DNA of 63,691 nt. Source: an uncultured Bacilli bacterium (GTDB lineage Bacteria > Bacillota_I > Bacilli_A > RF39 > UBA660). The position numbers and the translations under genes are program-made. Location: assembly GCA_944332025.1 (NCBI GenBank), contig CALVJB010000003.1, forward strand, positions 1 through 63,691, read 5' to 3'. The notes below the pieces were generated by a model. The model searched no databases and was not told where the DNA came from. It saw only the letters and a list, made by a program, of their open reading frames with translations. Below are positions 1 through 63,691 of this stretch, piece after piece; positions within the stretch are counted from its first letter, which is position 1, and each line of letters begins with the position of its first letter.

Positions 1-51
1 TCCATCTCGCAATTTAAGTATATCATATTTCTTTAGTTTTGTGTCAACTAA

Positions 52-801
52 TTATTTATTTATGGCTGAGTAGTAACGTCTACTTATAATAAATTTAGAA
101 TTAGGTTTCTCTATCTCTCTAACAACATCTTTAATTAAATCACTATAATCAACATTCTCTAATAAACTAAACATAATCTTTTGATATTTAGTCATTGTAA
201 GAGCCTTATTTTCAAGGATATATTCATCTTTAGATTTATTATCTATCATTAAGTCATTAAAACCTGTATAATAGGCACCAGGCATTATTAAAGAGATACT
301 TATATCAAGTCCTTGATATAATAGCTCAAATCTTAGTGTACTTGCCATATTATATAGATATAATTTACTTAATGTATAAGTAGATAGATAAGGTAAAGGA
401 TAAAACACAGCCATGGATGAGGTTATAAAGATTTTACCACGTCTTTTATGATAGTAACAATATCTAAGATACTTCTGTAATAGTCTAAAATTACCTTTAA
501 TATTAACATCTATTACTTCATTAAATCTATCATTAGATATCTCTAAGATACTACCTCCATTACCAATAGATGCATGTAATATTAAACAATCTATATTAAG
601 TTTATCTATATCAAAATTACTATCTAATAAATTTAAGACTATTGGAAACATAATAATCTTCTCATGATTAATTTTCTCTTCTAAAGCATTCTTTTCTAAT
701 AAAGTCTTACATCCTGCATAAACAATATGCCCGCGTAATGCAAGAGCCTTACCAAGACTATATCCAATATTACTTCTAGAACCAGTTATTAATATATTCA
801 T
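52..801 (-). CDS. SDR-family oxidoreductase
   Basis: 249-aa ORF. N-terminal ITGSRSNIGYSLG dinucleotide-binding loop and a YTLSK (YxxxK) catalytic motif. Confidence 0.8.
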   Translation of the reverse strand: MNILITGSRSNIGYSLGKALALRGHIVYAGCKTLLEKNALEEKINHEKIIMFPIVLNLLDSNFDIDKLNIDCLILHASIGNGGSILEISNDRFNEVIDVNIKGNFRLLQKYLRYCYYHKRRGKIFITSSMAVFYPLPYLSTYTLSKLYLYNMASTLRFELLYQGLDISISLIMPGAYYTGFNDLMIDNKSKDEYILENKALTMTKYQKIMFSLLENVDYSDLIKDVVREIEKPNSKFIISRRYYSAINK

Positions 802-849
802 TTTTAGTCACTGCCTTTCTTATTAATAATATAACCAAAAAGACCTCTA

Positions 850-2124
850 TTATTTAGAAGTCTTCTTAAATATAACAAAGGATACACCTTTTTTTTCGTT
901 CTTAACTTTAATATCATAGTTCATTAGTAATAAGGTTTTCTTGACTATTGAAAGTCCTAATCCAAATTCACCCTTAATACCTTTCCGGAACGGAGTAAAG
1001 ATTCCTTCAAGGAGAGTATCATCTATATTAGGACCATCATTATATAAGGTTAAACGGTTATTTTTGGCAGTAATTTTAATTGTAGACTCTGTATATCTCA
1101 TGAAGTTAGCTAGTAAATTATCTATTACAGTTTCAAAGTAATCATGAGTACCATAGAATTTACTATTCTTATCAAAAGAAACTTCGAATTTAACATCTTT
1201 TCTTCTAAACTTAAATTCTTTTATCGCAGTATTTACTATTTCTTTGATATCTACTAACTCATAGTCTACTTTTTTATTATCTTTTAAATAATCTAATTTA
1301 TTCAAATAAAGAAGTGAATGAACTTTTAATTCTAATTTTTCTGTTTGTTCACTAATAACATCTATTACAGTATTAGCATCTTCTATTTTATCATTATAAG
1401 CTTCTATATATGATTTTATTACGGTGAGAGGTGTTTTAAAATCATGTGAAATATTTTGATACATTTGATTACGATACTCTTCTTGGTTCTTTAAAGAGAT
1501 ACGCATATCTTCAATAGCCAATTCTAATGAACGCATTTCATCGTCAATTTGAAATGATATACTATGATCATAGTTATCATTATCTATATTGTCTATTTTT
1601 TGTTTAAGCTTTTCTATTTTTCTAACTATAAAGCTTCCCCAGAATATAAGGATTAAAGCGATTATTAGAAAAGCTAGTATTACTACAGGTAGTACTGCGT
1701 CTAATATATCTTGTTTAGTCTTTTCAATATAAGTATCATTGGTAAGAGCTATTTTAGTAACATCATCATTATGGAGTGTATAATAATAATAAATTTGATT
1801 TTTATAAATAAATTTTCCGTAATTATCGGTAAAGGCATTCATAATATCATTAACATCATTAAATTCTATAATGTCATGAATATTATCTGAATAGGCAACT
1901 GTATTTCCTATTTTATATAGGTAAGCAATCTCAGTTGTAACTAAGTCTTCATTTATATCTGATTGAACAAATTCAAGAGGTTCTCTTAAGTAACTATAGA
2001 TATTACTTTCTGCAGAAGGGATAATGACTTGAGGTAATATGATTCCTAAAGTTAGAAAGAAAGCTAGAAATACTACTATTATTAATATTAATAACTGATG
2101 AGATAATTTATTAAAGTATTTCAT
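850..2124 (-). CDS. two-component sensor histidine kinase
   Basis: 424-aa ORF. Two TM segments flank an extracellular region. H-box SHDFKTPLT and HATPase motifs (NLLANFMRY, GLGLSIVK). 4-nt overlap with the upstream response regulator gene. Confidence 0.9.
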   Translation of the reverse strand: MKYFNKLSHQLLILIIVVFLAFFLTLGIILPQVIIPSAESNIYSYLREPLEFVQSDINEDLVTTEIAYLYKIGNTVAYSDNIHDIIEFNDVNDIMNAFTDNYGKFIYKNQIYYYYTLHNDDVTKIALTNDTYIEKTKQDILDAVLPVVILAFLIIALILIFWGSFIVRKIEKLKQKIDNIDNDNYDHSISFQIDDEMRSLELAIEDMRISLKNQEEYRNQMYQNISHDFKTPLTVIKSYIEAYNDKIEDANTVIDVISEQTEKLELKVHSLLYLNKLDYLKDNKKVDYELVDIKEIVNTAIKEFKFRRKDVKFEVSFDKNSKFYGTHDYFETVIDNLLANFMRYTESTIKITAKNNRLTLYNDGPNIDDTLLEGIFTPFRKGIKGEFGLGLSIVKKTLLLMNYDIKVKNEKKGVSFVIFKKTSK

Positions 2125-2783
2125 GCACTTAATCTATATCCATATCCATAAATAGTATTAACGTTTAATAAAGGCATTTTCTTTCTAAGTCTTCTAACTA
2201 AATCATCTACGGCTCTATCACTACCAAAGTAATCATTACCCCATACAGCATCTAGTATATCTTCTCTTGAAAAACTCTTATTAATATTTTCTACTAATAA
2301 TACAAGTAAATCAAATTCTAAAGTTGTAAGTTTAATAGGTTTATCTTTAACACTTACAATGCGTTTATCTAAATCTATAGAATAATCTAAGTAATTAATT
2401 ATTTTAGATTCAGTACTTTGATATACTCTTTTTATAATATTATTAACTCTTAAAACAAGTTCTTTACTAGAATAAGGTTTAGTAATGTAATCATCGCTAC
2501 CTAACTCAAGGCCTAAAATTCGATCCAAATCCTGATCTCTTGCAGATGTAAATATTACAGGTACAAGGGGATATTTTTCACGAATTGCTTTGATTACATC
2601 ATAGCCATTAACATCATCTCCTAACATTATATCTAGAATCCAAACATCAACAGGATTACCTATATAATTAATAGCTTCGCTTCCTTTAGTAAAGGTAACA
2701 ACGTCATATCCGGCTTTTTCTAAATACATTTTAACTACAGTTGCTAAATCAGTTTCATCTTCAACTAAACAAATTTTATACAT
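2121..2783 (-). CDS. OmpR/PhoB-type response regulator
   Basis: 220-aa ORF. Receiver domain (VEDE...ILDIMLGD...KP) and a C-terminal winged-helix ending GYGYRL. Confidence 0.9.
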   Translation of the reverse strand: MYKICLVEDETDLATVVKMYLEKAGYDVVTFTKGSEAINYIGNPVDVWILDIMLGDDVNGYDVIKAIREKYPLVPVIFTSARDQDLDRILGLELGSDDYITKPYSSKELVLRVNNIIKRVYQSTESKIINYLDYSIDLDKRIVSVKDKPIKLTTLEFDLLVLLVENINKSFSREDILDAVWGNDYFGSDRAVDDLVRRLRKKMPLLNVNTIYGYGYRLSA

Positions 2784-3028
2784 AACACCACCTACCCCTA
2801 GTATAACATTAATTCAAGTTTTTGCCTACAAGTAAGTAGGCTTATCACTCTCCTTTCTTTTCTATAATTTATGTAAAAAACTATAGTTGTAAACGTAACT
2901 TAAAATTCTTTACTACATTTACCACTTCCTTTCTTTTACAAGATTATCATATCAATTAAAAGTGTATAAATTATAAAAGAAATGTGGGAAATTATGGGAA
3001 AAGAAAAGAATATCTATGAAAGATACTC

Positions 3029-4879
3029 TTAACTAGCTAAGGCAATTTCAAAAGGTTGTTCTTTAGTGCCTAGACCTCCTGTTATTACTACGTTTGATTT
3101 TAGATTTATTGACGGCCGGACACCGTACGCGTTGGTCGAAGTATTGTTGTACGCGCGACCATTGTCGCCCACGTCACGCACGTAAGACGTACTATATGGT
3201 GTTAAAGTCCAATAAGATGTATTATTACCATATCTATCAAATTGTCCGGACATTAATTCTCCTAAACGGAGTAAGCCAACTTTAGCATTTGTACTTTTAG
3301 CATATCCTGACATATTAGTATCTGTATATTTTGCTAGTTTATATGATGTACCACTTACTACAGTTCCAAGGTACCAAGTTGTATTATCTTCTATCATTGA
3401 ACTATAACTACTATCCACGTAATTTGTTAGATAGTCGCCATTTAAAAATGCTCCTATAGTATTACTACTTGAAAAACTAGTATTACTTCCAAAGGCACTT
3501 GTTATAAAGGTTCCAGAACTCTTTAATGGTTCGGCACTGGTTATCTTCGTTAATCCTTTTGTTTCATGGCTTACTATTCTATATAGATTATTTTCATCAT
3601 TTCCAAATCTTATATATTCCCCACTATACCTGCTTGACAACAATGTTCCTGAAAGATTAGTATCATTATCTCCGTTTAAGCGATAAGGGTTATCTATTGT
3701 TCCATCACCATCTACAATTTTAACGCTAGATTTTAGATTTATTGATGGCCGGACACCGTACGTGTAAGACGAACTATCGCTGTACGCGTAACCAGAGTTG
3801 TTCACGTAACGCACGTTAGACGTACTATATGGTGTTAAGGTCCACCACCAAAGTCCATTATTTAAATAACCATTTGTTTCTCCATTATTACTAGACTGAT
3901 ATTCATACATATTTAAAAGTCCTACTGCATCTGTTACTATTGTACCACTATTGCTAGGTCTTGTTATACTTCCTAAACTAGTGGCATCTAATGTTGCATC
4001 CCATGTAGCATCAGTTACAATGAAATTCTCATAATCTCTTAAATTACCTAAGAAACCATCTACTGTGGTATCATTTAACCATTCTTCCATATAACTTCCT
4101 GCAAAGGCTGTATTACTACTTGCATTATATGGTATAGCACTTATATCCCACTGTGTTACTAATTTTACACTATTATCACTTGGATCTATACTAACAGCTC
4201 TCCATAACTTTCCACTATACCAGATATAATTATTAGGATTTTCTCCTGTTATAAAAGTTTGTTCAGGATCATCAGTATTTATATTATTAGAACTATCTGC
4301 AAGAAGAACTTCAGCTAGTTTTTGTTTTTCTTGGCTAACTTCTACTCTTAACTTACCACTAAATACTTGACCTGAATAATTACCATCTACTTCGTCTGTT
4401 ATCCAAAGATTTAAACTATAAGTATTTGTACCTCCACCTTCTATTGTTCCAGAGTCTAAAATTCTATTAGGGTTAGTTCCTATACTTGTTAAAAGTGTCG
4501 CTCCACTATCGGTTCCATTTTTATTTAAATTATATTTTAAATACTTATCATCTATTCTAGTATCAGTTTCACCTATAGTATTATCATCTAAATAAATTGT
4601 ATAATCTACAGCCTTATTTCCATTATTTCTTAATTCAAAGGTAGATGGTGTAGAACTCATACCTTTACTATCACTTATGCCTATAGCATTATCTAAACTT
4701 ATCCCCTCACTAGTCTCATCTAATACTAACTCCAACTCTCCTACTTTTACTATTTGATCTGTTCCAGATAACTGTGTAGAAAAGTATGCATAAGTTATCG
4801 CTAAAGCTAATACTAATATAATTATTATACTTATTACTATTGTTATTACTTTCTTCTTTTTATTATTAGTTTCTCCCAT
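3029..4879 (-). CDS. secreted surface protein: SipW-type signal peptide, camelysin/TasA-like N-domain, and two tandem lectin-like modules that each end in a hypervariable-looking block
   Basis: 616-aa ORF with the SD aggag upstream. The N-terminus has a K-rich segment, a TM segment, then TYAYFST (compare TasA/CalY xAxFxD). Two roughly 200-aa modules each end in W(W)TLTPYSTS...YGVRPSINLKS. Confidence 0.85.
   Translation of the reverse strand: MGETNNKKKKVITIVISIIIILVLALAITYAYFSTQLSGTDQIVKVGELELVLDETSEGISLDNAIGISDSKGMSSTPSTFELRNNGNKAVDYTIYLDDNTIGETDTRIDDKYLKYNLNKNGTDSGATLLTSIGTNPNRILDSGTIEGGGTNTYSLNLWITDEVDGNYSGQVFSGKLRVEVSQEKQKLAEVLLADSSNNINTDDPEQTFITGENPNNYIWYSGKLWRAVSIDPSDNSVKLVTQWDISAIPYNASSNTAFAGSYMEEWLNDTTVDGFLGNLRDYENFIVTDATWDATLDATSLGSITRPSNSGTIVTDAVGLLNMYEYQSSNNGETNGYLNNGLWWWTLTPYSTSNVRYVNNSGYAYSDSSSYTYGVRPSINLKSSVKIVDGDGTIDNPYRLNGDNDTNLSGTLLSSRYSGEYIRFGNDENNLYRIVSHETKGLTKITSAEPLKSSGTFITSAFGSNTSFSSSNTIGAFLNGDYLTNYVDSSYSSMIEDNTTWYLGTVVSGTSYKLAKYTDTNMSGYAKSTNAKVGLLRLGELMSGQFDRYGNNTSYWTLTPYSTSYVRDVGDNGRAYNNTSTNAYGVRPSINLKSNVVITGGLGTKEQPFEIALAS
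3096..3208 (-). repeat. DGR-type variable-region-like block (C-terminal module)
   Basis: 113-nt GC-rich block. It is near-identical to 3729-3841 except at positions 1-2 of 12 codons. The invariant codons contain no adenine (gtg cgt, ggt, gcg, tcg, ggt gtc cgg ccg). Confidence 0.7.
3729..3841 (-). repeat. DGR-type variable-region-like block (internal module)
   Basis: Partner of 3096-3208. The scaffold nucleotides are the same, while the flanking DNA of the two modules has diverged. Confidence 0.7.
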
Positions 4880-5029
4880 TCTTACTTCACTCCTATATCT
4901 TTTAGTATATACATTTTGCTATTCTTAATACTCTTTATTCTTATAGATAGATTATAAAATAAATATAAGGGTAATGCAAGTAAGTTATTTGTAAATTACA
5001 AGTTATTTACAAATAAGTGAAAAAACTAT

Positions 5030-5138
5030 GAATTTTGTAAATTGACCCTATTTTTTAGAGTCAATTTTTAATTTTCTCTAGACGAATTTATAAAATTGCC
5101 CCTGTTTTTTGAGTGAATTTACAAAATTACCTTTTTGC
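5030..5138 (+). repeat. degenerate roughly 30-bp tandem repeats (AAATTnnCCC...TTTTT units)
   Basis: Four units: gaattttgtaaattgaccctattttttagag / tcaatttttaattttctctagac / gaatttataaaattgcccctgttttttgag / tgaatttacaaaattacctttttgc. Confidence 0.6.
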
Positions 5139-5208
5139 AATGATTTTCTCCATATGTTAGAGTGTAGACATCTGCAGATAAATCATTATTGTTGGAGGTA
5201 TAAATATT

Positions 5209-6085
5209 ATGAAACAAGAAGAAAATAAAGATACTAAAGAAAAGAGTGAAAAGAAATTTATTAGTCTTTTAAGTGATACTACATTTAAACATTTCTTTAA
5301 AATAGAAGATTATAAAGAATTCTTTAATACTATTATTAAACCTATTATAAATATGAATATTAAGGATTTTAAGTTATATGATGCTGAACTTAATAGTGGT
5401 AATGAAAAACGCGATTATCGTTTAGATATATTACTTGTAAGTGATCTAGTTGATCTAGTTATATCAATAGAAATGAACCAGTTTCCTAGTGAAGAGACAA
5501 AATATAAAGATAGATTATATGTATATGCCTTACTTGCTAAAAGTTTAAATAGTGGTGAAGATATTAAGAAGAAGAAAGTCATTCAAATAAACTTTAATAA
5601 AGAAAAGCATCCTTATGTTAGTAAAGGTTCATTTTATTTAATGGATAAGGTAACTAATAGAGAAATAAAAGATTTTGAAATATACGAAGTGTATCTTGAA
5701 AATTACGGGAGGAATAAGATATAATGGAGACAATAAAGAAGAAGCATATCTATCTTTATTTACTGCAACCTCTTATGAAGAGTTAAGAGAAATAGCAGGA
5801 GATGATAAGGAGGCATTGAAGATTGTGGATGAATTAGAAAGACTAGGTCTTGATGATAAGTTTGGATTAGCATATGATAATGAAATAATGCAGAAAAAAA
5901 TGATTAATACCGCTCGTAATTGGGGATATGATGATGGTAAGGCAGATGGACTAGAAGAGGGTGCTAAAGCAAAAGAAATAGAAATTGCAAAAAATTTCCT
6001 TAAAGATGGCATACCTATAGATATAGTATCTAGAAATACTGGTTTAAGTGAAGAAGAGTTAGAAGAACTAAATAAAGAAGCTTAA
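5209..6085 (+). pseudogene. Rpn/YhgA-like PD-(D/E)XK recombination-promoting nuclease / putative transposase, split into two overlapping ORFs (5209-5724 and 5675-6085, +1 frame)
   Basis: The N-terminal part has LLSDTTFKHFF ... RDYRLDILL ... IEMN, which fits a PD-(D/E)XK core. The C-terminal part has the family-typical tail EIAKNFLKDGIPIDIVSRNTGLSEEELEEL. The same split is present in copy 2. Confidence 0.75.
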
Positions 6086-6099
6086 GTGCTTCTTTATTT
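6070..6099. terminator. bidirectional hairpin between the convergent Rpn-like gene and divIB
   Basis: aaataaagaagc-ttaagt-gcttctttattt: a perfect 12-bp stem with A/T runs on both sides. It overlaps both stop codons. Confidence 0.7.
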
Positions 6100-6781
6100 A
6101 TTGCATAATCTGAAAATGATTACCTGAATCTAAATATAAATAACCTTTCTTACCATCTAATTGTGGTAGTACATCATTATAATAATTTAATCTTTCAAAC
6201 TTAGTAATAGTTATATAAACACTATTGCCATCATCCATATATAGTAAAAACCTATCTTCATCGAACTCATTAGGATCATACTTAATCTCACTAATCTTTT
6301 CTCTTATACTCAAATCTACTCTTTTATAATACTTAATAAATCTATTTAATATCTTATTAGGTATCTCATTAATTAACCTAGGTATAGCATAAGGAGTCTC
6401 TTTATCTAAAGTAATCTCATCTTTATTTTCTAATACATACTTACCATTATCTTCTCTTTTACAAAGAATCTCATATTCGTTTACATTAATCTCTATAATA
6501 TGATAAAAACTTCTATTTATATCAACACTCTTAATAAGAGGATTTTCTTTTATATTATTTTTCATAGTTATATTTAATGTCTTATAGAAACTAGGATAAT
6601 CTGTAAGTCCTGCTAATTCTATTATATCATCATCACTAAGTACTTCATTGCCTGTAATTATAATATTTTTGACTTTAGTATCAAGAATAAATAAGCATAC
6701 AAAAACTATTACAGTAATTACTATAATAAATATTAAAAATGGTAATAGTCTTAATTTTTTCTTCTTGATTACTTTAGCCAT
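6098..6781 (-). CDS. divIB: cell division protein DivIB/FtsQ
   Basis: 227-aa ORF with an N-terminal TM anchor followed by a POTRA-like segment (VKNIIITGNEVLSDDDIIELAGL). It lies directly downstream of murG-murB. Confidence 0.8.
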   Translation of the reverse strand: MAKVIKKKKLRLLPFLIFIIVITVIVFVCLFILDTKVKNIIITGNEVLSDDDIIELAGLTDYPSFYKTLNITMKNNIKENPLIKSVDINRSFYHIIEINVNEYEILCKREDNGKYVLENKDEITLDKETPYAIPRLINEIPNKILNRFIKYYKRVDLSIREKISEIKYDPNEFDEDRFLLYMDDGNSVYITITKFERLNYYNDVLPQLDGKKGYLYLDSGNHFQIMQ

Positions 6782-6790
6782 ATATCACTC

Positions 6791-7708
6791 TTACTCCCAA
6801 TTTACAAATTCTTGTTCTACTTTTAAATCTATTCCATAATGTTCTTTAACTGCATCTTTTACAAATAGTATTAAATCATGGATATCTTTAGCACTTGCAT
6901 TATTTTTATTAATTATAAAATTAGCATGTATCTCACTAACTTCTGCTCCTCCTTTAGTAAGTCCTTTTAGTCCTAAATCTTCTATTAACTTACCTGATGG
7001 ATCGGCATTAGGGGGATTTCTAAAGACACTACCTGCACTAGGATAAGTTAATGGTTGTGATTTAACACGTCTTTCTCTTCTATCTTTAACAACTTCTTCT
7101 AAAGCATTTTTATCTCCTTTTGCTAAACTTAAAGTTGCTTCTAAACAAATATAATTAGGATGAGACTGTAAGAAACTACTACGATAATGAAAATTCATTT
7201 CTTCATTAGTTAGAGTTATAATCTTTAAATCATCTGTTAGGACTTTAACTCCTCTTGTAATATAACCCATATCACTTTTATAAGCCCCAGCATTCATATA
7301 AACTGCTCCCCCAATTGTTCCTGGTATACCACAAGCGAATTCTAGTCCTGCTAGCCCTTTTTTAATAGATTCTCTTGCTACTTTCATTAAACTTGCTCCC
7401 GCTCCGCATATTATTTTAGTACCAAAGAACTCTATTTTATCAAACTCATCTAATTTAATTAAAACTCCTTCATAAGTCTTATCACTAAATAATAGATTAC
7501 TTCCATTACCAAGTATTTTATACTTAATATTATATTTTTTTATTAACTTACATAATAATACTAACTTATCAGTATTTTTAGGATATATTATCGCTCTAAC
7601 CAATCCTCCTACTTTATAAGTAGTAAACTTGCTAGCGAAAACATCTTTTTGAATCTTTCCTATATCATTAGATTCTACTTCTTTTAAAAACTCCTTCATT
7701 CTACTCAT
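6791..7708 (-). CDS. murB: UDP-N-acetylenolpyruvoylglucosamine reductase
   Basis: 305-aa ORF with an FAD-binding N-domain (TTYKVGG...ILGNGSNLLF) and a conserved MurB C-terminus (GSVFRNP...AGKLIE). Confidence 0.93.
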   Translation of the reverse strand: MSRMKEFLKEVESNDIGKIQKDVFASKFTTYKVGGLVRAIIYPKNTDKLVLLCKLIKKYNIKYKILGNGSNLLFSDKTYEGVLIKLDEFDKIEFFGTKIICGAGASLMKVARESIKKGLAGLEFACGIPGTIGGAVYMNAGAYKSDMGYITRGVKVLTDDLKIITLTNEEMNFHYRSSFLQSHPNYICLEATLSLAKGDKNALEEVVKDRRERRVKSQPLTYPSAGSVFRNPPNADPSGKLIEDLGLKGLTKGGAEVSEIHANFIINKNNASAKDIHDLILFVKDAVKEHYGIDLKVEQEFVNWE

Positions 7709-8783
7709 CCCTAACTAATTTTAAAATCTCTTCATATATTCTAGTTGCACTATCTAAAGTTCCTCTTTTTAATAAAGCACTCTTCATGCTTTTTAATTTT
7801 TCTTTATCATTAAGAGTCTTATCTAATAGATTAACTAAACTATCTTTATTAAAGTCTTCCTCTTTAAGGATAATACATGCTCCATCATCCTCTAGACTCT
7901 TAGCATTTACATATTGATGATTATTAGTAACATATGGACTAGGTACCATAATAGCAGGTAATCCTATACTTGTTATTTCTGCAATAGTAGAAGCCCCACT
8001 TCTAGTTACTATTAAGTCTGTATCTTTCATTAGTCCTAACAAATTATCCACAAAAGGAACTAGTTTTACATTACTACTTAGTTTTATATCTTTATAATCA
8101 TCATAATAGTTTTTACCTGTTATTAATAAGACTTGATAATCTTTATTTTTAAATAGAGGTAATACCTCTTTTAACTTCTTAGTCATTGTTAAAGATCCAA
8201 GTGAACCCATAACTATTATAACAAGGGCTTTATCTTTTTTAAAGCCTAAGGTTGTTTTATTAATCTTTTCTATATCTTTTATCTGTTCACTACGAGGATT
8301 TCCTGTATAGATTGTTTTATTTTTTGGAAAGTCTTTAATACTCTCTTTAAAAGATACTAATACTTTATCTACATATCTTGATAGGAATTTATTAGAAACA
8401 CCTGGTATAGAGTTTTGTTCATGAATAATTGTTTTTATATTAAGTTTAGATGCAGAGTATATAACTGGTGCTGATATATAACCACCAAAGCCTATAACTA
8501 CATCTGGCTTAAACTTAACTAACTCATTCTTAGCTTTCTTTACGGCTCTAAAATATGTTTTCATAACATCTATATTCTTAAAGATATTCTTTCTATTTAA
8601 TCCTTTCATCTCTATTCCTACATAAGGTATACCTTGTTTAGGAATAATATCTTTTTCCATTCTATCAGTAGTACCAATATAGAGAATCTCTACATCTTTA
8701 TCTTTTTCTTTAAGTTTAGATATTAATGCTAAAGCTGGAAAAATATGTCCCCCTGTACCTCCTGCTGTTATAACTACTTTCAT
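7701..8783 (-). CDS. murG: undecaprenyldiphospho-muramoylpentapeptide beta-N-acetylglucosaminyltransferase
   Basis: 360-aa ORF. N-terminal ITAGGTGGHIFPALAL and C-terminal TRSGASTIAEI motifs. Confidence 0.93.
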   Translation of the reverse strand: MKVVITAGGTGGHIFPALALISKLKEKDKDVEILYIGTTDRMEKDIIPKQGIPYVGIEMKGLNRKNIFKNIDVMKTYFRAVKKAKNELVKFKPDVVIGFGGYISAPVIYSASKLNIKTIIHEQNSIPGVSNKFLSRYVDKVLVSFKESIKDFPKNKTIYTGNPRSEQIKDIEKINKTTLGFKKDKALVIIVMGSLGSLTMTKKLKEVLPLFKNKDYQVLLITGKNYYDDYKDIKLSSNVKLVPFVDNLLGLMKDTDLIVTRSGASTIAEITSIGLPAIMVPSPYVTNNHQYVNAKSLEDDGACIILKEEDFNKDSLVNLLDKTLNDKEKLKSMKSALLKRGTLDSATRIYEEILKLVRDE

Positions 8784-8812
8784 ATTATCGTCCTTCCTAT
8801 TATAAGATATGT

Positions 8813-10186
8813 TTATTTATTATATTTAGTAATTAAACTTTCAAATTCCTCTTTTATTTCTTCTAATCTCTCTTCAGTAGAAGCTTCAAATCTTGCTGTT
8901 AAGTTAGGACCTGTATTAGATGCTCTAACACTAGCCCAAGAATCATCAAAAGTTACTCTAACTCCATCTATATTATTATAAGTATAACCTTTTTCTTTAC
9001 AATAGTCTTCTATCTTTTTAACTACATCAAACTTAATCTCATCAGTAGTCTTATATTTAGTCTCTGGAGTAGAATAATATCTATTAATACCATCAAGTAA
9101 TTCATCTATACTCTTATTAGTATTAGATAATATCTCTAATAATCTAAGTCCTGCATAAATACCACTATCAAAGCCTAAGAATTTATCTCTAAAATAAACA
9201 TGACCTGATAATTCTCCTCCAAATGCTAAATCAAGTTCTTTAACTCTCGCCTTAGTATAAGAGTTACCTGTTCTATAACAGTAAGGTGTTCCTCCTAATT
9301 TATTTATTTCATCTTCTAGGCTCTTACTACATTTAACGTCATATAGGAATGTCTTATTACTTACTTTATTAATAATATCTCTAATAATTATAATCATATA
9401 ATAATCTATTGGTATAAACTTACCACTCCCTGAGATAACTCCTACTCTATCACCATCTCCATCAAAAGCAAGACCAACATCAGCTTTTCTATCTATAACT
9501 GCTTGTTTCAATTCACTCAAATTACTTTCAATAGAAGGATCTGGATGATGATTAGGAAAACTTCCATCACTTTCACCATTAATAATTGTGTAATCTACAT
9601 TCACTCTTTTAAAAACATTATCTAATAGTATTGATGTAGTTCCATTACCAGGATCAAGTACTACTTTAACTTTTCTTTTACCAAAAGATAGATTATCGGT
9701 TAAGGCACTTAAATAATCATCTTTTACATCTTTTCTAGTAATAGAACCTTCACCATAATGAAAATTACCTTTCTTTATGTAATCATAAAAGTCTTTTATT
9801 TCTTTTCCTTTAGCATTATCATAATCTTTAAAGGCAAATTTAAAACCATTTTCATCTTTAGGATTATGACTAGCAGTTATCATAATACCTGAATCTATTT
9901 TTAAATCAATACATCCAAAATAATACATTGGTGTTGTACAAAGTCCTAAATCATATACATTAATTCCTGTATCGATAAGTCCTTGAATTAAAGCTTGATG
10001 TAAGTCAGGTGAAGATAATCTATTATCATGACCTACTACACATCTATCTTTACCAAGTTCATATAACTTACTACCAAAACCTACACCTATAGTGTAAGCA
10101 GTGTCTACATCGATATCAGTAGGAACAACTCCTCTAATATCATAACCTCTAAATATATATTTATTAATATCTTCTTTTATCTTCAT
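8813..10186 (-). CDS. phosphomannomutase/phosphoglucomutase-family phosphohexomutase
   Basis: 457-aa ORF. FRGYDIRG N-terminus, active-site TASHNP, metal loop DGDGDR and GELSGH sugar loop. Confidence 0.85.
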   Translation of the reverse strand: MKIKEDINKYIFRGYDIRGVVPTDIDVDTAYTIGVGFGSKLYELGKDRCVVGHDNRLSSPDLHQALIQGLIDTGINVYDLGLCTTPMYYFGCIDLKIDSGIMITASHNPKDENGFKFAFKDYDNAKGKEIKDFYDYIKKGNFHYGEGSITRKDVKDDYLSALTDNLSFGKRKVKVVLDPGNGTTSILLDNVFKRVNVDYTIINGESDGSFPNHHPDPSIESNLSELKQAVIDRKADVGLAFDGDGDRVGVISGSGKFIPIDYYMIIIIRDIINKVSNKTFLYDVKCSKSLEDEINKLGGTPYCYRTGNSYTKARVKELDLAFGGELSGHVYFRDKFLGFDSGIYAGLRLLEILSNTNKSIDELLDGINRYYSTPETKYKTTDEIKFDVVKKIEDYCKEKGYTYNNIDGVRVTFDDSWASVRASNTGPNLTARFEASTEERLEEIKEEFESLITKYNK

Positions 10187-10213
10187 AAATATTCCTCTTT
10201 CTAATCTATAATT

Positions 10214-10936
10214 TTACTTTTTCTTTTTACTTTTAATACTATATCTTTTTAATTTACTTAAAGGATTATTATAATCACTAATATTTATCCAAGGAAAAGC
10301 ATTTAACATATGTCTAACAAAGAAATTAGTTTTAATGTCACGCTTTTTAGTAAGTTCTTCTCTAATTAACTTTGTAAGTTCTGCTGTCACGTCACGCCTT
10401 TTAAATTTAATAGTTGATACTTTTACTTGATATAGTGTCCTTATGGTTATAATAACATCTGCTATGAAAATAACCATTAACACTATAGAAACTATTCTTA
10501 AAGCTAATATAGGAAGTTTTCCAACAACAGTTATAACAAAAGGATTAAGAACATAAGTAAAGAAAACTCCCCCGATACCAAATAGAAAAGCATTTCCTAA
10601 ACATACTCTTCCTTCTAGATTGAATTTTCTATCACTATAATCCCACCATCTAGCTTTAAATATCTTTTCTAAAACATAACTAGTAATATATTCAACAGTT
10701 GTACAAACAAAGGCACTCATAACAAAGACGGTAAAAAAATCATCTTTATATCTAATAATGAAAGAACCCATTAAAAGACATGATATACCATATATAGGTA
10801 AATACGGTCCTAAAAAGAAGCCTCTATTTAAAACTAGCTTTTTATCTCTTATAGAACAATTAGTTATCTCTAATATATAACCTATAAAAGAATAAATAAT
10901 AAATAAAAGGAAAATATAACAAAAACTATCTAGCAT
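10214..10936 (-). CDS. polytopic membrane protein (CmpB/DUF1113-like)
   Basis: 240-aa ORF with about 6 TM segments and a basic C-terminal tail. The resemblance to the putative ABC-transporter type IV family is from memory only. Confidence 0.45.
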   Translation of the reverse strand: MLDSFCYIFLLFIIYSFIGYILEITNCSIRDKKLVLNRGFFLGPYLPIYGISCLLMGSFIIRYKDDFFTVFVMSAFVCTTVEYITSYVLEKIFKARWWDYSDRKFNLEGRVCLGNAFLFGIGGVFFTYVLNPFVITVVGKLPILALRIVSIVLMVIFIADVIITIRTLYQVKVSTIKFKRRDVTAELTKLIREELTKKRDIKTNFFVRHMLNAFPWINISDYNNPLSKLKRYSIKSKKKK

Positions 10937-10944
10937 AACAACAC

Positions 10945-11694
10945 CTAACCTATAAACATACCTATAAGGGCAATAATAACACCAGTAACTAATCCTATAA
11001 TAGTAATTTTCTTATTAGTAGTTTTCTTCACTTTAGGATATAACTCAAAGATAATAATATATAAAAGCATACCTATAGTAAGTGCTAGTAAGGAACCTAT
11101 TACAATATCACTTACAGTATTAATATTTAATAAGAAAAGTAATAGTCCTCCTAAGAAGCTTGATATAAATAAGGAAATTATACAGAATAGATACTTACCT
11201 GTATTTTTATCACTATTTAAAGTAGTTGTAATAATTATTCCTAAAGGTATATTATGAAGTCCTACTCCTAAAGCCATCATTATACCTAAATTAATATCAT
11301 TAGCAGAAGTTAAATAAATAGCCATACCTTCTACAAAATTATGGATGATTAAGGCAATTGTTGCAAGAACACCGATATGAACAATATTTTTCTTCTCTTC
11401 ATTTTTTGTCATCTTAGCATCTTCATGTTCAGGAACAAAGTCATCTATTATTTTAAAGATTAAGAGTCCTAAACAAGTAAATAAAATAAATAGATAAATA
11501 TGTTTAATACCTAAATGTTCTATAGTGTGTCCTAATAAATCTGTTAATATTAACATTGTTAGAATTGAAAGAGCAAAGGCAAAGATAAAGTCTAAGACCT
11601 TCTTTTGTTTCTTTAAAAAGAATGCTATTATAACTCCTATAATTATAAAGAATCCTAATAGGAAAGTTATAAATAAAGCAAGAGTATTATGCAT
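10945..11694 (-). CDS. zupT: ZIP-family divalent metal transporter
   Basis: 249-aa ORF. HNFVEGMAI and GLHNIPLG motifs on an 8-TM layout. Confidence 0.8.
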   Translation of the reverse strand: MHNTLALFITFLLGFFIIIGVIIAFFLKKQKKVLDFIFAFALSILTMLILTDLLGHTIEHLGIKHIYLFILFTCLGLLIFKIIDDFVPEHEDAKMTKNEEKKNIVHIGVLATIALIIHNFVEGMAIYLTSANDINLGIMMALGVGLHNIPLGIIITTTLNSDKNTGKYLFCIISLFISSFLGGLLLFLLNINTVSDIVIGSLLALTIGMLLYIIIFELYPKVKKTTNKKITIIGLVTGVIIALIGMFIG

Positions 11695-11700
11695 AAGTTA

Positions 11701-12476
11701 TCACTCCTCATCTATATCTATATACATATTTAATTCATCCTCCGTTGGAAAATCTTTTAATAAGTTATTAGGAAGCTCATTAAATATTTTATACTCACTA
11801 ACTCCTAATCCACAGTAATTTTATATTGATTGCCAACAAACGAAAAACTACTACCTAATTCTAATAAAACATTTTTTAAACGTTCTATCATTTTATTTTC
11901 AAGTTCTCTTTCTTTATAGTCTTCTGTTAATTCAATCAAATCAAAGACATAAGGTTCTTTCATAATGTTATTAGCAAGATCACTATTTCCTTTTAAAGTT
12001 AAATTAAAGTTATTGTGTTTAACATTTTCTACTTGTCTTTTATATAAATCAGTATCTATTTGATAAATTAGAATGTTTTTAGACCATCCTTCTTCTAAAC
12101 ATTTTTCCATATACCATTTACGAATAGTTTTATCTTTTACTTTTTGCATTAAAGTAATATTATGTTTCCAAGGTAATTTTGCACAGTTTAAGCAGTGCAA
12201 AAATTCATCATCATCTTTATATTCTTCATAAAAAGCTTTCATATAATTTAAATTACGAACAGAAAAACCTTTTAAAGTAGGAAAAGTATCTTTTAATTCT
12301 AAAGCTATGTTTTCTACAAATTTATTTCCCCAAGTAAAGTTTTCACTAATTGTTTTCCCAATTCTATAATAAAGATTAACTAAATTGGCATTAGCATTTA
12401 CCATAATTTCTAACTGTGTATCTTTAACATCTTTTTTAATATCATCACATATTTCTCTAAATGATTTATCTAGCAT
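11701..12476 (-). pseudogene. YhcG/DUF1016-type PD-(D/E)XK nuclease gene with its catalytic core deleted
   Basis: ORF 11805-12476 carries the DUF1016 N-domain and stops at ...GNQYKITVD. The family's C-terminal tail (GLGVSEYKIFNELPNNLLKDFPTEDELN...) follows in another frame (about 11701-11812). The expected roughly 70-aa nuclease core between them is absent. Confidence 0.6.
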
Positions 12477-12490
12477 AACTTTCTACCTCC

Positions 12491-13306
12491 TTAAAATATT
12501 ACTGTTAAAATAACAATTATAGCAAGGATAATACGATAAATCATAAATAGTTTAAAGTCATGTTTTTTAAGATATTGTAGTAAGAATTTAATACAAATTA
12601 AACCAGTAACAAATGATACAACAATTCCTAAAATAAAGATAGCCCAATTTTCCATAATTAATGAAACTGCACCATCATCAAATAATTGTAGAACACATGC
12701 TCCTAGAACAACTGGTGCTGATAAATAAAATGAAAACTTAGCGGCACTTTCTCTATCTACTTTTAAACATCTTGCACTAGCGATAGTTGTACCACTACGA
12801 GAAAAACCTGGTATTAGAGCAAAGACTTGAGAACAACCAATAATAATAGCATCTTTAAAAGATATTTCTTTTGTATTCTTCTCTTCTTTACAGTTTTTAT
12901 CTACTAAATAAATGATAACACCCATAACTATTAAGGCAGTAGCAATTAATAAGTAGTTAGTCCTAATAGTATTTTCTATTGTCTCTTCAAATAAAACTCC
13001 AACAATTGCTGCAGGAATAGTTGCAACTACTATTTGAAAGAATAGTTTACCATCTTTATCTTTAACTCCTTTAGTAAAGCCTTTTATAACCATATTTAAA
13101 AAGTCTTTAAAGAAGAATACTGCTATCGCTAACAAAGTACCTAAATGAAGTGCTAAATCAAAACATAAAGCTACTTTACTAGACATATCTGCACCAATTC
13201 CAAAAAGGTCTCTAAAAATAATTAAATGAGCACTACTTGAAATAGGTAAAAACTCCGCAATTCCTTGAATAATTCCTAAAATGATTGTATTAATAATATC
13301 TGTCAT
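12491..13306 (-). CDS. uppP: undecaprenyl-diphosphate phosphatase
   Basis: 271-aa ORF. EFLPISSSAHL and PGFSRSG motifs. Confidence 0.92.
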   Translation of the reverse strand: MTDIINTIILGIIQGIAEFLPISSSAHLIIFRDLFGIGADMSSKVALCFDLALHLGTLLAIAVFFFKDFLNMVIKGFTKGVKDKDGKLFFQIVVATIPAAIVGVLFEETIENTIRTNYLLIATALIVMGVIIYLVDKNCKEEKNTKEISFKDAIIIGCSQVFALIPGFSRSGTTIASARCLKVDRESAAKFSFYLSAPVVLGACVLQLFDDGAVSLIMENWAIFILGIVVSFVTGLICIKFLLQYLKKHDFKLFMIYRIILAIIVILTVIF

Positions 13307-13400
13307 AAATAACCTCTTTTCTATTTCATAATTATATCATTAAAAAGAAAGAAATAAAAGGACTATAAAGTCAATTAGACACTTATAAACAAATTACCTA

Positions 13401-13427
13401 AAAGAAAAAGCATAGCCTAAACTATAC
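13401..13427 (-). terminator. rho-independent terminator after the pyrophosphatase gene
   Basis: The minus-strand RNA reads guauag-uuuagg-cuaugc followed by uuuuucuuuu. Confidence 0.55.
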
Positions 13428-15049
13428 TATTTCTCAAAACTAGCCATTATTACAGGCACAACATTCTTCTTACGAGAAACACAATCTTGTAAGTACTCAC
13501 CTTCACTCATATCTTTATCATAGGCCATATCCATTATATCTTTAGCTTTTCTATTGAATAGAACATAAGAACCGTTCTTAATGATATCTGTTATATATAA
13601 AGCGATTAATGAATAATTATTACCTTCCGCTTCTCTATCAAGTGTATCAAGATATGAATCCATATCTTTCTTAATTTCATCAAAATTAGTAGTAAAGAAT
13701 TGTCCTATACCTAAAGTCTTATCATCTACAGTATATAGTTTAAAGTCATTATATAGTACATCTTCATGACTCATACCATCAAGTGAAGTACCTGCTTTTA
13801 TTAAATTAAGACCATACTCCTCATAATTAACTTCCGCGATACTTGATAACTCTTTAACTGCTTTTCTATCTAATTCTGTAGTTGTAGGTGATTTAAGTAT
13901 TAAAGTATCTGATAGAATTCCTGATAACATAAGTCCTGCTATTTCTTTAGGTATTTCAATATTTCTTTCTTTATATAAAGAATAGATAATTGTATTACTT
14001 GAACCTACTGCCATATTTCTAAAGTTTATTGGGCTAGCAGTAGATAGACTGCTTAAGTTATGGTGATCTACTATTTCAACAATTTCTGCTTCATCTAAAC
14101 CTTCCGCACTTTGTTTCGCTTCATTATGATCTACTAATATTACTTTCTTAGGATTTTTAGAATCTAAATCAGTGATTCTTAATAGTCCTAAACATTTACC
14201 AGTCTTAGAATTAATAACTGGATAATTAGTATGTCTTAATTTCTTATTAACATCTAAAATATCATCAACATAGCTATTTTCATCAAAATAAACTGCATCT
14301 TTTGTAGTCCTTCTCATTGTCCTAATATAATTAGATAAACTAACTAATTTGGCAATGTGATATGTATCATAACTACTTCTAATAATATTAACACCATTTT
14401 CTTTAGCAATTTTAATATGTTCATCTTTAATTTCACTAAATCCTGATAGAATAATCATTTTAACTTTAGAATTAACGGCATATTCTATAACACTATGTCT
14501 ATCTCCTACTATTAAGATATCATTACTAGTTAAGTTAACAGTATTTATAAAGGTTGTACTACGATATGATGCTGCTAAGATATTACCTATTATCTCATCA
14601 TCTACCCTATTTACTTCAACAGCATTTAAAACATTAAGTAAATTATCATAACTAGTTTCAAGATTTTCAACTTTAGTATCAATAAAAGCATGAGCTAGGT
14701 CTTTGATTGTAACTATTCCTTTAAATTTATTTTTATCATCAACTATTGGTACACCTGTTAAACCTTCATTAAGCATATAGATATAACTATCAAAGATAGA
14801 TTTCTTTTCATTTAAGAAATATCCTTTATGATAATTAACATCTTTAAGTTGTAATTTAACATCATTTAAGTAAGCAGGTTCTTTTACTTTAAAGTATTTT
14901 AGCGCATATTTAGTCTCTTTATTAATTGCACTAAGTACACGAGGTTCTACATTAAAACCTAATTGTTTTTTTAAATAAGAATAACTTATCGCTGCACTAA
15001 CTGAGTCTGTATCAGGTTTACGATGTCCAAAAACATATATTTTTTCCAT
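13427..15049 (-). CDS. CBS-domain-containing family II (DHH/DHHA2) inorganic pyrophosphatase
   Basis: 540-aa ORF. DHH motifs (GHRKPDTDS, VDHHN), an inserted CBS pair, and a DHHA2 C-domain (GILSDT). Confidence 0.8.
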   Translation of the reverse strand: MEKIYVFGHRKPDTDSVSAAISYSYLKKQLGFNVEPRVLSAINKETKYALKYFKVKEPAYLNDVKLQLKDVNYHKGYFLNEKKSIFDSYIYMLNEGLTGVPIVDDKNKFKGIVTIKDLAHAFIDTKVENLETSYDNLLNVLNAVEVNRVDDEIIGNILAASYRSTTFINTVNLTSNDILIVGDRHSVIEYAVNSKVKMIILSGFSEIKDEHIKIAKENGVNIIRSSYDTYHIAKLVSLSNYIRTMRRTTKDAVYFDENSYVDDILDVNKKLRHTNYPVINSKTGKCLGLLRITDLDSKNPKKVILVDHNEAKQSAEGLDEAEIVEIVDHHNLSSLSTASPINFRNMAVGSSNTIIYSLYKERNIEIPKEIAGLMLSGILSDTLILKSPTTTELDRKAVKELSSIAEVNYEEYGLNLIKAGTSLDGMSHEDVLYNDFKLYTVDDKTLGIGQFFTTNFDEIKKDMDSYLDTLDREAEGNNYSLIALYITDIIKNGSYVLFNRKAKDIMDMAYDKDMSEGEYLQDCVSRKKNVVPVIMASFEK

Positions 15050-15200
15050 ATTACTCCTTCTTTCTACCAGTAGATTATATCATATTTTTCTAACATTTAA
15101 AATAGAAAAAAGTGCTTGATCATAATATTTATCTTGATATTTATAGCTTTCTCTTCTAATTCTCCGAATAAGTCATTATTTTCCATATTATATTTCCTTT

Positions 15201-16058
15201 CTATATTGGATTAACATGAATTACTGTTAAATATATTTCTGGAAACTTTTCAAGTTCTCTTTCTATTTTATTAGCAATATCATGTGATTCATAAGTAGAC
15301 ATATTACCATCTACAAAAATAGTAAAAGATATTTGATATTTATATCCTACTGGTGTGGCATTAAAGTGAGTTATTTTCTTTACTTCACTATATTTCTTAA
15401 CTACTTCTAAAACTTTATCTTTAGTATCATTATCTATTGATTTATCCATTAAAACATCGTAACTTTCTTTAAAGATTTTAAGGCCACTGATTAAAATCCA
15501 TAAAGATATTAAGACACCTACTAGACCATCTACAAAGTATATACCAAAGCTAGTTAGTATAATTGCTAGTAAGTTAATAGTCGTAATAATAGCATCATAT
15601 AAATGGTCTTTTGAGTTAGCTTTAAGTAGTAAACTATTTAGACTCTTAGATAATTTATTAGTATAGAAATATAAAGATAATTTAATTATTATAGTAATAA
15701 TACAAACTACTATTAGCATATATGAAAAAGTATAATCGCTTTTAACTAGAATTGATTCTAGTGAGTCTTTAAATAGAGTAACTGCTACTACAATAATAAC
15801 AATACTTATTAAAAGAGAATAAATATATTCTGCTTTACCATGACCTAAATTATGGTCATCATCACTAGGTTTACTTGCTATTTTATTACCTATCAAAGTC
15901 ATAAGAGATGAGAAAATATCTCCTAAACTATTAATAGCATCGGCCATCATCGCTTGACTTGAAGTAAAGAAGGAAGCGATAAATTTAATTATAAATAGAA
16001 ATAAATTAAAAAATATTCCTAAAAAACTTGCTATTTTAGTAGCTTTAAATCTTTGCAT
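15201..16058 (-). CDS. cation diffusion facilitator family transporter
   Basis: 285-aa ORF with 6 TM segments, DAINSLGD and HLYDA motifs, and a cytoplasmic C-domain. Confidence 0.85.
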   Translation of the reverse strand: MQRFKATKIASFLGIFFNLFLFIIKFIASFFTSSQAMMADAINSLGDIFSSLMTLIGNKIASKPSDDDHNLGHGKAEYIYSLLISIVIIVVAVTLFKDSLESILVKSDYTFSYMLIVVCIITIIIKLSLYFYTNKLSKSLNSLLLKANSKDHLYDAIITTINLLAIILTSFGIYFVDGLVGVLISLWILISGLKIFKESYDVLMDKSIDNDTKDKVLEVVKKYSEVKKITHFNATPVGYKYQISFTIFVDGNMSTYESHDIANKIERELEKFPEIYLTVIHVNPI

Positions 16059-16086
16059 AACATCATACTCCTAATTAATTATATTA

Positions 16087-17268
16087 TTATTTAATAGTAT
16101 CTACTCGTGTTTTTAATGCTTTAACTAATCTTTTTTCTAACATACTTCTTTCTCTTAGAAGAAAGTCTACTGGTGTTACATCTTTATTTTTTCTAATAAA
16201 TTTATTATAACTTGCTTTATGATTTTTAACAAACTCTTCCGCTTCATCAAATAGTTTCTTTTCTTTAATACACTCTAAATCCATTTTATATCTTTTTAAT
16301 GCTTCTTTATAAGGAACTCTAACTGCTATTTTTAAAAGCTCTCTTTCAGCAATTCTATCAGAAAAATCATCATAATAAGTAACATAGAAATATTTAAGAG
16401 AACCATCTTCTTTAAAATTATCTCTATTTACTTTACAAATATCTATCATTTTAGTATTTTGCCTTACTACAATACTATGATAATCTTTATCAAAGTTATT
16501 AAAAGAAAGGCTATCAAATAATTCTCCTAAGCTATCTACTTTAACATCATCTTTAACTTGATAATATCTTATAGGCATTTCATCAAGGTTATCTTGATAT
16601 TCATTTAAAAATATCTCTTCTTTGTCTTTACCTACTATCTCAGTACTATTAGAAAGTAGTCTTATAAAATCTTGATTAAATAGTGCTAGAAATAAAGAAG
16701 GTTCAGTTAAAGACCAAGCTTCGTCTTTATGATATTCCAATTCAAAACATATATCTTTTATAAATTTATAACCTTGTCTATTACAAGGAACTATTTCTTC
16801 TTTTAGCGAACTATTACCTAATTTAACTTTCTCACTTTCCTTAATCAAGCTAAGCATTCTTTCATTTTCTTCTTTTATAGTAGTATCAACAAGTAATTTT
16901 GTAGACAGTATATTAGAGTTCATTCTCTCTTTCATAAAGTTACTAATAAAAGCATATTCTCCATATCCAAAAGAAAAACGTACTACCCCATCTCTTTTAA
17001 AAGTTATAGCATCTTGCATTCTAATATATTTAAATAAATCAAATGGTTCATTACTAGGATATTCTTTAATATGATAAGGATATATATCATCTTTTAAAGA
17101 AAAATAATTATTACTAAATAATAGATTAACTAAATCTGTATTAGAAAGTTTTATAATATCATTATCTTTTAATTCTCCATAACTAAAATTAGTGTAACCT
17201 GAAAAGCCTCCACTTTTATTTAAATTAAAATATCTATAATTGTCACTATCAAAGCCATTACATTTCAT
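16087..17268 (-). CDS. hypothetical protein, translationally coupled to the upstream HipA-like kinase gene
   Basis: 393-aa ORF whose start overlaps the stop of the upstream gene by 11 nt. I recognise no domain. Confidence 0.6.
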   Translation of the reverse strand: MKCNGFDSDNYRYFNLNKSGGFSGYTNFSYGELKDNDIIKLSNTDLVNLLFSNNYFSLKDDIYPYHIKEYPSNEPFDLFKYIRMQDAITFKRDGVVRFSFGYGEYAFISNFMKERMNSNILSTKLLVDTTIKEENERMLSLIKESEKVKLGNSSLKEEIVPCNRQGYKFIKDICFELEYHKDEAWSLTEPSLFLALFNQDFIRLLSNSTEIVGKDKEEIFLNEYQDNLDEMPIRYYQVKDDVKVDSLGELFDSLSFNNFDKDYHSIVVRQNTKMIDICKVNRDNFKEDGSLKYFYVTYYDDFSDRIAERELLKIAVRVPYKEALKRYKMDLECIKEKKLFDEAEEFVKNHKASYNKFIRKNKDVTPVDFLLRERSMLEKRLVKALKTRVDTIK

Positions 17269-18445
17269 CTTTATATTTTTCCTTCGCTTGTTTTAATAAC
17301 TCTATTCTTTCACCAAAACCTTCTACTGTTTTCTCTAACCTTTTGGGATTTACTTCTATTATATCGGAATATTTTTCTAAAACTTCTTTATACTCATCTT
17401 TCAAACCATCTAATTTTGTTAAATCATATTTTTCTAACTTGATATAATTAACTAACTCATTAACTGTCATATTATGAGAATGGAAAAACTTATATTCTTC
17501 ATTATCAAAATCTAAATATGGAAGTGTTACATCTGATTGTAGGCTTGTTCCAGTATCAAAAATAGGTGTTATTCTTTCCCATTCTAAAGTTTTAACATTT
17601 CTAATAATACCATAATTTTTCATATGTCTATCTGTATTTAACATTAAATAATCAACTATATACATATCTGATAATTTCTTCTTTACATCTTTAATACCAT
17701 AAGACTCTAAGATGCTAACATACTTTTCATAGTCACTAACATTATCACTCTTTTCTAAATTCATAATATCACTAGCTGATATAATTTCTTCATCTTTAGT
17801 TAAAAAGTTCTTACACTTACTAACTAATTGCCCTCTTAATATATCTAAAGTATAATTACAATAATCTAAATCAAGTCTTTTACAAATCCTAGAAGCTAAC
17901 CATTCATTTATAGGTTCTAATCCTGATATAGAATATGTTCCTTTTACTAAAACTCTATTATTATCTTTATCAATAATCCATCCTTTTTTTACCATTCCAT
18001 CTGTAGTATTGTTAGGAGAATGCAAGCTGATTCTTGTACTTAATTCCCTAGAATTAGAATTTAGTGATACATCTAAATAATCTTTATACTCAAAATCATT
18101 CGTAAAAAAATTTATATCTTTCCATTTTAGGTTTTGTTGTTCTTCCTTAATCCAATATTGATCAGATAAAGATAATCCATAGGCTTTATTTAAAAGTTCT
18201 GTAGGAGATGCTACATTTAACTTTTCTAATAACTTTTCTATATTTTGGCGCCATGCTGGAATACCTCTACCTTTAAACCATGAATTTAATGCAACTAATA
18301 CATCTTCATTATGGTTATATGCATTATATAAAGATAATGGTGTATAGTTAATATCATAAATTTCATATATTTTTTGGAATGTGTTATTCTCATCCATTTC
18401 TGCTAATAACACTTTTTTATTTTGATTCATTAAGACTACTTTCAT
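17258..18445 (-). CDS. HipA-like serine/threonine kinase family protein
   Basis: HipA_C-like catalytic motifs (NTDRHMKNYG, TPIFDTGTS) and a conserved N-region (GRGIPAWR, LSLSDQYWI). The likely start is MKVVL at 18445, preceded by the SD agagggtga. The ORF track extends to 18478. Confidence 0.65.
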   Translation of the reverse strand: MKVVLMNQNKKVLLAEMDENNTFQKIYEIYDINYTPLSLYNAYNHNEDVLVALNSWFKGRGIPAWRQNIEKLLEKLNVASPTELLNKAYGLSLSDQYWIKEEQQNLKWKDINFFTNDFEYKDYLDVSLNSNSRELSTRISLHSPNNTTDGMVKKGWIIDKDNNRVLVKGTYSISGLEPINEWLASRICKRLDLDYCNYTLDILRGQLVSKCKNFLTKDEEIISASDIMNLEKSDNVSDYEKYVSILESYGIKDVKKKLSDMYIVDYLMLNTDRHMKNYGIIRNVKTLEWERITPIFDTGTSLQSDVTLPYLDFDNEEYKFFHSHNMTVNELVNYIKLEKYDLTKLDGLKDEYKEVLEKYSDIIEVNPKRLEKTVEGFGERIELLKQAKEKYKDEM

Positions 18446-18625
18446 CGTTATCACCCTCTTTATAATATCTATTTCCATATATTAAAGTCTTTGTTTAAAC
18501 CCAATCTTTTTACTTTTTTAAATCATACAACAAAAATCCTCTCAAGTAAGTATATTGTACCATATCTTTATTGTTTTTTGAACAAAATAAAAACCCTTAC
18601 ATTATAAGGATTTAATTACATTAAG

Positions 18626-18710
18626 TGGTGCGGGTAACAGGAGTTGAACCTGCACGTCTAAGACACTAGATCCTAAGTCTAGCGCGTCTGCCAATTCCGC
18701 CATACCCGCA
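18626..18710 (-). tRNA. tRNA-Leu (anticodon UAG)
   Basis: 85-nt cloverleaf with a 7-bp acceptor stem, anticodon loop cuUAGga, long variable arm, GGTTCAACTCC T-arm and an encoded CCA. Confidence 0.9.
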
Positions 18711-18717
18711 AGATAAA

Positions 18718-18794
18718 TGGTGGACCCTGATGGACTCGAACCATCGACCGTCCGGTTATGAGCCGGATGCTCTAACCAACTGAGCTAAGGGTCC
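18718..18794 (-). tRNA. tRNA with CAU anticodon (elongator Met or lysidine-modified Ile2)
   Basis: 77-nt cloverleaf GGACCCTTAGCTCAGTTGGTTAGAGC...CTCATAA...GGTTCGAGTCC...CCA. It lacks initiator features. Confidence 0.88.
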
Positions 18795-18877
18795 ATAATA
18801 ATCACTGCTATTTAATATTAGCATAAATTCTAGACTTCTGCAAGAGTTTTTGCAAAAAAATAGCCATACTTTTATGA

Positions 18878-19297
18878 CTATTTGTTTAACATATTTAATA
18901 AGTTGATTTTAAACATATCTTTTTCAGGGTGAGATTTAGATATCATTACTCCTTTATAAGTAGATAACTCAGCCATATGACCTTCATTTAAAATACCTTC
19001 TGGAGTAATATTGGTAAGTAGAATAACACGTTTATCAGGGTATACTGTATAATGAACTCTAATCTCTCCATGTACTTTAGCGAATAACTCATCTGTTGGT
19101 AATTTAAGTTCATAGTTCATTGTACCTGCTTTAGTATCTTCACTAACCTTTTCACCTAAAAAATGACCACGTCTTAGTTCTGGATAATATTCAAAAGTTA
19201 GTTTTTTATAAGCTAACATGTTATATTTTCTTACAGAACGTTCTCTTTTTCTAAAATCATTCTCATCTAAATATTCAAATATAAATGACTTCTCCAT
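18878..19297 (-). CDS. hypothetical protein
   Basis: The likely start is MEKSF at 19297, preceded by the SD aaggggg. The segment IRVHYTVYPDKRVILLTNI faintly recalls the RelE/ParE fold, which I do not consider sufficient for a call. Confidence 0.5.
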   Translation of the reverse strand: MEKSFIFEYLDENDFRKRERSVRKYNMLAYKKLTFEYYPELRRGHFLGEKVSEDTKAGTMNYELKLPTDELFAKVHGEIRVHYTVYPDKRVILLTNITPEGILNEGHMAELSTYKGVMISKSHPEKDMFKINLLNMLNK

Positions 19298-19369
19298 ATG
19301 TATAACCCCCTTTATTAAAACCCCCATATCTTGAAGTTGCTTGTATTATACTACAAAATTAGCATTTTG

Positions 19370-22300
19370 TCAAATTTTCTCGAAAATTTCATCTATTATT
19401 GAATATAAATAACAACTAGTAGGTAGATTTAACTTATTACTAATTACTTCTTTATAGCCGTTTAATTGGTCTATATAAGCTTTATCTTTTGTATTTTTAA
19501 GTTTATAATCGATAATTAATGCTTCACTATCCCCTACTAATAATAAGTCTATTTTACCATGATAAGTTTTATTACTATTTTCCCAAAGAAATTCATATTC
19601 TTGATATTTTTTATAGTCTTTATACTTAGAGATAAAACTACTATTTAAAAAGTTAGTAAGTTTTTCTTTATAATAATTATCTTCTATATAAGGTAACTTA
19701 TTATTAATAAAGTCAATTCTCTCAAACAATGTATGAACATTTCTTCCTATCTCGAGAAGTTTTAGTTCTTCTTCTGTTTTAACATCGTCTCCTTCTTTAT
19801 GATAAGTTTCTTTTTCTTTAATAGTATTATCATAAATTGAAGGAATAATCTCTAATTCTTTTACATTATTATCTATTTTAGAAGTAATTTTTTTAACTTC
19901 TAAATAAGCTTTAGATATATCTTTTATATCAGTTATTTCTTTAGTTTTATCTTTAAATAAAGATGCTACACTAATAACCATTTTAGCAAAGTTAGTATAG
20001 TTTAATCTATCATAATTACTAACAACATCTCCTAATTCTTTATCATTACTGATATTAGGCATAACTATTATCATTTTCTCTCTTGCACGGGTTAATGCTA
20101 CATATAAAAGTCTAATCTTTTCACTAATATCTTTTTGTTTTAATTTTTCTAGTGAAAGAGTCTTAGTAATTAGTTTATTATTAGTATCAACTTCATCTAT
20201 AATGATACCATAATCTTCATCAAATAAGACATTACTCTTATATTCATCTTTATTAAAATCTTTATAGAAGCCTGCAAAATAACAGATAGGATATTCTAGT
20301 CCTTTAGATTTATGAATAGTCATAATCTTAACACTATTACTATCTTCTTTACTAATAGCAAGTTTAATCTCTAATTTCTCATTATTTATTTTCTCTAAAT
20401 AATCACTAACATCAAGAATAGTAAAGTTACTATTTTCTAAGTTTGTAATTAAATTGTAGAAGTATTCCATCCTACTAGAGTTAATCTCAACATTACCTAT
20501 TAAAGTAAGTTTATCTATATAATTTAATTTCTCTAATAGTTTTTCTAAATAGACTACTGGGGTTAATTCATCTATATTTTCTAAGACTTCCTTAAATAGT
20601 CTAAAGACACTAGTATCTTTATAAGTGTTATTAACTAAAGCCTGATAAATTTCATCATCGGTATAAGAGAAAAGAAAACTACGAGAAATTGAGGTAAAGG
20701 CAAGGCAAAACTTGCTATCATAATTATTAGTAATAATAGATTTAGCCATAATAAAGAAGTTTTTTAAAAGATATAAATCAGTACTACCACTAGTCTTTTC
20801 ATCTTCATATAAAGTAATAGGTAGACCTAAATATTCAAATACTTGTTTATAAGTAGTAAAATCAGTCGCTCTATCTAATAATATAACAAAGTCACGATAC
20901 TCTATTTCTCTTAAAGAATCTTCATCTTTATCATAAACTAAGTACTTACTATTAATCTTTTCTTTAATATCATTTGCAATAATAAAGGCTTCTTTTTCAA
21001 GTTTACTATAACTTTTATCTTTCTCATCATAAGTATAAATATCTAAGTAGTTATTATTAGTTGTTTTAGCACTACCTTCATACATCATATTACCAAACAC
21101 CATAGCATGACCATTATTATAGTCTGCTTCACCTAAATAATCATCCATGATATGAGAAAAGAAAAGATTTATATCATCTAAGACTTCTCTTCTACTTCTA
21201 AAGTTTTTGGCAAGATCTATTACTCGTCCTCCAACTTCTTTCTTATAATTATCATATTTATCTTTAAAAATAGAAGGATTAGCATTACGAAAACGATAAA
21301 TTGACTGTTTAATATCTCCTACCATATAAACATTATCATGAGCGATATAACTAATAAAAGTCTCTTGAATATCATTAGTATCTTGATATTCATCTATTAA
21401 TATTTCTTTAAAAAAGTTACCTACTTCTTCTCTAATTTCTAGATTATCACGAACTAGGCTAATAGCAAGTTTTTCTATATCCATAAAAGTATAGTAGTTA
21501 TTTTCTTTCTTATATAAAGTAAATCTTTTATCTAGTTCTTTAACTAGTTCTAGTATTATAGAGATGTATTCTTTAGTCTTAACAATACTAGTTTTAATAT
21601 CTTCTATACTTTCATAAATAACTAAGTCTTTAAATTCTTTTAATAATACTGTTAAATTATCTCTTAATTCTTTAGAATCACTATCTACCCCTGTTCTTGC
21701 TCTAGGTAATGAGGTAAAGATTGTTCTTTTTAACTCTTCATAACTAGTTGCATCCACAAAAGGTAAAAACATCTCTTCTAACTGTTCTAAATACTTACTT
21801 GATGTAAGAGATCTAACTTCTTCATAAAGATCAATAATATTTTCTTTCTTCTTATTTAAAAGTTCTAAATATTCTTTAATATATTTATCTATTACTTCAT
21901 CACTATAATATCTAGCGATATAATTATCAATAAACTCATCCTTATTTAGTTTTAAATCTAGGGTACTATCAAGTTCTAATATTCTTTTCTTAATAGTTTT
22001 ATCATCTTTAAGACAAAATTTAGTAATTAAATTAAGAAAGTCATTAGGACATTTTTCATAATAATCTAAAAATATCTCATCTAATATTTCCTTTTTAGCA
22101 AGTTCTAAAATACTAGATTCAGCGATTGTAATATTACTTGATAAGTGAATAGTATCAGCATATTTTTTTGCTAAGGCAAGAGAATATGCATCAAAAGTTG
22201 TAATATAACTACTATCAAGTAAATCTAACTCATCCATTAGCTCATTTTCTTTAAGTTTCTTTCTAACACGTTCTTTCATTTCAAGCGCAGCTTTATTAGT

Positions 22301-22474
22301 AAATGTTAGGATTAAAAGTTCATTTATATGAGTCCCTTCTTTTAATTTTCTTAACACTCTTTCTGTTAAAACAGCAGTCTTACCACTCCCTGCTCCTGCA
22401 CTTACTAAGATATTTGTTCCTTCCATATCGATGGCAAGTTGTTGTTCTTCTGTAAATTTAGGCATTAGATTCAC
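19370..22474 (-). CDS. addA: ATP-dependent helicase/nuclease subunit A
   Basis: 1034-aa ORF. UvrD-type motifs (GAGSGKT, DEYQDT) and a C-terminal PD-(D/E)XK nuclease (GKIDLL...DYKL). It overlaps addB. Confidence 0.9.
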   Translation of the reverse strand: MNLMPKFTEEQQLAIDMEGTNILVSAGAGSGKTAVLTERVLRKLKEGTHINELLILTFTNKAALEMKERVRKKLKENELMDELDLLDSSYITTFDAYSLALAKKYADTIHLSSNITIAESSILELAKKEILDEIFLDYYEKCPNDFLNLITKFCLKDDKTIKKRILELDSTLDLKLNKDEFIDNYIARYYSDEVIDKYIKEYLELLNKKKENIIDLYEEVRSLTSSKYLEQLEEMFLPFVDATSYEELKRTIFTSLPRARTGVDSDSKELRDNLTVLLKEFKDLVIYESIEDIKTSIVKTKEYISIILELVKELDKRFTLYKKENNYYTFMDIEKLAISLVRDNLEIREEVGNFFKEILIDEYQDTNDIQETFISYIAHDNVYMVGDIKQSIYRFRNANPSIFKDKYDNYKKEVGGRVIDLAKNFRSRREVLDDINLFFSHIMDDYLGEADYNNGHAMVFGNMMYEGSAKTTNNNYLDIYTYDEKDKSYSKLEKEAFIIANDIKEKINSKYLVYDKDEDSLREIEYRDFVILLDRATDFTTYKQVFEYLGLPITLYEDEKTSGSTDLYLLKNFFIMAKSIITNNYDSKFCLAFTSISRSFLFSYTDDEIYQALVNNTYKDTSVFRLFKEVLENIDELTPVVYLEKLLEKLNYIDKLTLIGNVEINSSRMEYFYNLITNLENSNFTILDVSDYLEKINNEKLEIKLAISKEDSNSVKIMTIHKSKGLEYPICYFAGFYKDFNKDEYKSNVLFDEDYGIIIDEVDTNNKLITKTLSLEKLKQKDISEKIRLLYVALTRAREKMIIVMPNISNDKELGDVVSNYDRLNYTNFAKMVISVASLFKDKTKEITDIKDISKAYLEVKKITSKIDNNVKELEIIPSIYDNTIKEKETYHKEGDDVKTEEELKLLEIGRNVHTLFERIDFINNKLPYIEDNYYKEKLTNFLNSSFISKYKDYKKYQEYEFLWENSNKTYHGKIDLLLVGDSEALIIDYKLKNTKDKAYIDQLNGYKEVISNKLNLPTSCYLYSIIDEIFEKI

Positions 22475-24752
22475 CTTCTTTCTTCTCTAAATAAATATAA
22501 TCACTTGCACTTACAAAACATACTTCTTTAAACGGACAAAACTCACAAGAAATATTTTTATTATTAATTATTTTAGGGGCAATATCAAACGCATTATTAT
22601 CTATTATTTTAAGAGATTTTTCTAAGGCTTTATGTATAGAGTTCATCATATCTTCTAACTCATTATCTGATAAAATTTTACTTCTAGATGATAGTTCTCC
22701 ATCTTTTTTTACACTTAAACCTTTAACAAAAGAATCTGTTTCATAATCTTCATCTAAATAAGAAAGTATTACTTTATCATCTGTTGTATATCCTACTAGT
22801 TTTAGATTTTTAATCTGTTCATCTTTATCTTTATAACTTTGTAACAAGTACTGATAAAAGAAACCTACAAAACAAGGATTATCAAATAGATTACTCTTAT
22901 TTATTAAGTATATATATAAAGGTAATTGTAAGTATAAACCATCTTCTAAATAATCTAAATTTAAGGTTGCACTTCCTGTCTTATAATCAAAAACAGCATA
23001 ATAAGTCTTATCATGGAATGTTTTAAATAATATCTTATCAATAAAACCTTTTAAAGTAGCATGTTCACTTAATGGTATCTCTAACCTTTTCTCGCCATAA
23101 AATTCAGTTAGAAAACTTCTTTTTTCAACTTGCTTATTATAATTAACTATTTCTTTTAATTCAGTTTCTAATCTTTTAAACAAAACAGTTTCTCTCTTAT
23201 CTAAAGGATTATCTTTTAAAGCTTTATTAAGAGATATATCAAAAGAAAAGTTATCATTATAACTATCTTTTAAAACACTATGAAAGATATTACCTATTTT
23301 AGTATTAAAATTCTCATCAAAACTATCTAGTTTTAAGATATGTTTTAAATAATATTTGAAAGGACATTTAGCAAGGTCATCTATACTAGAGTAAGAAAGA
23401 CTATAAGGGGTAATCTCTCTATTAATACCTTTAAATTTATGATCAAAGCTTGTATATTTACTAGTATCTATATTAGTAGTTAAAAAGTCAAAATCTTTAT
23501 CTTCCTCATGGTATTTATAATAAGTATCTAAAACACTACTCGTTCTATAATTATTAAACTCTTTACTATAATTATAACTATAATTAAGATTATCTATTTC
23601 TTTTAAATTAAGCTCATTTAATAAACTAGACTTAGCATATTCCCCAGTTAATGATGTTAATTTATATGATAGTGTAAGGTTCTTTATAGTTCCTAAGACT
23701 TTAACTAAGGAATCTTTACTTAGTTTATTTTTAATAGTAGAAGTATTTAAATTACACTTGCTTTTTAGGCTATCACTTAAGTACTCCTCATCTTTATAAA
23801 TTTTAGGTAAATAATTTTGATTAAATCCTAAAACAAATAAGTATTCATCATCACTAACTAAATAAGGGACTTCTATCGCTTCATTTAAAACTTTAACAGA
23901 CTCTACTAATTCTATACTATCTAAGGTAGTATTTTCTAATCTATCTTTTAATAAGATATCATAGTACTTACTATTTTTAGCATAACTTAAATCACTTTCT
24001 ATTTTCATTATTTTAGACTTTATATTAATATCTTTAATATGAGTAATATCTTTATCTTTTAAGTATTCTTTAACATTTATTAAAGAAGTAATCTTATTAG
24101 TAGATTTAAGATATATTGGTATATCAAACATCTTAAAGATAGTTTTAAGTAAATAGTTATAACTATTATCTACTCCTGCTAGAAATATTTTATTATAACT
24201 AATACCTTTACTATTAAGTTCTCTTATTTTTAATGCTGTACTAATTATCTCATCTTTCATAGAGTGATATTTATAGACTGTATCTATAGATAGATTACTA
24301 GTAATATCTAAATAATTGGTATTAATACTATCTAACATTTCTTTTTGATAAGGCTCTAACATACTATAACCTAGTATATAAATATTTTTAGTTAATAAAT
24401 ATTCTCTATATCCTTTATCAAATATTAAATAATTATTATCTTTTAAATCTAAATATAAACTCTTAAGATTATTTAATTTACTTTCTTTATAATCTTTAGT
24501 TATATCTATTTTATAAAGATTTTTTAACATTAATTTTAATACATCTATATTCTCTTTAGTTTTATCTAATAGATATAACAAAGCATCTTCTTTTATATCA
24601 AAAAAATAATGTTTTTCTAACTCTTCTAGGCTTATAAAAGTAATATTATATATTTTACTATCTTTTGATAAAAGATTTAATAGTTTTATTTTTAAACTAT
24701 TAGGAACAATATATATAGAATTATCATTAAACTTAAAATTCATCTTTATCAC
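22458..24752 (-). CDS. addB: helicase-nuclease subunit B (AddB/RexB type, short form)
   Basis: 764-aa ORF upstream of and overlapping addA. The C-terminal nuclease has Fe-S cysteines (CPFKYY ... CEFCPFKEVC). There is no Walker A motif. Confidence 0.8.
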   Translation of the reverse strand: MIKMNFKFNDNSIYIVPNSLKIKLLNLLSKDSKIYNITFISLEELEKHYFFDIKEDALLYLLDKTKENIDVLKLMLKNLYKIDITKDYKESKLNNLKSLYLDLKDNNYLIFDKGYREYLLTKNIYILGYSMLEPYQKEMLDSINTNYLDITSNLSIDTVYKYHSMKDEIISTALKIRELNSKGISYNKIFLAGVDNSYNYLLKTIFKMFDIPIYLKSTNKITSLINVKEYLKDKDITHIKDINIKSKIMKIESDLSYAKNSKYYDILLKDRLENTTLDSIELVESVKVLNEAIEVPYLVSDDEYLFVLGFNQNYLPKIYKDEEYLSDSLKSKCNLNTSTIKNKLSKDSLVKVLGTIKNLTLSYKLTSLTGEYAKSSLLNELNLKEIDNLNYSYNYSKEFNNYRTSSVLDTYYKYHEEDKDFDFLTTNIDTSKYTSFDHKFKGINREITPYSLSYSSIDDLAKCPFKYYLKHILKLDSFDENFNTKIGNIFHSVLKDSYNDNFSFDISLNKALKDNPLDKRETVLFKRLETELKEIVNYNKQVEKRSFLTEFYGEKRLEIPLSEHATLKGFIDKILFKTFHDKTYYAVFDYKTGSATLNLDYLEDGLYLQLPLYIYLINKSNLFDNPCFVGFFYQYLLQSYKDKDEQIKNLKLVGYTTDDKVILSYLDEDYETDSFVKGLSVKKDGELSSRSKILSDNELEDMMNSIHKALEKSLKIIDNNAFDIAPKIINNKNISCEFCPFKEVCFVSASDYIYLEKKEGESNA

Positions 24753-24791
24753 TTCTTTTCTATTAATATTTTAGCATAAAGAAAGAAATGT

Positions 24792-25656
24792 TTAAACTTC
24801 TTTCTTTAATTCTTTTAACTCTTCTATACTTAAACCAGTTACTTTTATTATATCTTCTTTAGGTGTACCTATATTAAGGAGATTTTTAGCAATTTCTATT
24901 TCTTTTGCCTTAGCACCTGCTTCCTTACCATCATCATATCCCCAACTACGAGCGGTATTAATCATTTTTTTCTGCATCATCTCGTTATCATAGGCTACTC
25001 CAAAATCATCATTAAGTCCTAGTCTTTCTAATTCATCCACAATCTTCAACGCCTCCTTATCATCTCCTGCTATTTCTCTTAATTCTTCATAAGAGTTAGC
25101 AGTAAATAAAGATAGATATGCTTCTTCTTTATTGTCTCCATTATATCTTATTCCTCCCGTAATTTTCAAGATACACTTCGTATATTTCAAAATCTTTTAT
25201 TTCTCTATTAGTTACCTTATCCATTAAATAAAATGAACCTTTACTAACATAAGGATGCTTTTCTTTATTAAAGTTTATTTGAATGACTTTCTTCTTCTTA
25301 ATATCTTCACCACTATTTAAACTTTTAGCAAGTAAGGCATATACATATAATCTATCTTTATATTTTGTCTCTTCACTAGGAAACTGGTTCATTTCTATTG
25401 ATATAACTAGATCAACTAGATCACTTACAAGTAATATATCTAAACGATAATCACGTTTTTCATTACCACTGTTTAATTCAGCATCATATAACTTAAAATT
25501 CTTAATATCCATATTTATAATAGGTTTAATAATAGTATTAAAAAACTCTTTATAGTCTTCTATTTTAAAGAAATGTTTAAATGAAGTGTCTGATAAAAGA
25601 CTAATAAATTTCTTTTCACTCTTTTCTTTAGTATCTTTATTTTCTTCTTGTTTCAT
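24792..25656 (-). pseudogene. Rpn/YhgA-like nuclease / putative transposase, copy 2, with the same two-ORF split (25141-25656 and 24792-25190)
   Basis: The N-terminal ORF differs from copy 1 at only 3 residues. The C-terminal ORF stays open despite substitutions and a 4-codon indel. Confidence 0.75.
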
Positions 25657-25838
25657 AATATTATACCTCCAACAATAATGATTTATCTGCAGATGCCTAC
25701 ACTCTAACATATGGAGGAAATCATTGCAAAAAGAGAATTTTGTAAATTCACTCTAAAAACAGGGGGCAATTTTATAAATTCGTCTAGAGAAAATTAAAAA
25801 TTGACTCTAAAAAATAGGGTCAATTTACAAAATTCATA
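24792..25838 (-). repeat. inverted-repeat copy 2
   Basis: Reverse complement of 5027-6085, including the upstream repeat array (25726-25835). Confidence 0.9.
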
Positions 25839-25844
25839 TAAATT

Positions 25845-26600
25845 TTATTTTTTTACATAGGCTGTTCCTTTGGATTCAGTATTACCTTTAGCTTTATCAT
25901 CACTTCTAACTAAACCTAGATAGTTCTCTCTTTCTATATTAGCTTTTATTTCCTTTAAAGCAGGTAAAGATAATTTATAAATACTATTAATATCAAAATA
26001 GTGCTTATCATTCTCTTTATCTTTTTCTTGCTTTATTTTATTTATTACTGCTTTATCTTTATCCTTAACATTTTCTAATATATTTTTATTTTCTAAATCT
26101 GCTTCATTTAGTACTTCTTCATTTTCTATCACAAAGTCTCCCTTTTTAATATCTTCAATTTTATACGCAATTGATTTACCATATGCTGTTAAAGGCGTAA
26201 GAAGAGCAAAAGAAGAAAATGTTACTACAGCAGAAACACTAAATAAACTCATATCATTTAAAATTGATAATGGTATGCTACCAAAACCAGTAATAAGTAA
26301 AGGTATCGCCACAGCCATAGCTATCTTTTCTTTTACTATTAATCTTTTTAATAACTTTTTATTTCTAAAATGTTGGTCTCTCATTAATTTTAGTACTTTT
26401 ATTTTATTCTTTTCAATATTAGCATACCTAGGTTTCGAACCATCTGCCATATAAACAACCAAATTATTATAGTCTTCTGTAGTTCTTTTAATCATTATAT
26501 TACTTTCATCGTTTATATACTTATTGCATTTTCCTTTTTCTACTTCAAACCTCATTATATACTTATTACTCTTCTTATCTTCATCTCTAATTACTTTCAT
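25845..26600 (-). CDS. hypothetical membrane protein
   Basis: 251-aa ORF with the SD gaggaag and two central TM helices. I recognise no domain. Confidence 0.55.
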   Translation of the reverse strand: MKVIRDEDKKSNKYIMRFEVEKGKCNKYINDESNIMIKRTTEDYNNLVVYMADGSKPRYANIEKNKIKVLKLMRDQHFRNKKLLKRLIVKEKIAMAVAIPLLITGFGSIPLSILNDMSLFSVSAVVTFSSFALLTPLTAYGKSIAYKIEDIKKGDFVIENEEVLNEADLENKNILENVKDKDKAVINKIKQEKDKENDKHYFDINSIYKLSLPALKEIKANIERENYLGLVRSDDKAKGNTESKGTAYVKK

Positions 26601-26643
26601 AACTCTTCCTCTTTTCTGTTCCTATATACTATCACAAAAGGAT

Positions 26644-26671
26644 AAAAATAACAATAAAAAAAGACTTTATT
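26644..26671. repeat. 28-bp target-site duplication, left
   Basis: aaaaataacaataaaaaaagactttatt, identical to 28441-28468. Confidence 0.85.
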
Positions 26672-28440
26672 GTGACTTTTTTTTCAAAATGTCCGCTTTT
26701 GCACTTTCGTTTACAAAACAAAATGTCCTATTATAAAAATTAGTAAAAAAAATTGATTTACAAAACAAAATGTCCTAAAATACACTTCCAGAAAGGAGGT
26801 GTATTTTTATGGTTAAATTAGTAGATAAAGAATTATACAGCGAAACTATTAAAAAAGTTCTTTCTAAAGACCTAACTCAAAAAGAAGCTGGATTAATACT
26901 AGATATAACTGATAGACAGATTCGTAGACTTATTACTAAGTACAAAAATATGGGTGAGGATGCATTTGTTCATAAAAATATAAATAATCAAAATGCAAAA
27001 AAAATCTCAGATGATATACCAACTAAGATTATAGATGATTATTTAACTAATTATTATGATTATGGATTTACTCACTTCTATGAAGAGCAAGGGCGTAAAT
27101 ATGGTATTTCTTTTTCTTACATGGTTGAAAAGTTTGGAACCAATTATATTATTTCTCCCTATGCTCAACACAGAACAGTCAAATTATATAATGAAAACAT
27201 GAAAAAAGCAATAAGAGATAATTCTATAACAGAATCCCAAGAAAAATTATTTGAACAAAGAAAGCAAGAAGAGTTTGAAAAACACATTAGAAAATCTTCT
27301 TTGCATTATTCATTTGGTGAAGAAGTTCAAATGGATGCAGCCTTTTGGGTTTGGTTTGGTACTGAAGAAACTGCATTGCATTTAGTTGTGGATAAGGCTA
27401 CTAAGAAAGTTCTTGCCGGTTATTTCGATTATGAAGAAACTACTAATGCATATTTAGTTGTACTAATGAACATGATTATAAACTTTGGTATTCCTAAAAG
27501 AATAAAAACAGATAGAAGAAATTCATTTTCCATTAATAATGCTAAAAGTTCTAAATCAAAACTTAATATAACTCAGTTTGGTAGAATATGTGAAGATTTA
27601 GAAATTGAATTATTATGTAATAGTAATCCATTATTTAAACCCAATGCTGAAAGAGAAAATGGTACTTTTAAAAGACGTTTGAAAGCGGAATTAAGACATA
27701 ATGGTATAACTACTATTGAAGAGGCTAATAAATATTTAAATGAAGTATTTATTCCTAAAATAAATGAAAGGTTCTCATACAAAATTAATCCCAAGAAAAA
27801 TGTTATGAGAGAAAATAATTATACTGAAGATGAGTTAAATTTAATTATTTCTATTAGAAACGAAAGAACTATAGATAATGCTTCATCAATTAAATATTTT
27901 AATAATTACTATTTACCTGCTAATGTAGAAACTGGTGAAGTCATATCTTTTAAAAGTGGAACAAAGTGCACCGTTGTTAATTCATACGATAGTAAGTTAT
28001 TTGGAATTATAGATGGTAATACTTATATGCTAGTACTGATAGAAAAACGAGAAGGAGAAAATAAAAGAGCCACAAAAAATGGATTTAAACCTAATGAAAA
28101 CCATCGATGGAGAAACTTTAAGATTAACTAAGGTTGGGGCTTTGCCCCAAACCCCAAGGTTTATCGCTTAATGACTCCAAAAAAGGAAACGTTAATAAAA
28201 GAAGCAAGTACTTCTTTAACTATGCTTCCTTTTTTGTATGTCATTACTTAATGCTCTGGTCACTCCTCAGTGTTGCCATACCCCTTAAGTAACAATTCTA
28301 TTATATGTCATTATGTTTAGATTGCAATAGGACATTTTGTTTTGTAAATTGGTTTATACTTACCTATAGATACTTTATAATAGGACATTTTGTTTTATAA
28401 ATACTTATGAAAAAAGCGGACATTTTGTTTTATTAATCAC
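26672..28440 (+). mobile_element. IS1202-group (ISNCY family)-like insertion sequence, about 1.77 kb
   Basis: Imperfect terminal inverted repeats (gtgacttttttttcaaaatgtccgctttt versus gtgattaataaaacaaaatgtccgctttt). Three AAAATGTCC subterminal motifs per end. A single transposase ORF and 28-bp direct repeats. Confidence 0.8.
26809..28131 (+). CDS. ISNCY/IS1202-type DDE transposase
   Basis: 440-aa ORF. N-terminal HTH (LTQKEAGLILDITDRQIRRLI) and an rve-like core with D (QMDAAF), D (KTDRRNSF) and E (NAERENG). Confidence 0.8.
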   Translation: MVKLVDKELYSETIKKVLSKDLTQKEAGLILDITDRQIRRLITKYKNMGEDAFVHKNINNQNAKKISDDIPTKIIDDYLTNYYDYGFTHFYEEQGRKYGISFSYMVEKFGTNYIISPYAQHRTVKLYNENMKKAIRDNSITESQEKLFEQRKQEEFEKHIRKSSLHYSFGEEVQMDAAFWVWFGTEETALHLVVDKATKKVLAGYFDYEETTNAYLVVLMNMIINFGIPKRIKTDRRNSFSINNAKSSKSKLNITQFGRICEDLEIELLCNSNPLFKPNAERENGTFKRRLKAELRHNGITTIEEANKYLNEVFIPKINERFSYKINPKKNVMRENNYTEDELNLIISIRNERTIDNASSIKYFNNYYLPANVETGEVISFKSGTKCTVVNSYDSKLFGIIDGNTYMLVLIEKREGENKRATKNGFKPNENHRWRNFKIN

Positions 28441-28468
28441 AAAAATAACAATAAAAAAAGACTTTATT
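28441..28468. repeat. 28-bp target-site duplication, right
   Basis: Identical to 26644-26671. It overlaps the rpmF stop codon by 2 nt. Confidence 0.85.
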
Positions 28469-28661
28469 AAGCCTCTTCTTTCTCAGTCATATCTACAACT
28501 GTTTTTCCTTTATAACTTCCACATTTAGGACAAACACGATGAGCTTTAATCATTTCACCACAGTTAGGACATTTAACCATACCTGGTACGTCAATTGCGT
28601 TATGACTTCTTCTCATTCTTTTTCTTGTTTTAGATACCTTTCTAAAAGGAACTGCAAACAT
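28467..28661 (-). CDS. rpmF: 50S ribosomal protein L32
   Basis: [20 protein letters not shown] plus a CxxC...CxxC zinc ribbon. The start is chosen by homology; the ORF track extends to 28691. Confidence 0.9.
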
Positions 28662-28687
28662 TTGAATATCTAACTTTAACATTATTA

Positions 28688-29164
28688 TCACTCCTTCTCT
28701 ATTTCTTTTAATAAATCTCTAAAGGGATTATTAGTATTTACATTTTTCTCATCTTCACTAATAACTCTCCATCCATCCCCTTTATATTCATCATAATTTG
28801 TAACTTCGCTATAGCGAATAGGGATCTCTAGTACTATATTTTCCCATAAAATGTTAATAATATCAAGAGTAAATTGATCATTTTCTAATAATTCACTCAC
28901 ATTTTCACTAATTTTAAAGGAAAAAGGATAATTAACTGGTTCTAGACTAACAGAATCATTTAATTTCATAGTACCAGAACATTCTATATCTAAAAATAAA
29001 TTATCATCACTTGGATAAGTTAAGTTACCTTTTACTTTAACTTTCTCTAAATCTATTATCTCAGTATTAGCATAAATTTCTTTAGGAATGGTAAAGTTTT
29101 CATCTATATCAATACTATTAATACTACCATCTAATAATTCTTTTATATTCATAAAACTCACCAT
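28688..29164 (-). CDS. YceD/DUF177 family protein
   Basis: 158-aa acidic protein immediately upstream of rpmF, which is the classical pairing. Confidence 0.75.
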
Positions 29165-29751
29165 CTCTTGAAAAATACCATAAATAATAAAATAACCATA
29201 CTACATGCAACTGACATACTTTCCTTTAAGACATAACTTCTCTCATAGAAACAAGCAAGGTCATCAACAACATTGACTATCCAGCTTTCTAAATATCTTG
29301 GAAGTGTTTTTCCAACAGGAAACATATGAGCTTTAATTATATCTTGCTCTAAATCATTTAAATCAAAATACTTCTTTGAGTTTTCTAAAGCTATTTTAGG
29401 ATGATTTACTAACATATGAGCTTTCTTTTCATCATACTCATCTAAAAAGAAATCATGTAAAACCGCTCCTCTTGTTGTACTCCTATAATCTAAATGACAA
29501 AACTTAGTTACTTTATACGAATAGTAAGCAACTCTCATCATATGAGAATATCTATCCATTCCATGATGAACACAAGATTTTGTCTTTTGGTACTCACTAT
29601 TACTTACAATTGGCATTATTATATTATTAAACTCCTCATTTGGATAAAAAGTTCTCATAAAATACCCACTTTCTCTTCTCGCTTTTCCATAAGCATATAT
29701 AATTTTATCATATATTACCCATTTAATCAAGTTTACACTACTACTTGACAC
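29158..29751 (-). CDS. HD-domain phosphohydrolase
   Basis: H...HD motif (SHMMRVA...VLHDFF). An alternative start is MRTFY at 29658. Confidence 0.7.
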   Translation of the reverse strand: MSSSSVNLIKWVIYDKIIYAYGKARRESGYFMRTFYPNEEFNNIIMPIVSNSEYQKTKSCVHHGMDRYSHMMRVAYYSYKVTKFCHLDYRSTTRGAVLHDFFLDEYDEKKAHMLVNHPKIALENSKKYFDLNDLEQDIIKAHMFPVGKTLPRYLESWIVNVVDDLACFYERSYVLKESMSVACSMVILLFMVFFKRW

Positions 29752-29755
29752 TAAC

Positions 29756-30817
29756 TTAACTTATCTCGGCTTTTACTTTTTTAACACCTTTTTTAATATC
29801 ATTTTTAAAGAATCTATAACTTGCAGATATTAAAATATATATTGGTAAAGCGATAATTATACCTAAAGGCCCACCTACTGTACCACCAATTGACACCATC
29901 ATAATTGTAATTAATGGATTGACATTATTTGTCTTACCATAGACTCTAGGAGATATGACATAACCATCTAATTGAGGGAATATTAAACAGATAACTAGAG
30001 TTGCAATAAATAGTGTTGGACTAATAACTGATGCAGTTAATAAGGCTAGCAAGTTAGTAATTAGTCCTCCAAAGTAAGGGATAACTGTTGTAAGAGATGC
30101 TAGAACTCCAAATAAGAACCAGTTAGGATGTCCTACTATTAAAAAGACAAGGGAATATTCAAAGAACTGAATAATCATAAAGGTTAAGAGTCCTTTTAAA
30201 TAATTACTTAGTTCTGTATCTAGGGCTTTAACATAACGGAAATACTTATATTTAACTTGTTTTAAAAAATTACCTACTACTTTTCTAATATTATCCATAT
30301 AAGCAAGAAAGTAAATTGATACAACATAACAAATTACTACTTTACCTAAGAATGAAGCAGTTTTACCTACTATATCAATAGAACCATCTTTTAGGAAGTT
30401 CCCTAAACTTTTAATTATATCATTTAAATAACCTTCACTACTATCTGCTATAAAGCTTAAATTGATATTAAATTTATCTCCAACATCCTCTATTACTTTA
30501 CCAAAATTAGTTGCAAACATAACAAGTTGATTATATAGAAGTGGTAGAGTTATAACTAAAAGAGTAATGATGATAGCAGTCACAACTACTACAACAATAG
30601 TAACAGCAAGGCTCTTTCTAACGCCTTTAGATACTAGTTTCCTAACTATAGGATTAAGGGCATAAGAAATAGCAAAGGCAATGATAAAAGGCATACAAAT
30701 ACTAATAATAGATAAAAAGATATTAAACCAAGTACCTATATTAGTAACTATAATATATAAAAGCCCCATAAGAATTAAAAAGTTTAATAATTTATAATTT
30801 ATTCTATTTTTATACAT
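29756..30817 (-). CDS. AI-2E family transporter (PerM-like)
   Basis: 353-aa ORF with about 8 TM segments and the conserved VIPYFGG and ISPRVYG segments. Confidence 0.85.
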   Translation of the reverse strand: MYKNRINYKLLNFLILMGLLYIIVTNIGTWFNIFLSIISICMPFIIAFAISYALNPIVRKLVSKGVRKSLAVTIVVVVVTAIIITLLVITLPLLYNQLVMFATNFGKVIEDVGDKFNINLSFIADSSEGYLNDIIKSLGNFLKDGSIDIVGKTASFLGKVVICYVVSIYFLAYMDNIRKVVGNFLKQVKYKYFRYVKALDTELSNYLKGLLTFMIIQFFEYSLVFLIVGHPNWFLFGVLASLTTVIPYFGGLITNLLALLTASVISPTLFIATLVICLIFPQLDGYVISPRVYGKTNNVNPLITIMMVSIGGTVGGPLGIIIALPIYILISASYRFFKNDIKKGVKKVKAEIS

Positions 30818-30819
30818 AA

Positions 30820-31254
30820 TTATCTCTCCAACATAATTGTAGTAGGTCCCATATTAGTTAAAGTAATAGACATATCAGCACCAAATACTCCACCTTTTGT
30901 AGGAACATATTCACTTAAAACTTTATTAAAGTATTCATACAAGAGTTTAGCTTTCTCTCCGCCCATCGCTTTAATATAACTAGGTCTATTACCTTTAGAG
31001 GTATCAGCATAAAGAGTAAACTGAGAAATTGATAAAATAGAGCCTTTAGTATCTAAAATAGATAAGTTCATCACTCCATTATTATCGGGAAATATTCTAA
31101 GATTTATGATCTTATTAACCATCCAAAGAATCGTATCTTTATTATCAGTATCAGTAAAACCAACAAGAAGCATTAAACCATTATCTATTTCACTAATATT
31201 TTTATCATTAACAACACATTTAGCATTACTACATCTTTGAACTAAAACTCTCAT
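30820..31254 (-). CDS. dtd: D-aminoacyl-tRNA deacylase
   Basis: 144-aa ORF. MRVLVQR N-terminus and the SQFTLYADTSKGNRPS motif. It lies downstream of relA, as in many Bacillota. Confidence 0.92.
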   Translation of the reverse strand: MRVLVQRCSNAKCVVNDKNISEIDNGLMLLVGFTDTDNKDTILWMVNKIINLRIFPDNNGVMNLSILDTKGSILSISQFTLYADTSKGNRPSYIKAMGGEKAKLLYEYFNKVLSEYVPTKGGVFGADMSITLTNMGPTTIMLER

Positions 31255-33413
31255 GATATCAACCTCTCTACACTTGTAATATATGGTAAATTATCTAAAT
31301 CTAGTATTAATTTGTCTAAATGAGCTTTATCTTTTATTACTACTTCCATCTCATAAGTTGCATATTCATCTCTATTTATAGTCTTGATACTAGTAATAGA
31401 AGCATTATCTTTACTAACAGTACTTGTAATATCAATTAATTTATTATCAAGAGTATCTGTTCTAATAAGTAAATCACTATAGTATTTATTAGTAGGTTTA
31501 TCATCCCAACTTACTTTAATACATCTATCATCCATACTAGCAAGATTACGACAAGTACTTCTATGAATAGTTATACCATTACCTCTTGTAATATATCCTA
31601 CTATATCATCACCATGAACTGGTTTACAGCATGATGCTATAGATACTTTTATTTTGTCTATTCCATCAACAATTATGTCAGAAGCATTATCATTTATTTT
31701 GACAATATTTTTAAGTAGTTTAGGCTTCTCTTCTTCACGTTTTTCATAATTTATATTAATAACGTTATTAGGAGTATGTTTACCACTACCTATATCATAG
31801 TATAAGTCATCAAGATTATCTATTTTTAAGTTTTTATAGACTTCTTTAATCTTATCATCACTATAAAACTCTACAAGTGGTATTTTTCTTTTTCTTAACT
31901 CTTTTTCTAAGAACTCTTTACCTCGTTCTACTAAGACTTCTTTTTCATTCTTACTAAAGTAACTCTTAATCTTATTACGAGCTCCTGTAGTTTTAACGAT
32001 ATTTAACCATTCTTTAGATGGATGGGCACTTTTATTAGTATTTATTTTAACGATATCATTACTCTTTAATTCATAATCCAAAGGAACAATATTACCGTTA
32101 ACAAAGGCTCCAACTGTAGTCTCTCCTACTTTACTATGAACTTTATAGGCAAAGTCAAGTGGTGTCGCACCACGAGGTAGTTCAATAACATCGCCTTTAG
32201 GGGTAAAGACATAGATATTATTATTTAAAACTTCATCTTTAACAGAACTAACAAACTCTTCACTACTCATCTTATCATTTTCAAGTTCCATTATCTCTTT
32301 AAAGAATTGTAGTTTTTGAGTTGTAATAGACTGTAAATTAGCAGTTTTATTACTACCACCATTTTCTTTATAAGCCCAGTGAGAGGCAATACCGTTTTCT
32401 GCTATTTCATCCATTTCATAAGTTCTAATTTGAATTTCAAATAAATATCCATCGATACCAAAAACTGTTGTATGAAGTGACTGATACATATTAGGTTTAG
32501 GCATAGCGATATAGTCTTTAAAACGTTTAGGTAGTGGTCTAAACTTAGAATGAATTAAACCAAGAGCAAGATAACAGTCTTGTTCTGTATCTACTAAAAC
32601 ACGAAGAGCAAGTAAGTCGTAGATATCACTAAATTTCTTACCCTTATCTAATTTATTATAGATACTATAAATACTCTTAGCACGACCTTTTATCTGATGA
32701 GGTATATGATGAAGATTTAATAGTTCTGTTACTTCTTCTTGCATCTCATAAACAGTAGTATCGCGTTCTGCTTTTGTCTTATTAAGTTTATCTGCTATAT
32801 CATAGAATACAGTTGGTTTTAAGTAACGAAGCGATAAGTCCTCAAGTTCACTTTTGATTTTATGGATTCCAAGATGGTGGGCAAGAGGAGCGAATATTTC
32901 AAGAACTTCTTTAGATTTCTTCTTTTGTTTTTCAACTGGTGTTGCCCATAATGTTCTCATATTATGAAGACGATCAGCAAGTTTTACAATAATAACTCTA
33001 ACATCTTCACTCATTCCAACAATTATCTTTTTATAGTATTCTACTAAGTACTCATTATCAGTAGAAAAGTGAAGTCTACCTAACTTAGTAACTCCATCTA
33101 CTAATTTATAGACAGTAAGACCAAACTTTTCTTTAAACTCTTCTACATCAACATCACAGTCTTCTATAACATCATGAAGAAGGGCTGCTACTAAACACTC
33201 ACTATCAGAATAAATTGAAGTTAGAATCATCGCAACATTAAGGGGATGAATTATATATTCCTCCCCACTCTTACGATACTGTCCTGCATGTTTTTCTTTG
33301 GCATAGTAATAAGCATCAAGTATCTTTTCTCTTTCTTTAGGGTCTTTTATATAAGAATCTACTTTTTCCATTAAGTCATCTATTGTGATAGTATCTTTTT
33401 TCACGTCTTTCAC
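31251..33413 (-). CDS. relA: bifunctional (p)ppGpp synthetase/hydrolase
   Basis: 720-aa ORF with an HD domain (HDVIED), a synthetase domain (YQSLHT, IQIRT), and TGS and ACT domains. Confidence 0.93.
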   Translation of the reverse strand: MKDVKKDTITIDDLMEKVDSYIKDPKEREKILDAYYYAKEKHAGQYRKSGEEYIIHPLNVAMILTSIYSDSECLVAALLHDVIEDCDVDVEEFKEKFGLTVYKLVDGVTKLGRLHFSTDNEYLVEYYKKIIVGMSEDVRVIIVKLADRLHNMRTLWATPVEKQKKKSKEVLEIFAPLAHHLGIHKIKSELEDLSLRYLKPTVFYDIADKLNKTKAERDTTVYEMQEEVTELLNLHHIPHQIKGRAKSIYSIYNKLDKGKKFSDIYDLLALRVLVDTEQDCYLALGLIHSKFRPLPKRFKDYIAMPKPNMYQSLHTTVFGIDGYLFEIQIRTYEMDEIAENGIASHWAYKENGGSNKTANLQSITTQKLQFFKEIMELENDKMSSEEFVSSVKDEVLNNNIYVFTPKGDVIELPRGATPLDFAYKVHSKVGETTVGAFVNGNIVPLDYELKSNDIVKINTNKSAHPSKEWLNIVKTTGARNKIKSYFSKNEKEVLVERGKEFLEKELRKRKIPLVEFYSDDKIKEVYKNLKIDNLDDLYYDIGSGKHTPNNVININYEKREEEKPKLLKNIVKINDNASDIIVDGIDKIKVSIASCCKPVHGDDIVGYITRGNGITIHRSTCRNLASMDDRCIKVSWDDKPTNKYYSDLLIRTDTLDNKLIDITSTVSKDNASITSIKTINRDEYATYEMEVVIKDKAHLDKLILDLDNLPYITSVERLIS

Positions 33414-33427
33414 CCCTTTATTTACTT

Positions 33428-35716
33428 CTAATCATTTATACCTTTAATAGTCTTCTCACTCACTTCTTTAACTATCTTTTCCTTTTTATTATTATTTTTT
33501 CTTTTACTTGCAAAGAATACATAAAGCCATCCTGCAAGTAATAATGATGAATAAGTACCAGCGATTAATCCTACTATCATAGCAACATTAAAGGTTAATA
33601 TTTCTCTACTTCCCATAATTAGTAAGGCAAGTACTGGAAGTAAGGTTGTTAATGATGTATAAATACTTCTTGACATTGTATCTTTAATACTTATATTAAC
33701 AACTTCTTTAAGTTCATATTTACTTAGATTATCTTTATCTTTTTTCTTTAGATTTTCTCTTACTCTATCAAAGACAACAATTGTATTATTAATTGAATAA
33801 CCAATAATTGCAAGTACTGCTGCTATAAACATAGAATTTACTTCTACTCTAAGAAGAATAACACTTGCAACCATCATTAAGGCATCATGTACTAAACAGA
33901 TAACTGATGAAATACCATAACTAAATTTAAATCTAAGAGTAATATAAAAGATAATTCCTATTAAAGAGATAACTATTGAGAAAATAGCATTCTTAATTAA
34001 GTCTTGTTTAACAACATTAGATACAACACCAATATCAACACTAGCATTATATTTTTCAAGGAAGTAACTCTCTACTTCGTTAATTTCATTTTCTTTTAAC
34101 TCATCACTTACTCTAATATCAGTCTCACTACTAGTAATATCTATACTTACTTCATCAAGTTTTAACTCTTTTAAGTCACTTCTTAGGTCTTTTTCGCTTA
34201 CTTCTGTTGTAGCAAGGGTTATATCACTACCTGCTTGAAAGTCAATACCAAGATTCATTCCTTTAAAAGCAAACATAACTACTGATGATAGTATTACTAC
34301 CAAGCTAAAGACAGCAAAGAATTTACTAAGACCTAGATAGTTATATGTAGGTTTCTTTTCTTCTTTATTTATAGATTCTTCATGAACACCAATAAAGAAA
34401 TTTAATTTATTATCAAAGTATTTAGTTTTAACAAACATTTTCATTAAAACTCTAGTAATAAATACCATTGTAATCATTGTGACGATGATATTAATGATTA
34501 ACATTGTTGCAAATCCTTTTACACTAGATTCTCCAAAATAGAACATTATAATTGCAACTAATAGAGTTGTAAGGTTAGCATCAAGAATTGTTCCAAAACT
34601 TGCTTTACTACCATTTTTAAAGGCTGTCTCTAGACTTCTTCCTTTAAGTAGTTCTTCTTTAATACGAGAATAAGTTAAGACATTAGCATCAACTGCCATA
34701 CCTATACCAAGTATTAATGCGGCAATACCAGGAAGAGTTAGTACACCACCTATTAGCCAGAATGCTGCAAATACAAATAATGTATATAAAAGTATAGATA
34801 CAGCAGAAATAATACCTGCAAAGTTATAAATACCAATTAATAAAATGATAATTGCAAGTATACCAGCAATACCAGCATACATTGTCATAGTAAGTGTTGC
34901 ATCTCCAAAGCTAGCCCCAACAGTTTTACTAGATATTTCCGTTAACTTAGCAGGAAGACTGCCTGAATTAATTAAATCAACTAAATTACTAGCTTCTTCT
35001 TCTGTAAAGTTACCTTGAATTATAACATCACTAGCAAATCCTTCACTAACAGTTGCAGAACTTATACAATTACTTTCACTTGTACCACACATACTTCCTT
35101 CACTAGCATAAGAATCAGTCATTTCATTATAATCTAACCAAATAACTATTACGTTATTTTCATAATCTTTAACAGCATTAGTTACTTTATAGAAAGTATC
35201 TTTATCTTTAACTTTCAAACTAACAGCAGGTCTACCATTTTGATCTGTAGTAAGTCTAGCACCTCCTGCATCTAAGACATCACTAGTCATAAGTAGATTA
35301 TCTTCACTATCTCTAAAAGTTAATGTTGCAACAGTAGATAGAGTCTCTCTTGCTTCTTCTTTATTAGTAACACCTGCAAGCTTAACACGTATCTTATCAT
35401 TACCTTCTAAAGTAATTTCAGGTTCACTAACGCCTAAAGTATCAATACGTTTAAGCATGCTTTTATAAGTAGCATTTAACTTATCTTTAGTCATTTTACT
35501 TCCATCAATAGGACTAACTTCATAAAGTATTTCAAATCCACCTTGTAAATCAAGCCCAAAGTTAAGTGATTTAAATAATGGTACTATTAAAAGACAAACA
35601 ATAATTGCAATTATAATAAGTAAACCATTTCTAAGTAGCATACCTTTCTTTTCTTTAGCCATATGAGCTCTTTCTTTTTTTATCTTTTTTTCTTTAACTT
35701 TCTCTTTTCTTTTCAT
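33428..35716 (-). CDS. secDF: protein translocase subunit SecDF (fused)
   Basis: 762-aa ORF with 12 TM segments and a large periplasmic loop. Both SecD and SecF halves are recognisable. An alternative start is MAKEKK at 35662. Confidence 0.9.
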   Translation of the reverse strand: MKRKEKVKEKKIKKERAHMAKEKKGMLLRNGLLIIIAIIVCLLIVPLFKSLNFGLDLQGGFEILYEVSPIDGSKMTKDKLNATYKSMLKRIDTLGVSEPEITLEGNDKIRVKLAGVTNKEEARETLSTVATLTFRDSEDNLLMTSDVLDAGGARLTTDQNGRPAVSLKVKDKDTFYKVTNAVKDYENNVIVIWLDYNEMTDSYASEGSMCGTSESNCISSATVSEGFASDVIIQGNFTEEEASNLVDLINSGSLPAKLTEISSKTVGASFGDATLTMTMYAGIAGILAIIILLIGIYNFAGIISAVSILLYTLFVFAAFWLIGGVLTLPGIAALILGIGMAVDANVLTYSRIKEELLKGRSLETAFKNGSKASFGTILDANLTTLLVAIIMFYFGESSVKGFATMLIINIIVTMITMVFITRVLMKMFVKTKYFDNKLNFFIGVHEESINKEEKKPTYNYLGLSKFFAVFSLVVILSSVVMFAFKGMNLGIDFQAGSDITLATTEVSEKDLRSDLKELKLDEVSIDITSSETDIRVSDELKENEINEVESYFLEKYNASVDIGVVSNVVKQDLIKNAIFSIVISLIGIIFYITLRFKFSYGISSVICLVHDALMMVASVILLRVEVNSMFIAAVLAIIGYSINNTIVVFDRVRENLKKKDKDNLSKYELKEVVNISIKDTMSRSIYTSLTTLLPVLALLIMGSREILTFNVAMIVGLIAGTYSSLLLAGWLYVFFASKRKNNNKKEKIVKEVSEKTIKGIND

Positions 35717-35739
35717 GTTACACCTCCGGTTATACTCCT

Positions 35740-36006
35740 TTATATGATTTCTATTTTTTCTCTTTTGGTAAGCGTTTCTTTAAGATATTTATCTAATAGT
35801 TTATTATCACAGTTTAAGATATCACTAACAATATCACTAAGTTCTAAATTATGAGCTTTAGTCCATTTGGTTAGTATTAGATAGTTCCACACATCATTCT
35901 TATGAATATGACGATATCCTAGTCTATCCAATTCGCTTTTCTTAGCATCTAATGCCGGTTCTATCATTTGATATAATTCTTCTTTACTATTAAAGGTAAA
36001 ATCCAT
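35740..36006 (-). CDS. comN: post-transcriptional regulator (ComN/YrzD-like)
   Basis: 88-aa ORF directly upstream of secDF, as in Bacillus. It has a GY..I...DVWNYL...W motif. Confidence 0.65.
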   Translation of the reverse strand: MDFTFNSKEELYQMIEPALDAKKSELDRLGYRHIHKNDVWNYLILTKWTKAHNLELSDIVSDILNCDNKLLDKYLKETLTKREKIEII

Positions 36007-36261
36007 AAGAAAATCACCAACTTTCCTACCAAACTAATAATATTATAGCATTTAAATGTCAAAAAGAAAGAAAAAACTCTAAAAAAGTCATAAATATTAG
36101 AACATATCTTAATATCTATGACTTTTGTTTATAATATTAAATTATTTTAATATAGGGATAGCCCAAGAACTTTGTTCTAAGTCCATGAACATCTATATTA
36201 TATATTTAGGACAAAGCCCTGGGAATTAAACTTGTTTCCATTCAAAACTTCCTCTATCTTA

Positions 36262-37748
36262 TAACCGGACAGTTTTTGAAATGATATAAAAATGGCCTAG
36301 AGATTATCTAAGTCATTTTGTCTATTAAAATTGAAATAAACAACCTTTTTTGATATTCTTAATATATCCAATAAAAGAATAGAGGTTGTTTATGAATAAA
36401 GTATATAATACTAGGGGAAGAAATCGCAGGTGAAATGAAAGATTTTTTATTAAAAAGTAATCCTAATATCAGAAAAACAAGGGCTTAAAATTATTCCTTT
36501 TATATCTTTAGGTATGATTTTATCTGAATCTTCTGTTGCAAGTGGCATTGCCAAAACTCTTAAAGATGAGTTCTCTTTAGTTCAACATGAATCTGTTATT
36601 AGAAGAATTAAAAGATTATTTAAAAATAAATTATTTGACCCTTATAAATTCTATGATGATGTTATTAGATATGTCATTTCTAACTATAAGCCTAAACACG
36701 ATGATAAAAGAATTCATATAGTCTTTGATCACATGTTTTCTCATAATAATTATACTGTTTTTATGATTACTATGAGAGTTGGTAAACAAGGTATTCCTTT
36801 ATGGTTTAGATGTTTTAAAGATAATGATGACTCTGATGCTTTTGCCGAAGAACTTCTTAAAGAAGGTATTTCTTATGTTTCTTCTTTATTTGATTCTTCT
36901 TATAAACTAATATTTCTTGCTGATAGATGGTTTAATTCTACTTCTTTAATGCAACATATTGACTCTTTAGGTCATACTTATTGTATTAGATTAAAAAGAA
37001 ATATTAAAGTATTTGTCTATGATAAAAAAGAAGGACATAAAGTTTGGAAATTTTTAGATGAAATAGAACCTTACAAATATCACTCTAAATCTTTTAATGA
37101 TATCCTACTTACTGATAACTCTTATAAAACTAATATTGTTATAAGTAAAACGGATGGTGTTAGTGAACCCTGGATTATTGTTACTAATGGTTCTACTAAA
37201 AGAGCCATTAAAGATTATGGTTATCGTTTTGGTGCTATTGAATCAGTATTTAAAAATCAAAAATCTAATGGCTTTTATATTGAATCTGTTGTTAAAGCAG
37301 ACTTAGATTATTTTACTTCTATGTATACTCTTGTTTGTTTTTCTACTCTTTATTTAACTATATTAGGGGCAGACTATTCTAAAAATAATAGTTGTTATAA
37401 AACTGTTAAAATTACTACTCATAAATATTTTATAGAAAATGGTATAAGAGTAAAGAAAAGAGTAATGTCTTTATTTAATACAGGACTTACTCTATTTCAT
37501 CTAGCTTTTAATTCCTCGAAATACATTAGGCTCCCCTTTTCCTTTACTCTCTATGATATTTAAAAAACTTAAATAACCAAAGTTCTTTTTGTCGTGGTTT
37601 AATTTATACTAAAAAGTGTAACTTATGATACCAAAAGTTACACTTTTTCTATTTTTATCATCATTGTTACCAACTCATACACTATTGGTCGTACTTTTAT
37701 ATCTATTTTCCCTTTATTTTTCAACACTTTTACTAAAACTGTCCGTTA
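36262..37748 (+). mobile_element. IS4-family-like insertion sequence
   Basis: Terminal inverted repeats taaccggacagtttt (left) and aaaactgtccgtta (right). One DDE transposase gene. I could find no clear target duplication. Confidence 0.7.
36514..37563 (+). CDS. IS4-family DDE transposase (N-terminus frameshifted)
   Basis: 349-aa ORF. D (VFDHMF), D (LADRWF) and a YGYRFGAIESVFKNQK motif close to the YREK signature. A likely original start at 36434 (MKDFLLKSNPNIRKT) lies in another frame, across the run gaaaaaca. Confidence 0.75.
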   Translation: MILSESSVASGIAKTLKDEFSLVQHESVIRRIKRLFKNKLFDPYKFYDDVIRYVISNYKPKHDDKRIHIVFDHMFSHNNYTVFMITMRVGKQGIPLWFRCFKDNDDSDAFAEELLKEGISYVSSLFDSSYKLIFLADRWFNSTSLMQHIDSLGHTYCIRLKRNIKVFVYDKKEGHKVWKFLDEIEPYKYHSKSFNDILLTDNSYKTNIVISKTDGVSEPWIIVTNGSTKRAIKDYGYRFGAIESVFKNQKSNGFYIESVVKADLDYFTSMYTLVCFSTLYLTILGADYSKNNSCYKTVKITTHKYFIENGIRVKKRVMSLFNTGLTLFHLAFNSSKYIRLPFSFTLYDI

Positions 37749-37749
37749 C

Positions 37750-39465
37750 TCAGGAAATTGTATATGGACTACTAGCAGTCCCATCTCCAGACGTAAACCC
37801 GTTTTCAGTGGTCACATTGATAACTGGACGCACGGCGCCGTCGCTAGCTACACCGACGCCATCGAGGTAATCACCCTCATTCCAGACATAAGCAGTACCA
37901 CCATCGAAAAAGGCCGGCGTCATACTCCAATAAGCTAACATAGAGCCATCACTTACTATATTTAAATAACTGTTACTTACTACCATCAAATTTTCTCCTG
38001 CTAATACTAACTCATCTACTGTTATCAATCCTGCTTTTAATCTATAACTTCCTCCATAACTTTCACTTGTACTTGGACATTTCAATGTTGGATTATTTGG
38101 TTTAGCATAACTTGCTAACGCTTGTCCTAATCTATCGAAGCTTGCAAAGATATTTATTCCATCCACACCACTAAATCCATATTCACTTGCCGGTTTATAT
38201 CCACTACTATCACTACAGAACCTGCCTTCTATTATCTTACTATCATATATGGTGTTTCCTAAAGCATTTTTATACCATGTATCTACTTCTTTTTTAATAA
38301 ATGAATCTGTTCCATTATCATAAGTATATCCTGCATATTTTGGATCATTATACTCTAAATTATATGGACTTATTCCTACTGAGTTTGAAGTTGATATATC
38401 CTTATCATCTGGAAACTCTGGATGTGTTACACTTGTCCCATTATATATTAATCTTAAACTTCCATCTCCGTTTACTCTTACTATCTTCCAGTACATTTTA
38501 TCTCCTGCACTAGCAAGTTTTACTCTATTACTTTCACTACAACTACTATTATATTCTTGGCAAGCTTCTAAGCTTTGAAACCAATTACTCCTATAGTTAT
38601 ATACATAATAATCACTTGTATATTCTCCAAATTGAACATTATTATTTGTCACCGCTCCTCGATAATAGTAACTTATACCATCTTCATCTTCACTCGCATA
38701 AACTCCACTTATCGCATATTCTGGATTAGAATCTGACATTCCATCTTCTTCATCATTAGGATCATATTGAACTCCATTACTTGCATAGTTAAACATATTA
38801 GTTTTTTCTTCTTGTAGTTCATTATCTTCTAGTATCTTCTGTGTTGTTAATGGTACATCGCTACCTTTCTCTCCATCTTTACCATTCACATTTATCTGTA
38901 CACTAAACTGTAGATTTCCTCCATCTCCTTGAGGATTATAATCTTCATCTACCCACATTCTTAGTCTATATCTATTACTCTCACTAGAGTTCATACTACT
39001 TGTATATAAACTCATCTCTCCTGATGGTCTTCCTGTATATGTATTTTCACTACTTTCTTCATTATAAGTTTCAGGTGTCATTAACTCTTCTTCACCATCA
39101 TCTGTTAATCTAGTTAGATATAACTTTATATTAGAACCATCTATCTTTCTTTCACTAGTTGTTACATCTTTTGCACTTATCTCATAATTGATATTTACAT
39201 CTCCTACTATATTACTACTTACTGTAAAATCAAAATACTCTCCATCTGTTAGTCTTTTCTTACCAGTTGCATCTGTTGTTGGTAATGCTCCATTTAAACT
39301 AATAGTATTACTACTTTCAGTATAAGTCATAGTAATAGAACCAGTTGTTATAGTATTTGCTCTTTGTCCTTCTCCCATAAATCTAAACGCAGCATATGAC
39401 ACTCCAATTATCGCCAATACCATTACTAACACTACTATTATTATAATTTTTTCTCTTTTCTTCAT
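37750..39465 (-). CDS. secreted surface protein, paralogue of 3029-4879: SipW-type signal, camelysin-like N-domain, and one lectin-like module with a GC-rich 3' block
   Basis: 571-aa ORF with the SD aggagg. N-terminal K-rich and TM segments, then SYAAFRF. The C-terminus reads WSMTP...GAVRPVINV...GDGTASSPYTIS. Confidence 0.85.
   Translation of the reverse strand: MKKREKIIIIVVLVMVLAIIGVSYAAFRFMGEGQRANTITTGSITMTYTESSNTISLNGALPTTDATGKKRLTDGEYFDFTVSSNIVGDVNINYEISAKDVTTSERKIDGSNIKLYLTRLTDDGEEELMTPETYNEESSENTYTGRPSGEMSLYTSSMNSSESNRYRLRMWVDEDYNPQGDGGNLQFSVQINVNGKDGEKGSDVPLTTQKILEDNELQEEKTNMFNYASNGVQYDPNDEEDGMSDSNPEYAISGVYASEDEDGISYYYRGAVTNNNVQFGEYTSDYYVYNYRSNWFQSLEACQEYNSSCSESNRVKLASAGDKMYWKIVRVNGDGSLRLIYNGTSVTHPEFPDDKDISTSNSVGISPYNLEYNDPKYAGYTYDNGTDSFIKKEVDTWYKNALGNTIYDSKIIEGRFCSDSSGYKPASEYGFSGVDGINIFASFDRLGQALASYAKPNNPTLKCPSTSESYGGSYRLKAGLITVDELVLAGENLMVVSNSYLNIVSDGSMLAYWSMTPAFFDGGTAYVWNEGDYLDGVGVASDGAVRPVINVTTENGFTSGDGTASSPYTIS
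37825..37923 (-). other. GC-rich, adenine-poor candidate variable region
   Basis: 33 codons dominated by NNC/NNG codons (acg ccg gcc ttc ggc gtc gac ggc gcc gtg cgt) within an otherwise AT-rich gene. It occupies the same structural position as the blocks at 3096 and 3729. Confidence 0.55.
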
Positions 39466-39534
39466 TTTTTACTCCTCCTACTTTTTATAGTCTTCCCAAA
39501 TTGCTATCTTCTATACTCTTTTAAATTATCATAG

Positions 39535-39564
39535 AATGTCAAAAATATTGATATTTTTGACATT
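39535..39564. promoter_or_regulatory. 30-bp perfect palindrome upstream of the surface-protein gene (candidate operator)
   Basis: aatgtcaaaaatat-tg-atatttttgacatt: 14-bp arms with a 2-nt spacer, about 70-100 nt upstream of the start at 39465. Confidence 0.5.
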
Positions 39565-39584
39565 ATAAAGAGAATAGAATAATC

Positions 39585-39761
39585 CTACTCTATTCTCTTT
39601 ACACTACAAAAGAAAGTAACTAGGTTACTTAAACTACCATTCTGGTAATTTAGCACCCCCCCCCAGATAACATATTGTAAACCCGGAGTTTTAGAAAAAT
39701 GACGAATTATTTTACCCCAGAATTGACGATTTATTTTACCCTGATAAATTAAATTAGTCAT
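39585..39761 (-). CDS. possible 58-aa small ORF containing a G9 tract
   Basis: The SD aaaggaag lies 6 nt before the ATG at 39761. The product is MTNLIYQGKINRQFWGKIIRHFSKTPGLQYVIWGGVLNYQ.... There is no homology support, and it lies in repeat-derived DNA. Confidence 0.25.
   Translation of the reverse strand: MTNLIYQGKINRQFWGKIIRHFSKTPGLQYVIWGGVLNYQNGSLSNLVTFFCSVKRIE
39656..39664. repeat. C9/G9 homopolymer
   Basis: Nine consecutive C on the plus strand, about 190 nt upstream of the surface-protein start. Confidence 0.95.
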
Positions 39762-39849
39762 ATTTATCTTCCTTTCTTTATCTTGTTAACTATATATTAT
39801 CATAATTTTAAGATATTCTGCAATACAATTTATTTTCACTTTACACATT

Positions 39850-40632
39850 TTATCTTATATCCATTAATATCTTTTTATTCTTAGTTAAAACTTTATTATA
39901 TTTTTCTTTAATTTTATCATCTACTTTTATTGGATAATTAGACTCTATATAATTTATCAACTCTTCTACTTCTGTACAAAATACATCTTCAAAATATTGA
40001 TATGAATTAGGAAAATCATATAAAAACTTATAAATATTCTCTACATTTTTAGGTAGACTAACATAAGGATTATAATAACAATAATAGTAATAATTAAAAC
40101 TTTCTGCAAAGTCTATAACTGGAGCTAGATGAAGATTATTTTTATATATTACTTCTTCCATATTATCACCACTTCTATCAATCTGTTCCATCATCATATC
40201 AATAGAGATTAATTTAAATTGTTCTTTTTGATAAGTCCTAGGAAGTATTTTTAGTTTTCTAACATTATATTGATGATGAAATGCTAATTCTATATCATCT
40301 TTTTGATGTTGATATCTTAATCCTTCTTTTCTATAATTAGGTGATGCTATCTTTAATTTACCTCTATCTAATAATAAATCTAAAGAAGTCGTTTCTAGTC
40401 CTATTTTATTACATAAGTATCTTCCTACTATTTCATTACAACAAGCCCTTTCATCTGCTTTTTTCATATAGTAATAACCATCACTAAGTTCTACTAAATA
40501 AATATTAATTCCTAAAGGACTTGAATAATTATTTTTAGTTATATTTAACTTTTTAAAGAAAGATTCATCCTCATCATAAAACTTTCTTCTAACAACATCA
40601 GTTCTAATTTTATCACTAGTTAAATCTATCAT
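39850..40632 (-). CDS. HipA_C-like kinase-fold protein (catalytic domain only)
   Basis: 260-aa ORF with the SD aggggga. The motifs IDRSGDNMEEV and LAPVIDFAESF parallel DRHxxN and P-I-F-D-x-G-x-S of the 406-aa HipA-like protein. Confidence 0.45.
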   Translation of the reverse strand: MIDLTSDKIRTDVVRRKFYDEDESFFKKLNITKNNYSSPLGINIYLVELSDGYYYMKKADERACCNEIVGRYLCNKIGLETTSLDLLLDRGKLKIASPNYRKEGLRYQHQKDDIELAFHHQYNVRKLKILPRTYQKEQFKLISIDMMMEQIDRSGDNMEEVIYKNNLHLAPVIDFAESFNYYYYCYYNPYVSLPKNVENIYKFLYDFPNSYQYFEDVFCTEVEELINYIESNYPIKVDDKIKEKYNKVLTKNKKILMDIR

Positions 40633-40684
40633 AATATCCCCCTTAATTAAGGCATATTATATCAAAAAAAGAAGGAAAATTCAA

Positions 40685-41578
40685 TTACTTCTTTCCTTCT
40701 TTAAATGTCTCACTCAATACTGTTCCTGCTGTTACTAAACTCTGTAATTCACTAGGAACTATTATCTTAGTAGACTGACCATTTGCTACTTTAACCATAG
40801 CATCATAACTCTTTAGTTTTAAAACTGAAGCATCAGCTTTAGCTTCTTTAAGTAATCTAATTCCTTCAGCTTCAGCATTCTTAATTTTAATAATTGCCTC
40901 TGCTTCACCTTCTGCTTTTTTAATAGCTGCTTCTTTCGCTGCTTCTGCTCTTAAGACTGTACTTTCTTTTTCTCCTTCAGCGATTAGTACAGCAGCTTTC
41001 TTCTCACCTTCCGCTTGTAATATCTTCTCACGTCTTTCACGTTCAGCACGCATTTGTTTTTCCATAGCATCTTGAATATCACGAGGTGGTATGATGTTTT
41101 TAACTTCTACTCTATTTACTTTAATACCCCAAGGATCAGTCGCTTCATCTAGAATTGATCTCATTTTAGAATTAATGATATCTCTTGATGTTAAGGTTTG
41201 ATCTAGTTCAAGCTCACCTATAATATTACGAAGAGTAGTTGCTGTTAAATTTTCAATCGCATTAATAGGATTTTCTACTCCATAAGTATATAGTTTAGGA
41301 TCAGTTATTTGAAAATAGACAACTGTATCTATTTGCATAGTAACATTATCCTTAGTAATAACAGGTTGAGGTGCAAAGTCTTTAACTATTTCTTTTAGAG
41401 ATACAGTAGATGCTACTCTATCAATAAATGGTACTACATAATGAGGTCCTGTACCAAGTGTTTTATAGTAAGAACCTAATCTTTCTATTACTTTCGCTTG
41501 TGATTGAGGAATAACTTTTACTCCTAATACTATAATAACAATAATTACTATTAATATAACCCAAAACATATTAATCAC
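40685..41578 (-). CDS. SPFH/band 7 (stomatin-like) protein
   Basis: 297-aa ORF with an N-terminal TM segment, an SPFH core, and an A/E/K-rich coiled-coil tail. Confidence 0.9.
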   Translation of the reverse strand: MINMFWVILIVIIVIIVLGVKVIPQSQAKVIERLGSYYKTLGTGPHYVVPFIDRVASTVSLKEIVKDFAPQPVITKDNVTMQIDTVVYFQITDPKLYTYGVENPINAIENLTATTLRNIIGELELDQTLTSRDIINSKMRSILDEATDPWGIKVNRVEVKNIIPPRDIQDAMEKQMRAERERREKILQAEGEKKAAVLIAEGEKESTVLRAEAAKEAAIKKAEGEAEAIIKIKNAEAEGIRLLKEAKADASVLKLKSYDAMVKVANGQSTKIIVPSELQSLVTAGTVLSETFKEGKK

Positions 41579-41996
41579 TCTCCTTAATTTCTTCTACTTT
41601 AAGTTTTACTCCATTAATAGATAATACTTTTACTTTAGAATTCTCTTCCACTTCTTTATCACTATATGCACTCCACTTCTTTCCTAGAACTTTAACTTCA
41701 CCAATTCCATCTTTTTCAATTTTTTCTGTAACTACACCAACTTTACCTATAACTCTATCTAAATTAGTAGGAACTACATCTCTTTTCTTCATCTTTTTAA
41801 CAAAAGGTTTTGTTAAAAGTAATAAAAGAATAGAACTGATAGTAAAAACTGCTAGATGTATCATTAAATTATCAGTTGCTAAAGATACAAAAGTTGTAAT
41901 TAAAGCTCCAAGTGAAAACCAAATAGATACTAAGTTCACTGTTACAAGTTCAAACAATGCTAATACTACAAATAAAACTAACCAAAAAAGTGTCAT
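41571..41996 (-). CDS. NfeD-family membrane protein
   Basis: 141-aa ORF with three TM segments and a C-terminal OB-fold (GIGEVKVLGKKWSA). It overlaps the SPFH gene. Confidence 0.85.
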   Translation of the reverse strand: MTLFWLVLFVVLALFELVTVNLVSIWFSLGALITTFVSLATDNLMIHLAVFTISSILLLLLTKPFVKKMKKRDVVPTNLDRVIGKVGVVTEKIEKDGIGEVKVLGKKWSAYSDKEVEENSKVKVLSINGVKLKVEEIKESD

Positions 41997-42202
41997 AATA
42001 CTTCCTCCCTTGATAAAAATATACTATAAATTTAGAAAAAATACTACAAAAATAAACTTTTTCTTACATATTTTTTTAGATTATGCTAAAATCTTTAAGG
42101 AAACAGGTTTAATGGTTAAATTGAAAACGCAACATCTATAAAGATGCAAACGAACAACACATAAACAGTGCTGTTTTTATATTATAAGGAAGGAGGTTAA
42201 CT

Positions 42203-42676
42203 ATGCCTGAAACTAAGTTTCAAGACTTTATTTATACTTTAATAATGGCATTTTTAATGGTATATGTAATGATTTGTTATAATATTGCTATTCATACTGG
42301 AGGATTAAATAACTTTGTATTTCTAGAAGCTTTTAATGAATTAATATATATGTGGCCTATCACTATTATTTTAGAGTTTTTCTTAATAGGCAAGATCGCT
42401 CACAAATTAACTTTTAAAGCACTTAATCCTAAGAAAACACCTAATATTATTATAAGTTATGGTATATCTATTATAATAGTTACTTTTATGTGCCCTATTA
42501 TGAGTTTAATTGCCACTATTCTTATAAATAAACCTAGTCTTGATATATTTATATCTAGTTGGTTGCAATCTATGGTCCTAAGTTTTCCTATGGCTATGTG
42601 CTTTCAATTATTTTATGCAGGGCCAATAGTAAGATTTATATTTAATCTTATATTTAAAAACAAACTAAGTAAGTGA
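42203..42676 (+). CDS. DUF2798-like membrane protein
   Basis: 157-aa ORF with the SD aaggaggt and a duplicated 2-TM unit beginning MPETKFQDFIYTLIMAFLM. Confidence 0.55.
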   Translation: MPETKFQDFIYTLIMAFLMVYVMICYNIAIHTGGLNNFVFLEAFNELIYMWPITIILEFFLIGKIAHKLTFKALNPKKTPNIIISYGISIIIVTFMCPIMSLIATILINKPSLDIFISSWLQSMVLSFPMAMCFQLFYAGPIVRFIFNLIFKNKLSK

Positions 42677-42678
42677 GA

Positions 42679-43140
42679 CTAGTTTGTTTTCTTTATGATT
42701 TTAAATTTTTCTTTTTCTTCTTCATAATCCAAATCAAATATAGGATTATTGTCTAAAGCAAAAGGTAAATAAAAATATTTATTAGTTCTTTTTATATAAT
42801 CATCCGTATATAAAGTCTCTAACTCTTCTCTAGTTAATTCTTTTAATTTAGGTTTCTTAATATTAGATCCAACTAAAGGGCTATTAGTATTTATCTCTCT
42901 AAGCTCTCCCTCTTTTTTTCTTATTAGTAAATAAGGAGATAATCCTTCTTCTTCAAGTTTTCTATTAAAAAACATTCTAGATTCTTTATATTTATCAAAA
43001 TTAACTATATCACTTTTCTTAACCATATCTTTATAATATGTATAAATATTAGGAAAATAGTTATTAAGATACTCTAAAAGATTAATATCATCTATATATA
43101 AGTTTCTATCAGTAATAGAAACATAATAAAATTTAATCAT
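42679..43140 (-). CDS. hypothetical protein
   Basis: 153-aa ORF with the SD agaggga. I recognise no domain. Confidence 0.5.
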   Translation of the reverse strand: MIKFYYVSITDRNLYIDDINLLEYLNNYFPNIYTYYKDMVKKSDIVNFDKYKESRMFFNRKLEEEGLSPYLLIRKKEGELREINTNSPLVGSNIKKPKLKELTREELETLYTDDYIKRTNKYFYLPFALDNNPIFDLDYEEEKEKFKIIKKTN

Positions 43141-43268
43141 GTAATCCCTCTTTTCACGAGTTATAGATTAACATAATATCTATAAAAATGTAAAGAAAAA
43201 GAATAGACTAATCTCTTCTATTTAACATAATCACAAATTGTGATATCCAATAATTTCTATTAATGTTA

Positions 43269-44093
43269 TTATTCTAACTTATCTAACAAACTATCTAAAA
43301 TTTCTTTACTTTCTATCTTAGTAATAGCAAAACATTTCTTACCTAAATCTTTAAAACTAGCACCAGAGTGATATAAATCTTTCTTATCTAAAATAATAAA
43401 TCTATCATGAAAAGAGTTATTAACTACTAAAGTAATATTATTATACTGTTCTTTATACTTCTCATAATCTTGTATTTTATATTTATTAGTAATTAATGTT
43501 ACTTGCTTATTAGTCTTAGATAATATGTCTAAAATATTCTTATCAATATAATTATCTATTATAATAATACTTTCTTTAGCATTCTCAAATATCTTCATCA
43601 TAAGAGAATAAGCATCATAAATCTGTCCTTCAAAAAATATATGATTATTTTTATCTTTAAAGCTAGAAAATGCATCTTCTAATAAATCTATTCTTTTAGA
43701 ATCTTTTATTACTAAGTCATTTATATACTTTTGTTCAATTAGATTAGTTGAAATATATTTTCTCATCGCTACAAAAGCATCCATTATTCTTATACTAACT
43801 TCTTCTGCAACAGGTGTTCTAAGTACAGTTGCAAGCATTGCCACACCTTGCTCTGTAAAAACATAAGGTAAATATTTAGAATATTTTCCTTGTTCTAATT
43901 CTAAGGTTTCAAATTGAAACCTTAGAATTTCATAGTATTCATCTTTTGTTAACTGAAACATAAACCTTTCTGGAAATCTATTTATATGTCTTTTAACAGC
44001 TAAGTTAATAGTCTTAGTTCCGTTTTTACATTTATAAAGTTCAGCCAAATCACTATCAAGCATCTCTTGCTTACCCCTAATCTCGTATATCAT
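43269..44093 (-). CDS. ORF6N (KilA-N-related) domain protein with a C-terminal HDRF...GASFKDLGKK module
   Basis: IRGKQEMLDSDLAELY ... FTEQGVAMLATVL is a classic ORF6N signature. The reading frame is open upstream to 44150, and a strong SD (gaaggagg) sits 8 nt before an ATA codon at 44135. Confidence 0.8.
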   Translation of the reverse strand: MIYEIRGKQEMLDSDLAELYKCKNGTKTINLAVKRHINRFPERFMFQLTKDEYYEILRFQFETLELEQGKYSKYLPYVFTEQGVAMLATVLRTPVAEEVSIRIMDAFVAMRKYISTNLIEQKYINDLVIKDSKRIDLLEDAFSSFKDKNNHIFFEGQIYDAYSLMMKIFENAKESIIIIDNYIDKNILDILSKTNKQVTLITNKYKIQDYEKYKEQYNNITLVVNNSFHDRFIILDKKDLYHSGASFKDLGKKCFAITKIESKEILDSLLDKLE

Positions 44094-44262
44094 ATTTTCT
44101 ATTTTAATGTCTTCTTTTTCTATTAAATCGTTTATAACTATAACCTCCTTCTATATCTTATCTTAAATACCTATTCCATTACCTTTTGAGATCACAATTT
44201 GTGACCTCAAACTTATAATTAAAAGAAAAATGTAACAGATATCTCTAATATATAATATACGG

Positions 44263-45357
44263 TTACTGATTATTTTTTTTCGCAATATTAAGAAGAATTC
44301 CAATACTTAATAAACTTATTAATAAAGAACTTCCTCCATAAGATAAGAAAGGTAAAGTGACCCCTGTTACAGGTATTAAACCTATAACGACTGCAAGATT
44401 CATTAAAGCTTGGAAAATCATTTGAAAGATAAGTCCAAAAGCTAAGTATTTGGCAAATAAGTCATTTGACTTTAATGCTATTTTTACACCGAAGTATAGG
44501 AGTAAAAAGAAAAGAAGTGCAATAAATATCGCTCCTACTACACCAAATTCTTCACAGATAATAGAAAAAATAAAGTCTGTTTGAGGTTCTGGTAGGTAGA
44601 AATGTTTTTGTCTTGAATTAAGAAAGCCCGTTCCAAGTAGTCCTCCTGGTCCTATTGCATATAAAGACTGTATTATTTGAAAGCCTGTTCCTAAAGGATC
44701 AGACCAAGGATCTAAAAAAGATGTTATTCTATCCATTCGGTATGGAGCGATGGCGATTAAAATTACTACGCCAATTACTCCTATTACACCTAGGATATAA
44801 AAGAATTTCATATTAACTCCTGCAATAAAAAGCATAGCAATAATTGAGACCATTAAGACTAAACCAGTACCTAAATCTGGTTGTAACATAATAAGGCCAA
44901 AAGCAAGAGTTGCAATCCCTAATATTGGAATAACTCCTTTCTTATAACTTTTTAAAAACTTATTACTATTAACTAAGTATTTACTTGTAAATATTATTAA
45001 TGCTAGTTTTATAAATTCACTAGGTTGTACTCCAAATGGTCCTATTCCAAACCAACTACGACTACCATTTCTAATACTACCTATTCCTGGTATTAAAACT
45101 AAAATTAATAATAAAAAGCAAATACCTAGAATGATATTTGCCTTCTTAAAATAGATATTATAATCTATTTTACTAACTATATACATTATTATAAATCCTA
45201 TTACTGTAAATAATGCTTGCTGTTTCACATAGTGAAAACTATCGTGAAACTTATATTCTGCCCAAATACTGGAAGCTGAATATATCATTATAAGTCCAAA
45301 TGTTACTAAGAGTATTACTGTGATTAATAAAGGCAAAGATAAACCTTTCTTCTTCAT
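44263..45357 (-). CDS. ftsW: FtsW/RodA/SpoVE (SEDS) family peptidoglycan polymerase
   Basis: 364-aa ORF with 10 TM segments and the conserved motifs QPSEF, PEPQTDFIF and LPFLSYGGSS. It lies next to mraY. Confidence 0.9.
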   Translation of the reverse strand: MKKKGLSLPLLITVILLVTFGLIMIYSASSIWAEYKFHDSFHYVKQQALFTVIGFIIMYIVSKIDYNIYFKKANIILGICFLLLILVLIPGIGSIRNGSRSWFGIGPFGVQPSEFIKLALIIFTSKYLVNSNKFLKSYKKGVIPILGIATLAFGLIMLQPDLGTGLVLMVSIIAMLFIAGVNMKFFYILGVIGVIGVVILIAIAPYRMDRITSFLDPWSDPLGTGFQIIQSLYAIGPGGLLGTGFLNSRQKHFYLPEPQTDFIFSIICEEFGVVGAIFIALLFFLLLYFGVKIALKSNDLFAKYLAFGLIFQMIFQALMNLAVVIGLIPVTGVTLPFLSYGGSSLLISLLSIGILLNIAKKNNQ

Positions 45358-45371
45358 CTAATCACTCTTTT

Positions 45372-46352
45372 CTATAACCATACTCCAAAAATAATGCCAC
45401 CCATGGCTAGTAATAATCCAAAGACTACAAATAATTTAACAATATCAGTTTCTTGCCAACCAAGTTTTTCAAAATGATGATGTAAAGGTGTCATTAAAAA
45501 TAACTTTTTATGAAAAAATCTTAACCAAAATACTTGTAAAATAACTGATAATGTTTCTATTACAAATACCCCTGCTACTACAAGTAAAGTAAGTTCTCTA
45601 TGAGTAAGAATAGCAACTGCACCCATAACACCACCAAGGGCAAGAGAACCAGTATCACCCATAAACACTTTAGCAGGATGGGTATTATAAACTAAGAAAC
45701 CAATTAGTGAACCTACTAACACTAAACAAAATATACCAATATCTTCAAAACCTACAACAAAGGAAATAAGAGCAAAGGCAATGAATGCAACTGCAGATAA
45801 ACTACCTGCAAGTCCATCCAAACCATCTGTTAAATTAACTGCATTAGATGCTCCTATTAAGATAAATAATATAAATAATCCATATAACCAAGTAAGTTCT
45901 ATATCAATACCAAGAGTACCAACAACAAAAGAAGTCTGTCCTCCATTTTTCATATAGATATAGAAAAATATTGTTGATATTATAACTTGTCCTAGTAATT
46001 TTTGATATGTAGTAAGGCCTTCATTGTTATGTTTTTTTAAAGATAAGAAATCATCTAAAAATCCAATAATAGCAAAGCCTAAAAAGACAACTAAGACTAT
46101 CGCTATATTATCAGAATAAGGTATCTTATCGGTAATTAATAGTCCCAAAGTAATTATAATAGTAGGAATAATAAAGATTAATCCTCCCATTGTAGGAGTA
46201 CCTTCTTTCTGCCTATGAGAGTATCCCACATAACTACTTATTCTTTGTCCTACTTTTAACTTTCTTAAAAGAGGTAAAAGGATAAGACCTAAAACTACAC
46301 TAAATAAAAATCCAATCATAATTGCAAATACTGCTTTTGTAAGTAATAACAT
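45372..46352 (-). CDS. mraY: phospho-N-acetylmuramoyl-pentapeptide transferase
   Basis: 326-aa ORF. NAVNLTDGLDGLA, GDTGSLALGG and PLHHHFE motifs. Confidence 0.95.
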   Translation of the reverse strand: MLLLTKAVFAIMIGFLFSVVLGLILLPLLRKLKVGQRISSYVGYSHRQKEGTPTMGGLIFIIPTIIITLGLLITDKIPYSDNIAIVLVVFLGFAIIGFLDDFLSLKKHNNEGLTTYQKLLGQVIISTIFFYIYMKNGGQTSFVVGTLGIDIELTWLYGLFILFILIGASNAVNLTDGLDGLAGSLSAVAFIAFALISFVVGFEDIGIFCLVLVGSLIGFLVYNTHPAKVFMGDTGSLALGGVMGAVAILTHRELTLLVVAGVFVIETLSVILQVFWLRFFHKKLFLMTPLHHHFEKLGWQETDIVKLFVVFGLLLAMGGIIFGVWL

Positions 46353-46471
46353 GACTTATCGCCTCTCATTTCTCTAAGTATTATAGCATAAGTATTTTTG
46401 TTATTCTATATATATTTTTCTATTTTACTTTCTCTTGTCATTTAATTTTATGATTATTATTTCAATTTAGA

Positions 46472-48379
46472 CTAATTACCTAACATTAATTTAACAGTAC
46501 TACCATCTTCTAATCTTGTTCCAGCTTCTGGTGACTGACTTATTATTTTCTCTCCACTACCAGAATATTCTATAGAAAAGTGTTCTAATAATTTCTTAGC
46601 TTCTTCAGGAGTTTTACCTACTACATCTGTTACTTCATAATAGACTTTATCAGTCCATTCATAGTCTTTTTCTACTCCTCCTTCTTGCTTTTCTATATCT
46701 AAAGCATCAATTATATCTAGAAGTATTCTTCTTGCAATAGGAGTTGTTGTATAACTTGAAAGAAGTGCTGTATCTTTTGGATTATCTATTGCGATATAAA
46801 GCACCGCTTCAGGGTCATTTGATGGAACGATACCAACAAAGGACATTATATAGTTATTTGCAAGATAAGCACCATTAACGGCCTTTTGAGCCGTACCTGT
46901 CTTACCACCTATTCTATAACCATCTATATAAGCAGATTTCCCTCCTCCTAAAGCAACTACTGTCTCTAGGGCATATCTCATAATTTCACTAGTCTCTTCA
47001 CTTATCACTTTCCTTACTTTAGTCTTACTATTATGTTCCATTACATTACCAGTCTCAGGCTCTAAGATATTTTTTAAGACGAAAGGTTTCAATAAGTCTC
47101 CCCCATTAATAACTGCCGATATCGCTGTTATTTGTTGGATAGGTGTAACACTAATACCTTGTCCAAAGGCAGTAGTAGCAAGTTCTATATTTCCAACATT
47201 TTCAAGAGGAAAGATAATCCCTTCACCTTCTCCATTTAAATCTATTCCTGTTTTATTTCCATAACCAAATAAGTCTAAATAGTGAAATAATCTCTCTTTG
47301 CCTAGTAACTGTCCCATTTTAACGAAACCAGGGTTACAACTGTTTTGTAAGACTTGAAGGAAAGTTTGGTGTCCGTGTCCTCCTGCTTTCCAACATTTAA
47401 TCCTTGCAGTATCTACTTGTACAGAACCAGTATCAGTAAACTCATCTTTAAATAAATCTACTACCCCTTCTTCTACTGCCACTGCTGTTGTAACTATCTT
47501 TTGGGTAGAACCAGGTTCATAACTAGCCCATATAGGAAGATTACGAGATAATTCTTCTTGTGAATAATTCTGATAATTATTAGGATCAAAATTTGGTCTA
47601 GAACTCATTGCAAGTATCTCTCCAGTTTTAGGATCCATAACAACGGCAAGAGCCATATCTGGATTAAACATATCGACAACATTATCAAGTTCTCTTTCAA
47701 CTGACTTTTGAATATTTATATCAATAGTAAGTTGTAAATCCATACCATCTTGTGGTTCTATATATAAATCAGTAAGTTCTAGTTTATTCCCCTTTGCATC
47801 ACTAAAATACTTAATCGCACCGTTCTCACCCGTTAAATAATCATCATACTGTAACTCTATTCCAGATAAACCTTGATTATCTATTCCGACATATCCTAGA
47901 ACATGAGATAACATTTCTTCATAGGGATAATATCTTTTAGACTCTTTAACTAAATAAACTCCATCAAAGTTTAAGGCTTCTATTTTATCGGCAATTTCAT
48001 AAGATAATCTTCTTCCTTCAGGATGAACTCTTTCAATAGATGTTTCTTTATAAACATGTTCTTTCATCTCATCAAAACTTACTCCTAAAATTTCTGCAAG
48101 TTTTTCTGTTACTTCTTTTTTATTCTTAATCTGATTAGGTATTAAAACTAAAGATGTAGTTGTTATATTATCTGCAAGAACTACTCCATTTCTATCAAGA
48201 ATCCTACCTCGCGATGCTTCAATAGGTAAATTTCTACTCCAAAGGTCACTAGCAAGAGTTGATAGTTTTTTATAATCTACTACTTGAACATAAAACACTC
48301 TTAAGACTATTACTAATAAAATACTACTAAATATTAAAAGAATAATTTTCATTCTCTTATCTATTCCTCTTGTAAACAT
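46472..48379 (-). CDS. class B penicillin-binding protein with a C-terminal PASTA domain (PBP2B/SpoVD/FtsI type)
   Basis: 635-aa ORF with an N-terminal anchor. STQK, SCN and KTGT motifs, and one PASTA repeat at the C-terminus. Confidence 0.9.
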   Translation of the reverse strand: MFTRGIDKRMKIILLIFSSILLVIVLRVFYVQVVDYKKLSTLASDLWSRNLPIEASRGRILDRNGVVLADNITTTSLVLIPNQIKNKKEVTEKLAEILGVSFDEMKEHVYKETSIERVHPEGRRLSYEIADKIEALNFDGVYLVKESKRYYPYEEMLSHVLGYVGIDNQGLSGIELQYDDYLTGENGAIKYFSDAKGNKLELTDLYIEPQDGMDLQLTIDINIQKSVERELDNVVDMFNPDMALAVVMDPKTGEILAMSSRPNFDPNNYQNYSQEELSRNLPIWASYEPGSTQKIVTTAVAVEEGVVDLFKDEFTDTGSVQVDTARIKCWKAGGHGHQTFLQVLQNSCNPGFVKMGQLLGKERLFHYLDLFGYGNKTGIDLNGEGEGIIFPLENVGNIELATTAFGQGISVTPIQQITAISAVINGGDLLKPFVLKNILEPETGNVMEHNSKTKVRKVISEETSEIMRYALETVVALGGGKSAYIDGYRIGGKTGTAQKAVNGAYLANNYIMSFVGIVPSNDPEAVLYIAIDNPKDTALLSSYTTTPIARRILLDIIDALDIEKQEGGVEKDYEWTDKVYYEVTDVVGKTPEEAKKLLEHFSIEYSGSGEKIISQSPEAGTRLEDGSTVKLMLGN

Positions 48380-48451
48380 AAAAAACTCACTACCTTTCCA
48401 GTAGTAAGTTTATGTTTTAAAATATTATTTATTATTTAAGCTGATTAAATT

Positions 48452-48910
48452 TCATATCTTATCATAATTAATAACTTTATGATTACTATCAACGTTAAAT
48501 TTAACATTAACTTTTCTATTATAAAAATAATCTTCAAACTCAGTATCTAACAAGTATGTAATAGCATATCTCTTCTTTTCTTTCAATAAATATTCTATAT
48601 CAAGAAAAAAAGCATCATTTTCTTTATTATTTCTAGTATTTCCTTTATAATCATTTGCAACAAATACATTCATATTATAAATTCTATCTGGATACTCAAT
48701 AACAGCATTACCAACTTCCTCTAAATTACTAACTTCTATTCCTGTTTCTTCTTTAACTTCCCTAATTGCTGCTTCTACACCTGTTTCTCCTTCTTCTATT
48801 TTTCCTCCTGGAATATCAATATACCCTATGTTTTCTTCTTTATATCGTATACATAAAACTTTATTACCAGCAACTACAAACACTCTTACAGCATTCCTAA
48901 CTTTTTTCAT
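48452..48910 (-). CDS. Nudix hydrolase
   Basis: 152-aa ORF with the Nudix box GGKIEEGETGVEAAIREVKEETGI. Confidence 0.85.
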   Translation of the reverse strand: MKKVRNAVRVFVVAGNKVLCIRYKEENIGYIDIPGGKIEEGETGVEAAIREVKEETGIEVSNLEEVGNAVIEYPDRIYNMNVFVANDYKGNTRNNKENDAFFLDIEYLLKEKKRYAITYLLDTEFEDYFYNRKVNVKFNVDSNHKVINYDKI

Positions 48911-48944
48911 AGTTCAAAATCCTTTCTAATTTTATCAAAACTCT

Positions 48945-49799
48945 TTAAACAGTAATTAATGTTTCTTCTAGTATATTAACTATTATTTTAACAGAATCTA
49001 TTACATCAACAAAATCTATACCTTTAGCATATGTATTTTTATTTTGATATTCACTCCATAGCTTTTTAAGAGAATCATTATTGTATAAATCGTCTATAAG
49101 ATTAACAAATTCATCTATATCTATTAAAGTATCTCTCTTTTTAAAAGTGTTCTCGATTGCTTTTACCAATAATTTTTTATCTATAATATCTTCTTTAAAA
49201 TTAAATAACATATAAACATCGTAAAAGTCTTTTAAACGAGTATTTAAAATACCTCTTGAAATAATAGAATGAAACTTTTCTGATAATATTGTTTCAATGT
49301 TATATGCCATAATAGGTATTTTTTTATCTTCAAAAATAGAATTATAACTAAATTTTATCTCTCTAGGAGTTATTTCATCACCAGTTGTTAGTTCAACTGT
49401 AATATATGTTTTATTATTGCCTAATTTTGATAAAATATTTAGTCTAAAACCACCATACTTATCTTCTAACCTAATATCTTTAATACTAATAAGTTCAAAA
49501 GTAACACCATCATCCAAATCAACGCTAAATATTTCCTTAAATATTTCTTTAATTATATTTTCAGAAAGAGGAATACCTTTTACCGTTGCATCCATATCTT
49601 TAGTAGTTCTATCATCACTACCAATAATTGAAGTTAAAACTAATCCACCTTTTAATATAATATAGTTTTTATATTTACTTTTAGAAATTCTTTCTAATAA
49701 TCTTTCAAAATAAAATAATTGAAAGTAAATTTGTGATTTATATGTGCTACCTAATGCTTTTTTGGCAACTAAACTTTTTAATTTATCTTGATTAATTAT
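48945..49799 (-). CDS. AbiEii/AbiGii-family nucleotidyltransferase toxin
   Basis: The first ATG ORF is 48945-49595. The frame stays open upstream and encodes the expected N-terminus (...YFERLLERISKSKYKNYIILKGGLVL...DDRTTKDMD). The SD ggaggtg lies 5-8 nt before ATA/ATT codons at 49799/49796, overlapping the abiEi stop codon. Confidence 0.7.
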   Translation of the reverse strand: MINQDKLKSLVAKKALGSTYKSQIYFQLFYFERLLERISKSKYKNYIILKGGLVLTSIIGSDDRTTKDMDATVKGIPLSENIIKEIFKEIFSVDLDDGVTFELISIKDIRLEDKYGGFRLNILSKLGNNKTYITVELTTGDEITPREIKFSYNSIFEDKKIPIMAYNIETILSEKFHSIISRGILNTRLKDFYDVYMLFNFKEDIIDKKLLVKAIENTFKKRDTLIDIDEFVNLIDDLYNNDSLKKLWSEYQNKNTYAKGIDFVDVIDSVKIIVNILEETLITV

Positions 49800-50389
49800 A
49801 ACAACACCTCCATATATTCTCTTACTTTCTTTTCTACATTTAATTTTTTCGCATATCTCATTAATTTATTAAGATCTTTATTTTTTAATCTTGAATATTC
49901 TTTTAAAGCTTTGGTAAAAACTTCAATATCCATTTTATTTTTATTTTTTATAATATCACAAATAGTTCTTTCTATATCATAAGTTTTAATTTTCATACCA
50001 AAAGGAGACTCTATTTCTATCATACCTAAATCGATAAGCTCTTTTTTTACATAATGAAGAGATACATTAGACATATCTTTATAACAATTACCATACCCAT
50101 AAGGCAAAGTAATATCATACACTAAAGGTATTCTATCAGAAAGATTATGAAGATATAGAGCGGTAGCATCCGAAAAAACAGCTTTCTTACATTTTGAAAG
50201 AATAATATAGAAATCATCAGAAAAAACATTTGGAAAAATATAGTAACCTCTAGATGCTCTAATAAGTTTTTTTTCTTTAACTAAAGATGTTAAAAAACGC
50301 CTGTTTATATTATATTTAGTCAACTCTTTCGTTGTGATATAACCACCATTTCTATTTACAACATTTAAAATTTTTTCTTTTTTTCCCAT
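49796..50389 (-). CDS. AbiEi-family type IV antitoxin / transcriptional regulator
   Basis: 197-aa ORF with an N-terminal wHTH (GGYITTKELTKYNINRRFLTSLVKEKKLIRASRGYY) and an AbiEi_4-like C-domain. Confidence 0.8.
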   Translation of the reverse strand: MGKKEKILNVVNRNGGYITTKELTKYNINRRFLTSLVKEKKLIRASRGYYIFPNVFSDDFYIILSKCKKAVFSDATALYLHNLSDRIPLVYDITLPYGYGNCYKDMSNVSLHYVKKELIDLGMIEIESPFGMKIKTYDIERTICDIIKNKNKMDIEVFTKALKEYSRLKNKDLNKLMRYAKKLNVEKKVREYMEVLL

Positions 50390-50665
50390 GATATCCCACC
50401 TACATCATTATTGTAGCATATGTATTATATTAAGGTAAAGGTATTTTTTCGCGTTTATGCACAAAAAACAAAAAAAATATGCATAAATGCGTAAAGCACC
50501 TATATTTCTTATAGAATAAAATATTTTAAAGTAAAAGCATACAACAATATTAACTCGTGTGTGTTTTTACGTAAATAACTTTTGTTGCTTTTTTTCGCAC
50601 TTTTTATATTTTTTGCGTTTTTTTACAACATGAATCAATAATATATAACTTTATAGTCAATAACT

Positions 50666-50707
50666 AATTTTTATGCACAAATTTATTTTATTTTGTGCAT
50701 AAAAATT
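50666..50707. promoter_or_regulatory. inverted repeat with TTATGCACAAA arms in the abiE upstream region
   Basis: aatttttatgcacaaa-(10 nt)-tttgtgcataaaaatt: 16-bp perfect arms. A third half-site (tttatgcacaaaaa) lies at 50454-50467. Confidence 0.45.
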
Positions 50708-50776
50708 AGAAAAAATAATAAAACAAAAAACATCTATATTTCAAGATATACTGAGCATATACAACCATTTTAAACT

Positions 50777-50811
50777 AAAAACACACACAAACATTGACTT
50801 GTGTGTGTTTT
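50777..50811 (-). terminator. rho-independent terminator of the MFS-like gene
   Basis: aaaaacacacacaa-acattgact-tgtgtgtgttttt, immediately after the stop codon, with a U-run on the minus-strand transcript. Confidence 0.7.
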
Positions 50812-52037
50812 TAGTTTAATTTGCTATATTTCTTTTTCTTTAATATTTTATATATTTCATAAACAATTACTAAGCTAAAACAAGAAAGTCCTAATAAGAA
50901 CACCATTACATAAGTAAGAATATCTTTTAAAAGTATTAAAGTAATTAAACTACTAATTATTAACTTACCTAACTTTCTTGTAAAGTTTAACTTATTTATC
51001 ATAATCTCGTAGTCTTCTTGTTTAGTATTATTAAGTAATAACTCTTTAATATAATTATCAAATGGATCTCTTATAGCAAGGAATAAACAAAAGCCTATAC
51101 TCATTAAGATAATACCAAAGACTTTAAATGGTATAAAGTTACCTATTAAGATAAGTACAAATGATATAAGAATACTATAACCTATAATAGATAATATCTT
51201 ACTTTTATACTTTTCATAGATTGTAATAAAGAAATAATTTGCAACTACTCTAACAATTCGTGAAGCACTAACTATTAAAGTTAATATGATAGAGACATTT
51301 TCTAAAGATAAGAAACTATCTAATTTATATTGAATAAATAACTTACTATTATTTTGTCCTAAATCTATAATTGCATAGCATACTGCAAAAAGAAGTAAAA
51401 TTAAGAACACAAGATGAGTTATTTTAACTTTTCTCTTATCTTTCTTAATTACCTTATTATTAGGAGTTTTAACTTCATATAGAAAATTAACTAAGAAAAG
51501 ATTAATGAGACAAAAAATTAGACAACATATCATAGGTAAATAGTTATTTAAATTAAAAAGAAAACCAGATACAAAGGAAGTAAACATTATAACTATTGCA
51601 TAAATTAAGGAACCTTTGCTTTCATATTCTAAATGTTTATCTTCTTCTTTTAGGAAAGTTAGATTTTTTCTTAATATTACAGTATCCATCTTCTTAAAGT
51701 AAGAATATGATTCATAAAGAATAGAACCTATTAAAATAGTAAAATAATTATTACCAACAGTAATAAGAAATGCTCCTAAGAAAAGAACGGTAACCCCTAC
51801 TCTTACAGAGTTTAAAGCACCTATTTTATTAATTATCTTCATAACTAAAGGATTTAAAATAAGCATAACAAATAAACTAATTGTGGTAAGAGAACTAATT
51901 TCTAAAGCACTTAAGTGTTTTACTTCTGTTAAAAATAAAGTATTGATTGCAATATAGAAAATTAAATCTCCTGAAAGTCCTGCAAATAAAGGATAGATTT
52001 TATTACTTAAGACTATTCTCTTCTTATTTACTACCAT
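50811..52037 (-). CDS. MFS-like polytopic membrane transporter
   Basis: 408-aa ORF with about 12 TM segments. The assignment rests on topology only. Confidence 0.5.
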   Translation of the reverse strand: MVVNKKRIVLSNKIYPLFAGLSGDLIFYIAINTLFLTEVKHLSALEISSLTTISLFVMLILNPLVMKIINKIGALNSVRVGVTVLFLGAFLITVGNNYFTILIGSILYESYSYFKKMDTVILRKNLTFLKEEDKHLEYESKGSLIYAIVIMFTSFVSGFLFNLNNYLPMICCLIFCLINLFLVNFLYEVKTPNNKVIKKDKRKVKITHLVFLILLLFAVCYAIIDLGQNNSKLFIQYKLDSFLSLENVSIILTLIVSASRIVRVVANYFFITIYEKYKSKILSIIGYSILISFVLILIGNFIPFKVFGIILMSIGFCLFLAIRDPFDNYIKELLLNNTKQEDYEIMINKLNFTRKLGKLIISSLITLILLKDILTYVMVFLLGLSCFSLVIVYEIYKILKKKKYSKLN

Positions 52038-52041
52038 AATA

Positions 52042-54642
52042 CTAACTATCCATTCCTATGCTTCTTTTTATCGCTTTAAATATTTCTACTATAAGAATTG
52101 GTGATAATGATAGTAATATAACTATTAACCATTCATTTCCACTTAATACACTAAGTGAGAAGAATTCTCTTATAGGTGTTACAAATAGAACAATCATAAG
52201 AAAGAAAATTGATCCTACCATAGAAAGGAATAACATTTTATTTCTTGGATAATCTTTACTAAATAGAGATGTTATACTTGAACTTTGATTTAGAGAATGG
52301 AATATTTGTGATAGACATAAAACTGTAAAGGCCATAGTCATACCTACATTATAACTATCATCCTGCCCTATAAAGTAAGCGACTAAAGTAATAATTGCAA
52401 GGAATACTCCATAGAAACCTATTCTAAAGACAAGACCACGCTCAAATAGACTTCCCTCTTTAACTGGTTTATGTTTCATAACATTAGGACTTGCTGGATC
52501 TATTCCAAGAGCAAGAGAAGGAAGAGTATCAGTTACAAGGTTGATAAATAAAATATGAACAGCAAGTAAAGGACTTGGTAAGTTAAATAACATAGATATA
52601 AATATAGTTAATACTTCTGCAATATTACCTGCTAGTAAGTATTGTATTACTTTTTGAATATTACGATATACTCTTCTACCTTCTTTAACTGCTGCTTCAA
52701 TAGTTGTAAAGTTATCATCTAATAAAATCATAGCAGCGGCGTCTTTTGCAACATCTGTACCAGTAATACCCATTGCAACACCAATATCAGCTTTCTTTAA
52801 AGCAGGAGCATCATTAACACCATCACCTGTCATAGCAACTATTTCTTTATTTTTCTTTAAGGCATTAACAATTCTAAGTTTATCTTGTGGTGTAACTCTT
52901 GCAAAGACAGAAATATCTTTAATTGTATTACGAAGTTTTAAATCACTCATTCTACTGAGTTCTTCACCATCTACTACTAAATCACCTTTTTTATAGATAC
53001 CAAGGTCTTTAGCAATTGCCTGAGCTGTTAATTTATGATCTCCTGTAATCATAATTACTCTAATACCTGCTTCGTGACAAGTATTAATGGCGTGTTTAAC
53101 TTCAACTCTAGGAGGATCAATTATTCCCATAATACCAATGAAAGTTAAATCTTCTTCTATCGTATCCCCTTCTTTAGGAAGAGTATTAATGTTTTTCATA
53201 GCAAAGCCTAATAGTCTTAACCCCTTACTAGACATAGTGACACAATACTCTTTAATTTTATCCTTATCTTCACTAGTAAGTTTAACTAACTTATCATCAA
53301 CACAAGCATAACTACATACATCTATTAACTCTTCAGGAGCGCCTTTACAATAAAGTAAATATTCTTTTTTATCTTTAATAACAACACTCATTCTTTTTCT
53401 AATAGAATCAAAGGCTTGTTCATATAAAACTTTATTACTTTTTATATCTTTAATATCATAACCATTATTTTTAGCATAAGTTAATAAGCATCCTTCTGTA
53501 GGATCTCCTATTACTTTATCTTTATCAATATAAGCATTATTACAGATGAGAGAACACTTTATTAAGTCATCATTAAAGATATTCTCATCATTTTTATTAA
53601 TAATATCACTATATAAAGTACTCTTTACAACGGTCATCTTATTTAAAGTAAGAGTACCAGTCTTATCAGAACAAATAACAGTGGCACTACCTAAAGCTTC
53701 AACAGCAGGAAGTTTCTTTACTAAAGCATTTTTCTTAGCCATACGAGAAACACCTAAAGCCATAACAATAGTTGCCGTAGCAGGTAATCCTTCTGGTATT
53801 ACAGAAATTGCTAAAGATATAGAAACCATTAATAAAGAGATAAAGTCTTTACCATAAAGTAGTCCTATTATAAATATAAGAATAGCGACTAAAATACCAA
53901 TAATACTTAAGACTTCTCCAACTTTATTAAGTTTTCTTTTTAGTGGTGTATCTAGACTATCAGTATCATTTAACATATTGGCAATAGAACCTACTTCTGT
54001 ATTAGAAGATGTTCCAACTACAACTCCAATAGCAGTACCATAAGAAATAATAGTTGATGAATAAACCATATTAACTCTATCTGCTAAAGTAGTATTTTTG
54101 TCTAAAACTAGACTAGCATCTTTTTCTACAGGAACACTTTCTCCAGTTAGGGATGACTCATCTACCTTTAGGCCATTTTCTTCTATTAATCTAATATCAG
54201 CTGGAACAATATTACCATCTTCTAAATATATAATATCACCAACAACTACTTCTTTAGTCAAAATATTTTGTTTCTTACCATCTCTTATAACAGTAGTATG
54301 AGGAGCATTCATATTTCTTAAAGCAATAATAGCATTCATTGCTTTCTTCTCTTGAATTATACTAATTAAAGAATTTATAAAGATAATTATTAATATAACT
54401 ACCCCTTCTGCTAATTCTCCTAGTATAAAAGAAAGAATTGATGCCAGTAAAAGTATTAAAATCATCTTATCTTTAAGCCCATCTATAACCATTTCTAATA
54501 TAGTTTTAGGCTTCTTAGCTTCTATTTCATTAAAACCATACTCATCTAATCTTTTAGTTACTTCTTTTTCATTTAATCCATCTTTTTTACTACTTAACTC
54601 TTCTAAAATATCATTACTACTTTTAGTATAAGCATCTTTCAA
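52042..54642 (-). CDS. P-type cation-transporting ATPase (P2, Ca2+-type)
   Basis: 866-aa [21 protein letters not shown] and [17 protein letters not shown] motifs. Confidence 0.92.
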
Positions 54643-54699
54643 TTTTATCTATCTCCTATCTTAGAAAGTATTGTACCAAAAATAAATAGAAATTACTAC

Positions 54700-55317
54700 T
54701 TATTTAGTAATTTCTATTACTTTATTTAACACATCTTTATACTTATCGTAGGCATTCTCGTGGTTTTGAACTAAGAAATCATCTATACTAACCAGTTTAC
54801 TTTCCTTTACATTTTTATTATCTTTAGTAGTAATTATTTCAGCTTCTATTTCTCCTTTACCATTTTTAAAGAGATTTAAAGCATCTTTTGCCTTTACTTT
54901 AACAACACCTAATACTTCATTAGGATCAAATTTAAAACTATCTAAATCTCCTTCAAACAAATCAACATAAACATTCGCTTTCGCTCTATCTTTAATAAGA
55001 GTACCATTTTTCATTTTATCCATACGCCATGGAACAATATCTACAAGTGTTGCATCACTACTATCTATATCAAGACCTATCTCCTCATTTATTTCTCTTC
55101 TAAAGGCATCTTTAATAGTCTCACCTTTTAAAACATGTCCTGATGCTGTCGTATAAAATTTATGACTACTACTTCTTATTTGAAAGTAAACACTACCATC
55201 CATCTCATATAACCAACAATGAACAGTATTATGCCATAGTCCTTCTTTATGAACTTCATCTCGACTCTTATAACCTAAATAATTACCATCTTCATCATAA
55301 TAATCTAAATATTCCAT
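54700..55317 (-). CDS. Nudix hydrolase
   Basis: 205-aa ORF with the Nudix box GHVLKGETIKDAFRREINEEIGL. Confidence 0.8.
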   Translation of the reverse strand: MEYLDYYDEDGNYLGYKSRDEVHKEGLWHNTVHCWLYEMDGSVYFQIRSSSHKFYTTASGHVLKGETIKDAFRREINEEIGLDIDSSDATLVDIVPWRMDKMKNGTLIKDRAKANVYVDLFEGDLDSFKFDPNEVLGVVKVKAKDALNLFKNGKGEIEAEIITTKDNKNVKESKLVSIDDFLVQNHENAYDKYKDVLNKVIEITK

Positions 55318-55329
55318 ATTATCACAACC

Positions 55330-55497
55330 TTACGAATTAATTTTAGCATATTTATGTCTCGTTTTAAAGTGCTTAATCATGGAATTTGCTTTAATTAAAC
55401 CAACAATTACAAGAAAAGGTATAACTATTGTATAGAAAATAATTGTTAAACTAACCCCTATTATTAAAAATATAATATCTTTTAGTCTTTGCTTCAT
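55330..55497 (-). CDS. possible 55-aa small membrane protein
   Basis: The SD aggtga precedes the ATG at 55497. The product is MKQRLKDIIFLIIGVSLTIIFYTIVIPFLVIVGLIK..., one long hydrophobic span followed by a basic tail. It is below the ORF-track size cut-off. Confidence 0.4.
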   Translation of the reverse strand: MKQRLKDIIFLIIGVSLTIIFYTIVIPFLVIVGLIKANSMIKHFKTRHKYAKINS

Positions 55498-55567
55498 TAT
55501 CTATCACCTATCTAGATAATAGCATAATATTAAAGCTTATTTCATTACATTTTTGTTAGAAAAGAAA

Positions 55568-55589
55568 AAGCATTGCCTAAACAATGCTT
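55568..55589 (-). terminator. rho-independent terminator of the surface-protein gene
   Basis: aagcattg-cctaaa-caatgctt: an 8-bp stem followed by a U-run on the minus-strand transcript. Confidence 0.7.
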
Positions 55590-55597
55590 AAATATTA

Positions 55598-56572
55598 TTA
55601 ATTATGAAGTCTTCTGTAAGTTAATGCAACACCTGCAAAACCAACAATAGTTAATCCTAAGAATAAAGCGATTCCATCACTAGTTTCTGGATTTTCTACA
55701 TTTTCAGTAGATGTACCTTCTTCAGTAGTAGTATCTTCTTCTGGTGTTACAGGAACTTCTGGGAAGTCTTTAATTTGTTCACTTATAACTGTATAAGCAT
55801 AAGAAAACTCTTGTAAACCAACATTATCTGATGTAGATTCATAACTCTTATCTTCAGCTTCTATTAATGAGAATTGAATATATTCTGAACTCATATTACC
55901 TACAACAATGTTATCAACTATATCAAATGCTGAATAAACAACACCTGGAGCATATAGTTTAATTGTATGATCATTAATATTAGAACCACTATTTCCGTAC
56001 ATTGCTAATTTACCAAATACTAGTAATTCACCATCTCCTTGATAAATATTTGCACGGTCACGTAATTCCATAGTTCCTGCTTCACTAACATTTACAGTAC
56101 CATTATTAACTAATACACTATTAGCACCACTTGGCATTGCTAGTCTTCCATTAACATATAATTGTGCACCTTCATTTACGGTTAAATTAATTGGAATTAT
56201 AACATCAGGATATACTGATGAAAGATCAGCTTGAACAATGAATCTTTTATCAGGATTAACAACGGTAATTCCATCTACTGTAAAGTTAACCATATCATCA
56301 GTAATAACAGTCATTCCAGGAGTGCCACCATCATTATAAGTAATAGTTAAAGTACCTGATGTAACATTTAGACGTCCATTACGACCAACCCATTCTTCAT
56401 CACCATAAGTTAAAGTATCACCAACGTTTATTTCTAATGGATTACCTGCCATAAGATTAGACATTTCGTCCATTAAGTTATATTCTTGAGCGTTAACGTT
56501 GACTACTCCAAGTGCCATTACCATAACAAATGTAAATGATAATGTAAATAAACCTTTCTTTAAGTTTTTCAC
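55598..56572 (-). CDS. cell-wall-anchored surface protein, probable sortase B substrate
   Basis: 324-aa ORF. Signal peptide ending VNA-QE. The C-terminal sorting signal is NPETS, then a hydrophobic stretch, then YRRLHN. Confidence 0.8.
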   Translation of the reverse strand: MKNLKKGLFTLSFTFVMVMALGVVNVNAQEYNLMDEMSNLMAGNPLEINVGDTLTYGDEEWVGRNGRLNVTSGTLTITYNDGGTPGMTVITDDMVNFTVDGITVVNPDKRFIVQADLSSVYPDVIIPINLTVNEGAQLYVNGRLAMPSGANSVLVNNGTVNVSEAGTMELRDRANIYQGDGELLVFGKLAMYGNSGSNINDHTIKLYAPGVVYSAFDIVDNIVVGNMSSEYIQFSLIEAEDKSYESTSDNVGLQEFSYAYTVISEQIKDFPEVPVTPEEDTTTEEGTSTENVENPETSDGIALFLGLTIVGFAGVALTYRRLHN

Positions 56573-56680
56573 TTCTTTCTCTCCTTCCTTATTTGATAGA
56601 TAGCTATTTACCCTATCTTCGCTATAAGTATACTAGATATTTAGTGTTAGGTCAATATCAAAAAAGATATATTTTTCTAC

Positions 56681-57556
56681 TTATCTCGACTCTTTCTTAA
56701 TTAATTTAGCATGCATAACTACTCTATTCCCAAAATTATCTTTACATGTCGATAGAGTTAATATTTTATCATTTGTATTAACTTCTGCAGAAAAATCTAC
56801 TTCACTTCTAATTTTCATAGTATTTAGAAACTCCCCATAAGCTTCAGTACTATTAAAACTAGGAGTTATATAATAACTTTCTTTAGGAATTGTATAAACA
56901 CTAAATACTTGCCACATAGTGTTTTCTGTAGGAGTAGAAAGTCTTATAATATGATTGTTTTTATTTGTATACCAGGAGCTTTCTAAAATATTTTTTAAAC
57001 TTCCAAACATAGATCCTGTCAATCTACTATGGGCATAAAGAATAGTATTTTGATTAAAGTTAACAGGATCATTACGATAATCCATAAAAACCCATCCTGC
57101 TTCATTTTTAGTTTTATCAAAAGCATGAGTTAAATAATAACTATTATCAGTAGTTTGCACTATAGGATAATTAATGTTTGTTCCCTTTACCTCTATCCAA
57201 CCTACTGTATCAGGATTTTTCTTAAGCAGTTCATTAAAATCAACTTCTAAAAGATTAATTTTTATATAATCCCAATAATCATTAGAAATATCTTCTGGTG
57301 GATTAACATTTTCTGTATTTTCTGTATCTTCTTTTTCTTTTACTTTAGTATCTTTAACTACATCATCAGCAATAGTTTCTATTTCTTTATTATCATTATG
57401 CCATACATATACTTGATAAGCCGAAAAAGCAAAAATACTAATAAAGAAAAGAAGGAACACTACTATTACCCATTTTCTGAATCTCAATTTTTTCTTTTTT
57501 CTTTTCTTTTGTTGATACTCGCTTCTTGATTCCATATCTTTTATCACCTTAATCAA
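56681..57556 (-). CDS. srtB: class B sortase
   Basis: 291-aa ORF with an N-terminal TM segment. The segments VGWIEVKGTNINYPIVQ, NTILYAH and ILTLSTC align with S. aureus SrtB from memory. Confidence 0.85.
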   Translation of the reverse strand: MIKVIKDMESRSEYQQKKRKKKKLRFRKWVIVVFLLFFISIFAFSAYQVYVWHNDNKEIETIADDVVKDTKVKEKEDTENTENVNPPEDISNDYWDYIKINLLEVDFNELLKKNPDTVGWIEVKGTNINYPIVQTTDNSYYLTHAFDKTKNEAGWVFMDYRNDPVNFNQNTILYAHSRLTGSMFGSLKNILESSWYTNKNNHIIRLSTPTENTMWQVFSVYTIPKESYYITPSFNSTEAYGEFLNTMKIRSEVDFSAEVNTNDKILTLSTCKDNFGNRVVMHAKLIKKESR

Positions 57557-57590
57557 TTATATACCAAAAAGTTTTAGAAAAAAAGCCCTA

Positions 57591-59615
57591 TTAGGCTTTT
57601 TCATAATCACATTTACTACATTTAATTTTATTATTTTTAGAAACAAGCATCTCCCCACAGTTTGGACATTTTTCTCCAGTAGGCTTATCCCAATAAGCTT
57701 CTTTACATTTAGGAAAGTTACTACAACCATAGAATATTTTACCACGTCTCGTTTTTCTTTCTAAGATTTTACCATCACATTTAAGACAATTGCATACTTC
57801 AACCACTTGTTTCTCTTCCTTTTTTATGTATTTACATTCTGGATAATTAGAACAAGCGATAAACTCTCCATAACGACCAGTTCTTTTAACTAAAGGGCTA
57901 CCACACTCCGGACACATCTCACCTGTCTCTTCCGCTTCCTTTTTCTCCATATCACTAAAAGCTTTCTTAACACGAGGTTCAAAAACATCATAAAACTCTT
58001 TTAATACTTCATTCCAAACCAAGTTACCATCAGCGATTTTATCAAGTTCTTCTTCCATATTTTTAGTGTATTCTACGTTTATTATATCACTAAAGAACTC
58101 TTGTAGTTTATCAGTTGTCTCTATTCCTATTTCTGTTGGTACAAACTTCTTATCTTCTACTTTTACATAACCACGCATCTTTATAGTATCAATAGTCTTA
58201 GCATAAGTAGAAGGACGTCCTATTCCTAAGTCTTCCATTTCTTTAATAAGCTTAGCTTCTGTATATCTTGCAGGTGGTTTAGTAAAGTGTTGTTCAGATA
58301 AAAGGTCACTTGCTTTATAATCTTTCCCTTCTATAAGTTCAGGAATAATTTTATCTTCATTCTTCTCATAGTCACTATATACTTTTAAATAACCATCAAA
58401 GTTTAAGATACTACCAGTCGCTTTAAACAAATAATCATTGTTATTAAATATTAATGTTGTTTGATCCATAATAGCATCGGCCATAAGAGATGCTAAGGCT
58501 CTTTTATAGATTAAACTATATAGTTTAAACTCATCATTAGATAGATATTGTTTTACTTTTAAAGGTTCTCTTAATATACTAGTAGGTCTAATACCTTCAT
58601 GAGCATCTTGGACATTATCTGTTTTCTTAGCATGCTTAGTATAACCAATATACTTTTTACCAAAGTTCTCTTCTATATAATGAAATGCACTACCTACAAA
58701 TTCATCAGAAAGTCTAATAGAGTCAGTTCTCATATAAGTAATAAGACCAACTGTTTCATCACCTAAATCAATACCTTCATATAATTTCTGAGCGATAGAC
58801 ATAGTCTTTTTAGCAGTAAAGCCTAACTTAGTAGATGCTTCTTGTTGAAGAGTTGAAGTTATAAAAGGAGCTCTGCTTGCTTTCTTTCTTTTCTTTTTTT
58901 CAATACTACTTAAGTTATAATCATCTCCTAAAGCCTCTAATACTTTATTAGCTTCCATTTCATTATGTAACTTAATATCTTCATCTTTATATTTAAATAA
59001 AGAGGCCTCTGTATCTTCTATGATAGCAGTTATTGTAAAGTACTCTTCTGGCACAAAAGCTTCTATTTCTCTTTCCCTATCAACAATAAGTTTTAAGGCA
59101 ACACTTTGTACACGTCCTGCACTTTTCGCTTTTATTTTAGATTGTAATAACTTAGATAATCTAAAACCAATTATTCTATCAAGTATTCTTCTAGTCTCTT
59201 GACTCTTAACTAAGTTATCATCTATTTTAGTAGGATGTTTAATTGCATCAAGTACTTTATCTTTAGTAATTTCATGAAATAATACTCTATCATAATCTTT
59301 ATCTTTAATATTTAAAGCTTCTTTTAAATGCCAAGAAATCGCTTCTCCCTCACGATCAGGGTCGGTTGCAAGTATTACATGACTAGCATCTTTAACGCAC
59401 TTTTTTAACTCGGTAATTATCTTTTTCTTTCCCTTTAATGGTATATAATTAGGCTTAAAACCATTTTCTATATCAACACCAAGACCTAAATGTCCTGTAG
59501 TTGCTAAATCTCTAATATGACCTTGGCTTGCTACTACTTTATAATCATTACCTAAGTATTTTTCAATAGTTTTACTTTTACTAGGACTTTCCACTATAAC
59601 TAAGTTTTTAGACAT
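57591..59615 (-). CDS. topA: DNA topoisomerase I
   Basis: 674-aa ORF with a TOPRIM N-terminus (LVIVESPSKSKTIEKYLG), the catalytic Tyr region and three C-terminal CxxC zinc ribbons. Confidence 0.95.
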   Translation of the reverse strand: MSKNLVIVESPSKSKTIEKYLGNDYKVVASQGHIRDLATTGHLGLGVDIENGFKPNYIPLKGKKKIITELKKCVKDASHVILATDPDREGEAISWHLKEALNIKDKDYDRVLFHEITKDKVLDAIKHPTKIDDNLVKSQETRRILDRIIGFRLSKLLQSKIKAKSAGRVQSVALKLIVDREREIEAFVPEEYFTITAIIEDTEASLFKYKDEDIKLHNEMEANKVLEALGDDYNLSSIEKKKRKKASRAPFITSTLQQEASTKLGFTAKKTMSIAQKLYEGIDLGDETVGLITYMRTDSIRLSDEFVGSAFHYIEENFGKKYIGYTKHAKKTDNVQDAHEGIRPTSILREPLKVKQYLSNDEFKLYSLIYKRALASLMADAIMDQTTLIFNNNDYLFKATGSILNFDGYLKVYSDYEKNEDKIIPELIEGKDYKASDLLSEQHFTKPPARYTEAKLIKEMEDLGIGRPSTYAKTIDTIKMRGYVKVEDKKFVPTEIGIETTDKLQEFFSDIINVEYTKNMEEELDKIADGNLVWNEVLKEFYDVFEPRVKKAFSDMEKKEAEETGEMCPECGSPLVKRTGRYGEFIACSNYPECKYIKKEEKQVVEVCNCLKCDGKILERKTRRGKIFYGCSNFPKCKEAYWDKPTGEKCPNCGEMLVSKNNKIKCSKCDYEKA

Positions 59616-59654
59616 CTAATCCCTTCTTTCATACAAATTTATACATGAGAATTA

Positions 59655-60632
59655 TTACTTTGTCAACTCTAAATATTCACTTACTGGTCCGAAACTCTTT
59701 CTATGTTCATCTATTATTCCATATTTTTTAATGGCCTCTAAATGTTTCTTAGTAGGATAACCTTTATTATTTTTAAAGTCATACATAGGGTATTTACTAT
59801 CTAGTTCATCTAACATTCTATCTCTTGTTACTTTAGCGATGACTGATGCTGCACTTATAGTAATACTTTTTAAATCTCCTTTAATAATAGAAGTACTTGG
59901 AATATCTATATCTAGCCTCATCGCATCTATTAAAACGTGTTCTACTTTACAAGAACAATTATTAATCGCTTCCCTCATAGCCATCTTTGTCGCTTCATAA
60001 ATATTAACTTCATCTATTTTTTTCTCACTTATAATACCAACACCTACTCCTAAAGCTTGTCTCATAATCTCATCATAAAAGTATTCTCTTTTCTTTTCAC
60101 TAAGTTTTTTAGAATCGGTTAAACCATCTAAATTAAAATGTTCTGGTAAAACAACACAAGCAGCGACAACAGGACCTACTAAAGGACCTCTTCCTACTTC
60201 ATCAACTCCAGCGATAAAGTTAATTCCTTCTTTTCTTAATTTTCTTTCAAAATAATAATTATCTTTAAGACATACTTTTAGTTCTAAATCTTTTATTAAC
60301 TTCTTATCTTTAGGTATATTTAATCTTTTCTTTATTTCTAAACACTCTTCTAATGATAAGAATCTATAACTATTAATTAAAACTATATCTTGATATTCAG
60401 GTAAATTACATCCTATTTCAAAGCAATATTTATATTTTACTTCTACACCAAAAGCTCCTATTCTAGTAGGCCAATCTAACTTGTCATAAAACTCTTTAGA
60501 ACAAGTTAAATCTATATCATCTGTCTCATCTATAATATCTTGAACTACTAAAGAAGCTCCACTAATTACTATATATTTATCTTTAGGTAAATCTAATTTT
60601 TCTAACTCTTTAAATATCTCTAACTTATTCAT
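59655..60632 (-). CDS. rnhB: ribonuclease HII with an unusual roughly 120-aa N-terminal extension
   Basis: The RNase HII core starts near residue 137 ([17 protein letters not shown]). The N-terminal extension has a minimal nucleotidyltransferase-like G[SA]...DxD pattern ([20 protein letters not shown]). Confidence 0.85.
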
Positions 60633-60660
60633 AAACTACATCCTTTACTTTTAACTATCC

Positions 60661-61377
60661 CTATATATTATTAACTGAATAATAAAATATTTTTGCATGA
60701 TTTGTAATATATTGATAATTATCTTTATTTTTTCTATTTTTCTCTAAAAAATTTATTACTATAGATATATCATCAGCATCTTCCATTTTTACCATAACTT
60801 CTTTACCTATACTTAATTGTTCAGCCATTATCTTTTCATTTAACATACTAGGTATAAAGATATAAAAATCTACATCTATATAACTACCACTATCTTCACT
60901 TAGTACTACTCCATTTTTTCTATTAGTAAACACCCTAATAATTTGATACAAAAGGTTATAACTACTACTACAAACATAAATATCTAAGTTAGGAAATCTA
61001 TCTGTTACTTTTTTAACTTCTTCTGTATAACTTAAATTATTAGATACTATCTTCTGATAATCTTCTATAAGTAAAGCCTCATTCAAAGGTAATAAGTTAA
61101 TAATAATTTTTCCTTTAAAGTTATTTAACATATTAAGTGCATCATCTAATGTTAAAATATCATAATAAGTTAATTCACTTAGATTATTATTCTGTATTGT
61201 ATTAATAGTTATCTTATTAGTAGTAACAGGTGAAAATACTAACACCTGCTTATCCCTAGTCATAACTATATCTAACATAACACCAGTTAGTCCTTCTAAA
61301 CTATTAACAGACTCGATAAAGGTTTTATTATTATACAAATTATTTTTATGAGCGATAATCTTCATAATAAAAACCAT
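60661..61377 (-). CDS. hypothetical protein, weakly GDPD-like
   Basis: IIAHKNN...MLDIVMTRDKQVLVF resembles the glycerophosphodiester phosphodiesterase N-terminus, but the catalytic residues are not conserved. Confidence 0.35.
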   Translation of the reverse strand: MVFIMKIIAHKNNLYNNKTFIESVNSLEGLTGVMLDIVMTRDKQVLVFSPVTTNKITINTIQNNNLSELTYYDILTLDDALNMLNNFKGKIIINLLPLNEALLIEDYQKIVSNNLSYTEEVKKVTDRFPNLDIYVCSSSYNLLYQIIRVFTNRKNGVVLSEDSGSYIDVDFYIFIPSMLNEKIMAEQLSIGKEVMVKMEDADDISIVINFLEKNRKNKDNYQYITNHAKIFYYSVNNI

Positions 61378-61414
61378 CCTTTCTTCTATAGAATATGTAG
61401 AAAGGATAGTTTTT

Positions 61415-61852
61415 TTAACTTAATTTCGCTTTTATTTTATTAGATACTTCCTTCATATCACATCTTCCTTTTACTTTAGGAGTAACTACTTTCATTACTT
61501 TACCCATATCTTTTATAGAAGATGCTTCTGTTTCTTTAAAGGCATCACTAATTATTTCATCTACTTCTTCATCTGTTAATGGTTCTGGTAGATATCCTTT
61601 AATAATAGCGATTTCTTTATCTAAGCCTTCTACTAAATCAGTTCTACCTGCTTTACTAAACTCTAATCTAGACTCTTCACGAGTTTTTAACTCTTTGGCA
61701 AGTACATCTATAACTATTTCATCAGTAATTTCAATTTTCTTATCGATACGTTCTTTATCAATAGATGCTTTAATCATTCTAATAACAGAAAGTTTAAACT
61801 TATCTTGTTCTTTCATCGCTTTTACCATATCACTTTTAATTTTATCAAACAT
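61415..61852 (-). CDS. GatB/YqeY domain protein
   Basis: 145-aa ORF with the characteristic N-terminus (IKSDMVKAMKEQDKFKLSVIRMIKA). Confidence 0.85.
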   Translation of the reverse strand: MFDKIKSDMVKAMKEQDKFKLSVIRMIKASIDKERIDKKIEITDEIVIDVLAKELKTREESRLEFSKAGRTDLVEGLDKEIAIIKGYLPEPLTDEEVDEIISDAFKETEASSIKDMGKVMKVVTPKVKGRCDMKEVSNKIKAKLS

Positions 61853-61855
61853 AAT

Positions 61856-62509
61856 CTAATCCTCCTTATTTGTAACTATTTCTTTACTTGTTAGATAATA
61901 ATTATCACCATCTTTAGTAAATGTAAAATTATAAGTATCTTTAACTGTTCCAAATACTCCATCTAAAACTTCTACTGTTAAAATAATATTTTCATCATCA
62001 TCTAAAGTAGCGTCACTTAATTTCATATTAACTGGATCTACACTAACTTCTTCATCTTTAGTAAATACAACATAGCCATTCATAGTATTATCATAAAAAG
62101 CATAATGATTAGCATCCATCTCAAAAGAAGTAGGTGTTATAGTTACATCTGGTCCATATATATCTTTAACTTCATTTTCTATCTCTTCACTAGGAATAAA
62201 ATCTACTATTCCGTCACAACTATAACCAGTAGTATCATCAGTTATATTAATTACATCACAATTAATAGATTCACTAACTGTCATATTTTTATAACCATAA
62301 TATAACATAACCCTAGGACTTGTAACATCTAAAGATTCTATATCATTATAAGCAATTTTATTGTACAATTCTTTAACTTCTTTATCATTAGCAGAAATAC
62401 TATTATTATCTGCATTAAACTTTCTATAAGCAAATATTATACCACCAACAACAAGTTCTAGGATAATAATTGCAACTACAACTTTTATCCATGTATTATT
62501 TTTTTTCAT
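61856..62509 (-). CDS. hypothetical membrane-anchored protein
   Basis: 217-aa ORF with a single N-terminal TM segment. Confidence 0.5.
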   Translation of the reverse strand: MKKNNTWIKVVVAIIILELVVGGIIFAYRKFNADNNSISANDKEVKELYNKIAYNDIESLDVTSPRVMLYYGYKNMTVSESINCDVINITDDTTGYSCDGIVDFIPSEEIENEVKDIYGPDVTITPTSFEMDANHYAFYDNTMNGYVVFTKDEEVSVDPVNMKLSDATLDDDENIILTVEVLDGVFGTVKDTYNFTFTKDGDNYYLTSKEIVTNKED

Positions 62510-62518
62510 TATTTCCTC

Positions 62519-62839
62519 CTATATTTTCTTTTTCTTAATAAAAAACTTTGTATTATAAAATAAGAATATAGCCATTATTACAATATAAGCCCAAGCGATT
62601 ATTGTATAAAGAATGCCATCAGTATAATTACCTGCAATCGCTAAAATACTTTCAGGAATATAGTTATCAATAACAGCAGCAAGGTCAGGAAGTCCTATAT
62701 TATTTTTAATAAATGTTAATATTCTTAAGAAGATATCTACAATTCCTATAAAATAAACAAAACTTGAAAATCTTCTAAAATACATTACTACTATCAATAT
62801 TAAAACAACTAATACCACTAAATCAATATACATAACCAC
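62519..62839 (-). CDS. hypothetical small membrane protein
   Basis: 106-aa ORF with three TM segments. Confidence 0.5.
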   Translation of the reverse strand: MVMYIDLVVLVVLILIVVMYFRRFSSFVYFIGIVDIFLRILTFIKNNIGLPDLAAVIDNYIPESILAIAGNYTDGILYTIIAWAYIVIMAIFLFYNTKFFIKKKKI

Positions 62840-62845
62840 AACTCC

Positions 62846-63382
62846 TTATTTTTCTATAAAATATAGATTATACTGTTTTTCTCTTTCTAAAGTAGTTTCA
62901 TCTCCATGCCCTGGATATAAAGTAATATCATCATTATAAGTTTTAATTCTTTCAATAGATTTATCCATCTCTTCACTACTTCCTGTAGGCAAGTCACATC
63001 TACCAACAGTATCTTTAAAAACAAAATCTCCTACAAACATGGCTTTTTCATCTTTAAAATAAAAGGTAACAGAATCACTACTATGACCTGGTGTCATAAT
63101 AGGAATAAATTTAAAGCTACCCACTTCTACTTCTTTCATATCAGTTAAATTACTCTTCTTAAAGATTTTTAATCTCCTATTAGCATTTAAAAAATCTCTT
63201 AAAGCACCTATATGATCAAAATGAGCATGAGTAACTAAAACACCTATAATTTTATCAGTTCCTACTAATTCTTTAATATCCTTACTATCACTGCCAGGAT
63301 CTACTATTAGACAAGTACCATCCTTACTTAATACATAACAATTCTCTTCTAACGCCCCTGTTACTATTTTTTTAATCTCCAT
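62846..63382 (-). CDS. MBL-fold metallo-hydrolase
   Basis: THAHFDH motif. The likely start is MEIKK at 63382, preceded by the SD aggag. The ORF track extends to 63493. Confidence 0.85.
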   Translation of the reverse strand: MEIKKIVTGALEENCYVLSKDGTCLIVDPGSDSKDIKELVGTDKIIGVLVTHAHFDHIGALRDFLNANRRLKIFKKSNLTDMKEVEVGSFKFIPIMTPGHSSDSVTFYFKDEKAMFVGDFVFKDTVGRCDLPTGSSEEMDKSIERIKTYNDDITLYPGHGDETTLEREKQYNLYFIEK

Positions 63383-63536
63383 ATATAATCTCCTATCTAC
63401 ATAATATATGATAGAAAAAATTAGCTTAAACGTCAAGCGAAAAAGAACATTTATTTGCCATTTTGATATATATTCACGTCTAATTTTCTTCAAAAAGAGA
63501 ACTATATCTTAATATAGTAGATATAGTTGCATATCT

Positions 63537-63691
63537 TTACATTAACATTGTTATTTGTTTTTTAGATAGTCCAGTTAGTTCACTTATTAAAGGTATATCC
63601 ATCTTTTTAGCAAGCATTGATTTAGCAATAGATTTTTCTCTTTCTTTTGCACCTTCTTTTCTACCTTCTTTTCTACCTTCTTTTCTGCCAT
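63537..63691 (-). CDS. 3' end of a third Rpn/YhgA-like gene (truncated by the window edge)
   Basis: It encodes ...EGRKEGRKEGAKEREKSIAKSMLAKKMDIPLISELTGLSKKQITMLM, the family-typical C-terminal tail. Confidence 0.6.
   Translation of the reverse strand, partial: GRKEGRKEGRKEGAKEREKSIAKSMLAKKMDIPLISELTGLSKKQITMLM

Follow-up and report, generated by a model that had tools for sequence, protein, structure and literature searches.

A chromosomal gene of an uncultured Bacilli bacterium with two predicted DGR variable regions, probably supplied in trans

Whether two similar blocks within a single gene are variable regions (VRs) written by a retroelement of the DGR type and, if so, from where their template repeat (TR), reverse transcriptase (RT) and Avd protein would be supplied, is the question raised by a locus in a 63,691-nucleotide stretch of DNA from an uncultured Bacilli bacterium (contig CALVJB010000003.1, called here the window). 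The gene (3029-4879, minus strand), defined as an open reading frame with its translation, encodes a protein of 616 aa. An original prediction, made from the nucleotides alone, had attributed the differences between the blocks to adenine-specific mutagenic retrohoming.

The two blocks, located at 3729-3841 and 3096-3208 on the minus strand, are both in frame within the gene. As originally counted, their ungapped alignment revealed 18 differences over 113 nt, 15 of which fall in codon positions 1 and 2 of 12 codons, the remaining three being found at codon position 3 (window positions 3839, 3767 and 3746). AAY-type template codons, from which stops are impossible, can give rise to 11 of the 12 differing codons, and the invariant codons lying between them (GTG, CGT, GGT, GCG, TCG and GGT GTC CGG) contain no adenine; ACC/TCT is a difference outside adenines. 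A repeat search identified the blocks as the sole long direct repeat of such kind in the window, TACGGTGTCCGGCC occurring twice for 0.01 occurrences expected, and no third copy was detected in the window by this search, by a 14-mer scan with 2 mismatches, by blastn-short or by nhmmer. The similarity between the surroundings of the blocks collapses beyond their edges. In agreement with the proposal that the two modules carrying them, in which the VRs lie 633 nt apart, have otherwise diverged, BLASTP aligned only the last 66 residues of these modules, with 56% identity.

The base composition of the blocks differs from that of the rest of the window. GC3 reached 0.68 in the VR1 core and 0.72 in the VR2 core compared to 0.145 in the 41 other open reading frames and 0.143 in the rest of the target gene, and CGG is used a single time among 15,917 background codons, which confirms that such GC-rich codons are rare elsewhere in the window. 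The core is indeed GC-rich, but the 47 G+C in 78 nt initially reported have to be replaced by 41 (VR1) and 46 (VR2) in 77 nt. If the blocks were simply maintained by purifying selection in a duplicated lectin module, their adenine pattern being a coincidence, this would account for the WTLTPYS...GVRPSINLKS motif, which is kept across the family. However, selection at the protein level leaves unexplained the identical synonymous GC-rich codons and their GC3 of 0.7.

At its N-terminus, the target protein bears a hydrophobic anchor or signal; it further contains a beta-sandwich region and a pair of DUF6273 (C-type-lectin-like) modules, each of which is closed by a VR. Pfam detected DUF6273 in two stretches (E 2.1e-12), the best of which, residues 315-384, corresponds to profile positions 102-172 of 172, and by these positions each VR lies at the C-terminal end of its domain. 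NCBIfam gave zero matches on the protein, signal-peptide classes included. In the AF2 model of the full-length protein, residues 5-35 form a helix and residues 190-616 mostly show pLDDT values above 90; the C-terminal module modelled alone was poorly predicted (pLDDT 62.8, below 50 in the VR part). Foldseek matched the full-length model to phage DUF6273 proteins, and no Mtd or TvpA match was isolated with this multi-domain query. More than 3000 homologues of the target were found, and a second DGR-like target is located in the window at 37750-39465. Among 120 family members, entropy was 2.6 bits in the VR cores compared to 0.78 elsewhere, with peaks at aa 355-374 (VR1) and aa 566-585 (VR2). 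DUF6273 is a published C-type-lectin-like DGR target with the VR at its C-terminus (PMC10743442, PMC11792537). By analogy with the fold and VR position described in these papers, both VRs would occupy the C-terminal, ligand-facing end of a C-type-lectin-type domain, the site at which the original prediction had expected diversification.

The TR predicted from the two blocks reads in codons from AGT ACG TCT to RGT GTC CGG C (AGTACGTCTAACGTGCGTAACGTGAACAACAATGGTAACGCAAACAACAATAATTCGACCAACACGAACRGTGTCCGGC in unspaced form), then ATTTCCT. The cognate TR of the target is expected to end with ...GGTGTCCGGC and to display the scaffold GTG...GGTGTCCGGC. When the first 33 nt of the template originally predicted (with one N) were searched in 185,579 species genomes, exactly two matches were obtained, both directly following homologues of the target gene; one of them, in L011, belongs to a complete TR, behind which lie an Avd-like ORF and a reverse transcriptase gene. 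The TR-bearing relatives are uncultured Bacilli (Ca. Onthousia-like). In L011, the target gene with its two VRs is followed by the TR, ORF115, the Avd-like ORF and the RT gene, and 10/10 and 17/18 of the TR-VR mismatches are on TR adenines. The same adenine pattern with two VRs per ORF was observed in L013, L014, L016, L017 and L028. Altogether, seven related loci with five TR variants have one TR for two VRs in one ORF and mismatches almost only at TR adenines. These data tie the family to TRs with adenine-specific mismatches in related genomes and support adenine-specific mutagenic retrohoming. In L014, a point change of the TR (CCG to CAG) recurs in VR1 of the same locus.

The Avd-like ORF of the relatives encodes 114 aa, overlaps the start of the RT gene and matches over its full length the PHROG 'Avd protein of DGR' (6.4e-7); its matches to Pfam bAvd and NCBIfam DivGenRetAVD also cover the full length but are weak and below cut-offs. 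The RT of L011 was assigned to RVT_1 (3e-17) and to the PHROG RT (2e-60), contains the motifs IGNYTSQ and YMDD, and finds its best phage matches in DGR phages (nd12, Faecalibacterium, Bordetella). Its best match among solved structures is a 328-aa 'Reverse transcriptase' (PDB entries 8ub7-8ube, E 8e-19), which we take to be the Bordetella enzyme. No Rfam match was obtained for the TR region.

Comparison of the VR1 and VR2 cores of the target with three independent TRs from relatives showed that 13, 12 and 12 of the 16 differing positions are on TR adenines (p = 3e-5 to 3e-4). An ordinary repeated domain explains neither this enrichment (p = 3e-5) nor the match of the predicted template to real TRs, and its probability appears negligible. 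Plain domain duplication and gene conversion were both rejected as causes of the adenine pattern.

The TRs of the relatives also served to judge the extent of the written tract. The 113-nt blocks are indeed repeated but the template-derived tract covers only about 80 nt of each. In VR1, which closes the first DUF6273 module, this tract (3747-3826, minus strand; AGT ACG TCT ... GGT GTC CGG CC) can be aligned with the TRs of L011, L013 and L017; in VR2, at the end of the second module, the tract (3114-3193, minus strand) has the same non-adenine scaffold. The remainder of each block is conserved flank that the TR lacks, with TGGACYTTAACACCATAT lying 5' and RTCAATAAATCTAAAATC lying 3' of the tract. 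In L011, L013, L017 and L028, identity between TR and VR extends to the end of the equivalent GC-rich run and is lost right after it, the TR continuing with CATTTCCT. To judge from this stop of homology, the GC-rich run GGTGTCCGGCC that forms the 3' boundary of both window VRs (3747-3757 in VR1 and 3114-3124 in VR2, minus strand) is IMH-like, as had been suggested, with a putative role in homing. It is followed by the conserved 3' flanks ATCAATAAATCTAAAATC in VR1 (3729-3746, minus strand), which is absent from the TRs, and GTCAATAAATCTAAAATC in VR2 (3096-3113, minus strand). The synonymous sites of ATCAATAAATCTAAAATC are nearly invariant across the family, and this flank may be a cis element for homing.

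The template, RT and Avd genes whose joint search had been proposed were found in relatives such as L011, but none was detected in the 63.7-kb window by blastn, nhmmer or tblastn with the L011 RT. In L011, the cassette sits exactly between the target stop codon and the response-regulator gene. Alignment by blastn showed that positions 425-1677 of L011 (reverse complement) correspond to window 4258-3030 and positions 3812-5755 to window 2823-883, with nothing between in the window. The intergenic gap of the window from the target stop codon to the response-regulator gene (2784-3028, minus strand; about 205-245 bp) is thus empty where L011 carries the 2.1-kb cassette of TR, ORF115, Avd and RT, and it has no similarity to TR, RT or Avd. 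The two-component system at this junction (850-2783, minus strand; response regulator 2121-2783 and histidine kinase 850-2124, assigned by Pfam) lies outside the DGR. Its genes are found after the RT gene in L011 and directly after the target in the orthologous locus L027, where no cassette was detected within 10 kb past them. Cassette-bearing and cassette-less versions of the same site thus both exist. A prophage origin was rejected on the basis of the housekeeping genes flanking the locus.

Searches of GTDB species genomes, JGI metagenomes and IMG/VR, as well as of the TR-bearing loci retrieved, did not yield the cognate TR. The five TR variants seen (L011; L013, L014 and L016; L026; L017; L028 and L029) each show 8-10 non-adenine mismatches to the window scaffold, which none of them carries. 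The predicted TR gave zero matches in IMG/VR and JGI metagenomes, and the window-type TR 3' end CGAACNGTGTCCGGCATTTCC gave four chance matches in JGI metagenomes, on contigs of 59-70% GC. In IMG/VR, the shorter 3'-end pattern AACNGTGTCCGGCATTTCCT gave none, a degenerate pattern of the 3' half recovered unrelated high-GC phage DNA only, and the TR leader motif yielded nothing beyond chance matches.

The empty syntenic site, together with the lack of RT and TR in the window and within 10 kb beyond in L027, would be expected if the VRs had been written by a DGR whose cassette was later lost by deletion at this same site, leaving frozen relics subject to ordinary mutation and recombination only. 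Identity of the VRs in two assemblies points in the same direction (L008, the second assembly, encodes a protein identical to the target, VRs included), as do static or decayed VRs in many paralogues: 10 members of the P0033 cluster share one VR1 sequence, L028 equals L029, and paralogues in decay, among them the upstream gene in L023, have drifted to AT-rich codons. By contrast, the VR scaffolds of the window are intact, and given this drift of decayed copies, their GC3 of about 0.7 against a background of 0.145 makes them look recently written. Furthermore, the cassette-less orthologues L010 and L027 differ by 11 bases in the VR1 core, 9 of them at predicted adenines, and the 440 nt preceding and 190 nt following this core are identical; a single base differs in VR2, and two third-position C/T changes lie outside adenines. 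The strain comparison called for originally revealed variation limited to the VR and mostly at adenine-templated sites, with static paralogues and recombination patches elsewhere. Such VR1-confined differences between identical flanks, in orthologues devoid of a local cassette, suggest supply in trans. In addition, strain-specific scaffold variants agree between VR1 and VR2 of one gene and differ between strains at two RT-less loci (window compared to L023; L009 compared to L024). Both VRs also differ between L013 and L014, which have the same RT. We therefore consider a relic unlikely, the static VRs of other family members across samples nevertheless suggesting that activity is episodic at best.

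Recombination has also shaped the target gene, which is a mosaic with windows of 55-85% identity beside 360 nt that are 100% identical in three strains. A recombinant patch was located between L010 and L027 outside the VRs (L010 positions 1830-2042), and paralogues are found in at least four chromosomal contexts. These features are compatible with gene conversion among paralogues and between modules as the sole process, no retroelement acting at the target. Gene conversion, however, would homogenise all positions, whereas the two VRs agree at non-adenine positions and differ at the adenine-templated ones, and neither a VR codon usage foreign to the genome nor real TRs with adenine-specific mismatches in relatives are expected from it. 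Recombination alone is thus very improbable.

We favour, with a probability of about 75%, the reading that the target is an exposed protein in which the ligand-facing C-terminal segment of each DUF6273 module is a DGR VR supplied in trans. According to this model, a DGR-clade RT acting with Avd would copy a TR RNA into cDNA and misincorporate nucleotides opposite adenines, and the cDNA would overwrite the VR, addressed via the shared ends AGTACGTCT at the 5' side and the GC-rich GGTGTCCGGCC at the 3' side. Since both VRs have the same ends, one TR would serve both, and VR1 and VR2 would each be rewritten independently. Because the cassette is not beside the target in the source genome, diversification must come in trans, and the cognate cassette would lie elsewhere on the chromosome of about 1.1-1.3 Mb, probably beside a paralogue. 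Such a cassette presumably exists in the source genome and may be currently active there, and the diversified protein would have a ligand-binding role. A broader scheme, to which we give clearly less than even odds, is that a dispersed multigene family, comprising the two-VR 616-aa type and a one-VR 571-aa type, both present in the window, is served in trans by one or two DGR cassettes on the chromosome. Synonymous variants of the GC-rich VR end would then constitute the address and decide which copies stay writable, the modules would be rewritten independently, and the cassette would move or be lost between paralogous loci, giving rise to truncated TR stubs.

Cellular chromosomal DGRs with exposed surface-lipoprotein targets of the C-type-lectin type, as here, include Treponema denticola TvpA and Legionella LdtA, whose domain is a C-type lectin of the formylglycine-generating-enzyme type (here DUF6273) with a single VR per target. 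The DGR mechanism itself is already known, and no new mechanism is added here. Its prototype is the DGR of Bordetella phage BPP-1 (mtd, avd, TR, brt), with which the present family shares the adenine-specific TR-to-VR differences, the AAY-rich template codons, Avd plus RT, the VR at the C-terminus of a C-type-lectin-fold module and a GC-rich element at the 3' VR boundary. It differs from BPP-1 by having two VRs per gene instead of one, by a TR that immediately follows the target and precedes the accessory genes rather than lying between avd and brt, and by a window locus that is itself without a cassette. DUF6273 DGRs have been described in phages of gut Firmicutes, namely the nd4 and nd12 'tentaclins' (PMC10743442) and the Faecalibacterium prophages Lelie, CP11, Roos and Pioen (PMC11792537). 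By contrast, the present element is chromosomal with housekeeping flanks, nothing related being found in IMG/VR scans, and the target is predicted to be a surface protein of the cell that has an N-terminal anchor and carries a VR in each of its two tandem DUF6273 modules; the order here is target, TR, ORF111, Avd and RT, with many RT-less paralogues. Several VRs for one TR are also known from multi-VR DGRs (PMC6642488; Schillinger et al. 2012, PMC3521204). More than one VR overlaps the same ORF in 31 of 271 such DGRs (Yan et al. 2019, PMC6642488), so that the layout was fairly called uncommon, and low-frequency non-adenine substitutions are common, affecting 44.6% of VRs (PMC6642488, PMC3521204). 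Unlike in these systems, the two-VR layout here is a constant feature of an entire protein family within a single bacterial lineage, and the two VRs belong to separate lectin modules.

Taken together, these results show that raw sequence suffices to recognise a DGR target even when the retroelement is off the contig, and that the inferred template was accurate enough to locate a real element in another genome. They document a DGR on the chromosome of bacteria from a little-studied, uncultured gut lineage, where its targets form a large family of lectin-like surface proteins, each protein being diversified at two sites. In the broader scheme, independent rewriting of the two lectin modules would generate combinatorial binding surfaces. 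This family offers a natural system for studying the reach of a DGR in trans, what keeps a VR writable and what these bacteria bind.

The gene under study occupies 3029-4879 (minus strand). Its 616-aa product has a hydrophobic helix at the N-terminus, together with a beta-rich region and two stretches matching Pfam DUF6273. The original prediction assigned to this gene two diversity-generating retroelement (DGR) variable regions, carried by 113-nt blocks at 3729-3841 and 3096-3208. Ungapped alignment showed that both blocks are real and that they differ as described, with 18 differences, 15 at first or second positions of the very 12 codons named and 3 at third positions. The modules have indeed diverged beyond the blocks, as similarity collapses on either side of both, and the two protein modules are alignable over their last 66 residues only. 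The 14-mer TACGGTGTCCGGCC occurs twice in the window (0.01 expected), and no third copy of the block was found there by any method tried. The predicted abundance of GC-rich codons was also borne out: GC3 reaches 0.68 and 0.72 in the blocks versus 0.145 in 41 other ORFs of this contig (27% GC) and 0.143 in the target gene outside them, and the codon CGG is used once among 15,917 background codons. Both blocks are compositional islands.

The initial 33 nt of the inferred all-adenine template, with one N, served as an exact-match query against GTDB, with each species represented by one genome. Two matches were obtained, both directly 3' of target homologues in uncultured Bacilli. One of them lies beside a reverse transcriptase (RT) and an Avd-like gene, the arrangement that the original prediction had proposed searching for around a template repeat (TR): in the relative L011 the match is a complete TR, and the gene order is TR, 115-aa ORF, 114-aa Avd-like ORF and 304-aa RT. 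The Avd-like ORF matches the PHROG family 'Avd protein of DGR' (6e-7) and, weakly yet in full-length alignments, Pfam bAvd and NCBIfam Avd. The RT (RVT_1, 3e-17; PHROG RT, 2e-60) carries the motifs IGNYTSQ and YMDD; its closest phage records are known DGR phages (nd12, Faecalibacterium phages, Bordetella phages) and its closest solved structures the 8ub7 series. A single TR accompanies two variable regions (VRs) within the one target ORF, and the mismatches to the TR fall on its adenines in 10 of 10 cases for VR2 and in 17 of 18 for VR1.

Further cassettes were reached through RT homologues (L013, L014, L016, L017, L026, L028 and L029). They share the order target with two VRs, TR, ORF111, Avd and RT, occupy differing chromosomal contexts, one of them on a 1.29-Mb contig, and bring the recovered TR variants to five. 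The related strains L013 and L014 have identical RTs and targets nearly identical outside the VRs, and both VRs differ. A point change from CCG in the L013 TR to CAG in the L014 TR (about 9019-9100) recurs in L014 VR1 (8109-8222) as the codon CAG, Gln, direct evidence that sequence information passes from TR to VR. The system in the relatives is a DGR of textbook form, in a target protein family whose standard architecture has two VRs per ORF. In L016 the cassette-linked target (5324-6685) is broken, with only N- and C-terminal fragments aligning, beside an intact TR, ORF111, Avd and RT.

The TR is borne by a conserved RNA of about 330 nt (L011 5915-6262, minus strand; L013 8985-9335; L017 990-1345; L026 1-345), bounded by a TATAAT-containing leader and by a hairpin then a T-run, and without a match in Rfam. 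A predicted helix pairs TAGTAGGGAAyTAyC, just upstream of the TR, with GrTArTTTCCTTG about 70 nt downstream, and a second hairpin is predicted 3' of the TR; compensatory changes in both are thinly supported, by four sequences. Between this RNA and Avd, every cassette contains a conserved ORF of 111-115 aa (L011 5555-5902, minus strand; L013 9348-9683; L017 1357-1695; L028 5345-5683) with no significant match in Pfam, NCBIfam or PHROG, whose product may serve this DGR clade as an additional accessory factor. The cDNA made from a TR would overwrite the stretch running from AGTACGTCT to the GC-rich end. For the window, the predicted TR holds 12 AAY codons, each giving access to 15 amino acids and no stop codon, and three more codons starting with A; by arithmetic, each VR could thus take up to roughly 10^16 protein variants. 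A comparison of 120 homologues gives an entropy of 2.6 bits for the VR cores versus 0.78 elsewhere, with the residues V, R, V, G and A staying fixed at positions interspersed among the variable ones.

L011 and the window are syntenic: the L011 target aligns to window 4258-3030, and its response regulator and histidine kinase to 2823-883. By contrast, the gap between target and regulator measures 2.1 kb in L011, where it holds the TR, ORF115, Avd and RT, and about 205 bp in the window. No similarity to RT, Avd or TR was detected across the 63.7-kb window, nor within 10 kb past the kinase in the orthologue L027 (about 92% nucleotide identity). Window VR1 (3747-3826) and VR2 (3114-3193), the tracts within the two blocks, share a common non-adenine scaffold and both depart at 8 shared non-adenine positions from the TR of L011, with one or two more each; their 3' end reads GGT GTC CGG CC versus GGG GCT CGC C. 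These non-adenine mismatches to the recovered TRs indicate derivation from a different TR variant, and none matching the window scaffold was found among the five variants or in further pattern searches of JGI metagenomes and IMG/VR. When the 16 core differences between VR1 and VR2 were placed on three independent TRs, 13, 12 and 12 fell on adenines (p = 3e-5 to 3e-4). That the window VRs are DGR products is nearly certain. Downstream of RT-less paralogues, L009 (about 11921-12008) and L012 (about 2664-2765) have the TR leader GGCTATAATTAG...TAGTAGGGAATTAC, then just the first 45 nt or so of a TR and unrelated sequence beyond; these truncated TRs look like remnants of cassette loss or movement.

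The question of whether the window VRs are still being written was approached by assembly-to-assembly comparison. Several observations count against ongoing writing: the protein in a second assembly (L008) is identical to that of the window, VR1 of the paralogue P0033 is unchanged across ten samples, L028 and L029 do not differ in their cassette-linked targets, and the target gene is also a recombination mosaic. These would fit VRs left as orphans, served by no cassette, a reading that we consider unlikely given three signs of continued writing. The VR scaffold is intact in the window despite strong AT pressure on the genome, and paralogues without the pattern have AT-rich, degenerate versions (for instance the L023 upstream gene and P0012). 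Between L010 and L027, orthologues of the window gene without a local cassette, a 58-nt stretch of VR1 holds 11 base differences, 9 of them at predicted adenines, and the flanks show none in the 440 nt before and the 190 nt after; VR2 holds one, at a third codon position predicted to be adenine. Finally, scaffold variants at RT-less loci agree between both VRs of one gene and vary from strain to strain (TCG versus CCG in the window and L023; GTG CGA versus GTC CGG in L009 and L024), as a shared template would explain. Intragenic conversion would not account for this agreement, since the two VRs carry different bases at the adenine sites. We therefore favour, at a probability of about 0.75, the reading that the window VRs are served in trans, episodically, by a cassette located elsewhere in the genome.

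A second DGR-like target, a 571-aa surface-type protein with an N-terminus of the same kind, is encoded at 37750-39465 on the minus strand. Its C-terminal segment WSMTP...AVRPVINV forms a 53% GC island (37786-37935). Scanning with 80-nt windows at a threshold of at least 46% GC gave eight islands in the window, four of which reach 50%: the two blocks, a tRNA pair (tRNA-Leu(TAG) and tRNA-Met(CAT), 18626-18794, minus strand, within the island 18612-18816) and the island around the candidate VR of this second target (37756-37954). Over 51 homologues, entropy is 2.13 bits at residues 518-545 versus 0.60 elsewhere, with fixed scaffold residues between the variable positions. This scaffold is unlike that of VR1 and VR2, which implies a second TR; none was found in the window. 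A DDE transposase gene (36514-37563, plus strand; DDE_Tnp_1, E 4.7e-5) adjoins this target. In L023, a tandem upstream paralogue (3-1676) resembles the second family over its N-terminal 378 nt (85% identity to 38871-39242) and the two-VR family in its C-terminal part, with an AT-rich, decayed VR, which is evidence that domains have been shuffled between the two families. Elsewhere, an inverted repeat of about 1.1 kb (5011-6114 / 24763-25854), whose 743-nt core matches at 96%, encloses about 19 kb and could mediate inversion. Each arm contains an HTH_Rpn_C (Rpn-family) gene, present in the window as two separate ORFs. In L008, where the G at window 5707 is missing, the gene corresponding to 5209-6085 is uninterrupted and encodes 291 aa. 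Rpn/PDDEXK_2 genes also directly follow the RT in L017, L018 and L028.

The predicted lectin fold of the target draws support from Pfam, from phage DUF6273 proteins matched by Foldseek and from the literature, which describes DUF6273 as a C-type-lectin-like domain of gut-phage DGR targets whose VR lies at its C-terminal end (PMC10743442, PMC11792537). It is common for a TR to serve several VRs, and in 31 of 271 multi-VR DGRs two or more of them overlap a single ORF (PMC6642488). That study also reports low-frequency non-adenine substitutions, so that the codon pair ACC/TCT, the one exception to the adenine rule in the original prediction, is already covered. This kind of DGR is thus known, DUF6273 targets and multi-VR ORFs included. 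What is particular here is the chromosomal setting in Ca. Onthousia-like Bacilli, the tandem two-module, two-VR target as the design of a whole family, the many RT-less paralogues, some of which (L009, L012) precede a TR stub cut short at about 45 nt, and a locus where the cassette is present in one genome and absent from another.

Follow-up and report, generated by a model that had tools for sequence, protein, structure and literature searches.

The GC-rich, adenine-poor block at the 3′ end of a gene for a 571-aa protein in an uncultured Bacilli bacterium is the variable repeat (VR) of a target gene of a diversity-generating retroelement (DGR), and the local element that once served it is broken in cis. 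Close relatives carry a template repeat (TR), Avd and reverse transcriptase (RT) at this locus, and all three have been lost from the 63,691-nt stretch of DNA analysed here (the window, 63.7 kb), where an IS stands at the former TR site and a short remnant of the cassette survives beyond it. Since the element is broken in cis, with an IS standing where the TR was and no accessory ORF, avd or RT gene at the locus, we take the VR to be most likely frozen, unless a compatible TR is provided by another cassette elsewhere in the genome; we give this reading as a whole a probability of roughly 80%. The element itself is probably inactive at present.

The block is a compositional outlier in an otherwise AT-rich stretch. 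Positions 37825-37923 are 57.6% GC compared with a mean of 27.4% (sd 5.6) over all 99-nt windows of the 63.7 kb (z = 5.4), a GC content matched by just 0.014% of such windows, and adenine on the coding (minus) strand is 15% compared with a mean of 38% (0.025% tail). GC3 is 0.52 in the block and 0.05-0.30 across the remainder of the 571-aa gene, and only four stretches of the window reach at least 50% GC in 99-nt windows (Table 1). These values bear out the sequence-only reading, which had singled out a GC-rich, adenine-poor block here, and its coordinates coincide almost exactly with the functional unit, the TR-homologous VR at 37824-37919; the 39-aa peptide that it had quoted as the product of a 99-nt island would require 117 nt. 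The antisense ORF that it had called spurious is present as a mechanical ORF that crosses the junction between IS and gene and lies over the target gene's conserved reading frame.

Table 1. Features of the target locus and other GC-rich stretches of the window
Feature	Position	Strand	Description
GC island in the 571-aa gene	37825-37923		at least 50% GC in 99-nt windows
GC islands in the 616-aa gene	3084-3216 and 3747-3846		at least 50% GC in 99-nt windows
GC island, tRNA-Leu/tRNA-Met pair	18626-18794		at least 50% GC in 99-nt windows
616-aa gene (gene 1)	3029..4879		Pfam DUF6273 match
DGR target gene, 571 aa	37750..39465	-	ORF; N-terminal hydrophobic helix, N-terminal beta domain, C-terminal DUF6273-like module with VR
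VR, 96 nt	37824..37919	-	CGCCGGCC...CGTCCAG, codons 516-548; length and ends equal to relatives' TRs
VR 3′ end, GC-rich	37824..37836	-	GCCGTGCGTCCAG; IMH-like by position; VR/TR homology stops here
Last 23 codons, 3′ of VR	37753..37823	-	66 nt (37758-37823) with unusual DNA-level conservation, mosaic between lineages
Antisense ORF, 81 aa	37625..37870	+	from the mechanical ORF list; runs from IS end into VR on the opposite strand; spurious
IS, boundaries within a few nt	36258..37752		abuts or overlaps target stop codon; occupies the TR's place
IS terminal inverted repeats, 16 nt	36266-36281 and 37730-37745		88% complementary
Transposase ORF of IS	36514..37563	+	PF01609 DDE_Tnp_1, E = 4.7e-5, 23.7 bits against a cut-off of 23
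Remnant of DGR cassette non-coding region, 127 nt	36131..36257	-	far side of IS

Comparison of 120 homologues demonstrates that hypervariability in the gene, for which the sequence-only reading had suggested looking among orthologues, falls at just 16 codons, all within the block, each with an entropy above 3 bits compared with ~0.3-1.3 bits elsewhere; the block is less conserved than the remainder of the gene. Conserved scaffold residues interleave with these 16 codons, whose flanks are conserved. At the variable codons 1892 of 1910 residues (99.1%) are reachable from AAY, and K, E, Q, M and W together make up 0.9% of residues compared with 17.4% in the remaining protein. Codon positions 1 and 2 are more variable than position 3 among 10 distinct VRs. 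Among the codons that the sequence-only reading had listed as reachable from AAC by replacement of adenines, gcc at 518 and 544, ttc at 520, gtc at 527 and ctc at 534 belong to an invariant scaffold that is identical in the relatives' TRs and are not mutated AAC.

Intact cassettes occur in relatives with 73-84% identical target proteins, in which the TR, an ORF of 111-112 aa, Avd and RT directly follow the target gene. The relatives' TR is 96 nt long and lies ~110 nt past the target stop codon, followed by the 111-112-aa ORF, avd and the RT gene. Downstream of the homologue at locus L006 the cassette has bAvd and RVT_1 matches, and at locus L263 it comprises proteins of 112 aa and 119 aa and an RVT_1 protein. 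The VR and TR at L006 differ at adenines only, and in eight cognate VR/TR pairs 136 substitutions fall at TR adenines and 4 at other bases; with the 16 hypervariable, 99.1% AAY-reachable codons, this adenine specificity sustains the original interpretation of the block as a DGR-type variable region. GTDB representative genomes contain 11 TR loci, in Ca. Onthousia excrementipullorum and in uncultured Bacilli/'Tenericutes' MAGs, and ORF111, Avd and RT stand beside the TR in most loci whose fetched stretch extends that far. The relatives' RT carries IGNVTSQ and YMDD motifs, read from the translation, and in a PDB sequence search it matches best to 8ub7, a chain of 328 aa named 'Reverse transcriptase'. 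The 119-aa protein matches PF22296 bAvd weakly and NF033474 DivGenRetAVD with E = 3.5e-6 (27 bits compared with a cut-off of 80), and a PDB sequence search with the relatives' Avd returned no match; that the Avd and RT matches fall under the curated family cut-offs counts against our main reading.

Because no cognate TR was found in the window or in three contig collections, comparison of the window VR with a template relies on the TRs of relatives, which leaves three mismatches outside adenines. Relative to the closest TR (L016/L263), the remaining 22 substitutions all lie among the VR's 35 template-adenine positions, where adenine is replaced by 15 G, 3 C and 4 T, and GC content rises from 40.6% in this TR to 59.4% in the window VR. 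The island is therefore GC-rich and adenine-poor in a 27% GC genome because A-to-N changes hit a 41% GC template, which accounts for the composition in place of the larger GC-rich foreign segment that the sequence-only reading had named as its alternative. The VR and TR ends (CGCCGGCC ... GCCGTGCGTCCAG) are conserved family-wide, and all VR/TR pairs examined lose their homology after ...CGTCCAG, beyond which the VR continues with TTATCAATG and the TR with ATTCCTACTAAGGCTAG. By analogy with the Bordetella phage DGR model, GCCGTGCGTCCAG may act as the IMH; no significant stable hairpin was detected in the 80 nt 3′ of the VR (z = -0.4).

The window itself retains no TR, as an ungapped comparison of the three GC blocks with the whole 63.7 kb, made tolerant of adenines, returned just the blocks themselves, and a base-or-A IUPAC pattern of the VR with its scaffold codons left plain matches the VR alone. 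A TR with the scaffold of the window VR likewise gave 0 matches in the genome_contigs, viral_contigs and metagenome_contigs collections. A tblastn search of the window with a relative's RT found no match better than E = 1, and searches with Avd and ORF111 found none. The separate template repeat that the block had been expected to need is present in relatives, beside Avd and RT; the searches of the window and of the three collections yielded none for this VR.

An IS of ~1.5 kb occupies the position at which relatives have ~270 nt of TR and flanks. The IS is of the DDE_Tnp_1 (IS4-like) type, with a DDE transposase ORF and flanking terminal inverted repeats, and a tblastn search with a 389-aa homologue aligns only residues 27-389 (36472-37560), so the transposase N-terminus is disrupted in the window copy. 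The same IS lies at the identical place in L001/L008 and L262, and the L001 and L262 copies are intact at 389 aa. On the far side of the IS, the remnant has its counterpart in intact relatives between the TR and the 112-aa ORF, 62-188 nt 3′ of the former and ~100 nt 5′ of the latter, with identities of 93.7% to L263:2425-2551, 95% to L016, 91% to L010 and 87% to L006. An IS at the TR site together with a flanking piece of the cassette therefore indicates secondary loss and not a primary dispersed layout.

Strain comparisons reveal both stasis and mosaicism at the locus. In very few, nearly identical strains, the VR is static: L262, a contig of ERZ28614358 from another sample and with the same IS arrangement, has a VR identical to that of the window within 2 kb of identical DNA and an IS that is ~5% different, and the VRs of L001 and L008, both with the IS, are identical to each other. 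The VR of L004, which has no cassette nearby, differs from the window VR at 9 positions in the 3′ half (11 with two flanking codons included), and over its 5′ half the VR does not vary among the window, L004 and L263. Recombination could explain the L004 differences, as the 3′ flank is mosaic: positions 37758-37823 share 86-100% identity with relatives that match the upstream part of the gene at 78-84%, and only 80-82% with L004/L263 despite a 98% identical gene body. Along the whole gene, the window and L004 are 100% identical in the middle and diverge over the first 450 nt at the 5′ end and the final 90 nt. L004 also contains a recombinase trio.

Such mosaicism, with the 66 nt past the VR grouping with other relatives than the gene body does, is what could be said for an origin without any retroelement, in which a GC-rich segment was horizontally acquired or recombined, or in which ordinary diversifying selection or gene conversion acted among paralogues. 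We regard this as very improbable, since no foreign GC-rich block reaches past the module, invariant codons are interleaved with variable ones, 99% of residues at variable codons are AAY-reachable, and a remnant of the relatives' cassette lies inside the window. Horizontal GC-rich transfer and plain diversifying selection are directly contradicted by the adenine-specific excess of 136 to 4 VR/TR differences, found beside RT and Avd in the relatives, and by the AAY-reachable spectrum.

A second alternative accepts the VR and holds that it is still diversified in trans, by a remote cassette in the same genome that lies beside a paralogous target and supplies RT, Avd and a TR with matching ends. 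The family-wide conservation of VR and TR ends would permit this, and MAG BRZ_GV__bin40 provides a precedent, as its two target-TR pairs (L017/L018) share a single ORF111-Avd-RT cassette and dispersed arrangements therefore do occur in the clade. L004/L005 have no cassette in their contig, and their VR differs from those of the window and L263 at template-adenine positions; gene 1, moreover, carries two hypervariable blocks of the VR type, at 3052-3211 and 3685-3844, and every context seen lacks a TR within 10 kb of them, so remote targeting seems to occur in the clade. Set against these points, TR, RT and Avd are absent from 63.7 kb, a compatible TR was not found in the three public collections, the VR is unchanged in the independent IS-bearing L262 and between L001 and L008, its 5′ half is the same in the window, L004 and L263, and the mosaic 3′ flank offers recombination as another source of the differences. 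We therefore consider continued diversification in trans unlikely and favour a frozen VR left by a broken local element.

In a broader and equally doubtful form of this alternative, one genome-resident remote DGR cassette would rewrite the orphan VR together with both VRs of the 616-aa gene. If true, it would mean that a low-GC lineage of uncultured Bacilli has a dispersed hypermutation network with multiple targets, in which mobile elements (the IS here and the L004 recombinase trio) repeatedly hit target 3′ ends, remove the local TR and thereby switch targets off. The TR family of the 571-aa gene differs from whatever serves the gene 1 blocks at 3096 and 3729, as the sequence-only reading had anticipated, and none of the relevant loci contains the motif GGTGTCCGGCC. 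A plain-scaffold pattern for a gene 1 TR had no match in viral contigs. Two scans with a fully degenerate base-or-A pattern produced gene 1 TR candidates that we rejected, as the matches listed (at least 120 stretches in each scan) were all poly(A) tracts.

The target protein belongs to a large family that Pfam does not cover. More than 4000 homologues of the 571-aa protein exist as clusters at 90% identity, yet the protein itself has no Pfam match at E <= 0.01; it does not reach PF19789 DUF6273, and among 83 homologues there is one weak match (E = 0.005). Gene 1, by comparison, matches Pfam DUF6273 with 47.7 bits against a cut-off of 23.5. The N-terminal domain is common to the 571-aa and 616-aa proteins (hhalign 95%), and the 571-aa C-terminus aligns with the first DUF6273 module of gene 1 at 95.3% (E = 2e-8) over 96 columns that include the VR, corresponding to the C-terminal half of that module. 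The two genes, previously described as paralogous, are thus homologous in both domains by hhalign (95%), but only distantly so, with a BLASTP E of 1e-4 on the C-terminal module. AlphaFold2 models of the full protein and of the C-terminal 317 residues have mean pLDDT values of 45.5 and 45.0, probably because the alignment is shallow (Neff ~1.8); these values are too low to support the lectin-like fold that the sequence-only reading had assigned to the module, and a PDB sequence search with the target family profile found no match. The model of the full protein places a helix at residues 3-30, and this hydrophobic N-terminal segment probably serves as a signal anchor; a surface or ligand-binding role for the protein is plausible.

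Homology to known DGRs suggests that an intact element of this family would work by retrohoming. According to the established DGR mechanism, the TR would be copied into RNA and from there into cDNA, with random bases placed opposite adenines, and this cDNA would replace the VR. Each round would re-randomise ~16 codons templated by AAY within the DUF6273-like C-terminal module of a membrane-anchored target protein and would keep scaffold residues F520, A525, V527, W528, L534 and V539 constant. In the window, a DDE_Tnp_1-type IS has taken the place of the TR and its flanks, with loss of the accessory ORF, avd and RT genes.

An odd compositional island is in this way accounted for by a known mechanism, with no new kind of biology. 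The locus offers a natural example of the death of a DGR, in which an IS takes over the TR site, the avd and RT genes disappear and one final VR allele is left. The target family, so far unannotated, is a large addition to the cellular DGR targets, with more than 4000 clusters and no Pfam match, in Ca. Onthousia-like gut Bacilli. For annotation, a DGR target in an AT-rich genome can be recognised by a short island of high GC and low adenine content at the 3′ end of a gene, even where no retroelement lies on the contig.

The nearest described relatives of the target are the DUF6273-domain DGR targets of gut phages, namely the Tentaclins (PMC10743442) and Faecalibacterium prophage targets (PMC11792537), whose DUF6273-type module is described as C-type-lectin-like in both reports. 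Like these proteins, the 571-aa protein has its VR at the C-terminal end of a DUF6273-type module and shares the motif YW.(L/M)TP ... VRP.(I/L)N(L/V). Unlike them, it falls under the Pfam DUF6273 threshold, its module homology being recognised by hhalign (95%), and it is a cellular protein with a probable N-terminal membrane anchor and not a phage tail protein. The features shared with DGRs in general are a VR at the 3′ end of the target ORF, an equal-length TR in relatives with AAY at the variable positions, adenine-specific VR/TR differences, a GC-rich 3′ homology boundary, and Avd and RT genes beside the relatives' TR. The prototype is the mtd-avd-TR-brt element of Bordetella phage BPP-1, and DGRs at large are reportedly surveyed by Wu et al. 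in 2018 and Roux et al. in 2021. In contrast to the BPP-1 order, the relatives have target-TR-ORF111-avd-RT, in which the TR precedes avd and a further conserved ORF is present, and the element lies on the chromosome of uncultured low-GC Bacilli (Ca. Onthousia and relatives); the window VR also differs in that no hairpin was detected after it, and the window retains only the VR and the 127-nt non-coding remnant, with TR, avd and RT missing. DGR surveys also report remote or orphan targets, which are VRs without an adjacent TR or RT. The 571-aa gene resembles these in having a VR with all sequence hallmarks and no TR or RT within tens of kilobases, but here the cause is visible as an IS at the former TR site flanked by a remnant of the cassette.

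The GC-rich block near the 3′ end of the 571-aa gene (37750..39465, minus strand) is the variable repeat (VR) of a diversity-generating retroelement (DGR), a known kind of system found here in a target family and bacterial clade so far without annotation. In an AT-rich window (27% GC), positions 37825-37923 reach 57.6% GC, 5.4 sd over the average 99-nt window and a level matched by only 0.014% of such windows, and adenine on the coding (minus) strand stands at 15% against a mean of 38%. The composition of the island is thus as the sequence-only reading described it, and the antisense ORF noted there at 37625..37870 is present as a mechanical ORF. Up to codon 500 the gene has GC3 of 0.05–0.30 and an adenine fraction of 0.33–0.48; across the final 70 codons GC3 climbs to 0.35–0.55 and adenine drops to 0.17–0.23. 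Only four places carry 99-nt windows with at least 50% GC: this block, two blocks of the 616-aa gene (3029..4879) and a tRNA-Leu/tRNA-Met pair.

A search with the 571-aa protein recovered more than 4000 relatives, none of them named and none with a Pfam domain. Alignment of the best 120 (69–99% identical) reveals 16 hypervariable positions, each with 12–15 residue types and an entropy of 3.0–3.45 bits, alternating with near-invariant F520, A525, V527, W528, L534 and V539. The invariant motifs YWSMTP and VRPVINV lie on either side of the variable block, and the remaining protein has a mean entropy of 0.1–1.5 bits per 20-residue block. The 16 positions total 1910 residues, of which 99.1% are among the 15 amino acids that AAY gives by adenine changes alone; K, E, Q, M and W together account for 0.9% of these residues, compared to 17.4% in the remainder of the protein. 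In a set of ten distinct VR DNA sequences, variation affects codon position 1 at 18 of 31 codons, position 2 at 19 and position 3 at 11. The proposed hypervariability among orthologues is therefore borne out, with variation concentrated in 16 AAY-type codons of the block.

Features of the target locus and of the related 616-aa gene
Feature	Position	Strand	Remark
VR	37824-37919	-	length and ends equal to relatives' template repeats
Hypervariable positions of the 571-aa protein	residues 519, 521, 522, 524, 526, 529, 531, 533, 535-538, 540-543		
Insertion sequence (IS), inverted repeats	36266-36281 and 37730-37745		
Transposase ORF	36514..37563	+	DDE_Tnp_1
Cassette remnant	36131-36257		far side of IS; 94-95% identical to L263/L016 non-coding stretch
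VR-like blocks of the 616-aa gene (two DUF6273 modules)	3052-3211 and 3685-3844	-	

Relatives of the target gene retain an intact retroelement. In L006, the contig of a 73% identical homologue (P0055), the target gene leads directly into an ORF of 111 aa, a gene whose 119-aa product matches bAvd weakly, and a gene for a 367-aa RVT_1 protein, and the same three genes occur in L263, the contig of an 84% identical homologue (P0005). Between the target-gene stop codon and the 111-aa ORF sits a 96-nt repeat of the VR, and in L006 all 22 positions that differ between repeat and VR are adenine in the repeat, the signature of a template repeat (TR). A generic TR pattern, AAYGCNAAYGTNTGGAAYGAGAAYGA, matched 11 repeats in GTDB representative genomes, hosted by Candidatus Onthousia excrementipullorum and uncultured Bacilli or 'Tenericutes' MAGs, with the ORF111–Avd–RT cassette beside the TR in most loci whose fetched stretch extends far enough. 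All TRs start with CGCCGGC and finish with CG(T/G)CCAG, past which the TR goes on ATTCCTACTAAGGCTAG and the VR goes on TTATCAATG. In eight cognate VR/TR pairs of equal length, TR adenines account for 136 substitutions and all other bases together for 4. Against NCBIfam DivGenRetAVD the Avd candidate reaches E = 3.5e-6, under the model cut-off. The translated RT contains YMDD and IGNVTSQ, which fits the (I/L/V)GxxxSQ signature of DGR RTs, and its best PDB sequence match is 8ub7, a 328-residue 'Reverse transcriptase' chain that we take to be the Bordetella phage DGR RT.

Several cassettes of the clade have features of their own. Every intact cassette has a conserved ORF of 111–112 aa separating TR from avd (L006:12118-12453, L263:2651-2989 and homologues); it matches nothing in Pfam or NCBIfam and is a possible new DGR accessory gene. 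In another locus (L012:3067-6084) the DGR RT gene is interrupted by a ~1.9-kb insert with weak RT similarity of its own, probably a group II intron. Neighbouring TR and VR in L014 and L019 differ by one codon (93 versus 96 nt) and are therefore not simple cognates, which could stem from a TR indel or from decay of the element.

The closest TR to the window VR is that of L016, near-identical to the L263 TR; relative to the L016 TR, 22 adenines are replaced in the VR (15 by G, 4 by T, 3 by C), as are 3 non-adenine bases. Template and VR have 40.6% and 59.4% GC and 35 and 13 adenines, respectively, so the block's composition results mostly and directly from adenine replacement, on a scaffold already GC-richer than the genome. 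Two of the three non-adenine mismatches (codon 543, AAT versus GGC; codon 545, GTC versus GTG) vanish against TR variants ending AAC-GCC-GTG, such as those of L010 and L018, and the third (G versus T, codon 519) is common to L004 and L263. The same comparison corrects the earlier derivation of some codons (gcc, ttc, ctc) from AAC, as these are fixed scaffold codons.

The window locus holds the VR alone: it contains no TR-like copy of the block, and tblastn with RT, Avd and the 111-aa ORF gave no match there; the locus is therefore a DGR target and relic with a decayed cassette and not a complete DGR. An IS immediately follows the stop codon. In L263 and L016 the counterpart of the remnant beyond it spans 62–188 nt downstream of the TR, with ~100 nt separating it from the 112-aa ORF; a cassette thus formerly followed the 571-aa gene. 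The IS has taken the place of the ~270 nt from the stop codon through the TR to 61 nt past it, and the three cassette genes are deleted past the remnant, which abuts the region upstream of an unrelated 88-aa gene and secDF. The same IS occupies the same place in L262 (protein 99% identical) and L001/L008 (71%), and in L262 a second, 93% identical copy follows the first (L262:1888-3712). The window transposase (36472-37563, plus strand) has its first ~26 residues disrupted or missing relative to intact 389-aa homologues and is possibly a pseudogene. In the closest full-length relative (L004:3474-6590, L005:2210-5326; target protein 92% identical), three tandem tyrosine recombinases directly follow the gene, a recombinase-in-trio type element at the slot held elsewhere by the DGR cassette or IS. 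The 3′ end of the target gene looks like a mobile-element hotspot.

We favor a frozen orphan VR (probability roughly 0.6–0.7). L262, from another sample, is identical to the window over 2 kb including the VR, with ~5% difference in the IS and more at the gene 5′ end, and L001 and L008 differ by a single base in 11 kb, outside the VR. Continued diversification by a remote cassette in trans seems unlikely, although L004 and L263 share the VR 5′ half exactly with the window and diverge from it in the 3′ half, chiefly where the template has adenine, as expected under 3′-biased retrohoming, and one MAG (BRZ_GV__bin40; L017:7521-8000 and L018) has two target–TR pairs with a cassette seen beside the L018 pair only. 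However, the 66 nt after the VR (37758-37823, minus strand) are only 80–82% identical to L004/L263 despite 98% identical gene bodies, and 100% identical to L006/L009, whose remaining genes are ~80% identical. This mosaic flank makes recombination, with a breakpoint inside or close to the VR, an alternative source of the 3′-half differences. A window-specific TR pattern found no match in any collection scanned (genome, viral and metagenome contigs).

The two blocks of the 616-aa gene are 77% identical to each other, with nearly all differences at codon positions 1 and 2, and both are hypervariable at AAY-type positions among 80 homologues; no TR or RT occurs within 10 kb in the window, in syntenic L020 or in another context (L264–L267). 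The L017 TR leads directly into a two-component-system locus that in the window (2686-3007) follows the 616-aa gene, and the two target families therefore use the same chromosomal slot in different genomes. An inverted repeat pair (5011-6114 and 24763-25854; ~1.1 kb each, 19 kb apart, with a 743-nt core 96% complementary) could recombine to invert the intervening segment. Each arm holds one gene broken into a pair of ORFs (171+136 aa; 189+132 aa); in L020, the uninterrupted relative of 292 aa matches HTH_Rpn_C weakly.

The 571-aa protein begins with a hydrophobic helix (residues 3–30 in AlphaFold2) followed by a beta domain with a homologous counterpart in the 616-aa gene (hhalign 95%), and we infer a surface, ligand-binding role. 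Two AlphaFold2 runs each gave a mean pLDDT of ~45, too low for confirming a C-type-lectin-like fold. The VR module at the C-terminus shares homology with the C-terminal half of the 616-aa gene's DUF6273 module (hhalign 95.3%, E = 2e-8), and the Pfam DUF6273 model misses the 571-aa protein and nearly all of its homologues. Compared to the usual DGR, the relatives' cassettes have a slightly unusual order, with the TR ahead of the extra ORF, avd and RT. The target itself, with a C-terminal VR in a DUF6273-homologous module, resembles known gut-phage DGR targets, whose DUF6273 modules with C-terminal VRs are described as C-type-lectin-like (PMC10743442, PMC11792537).
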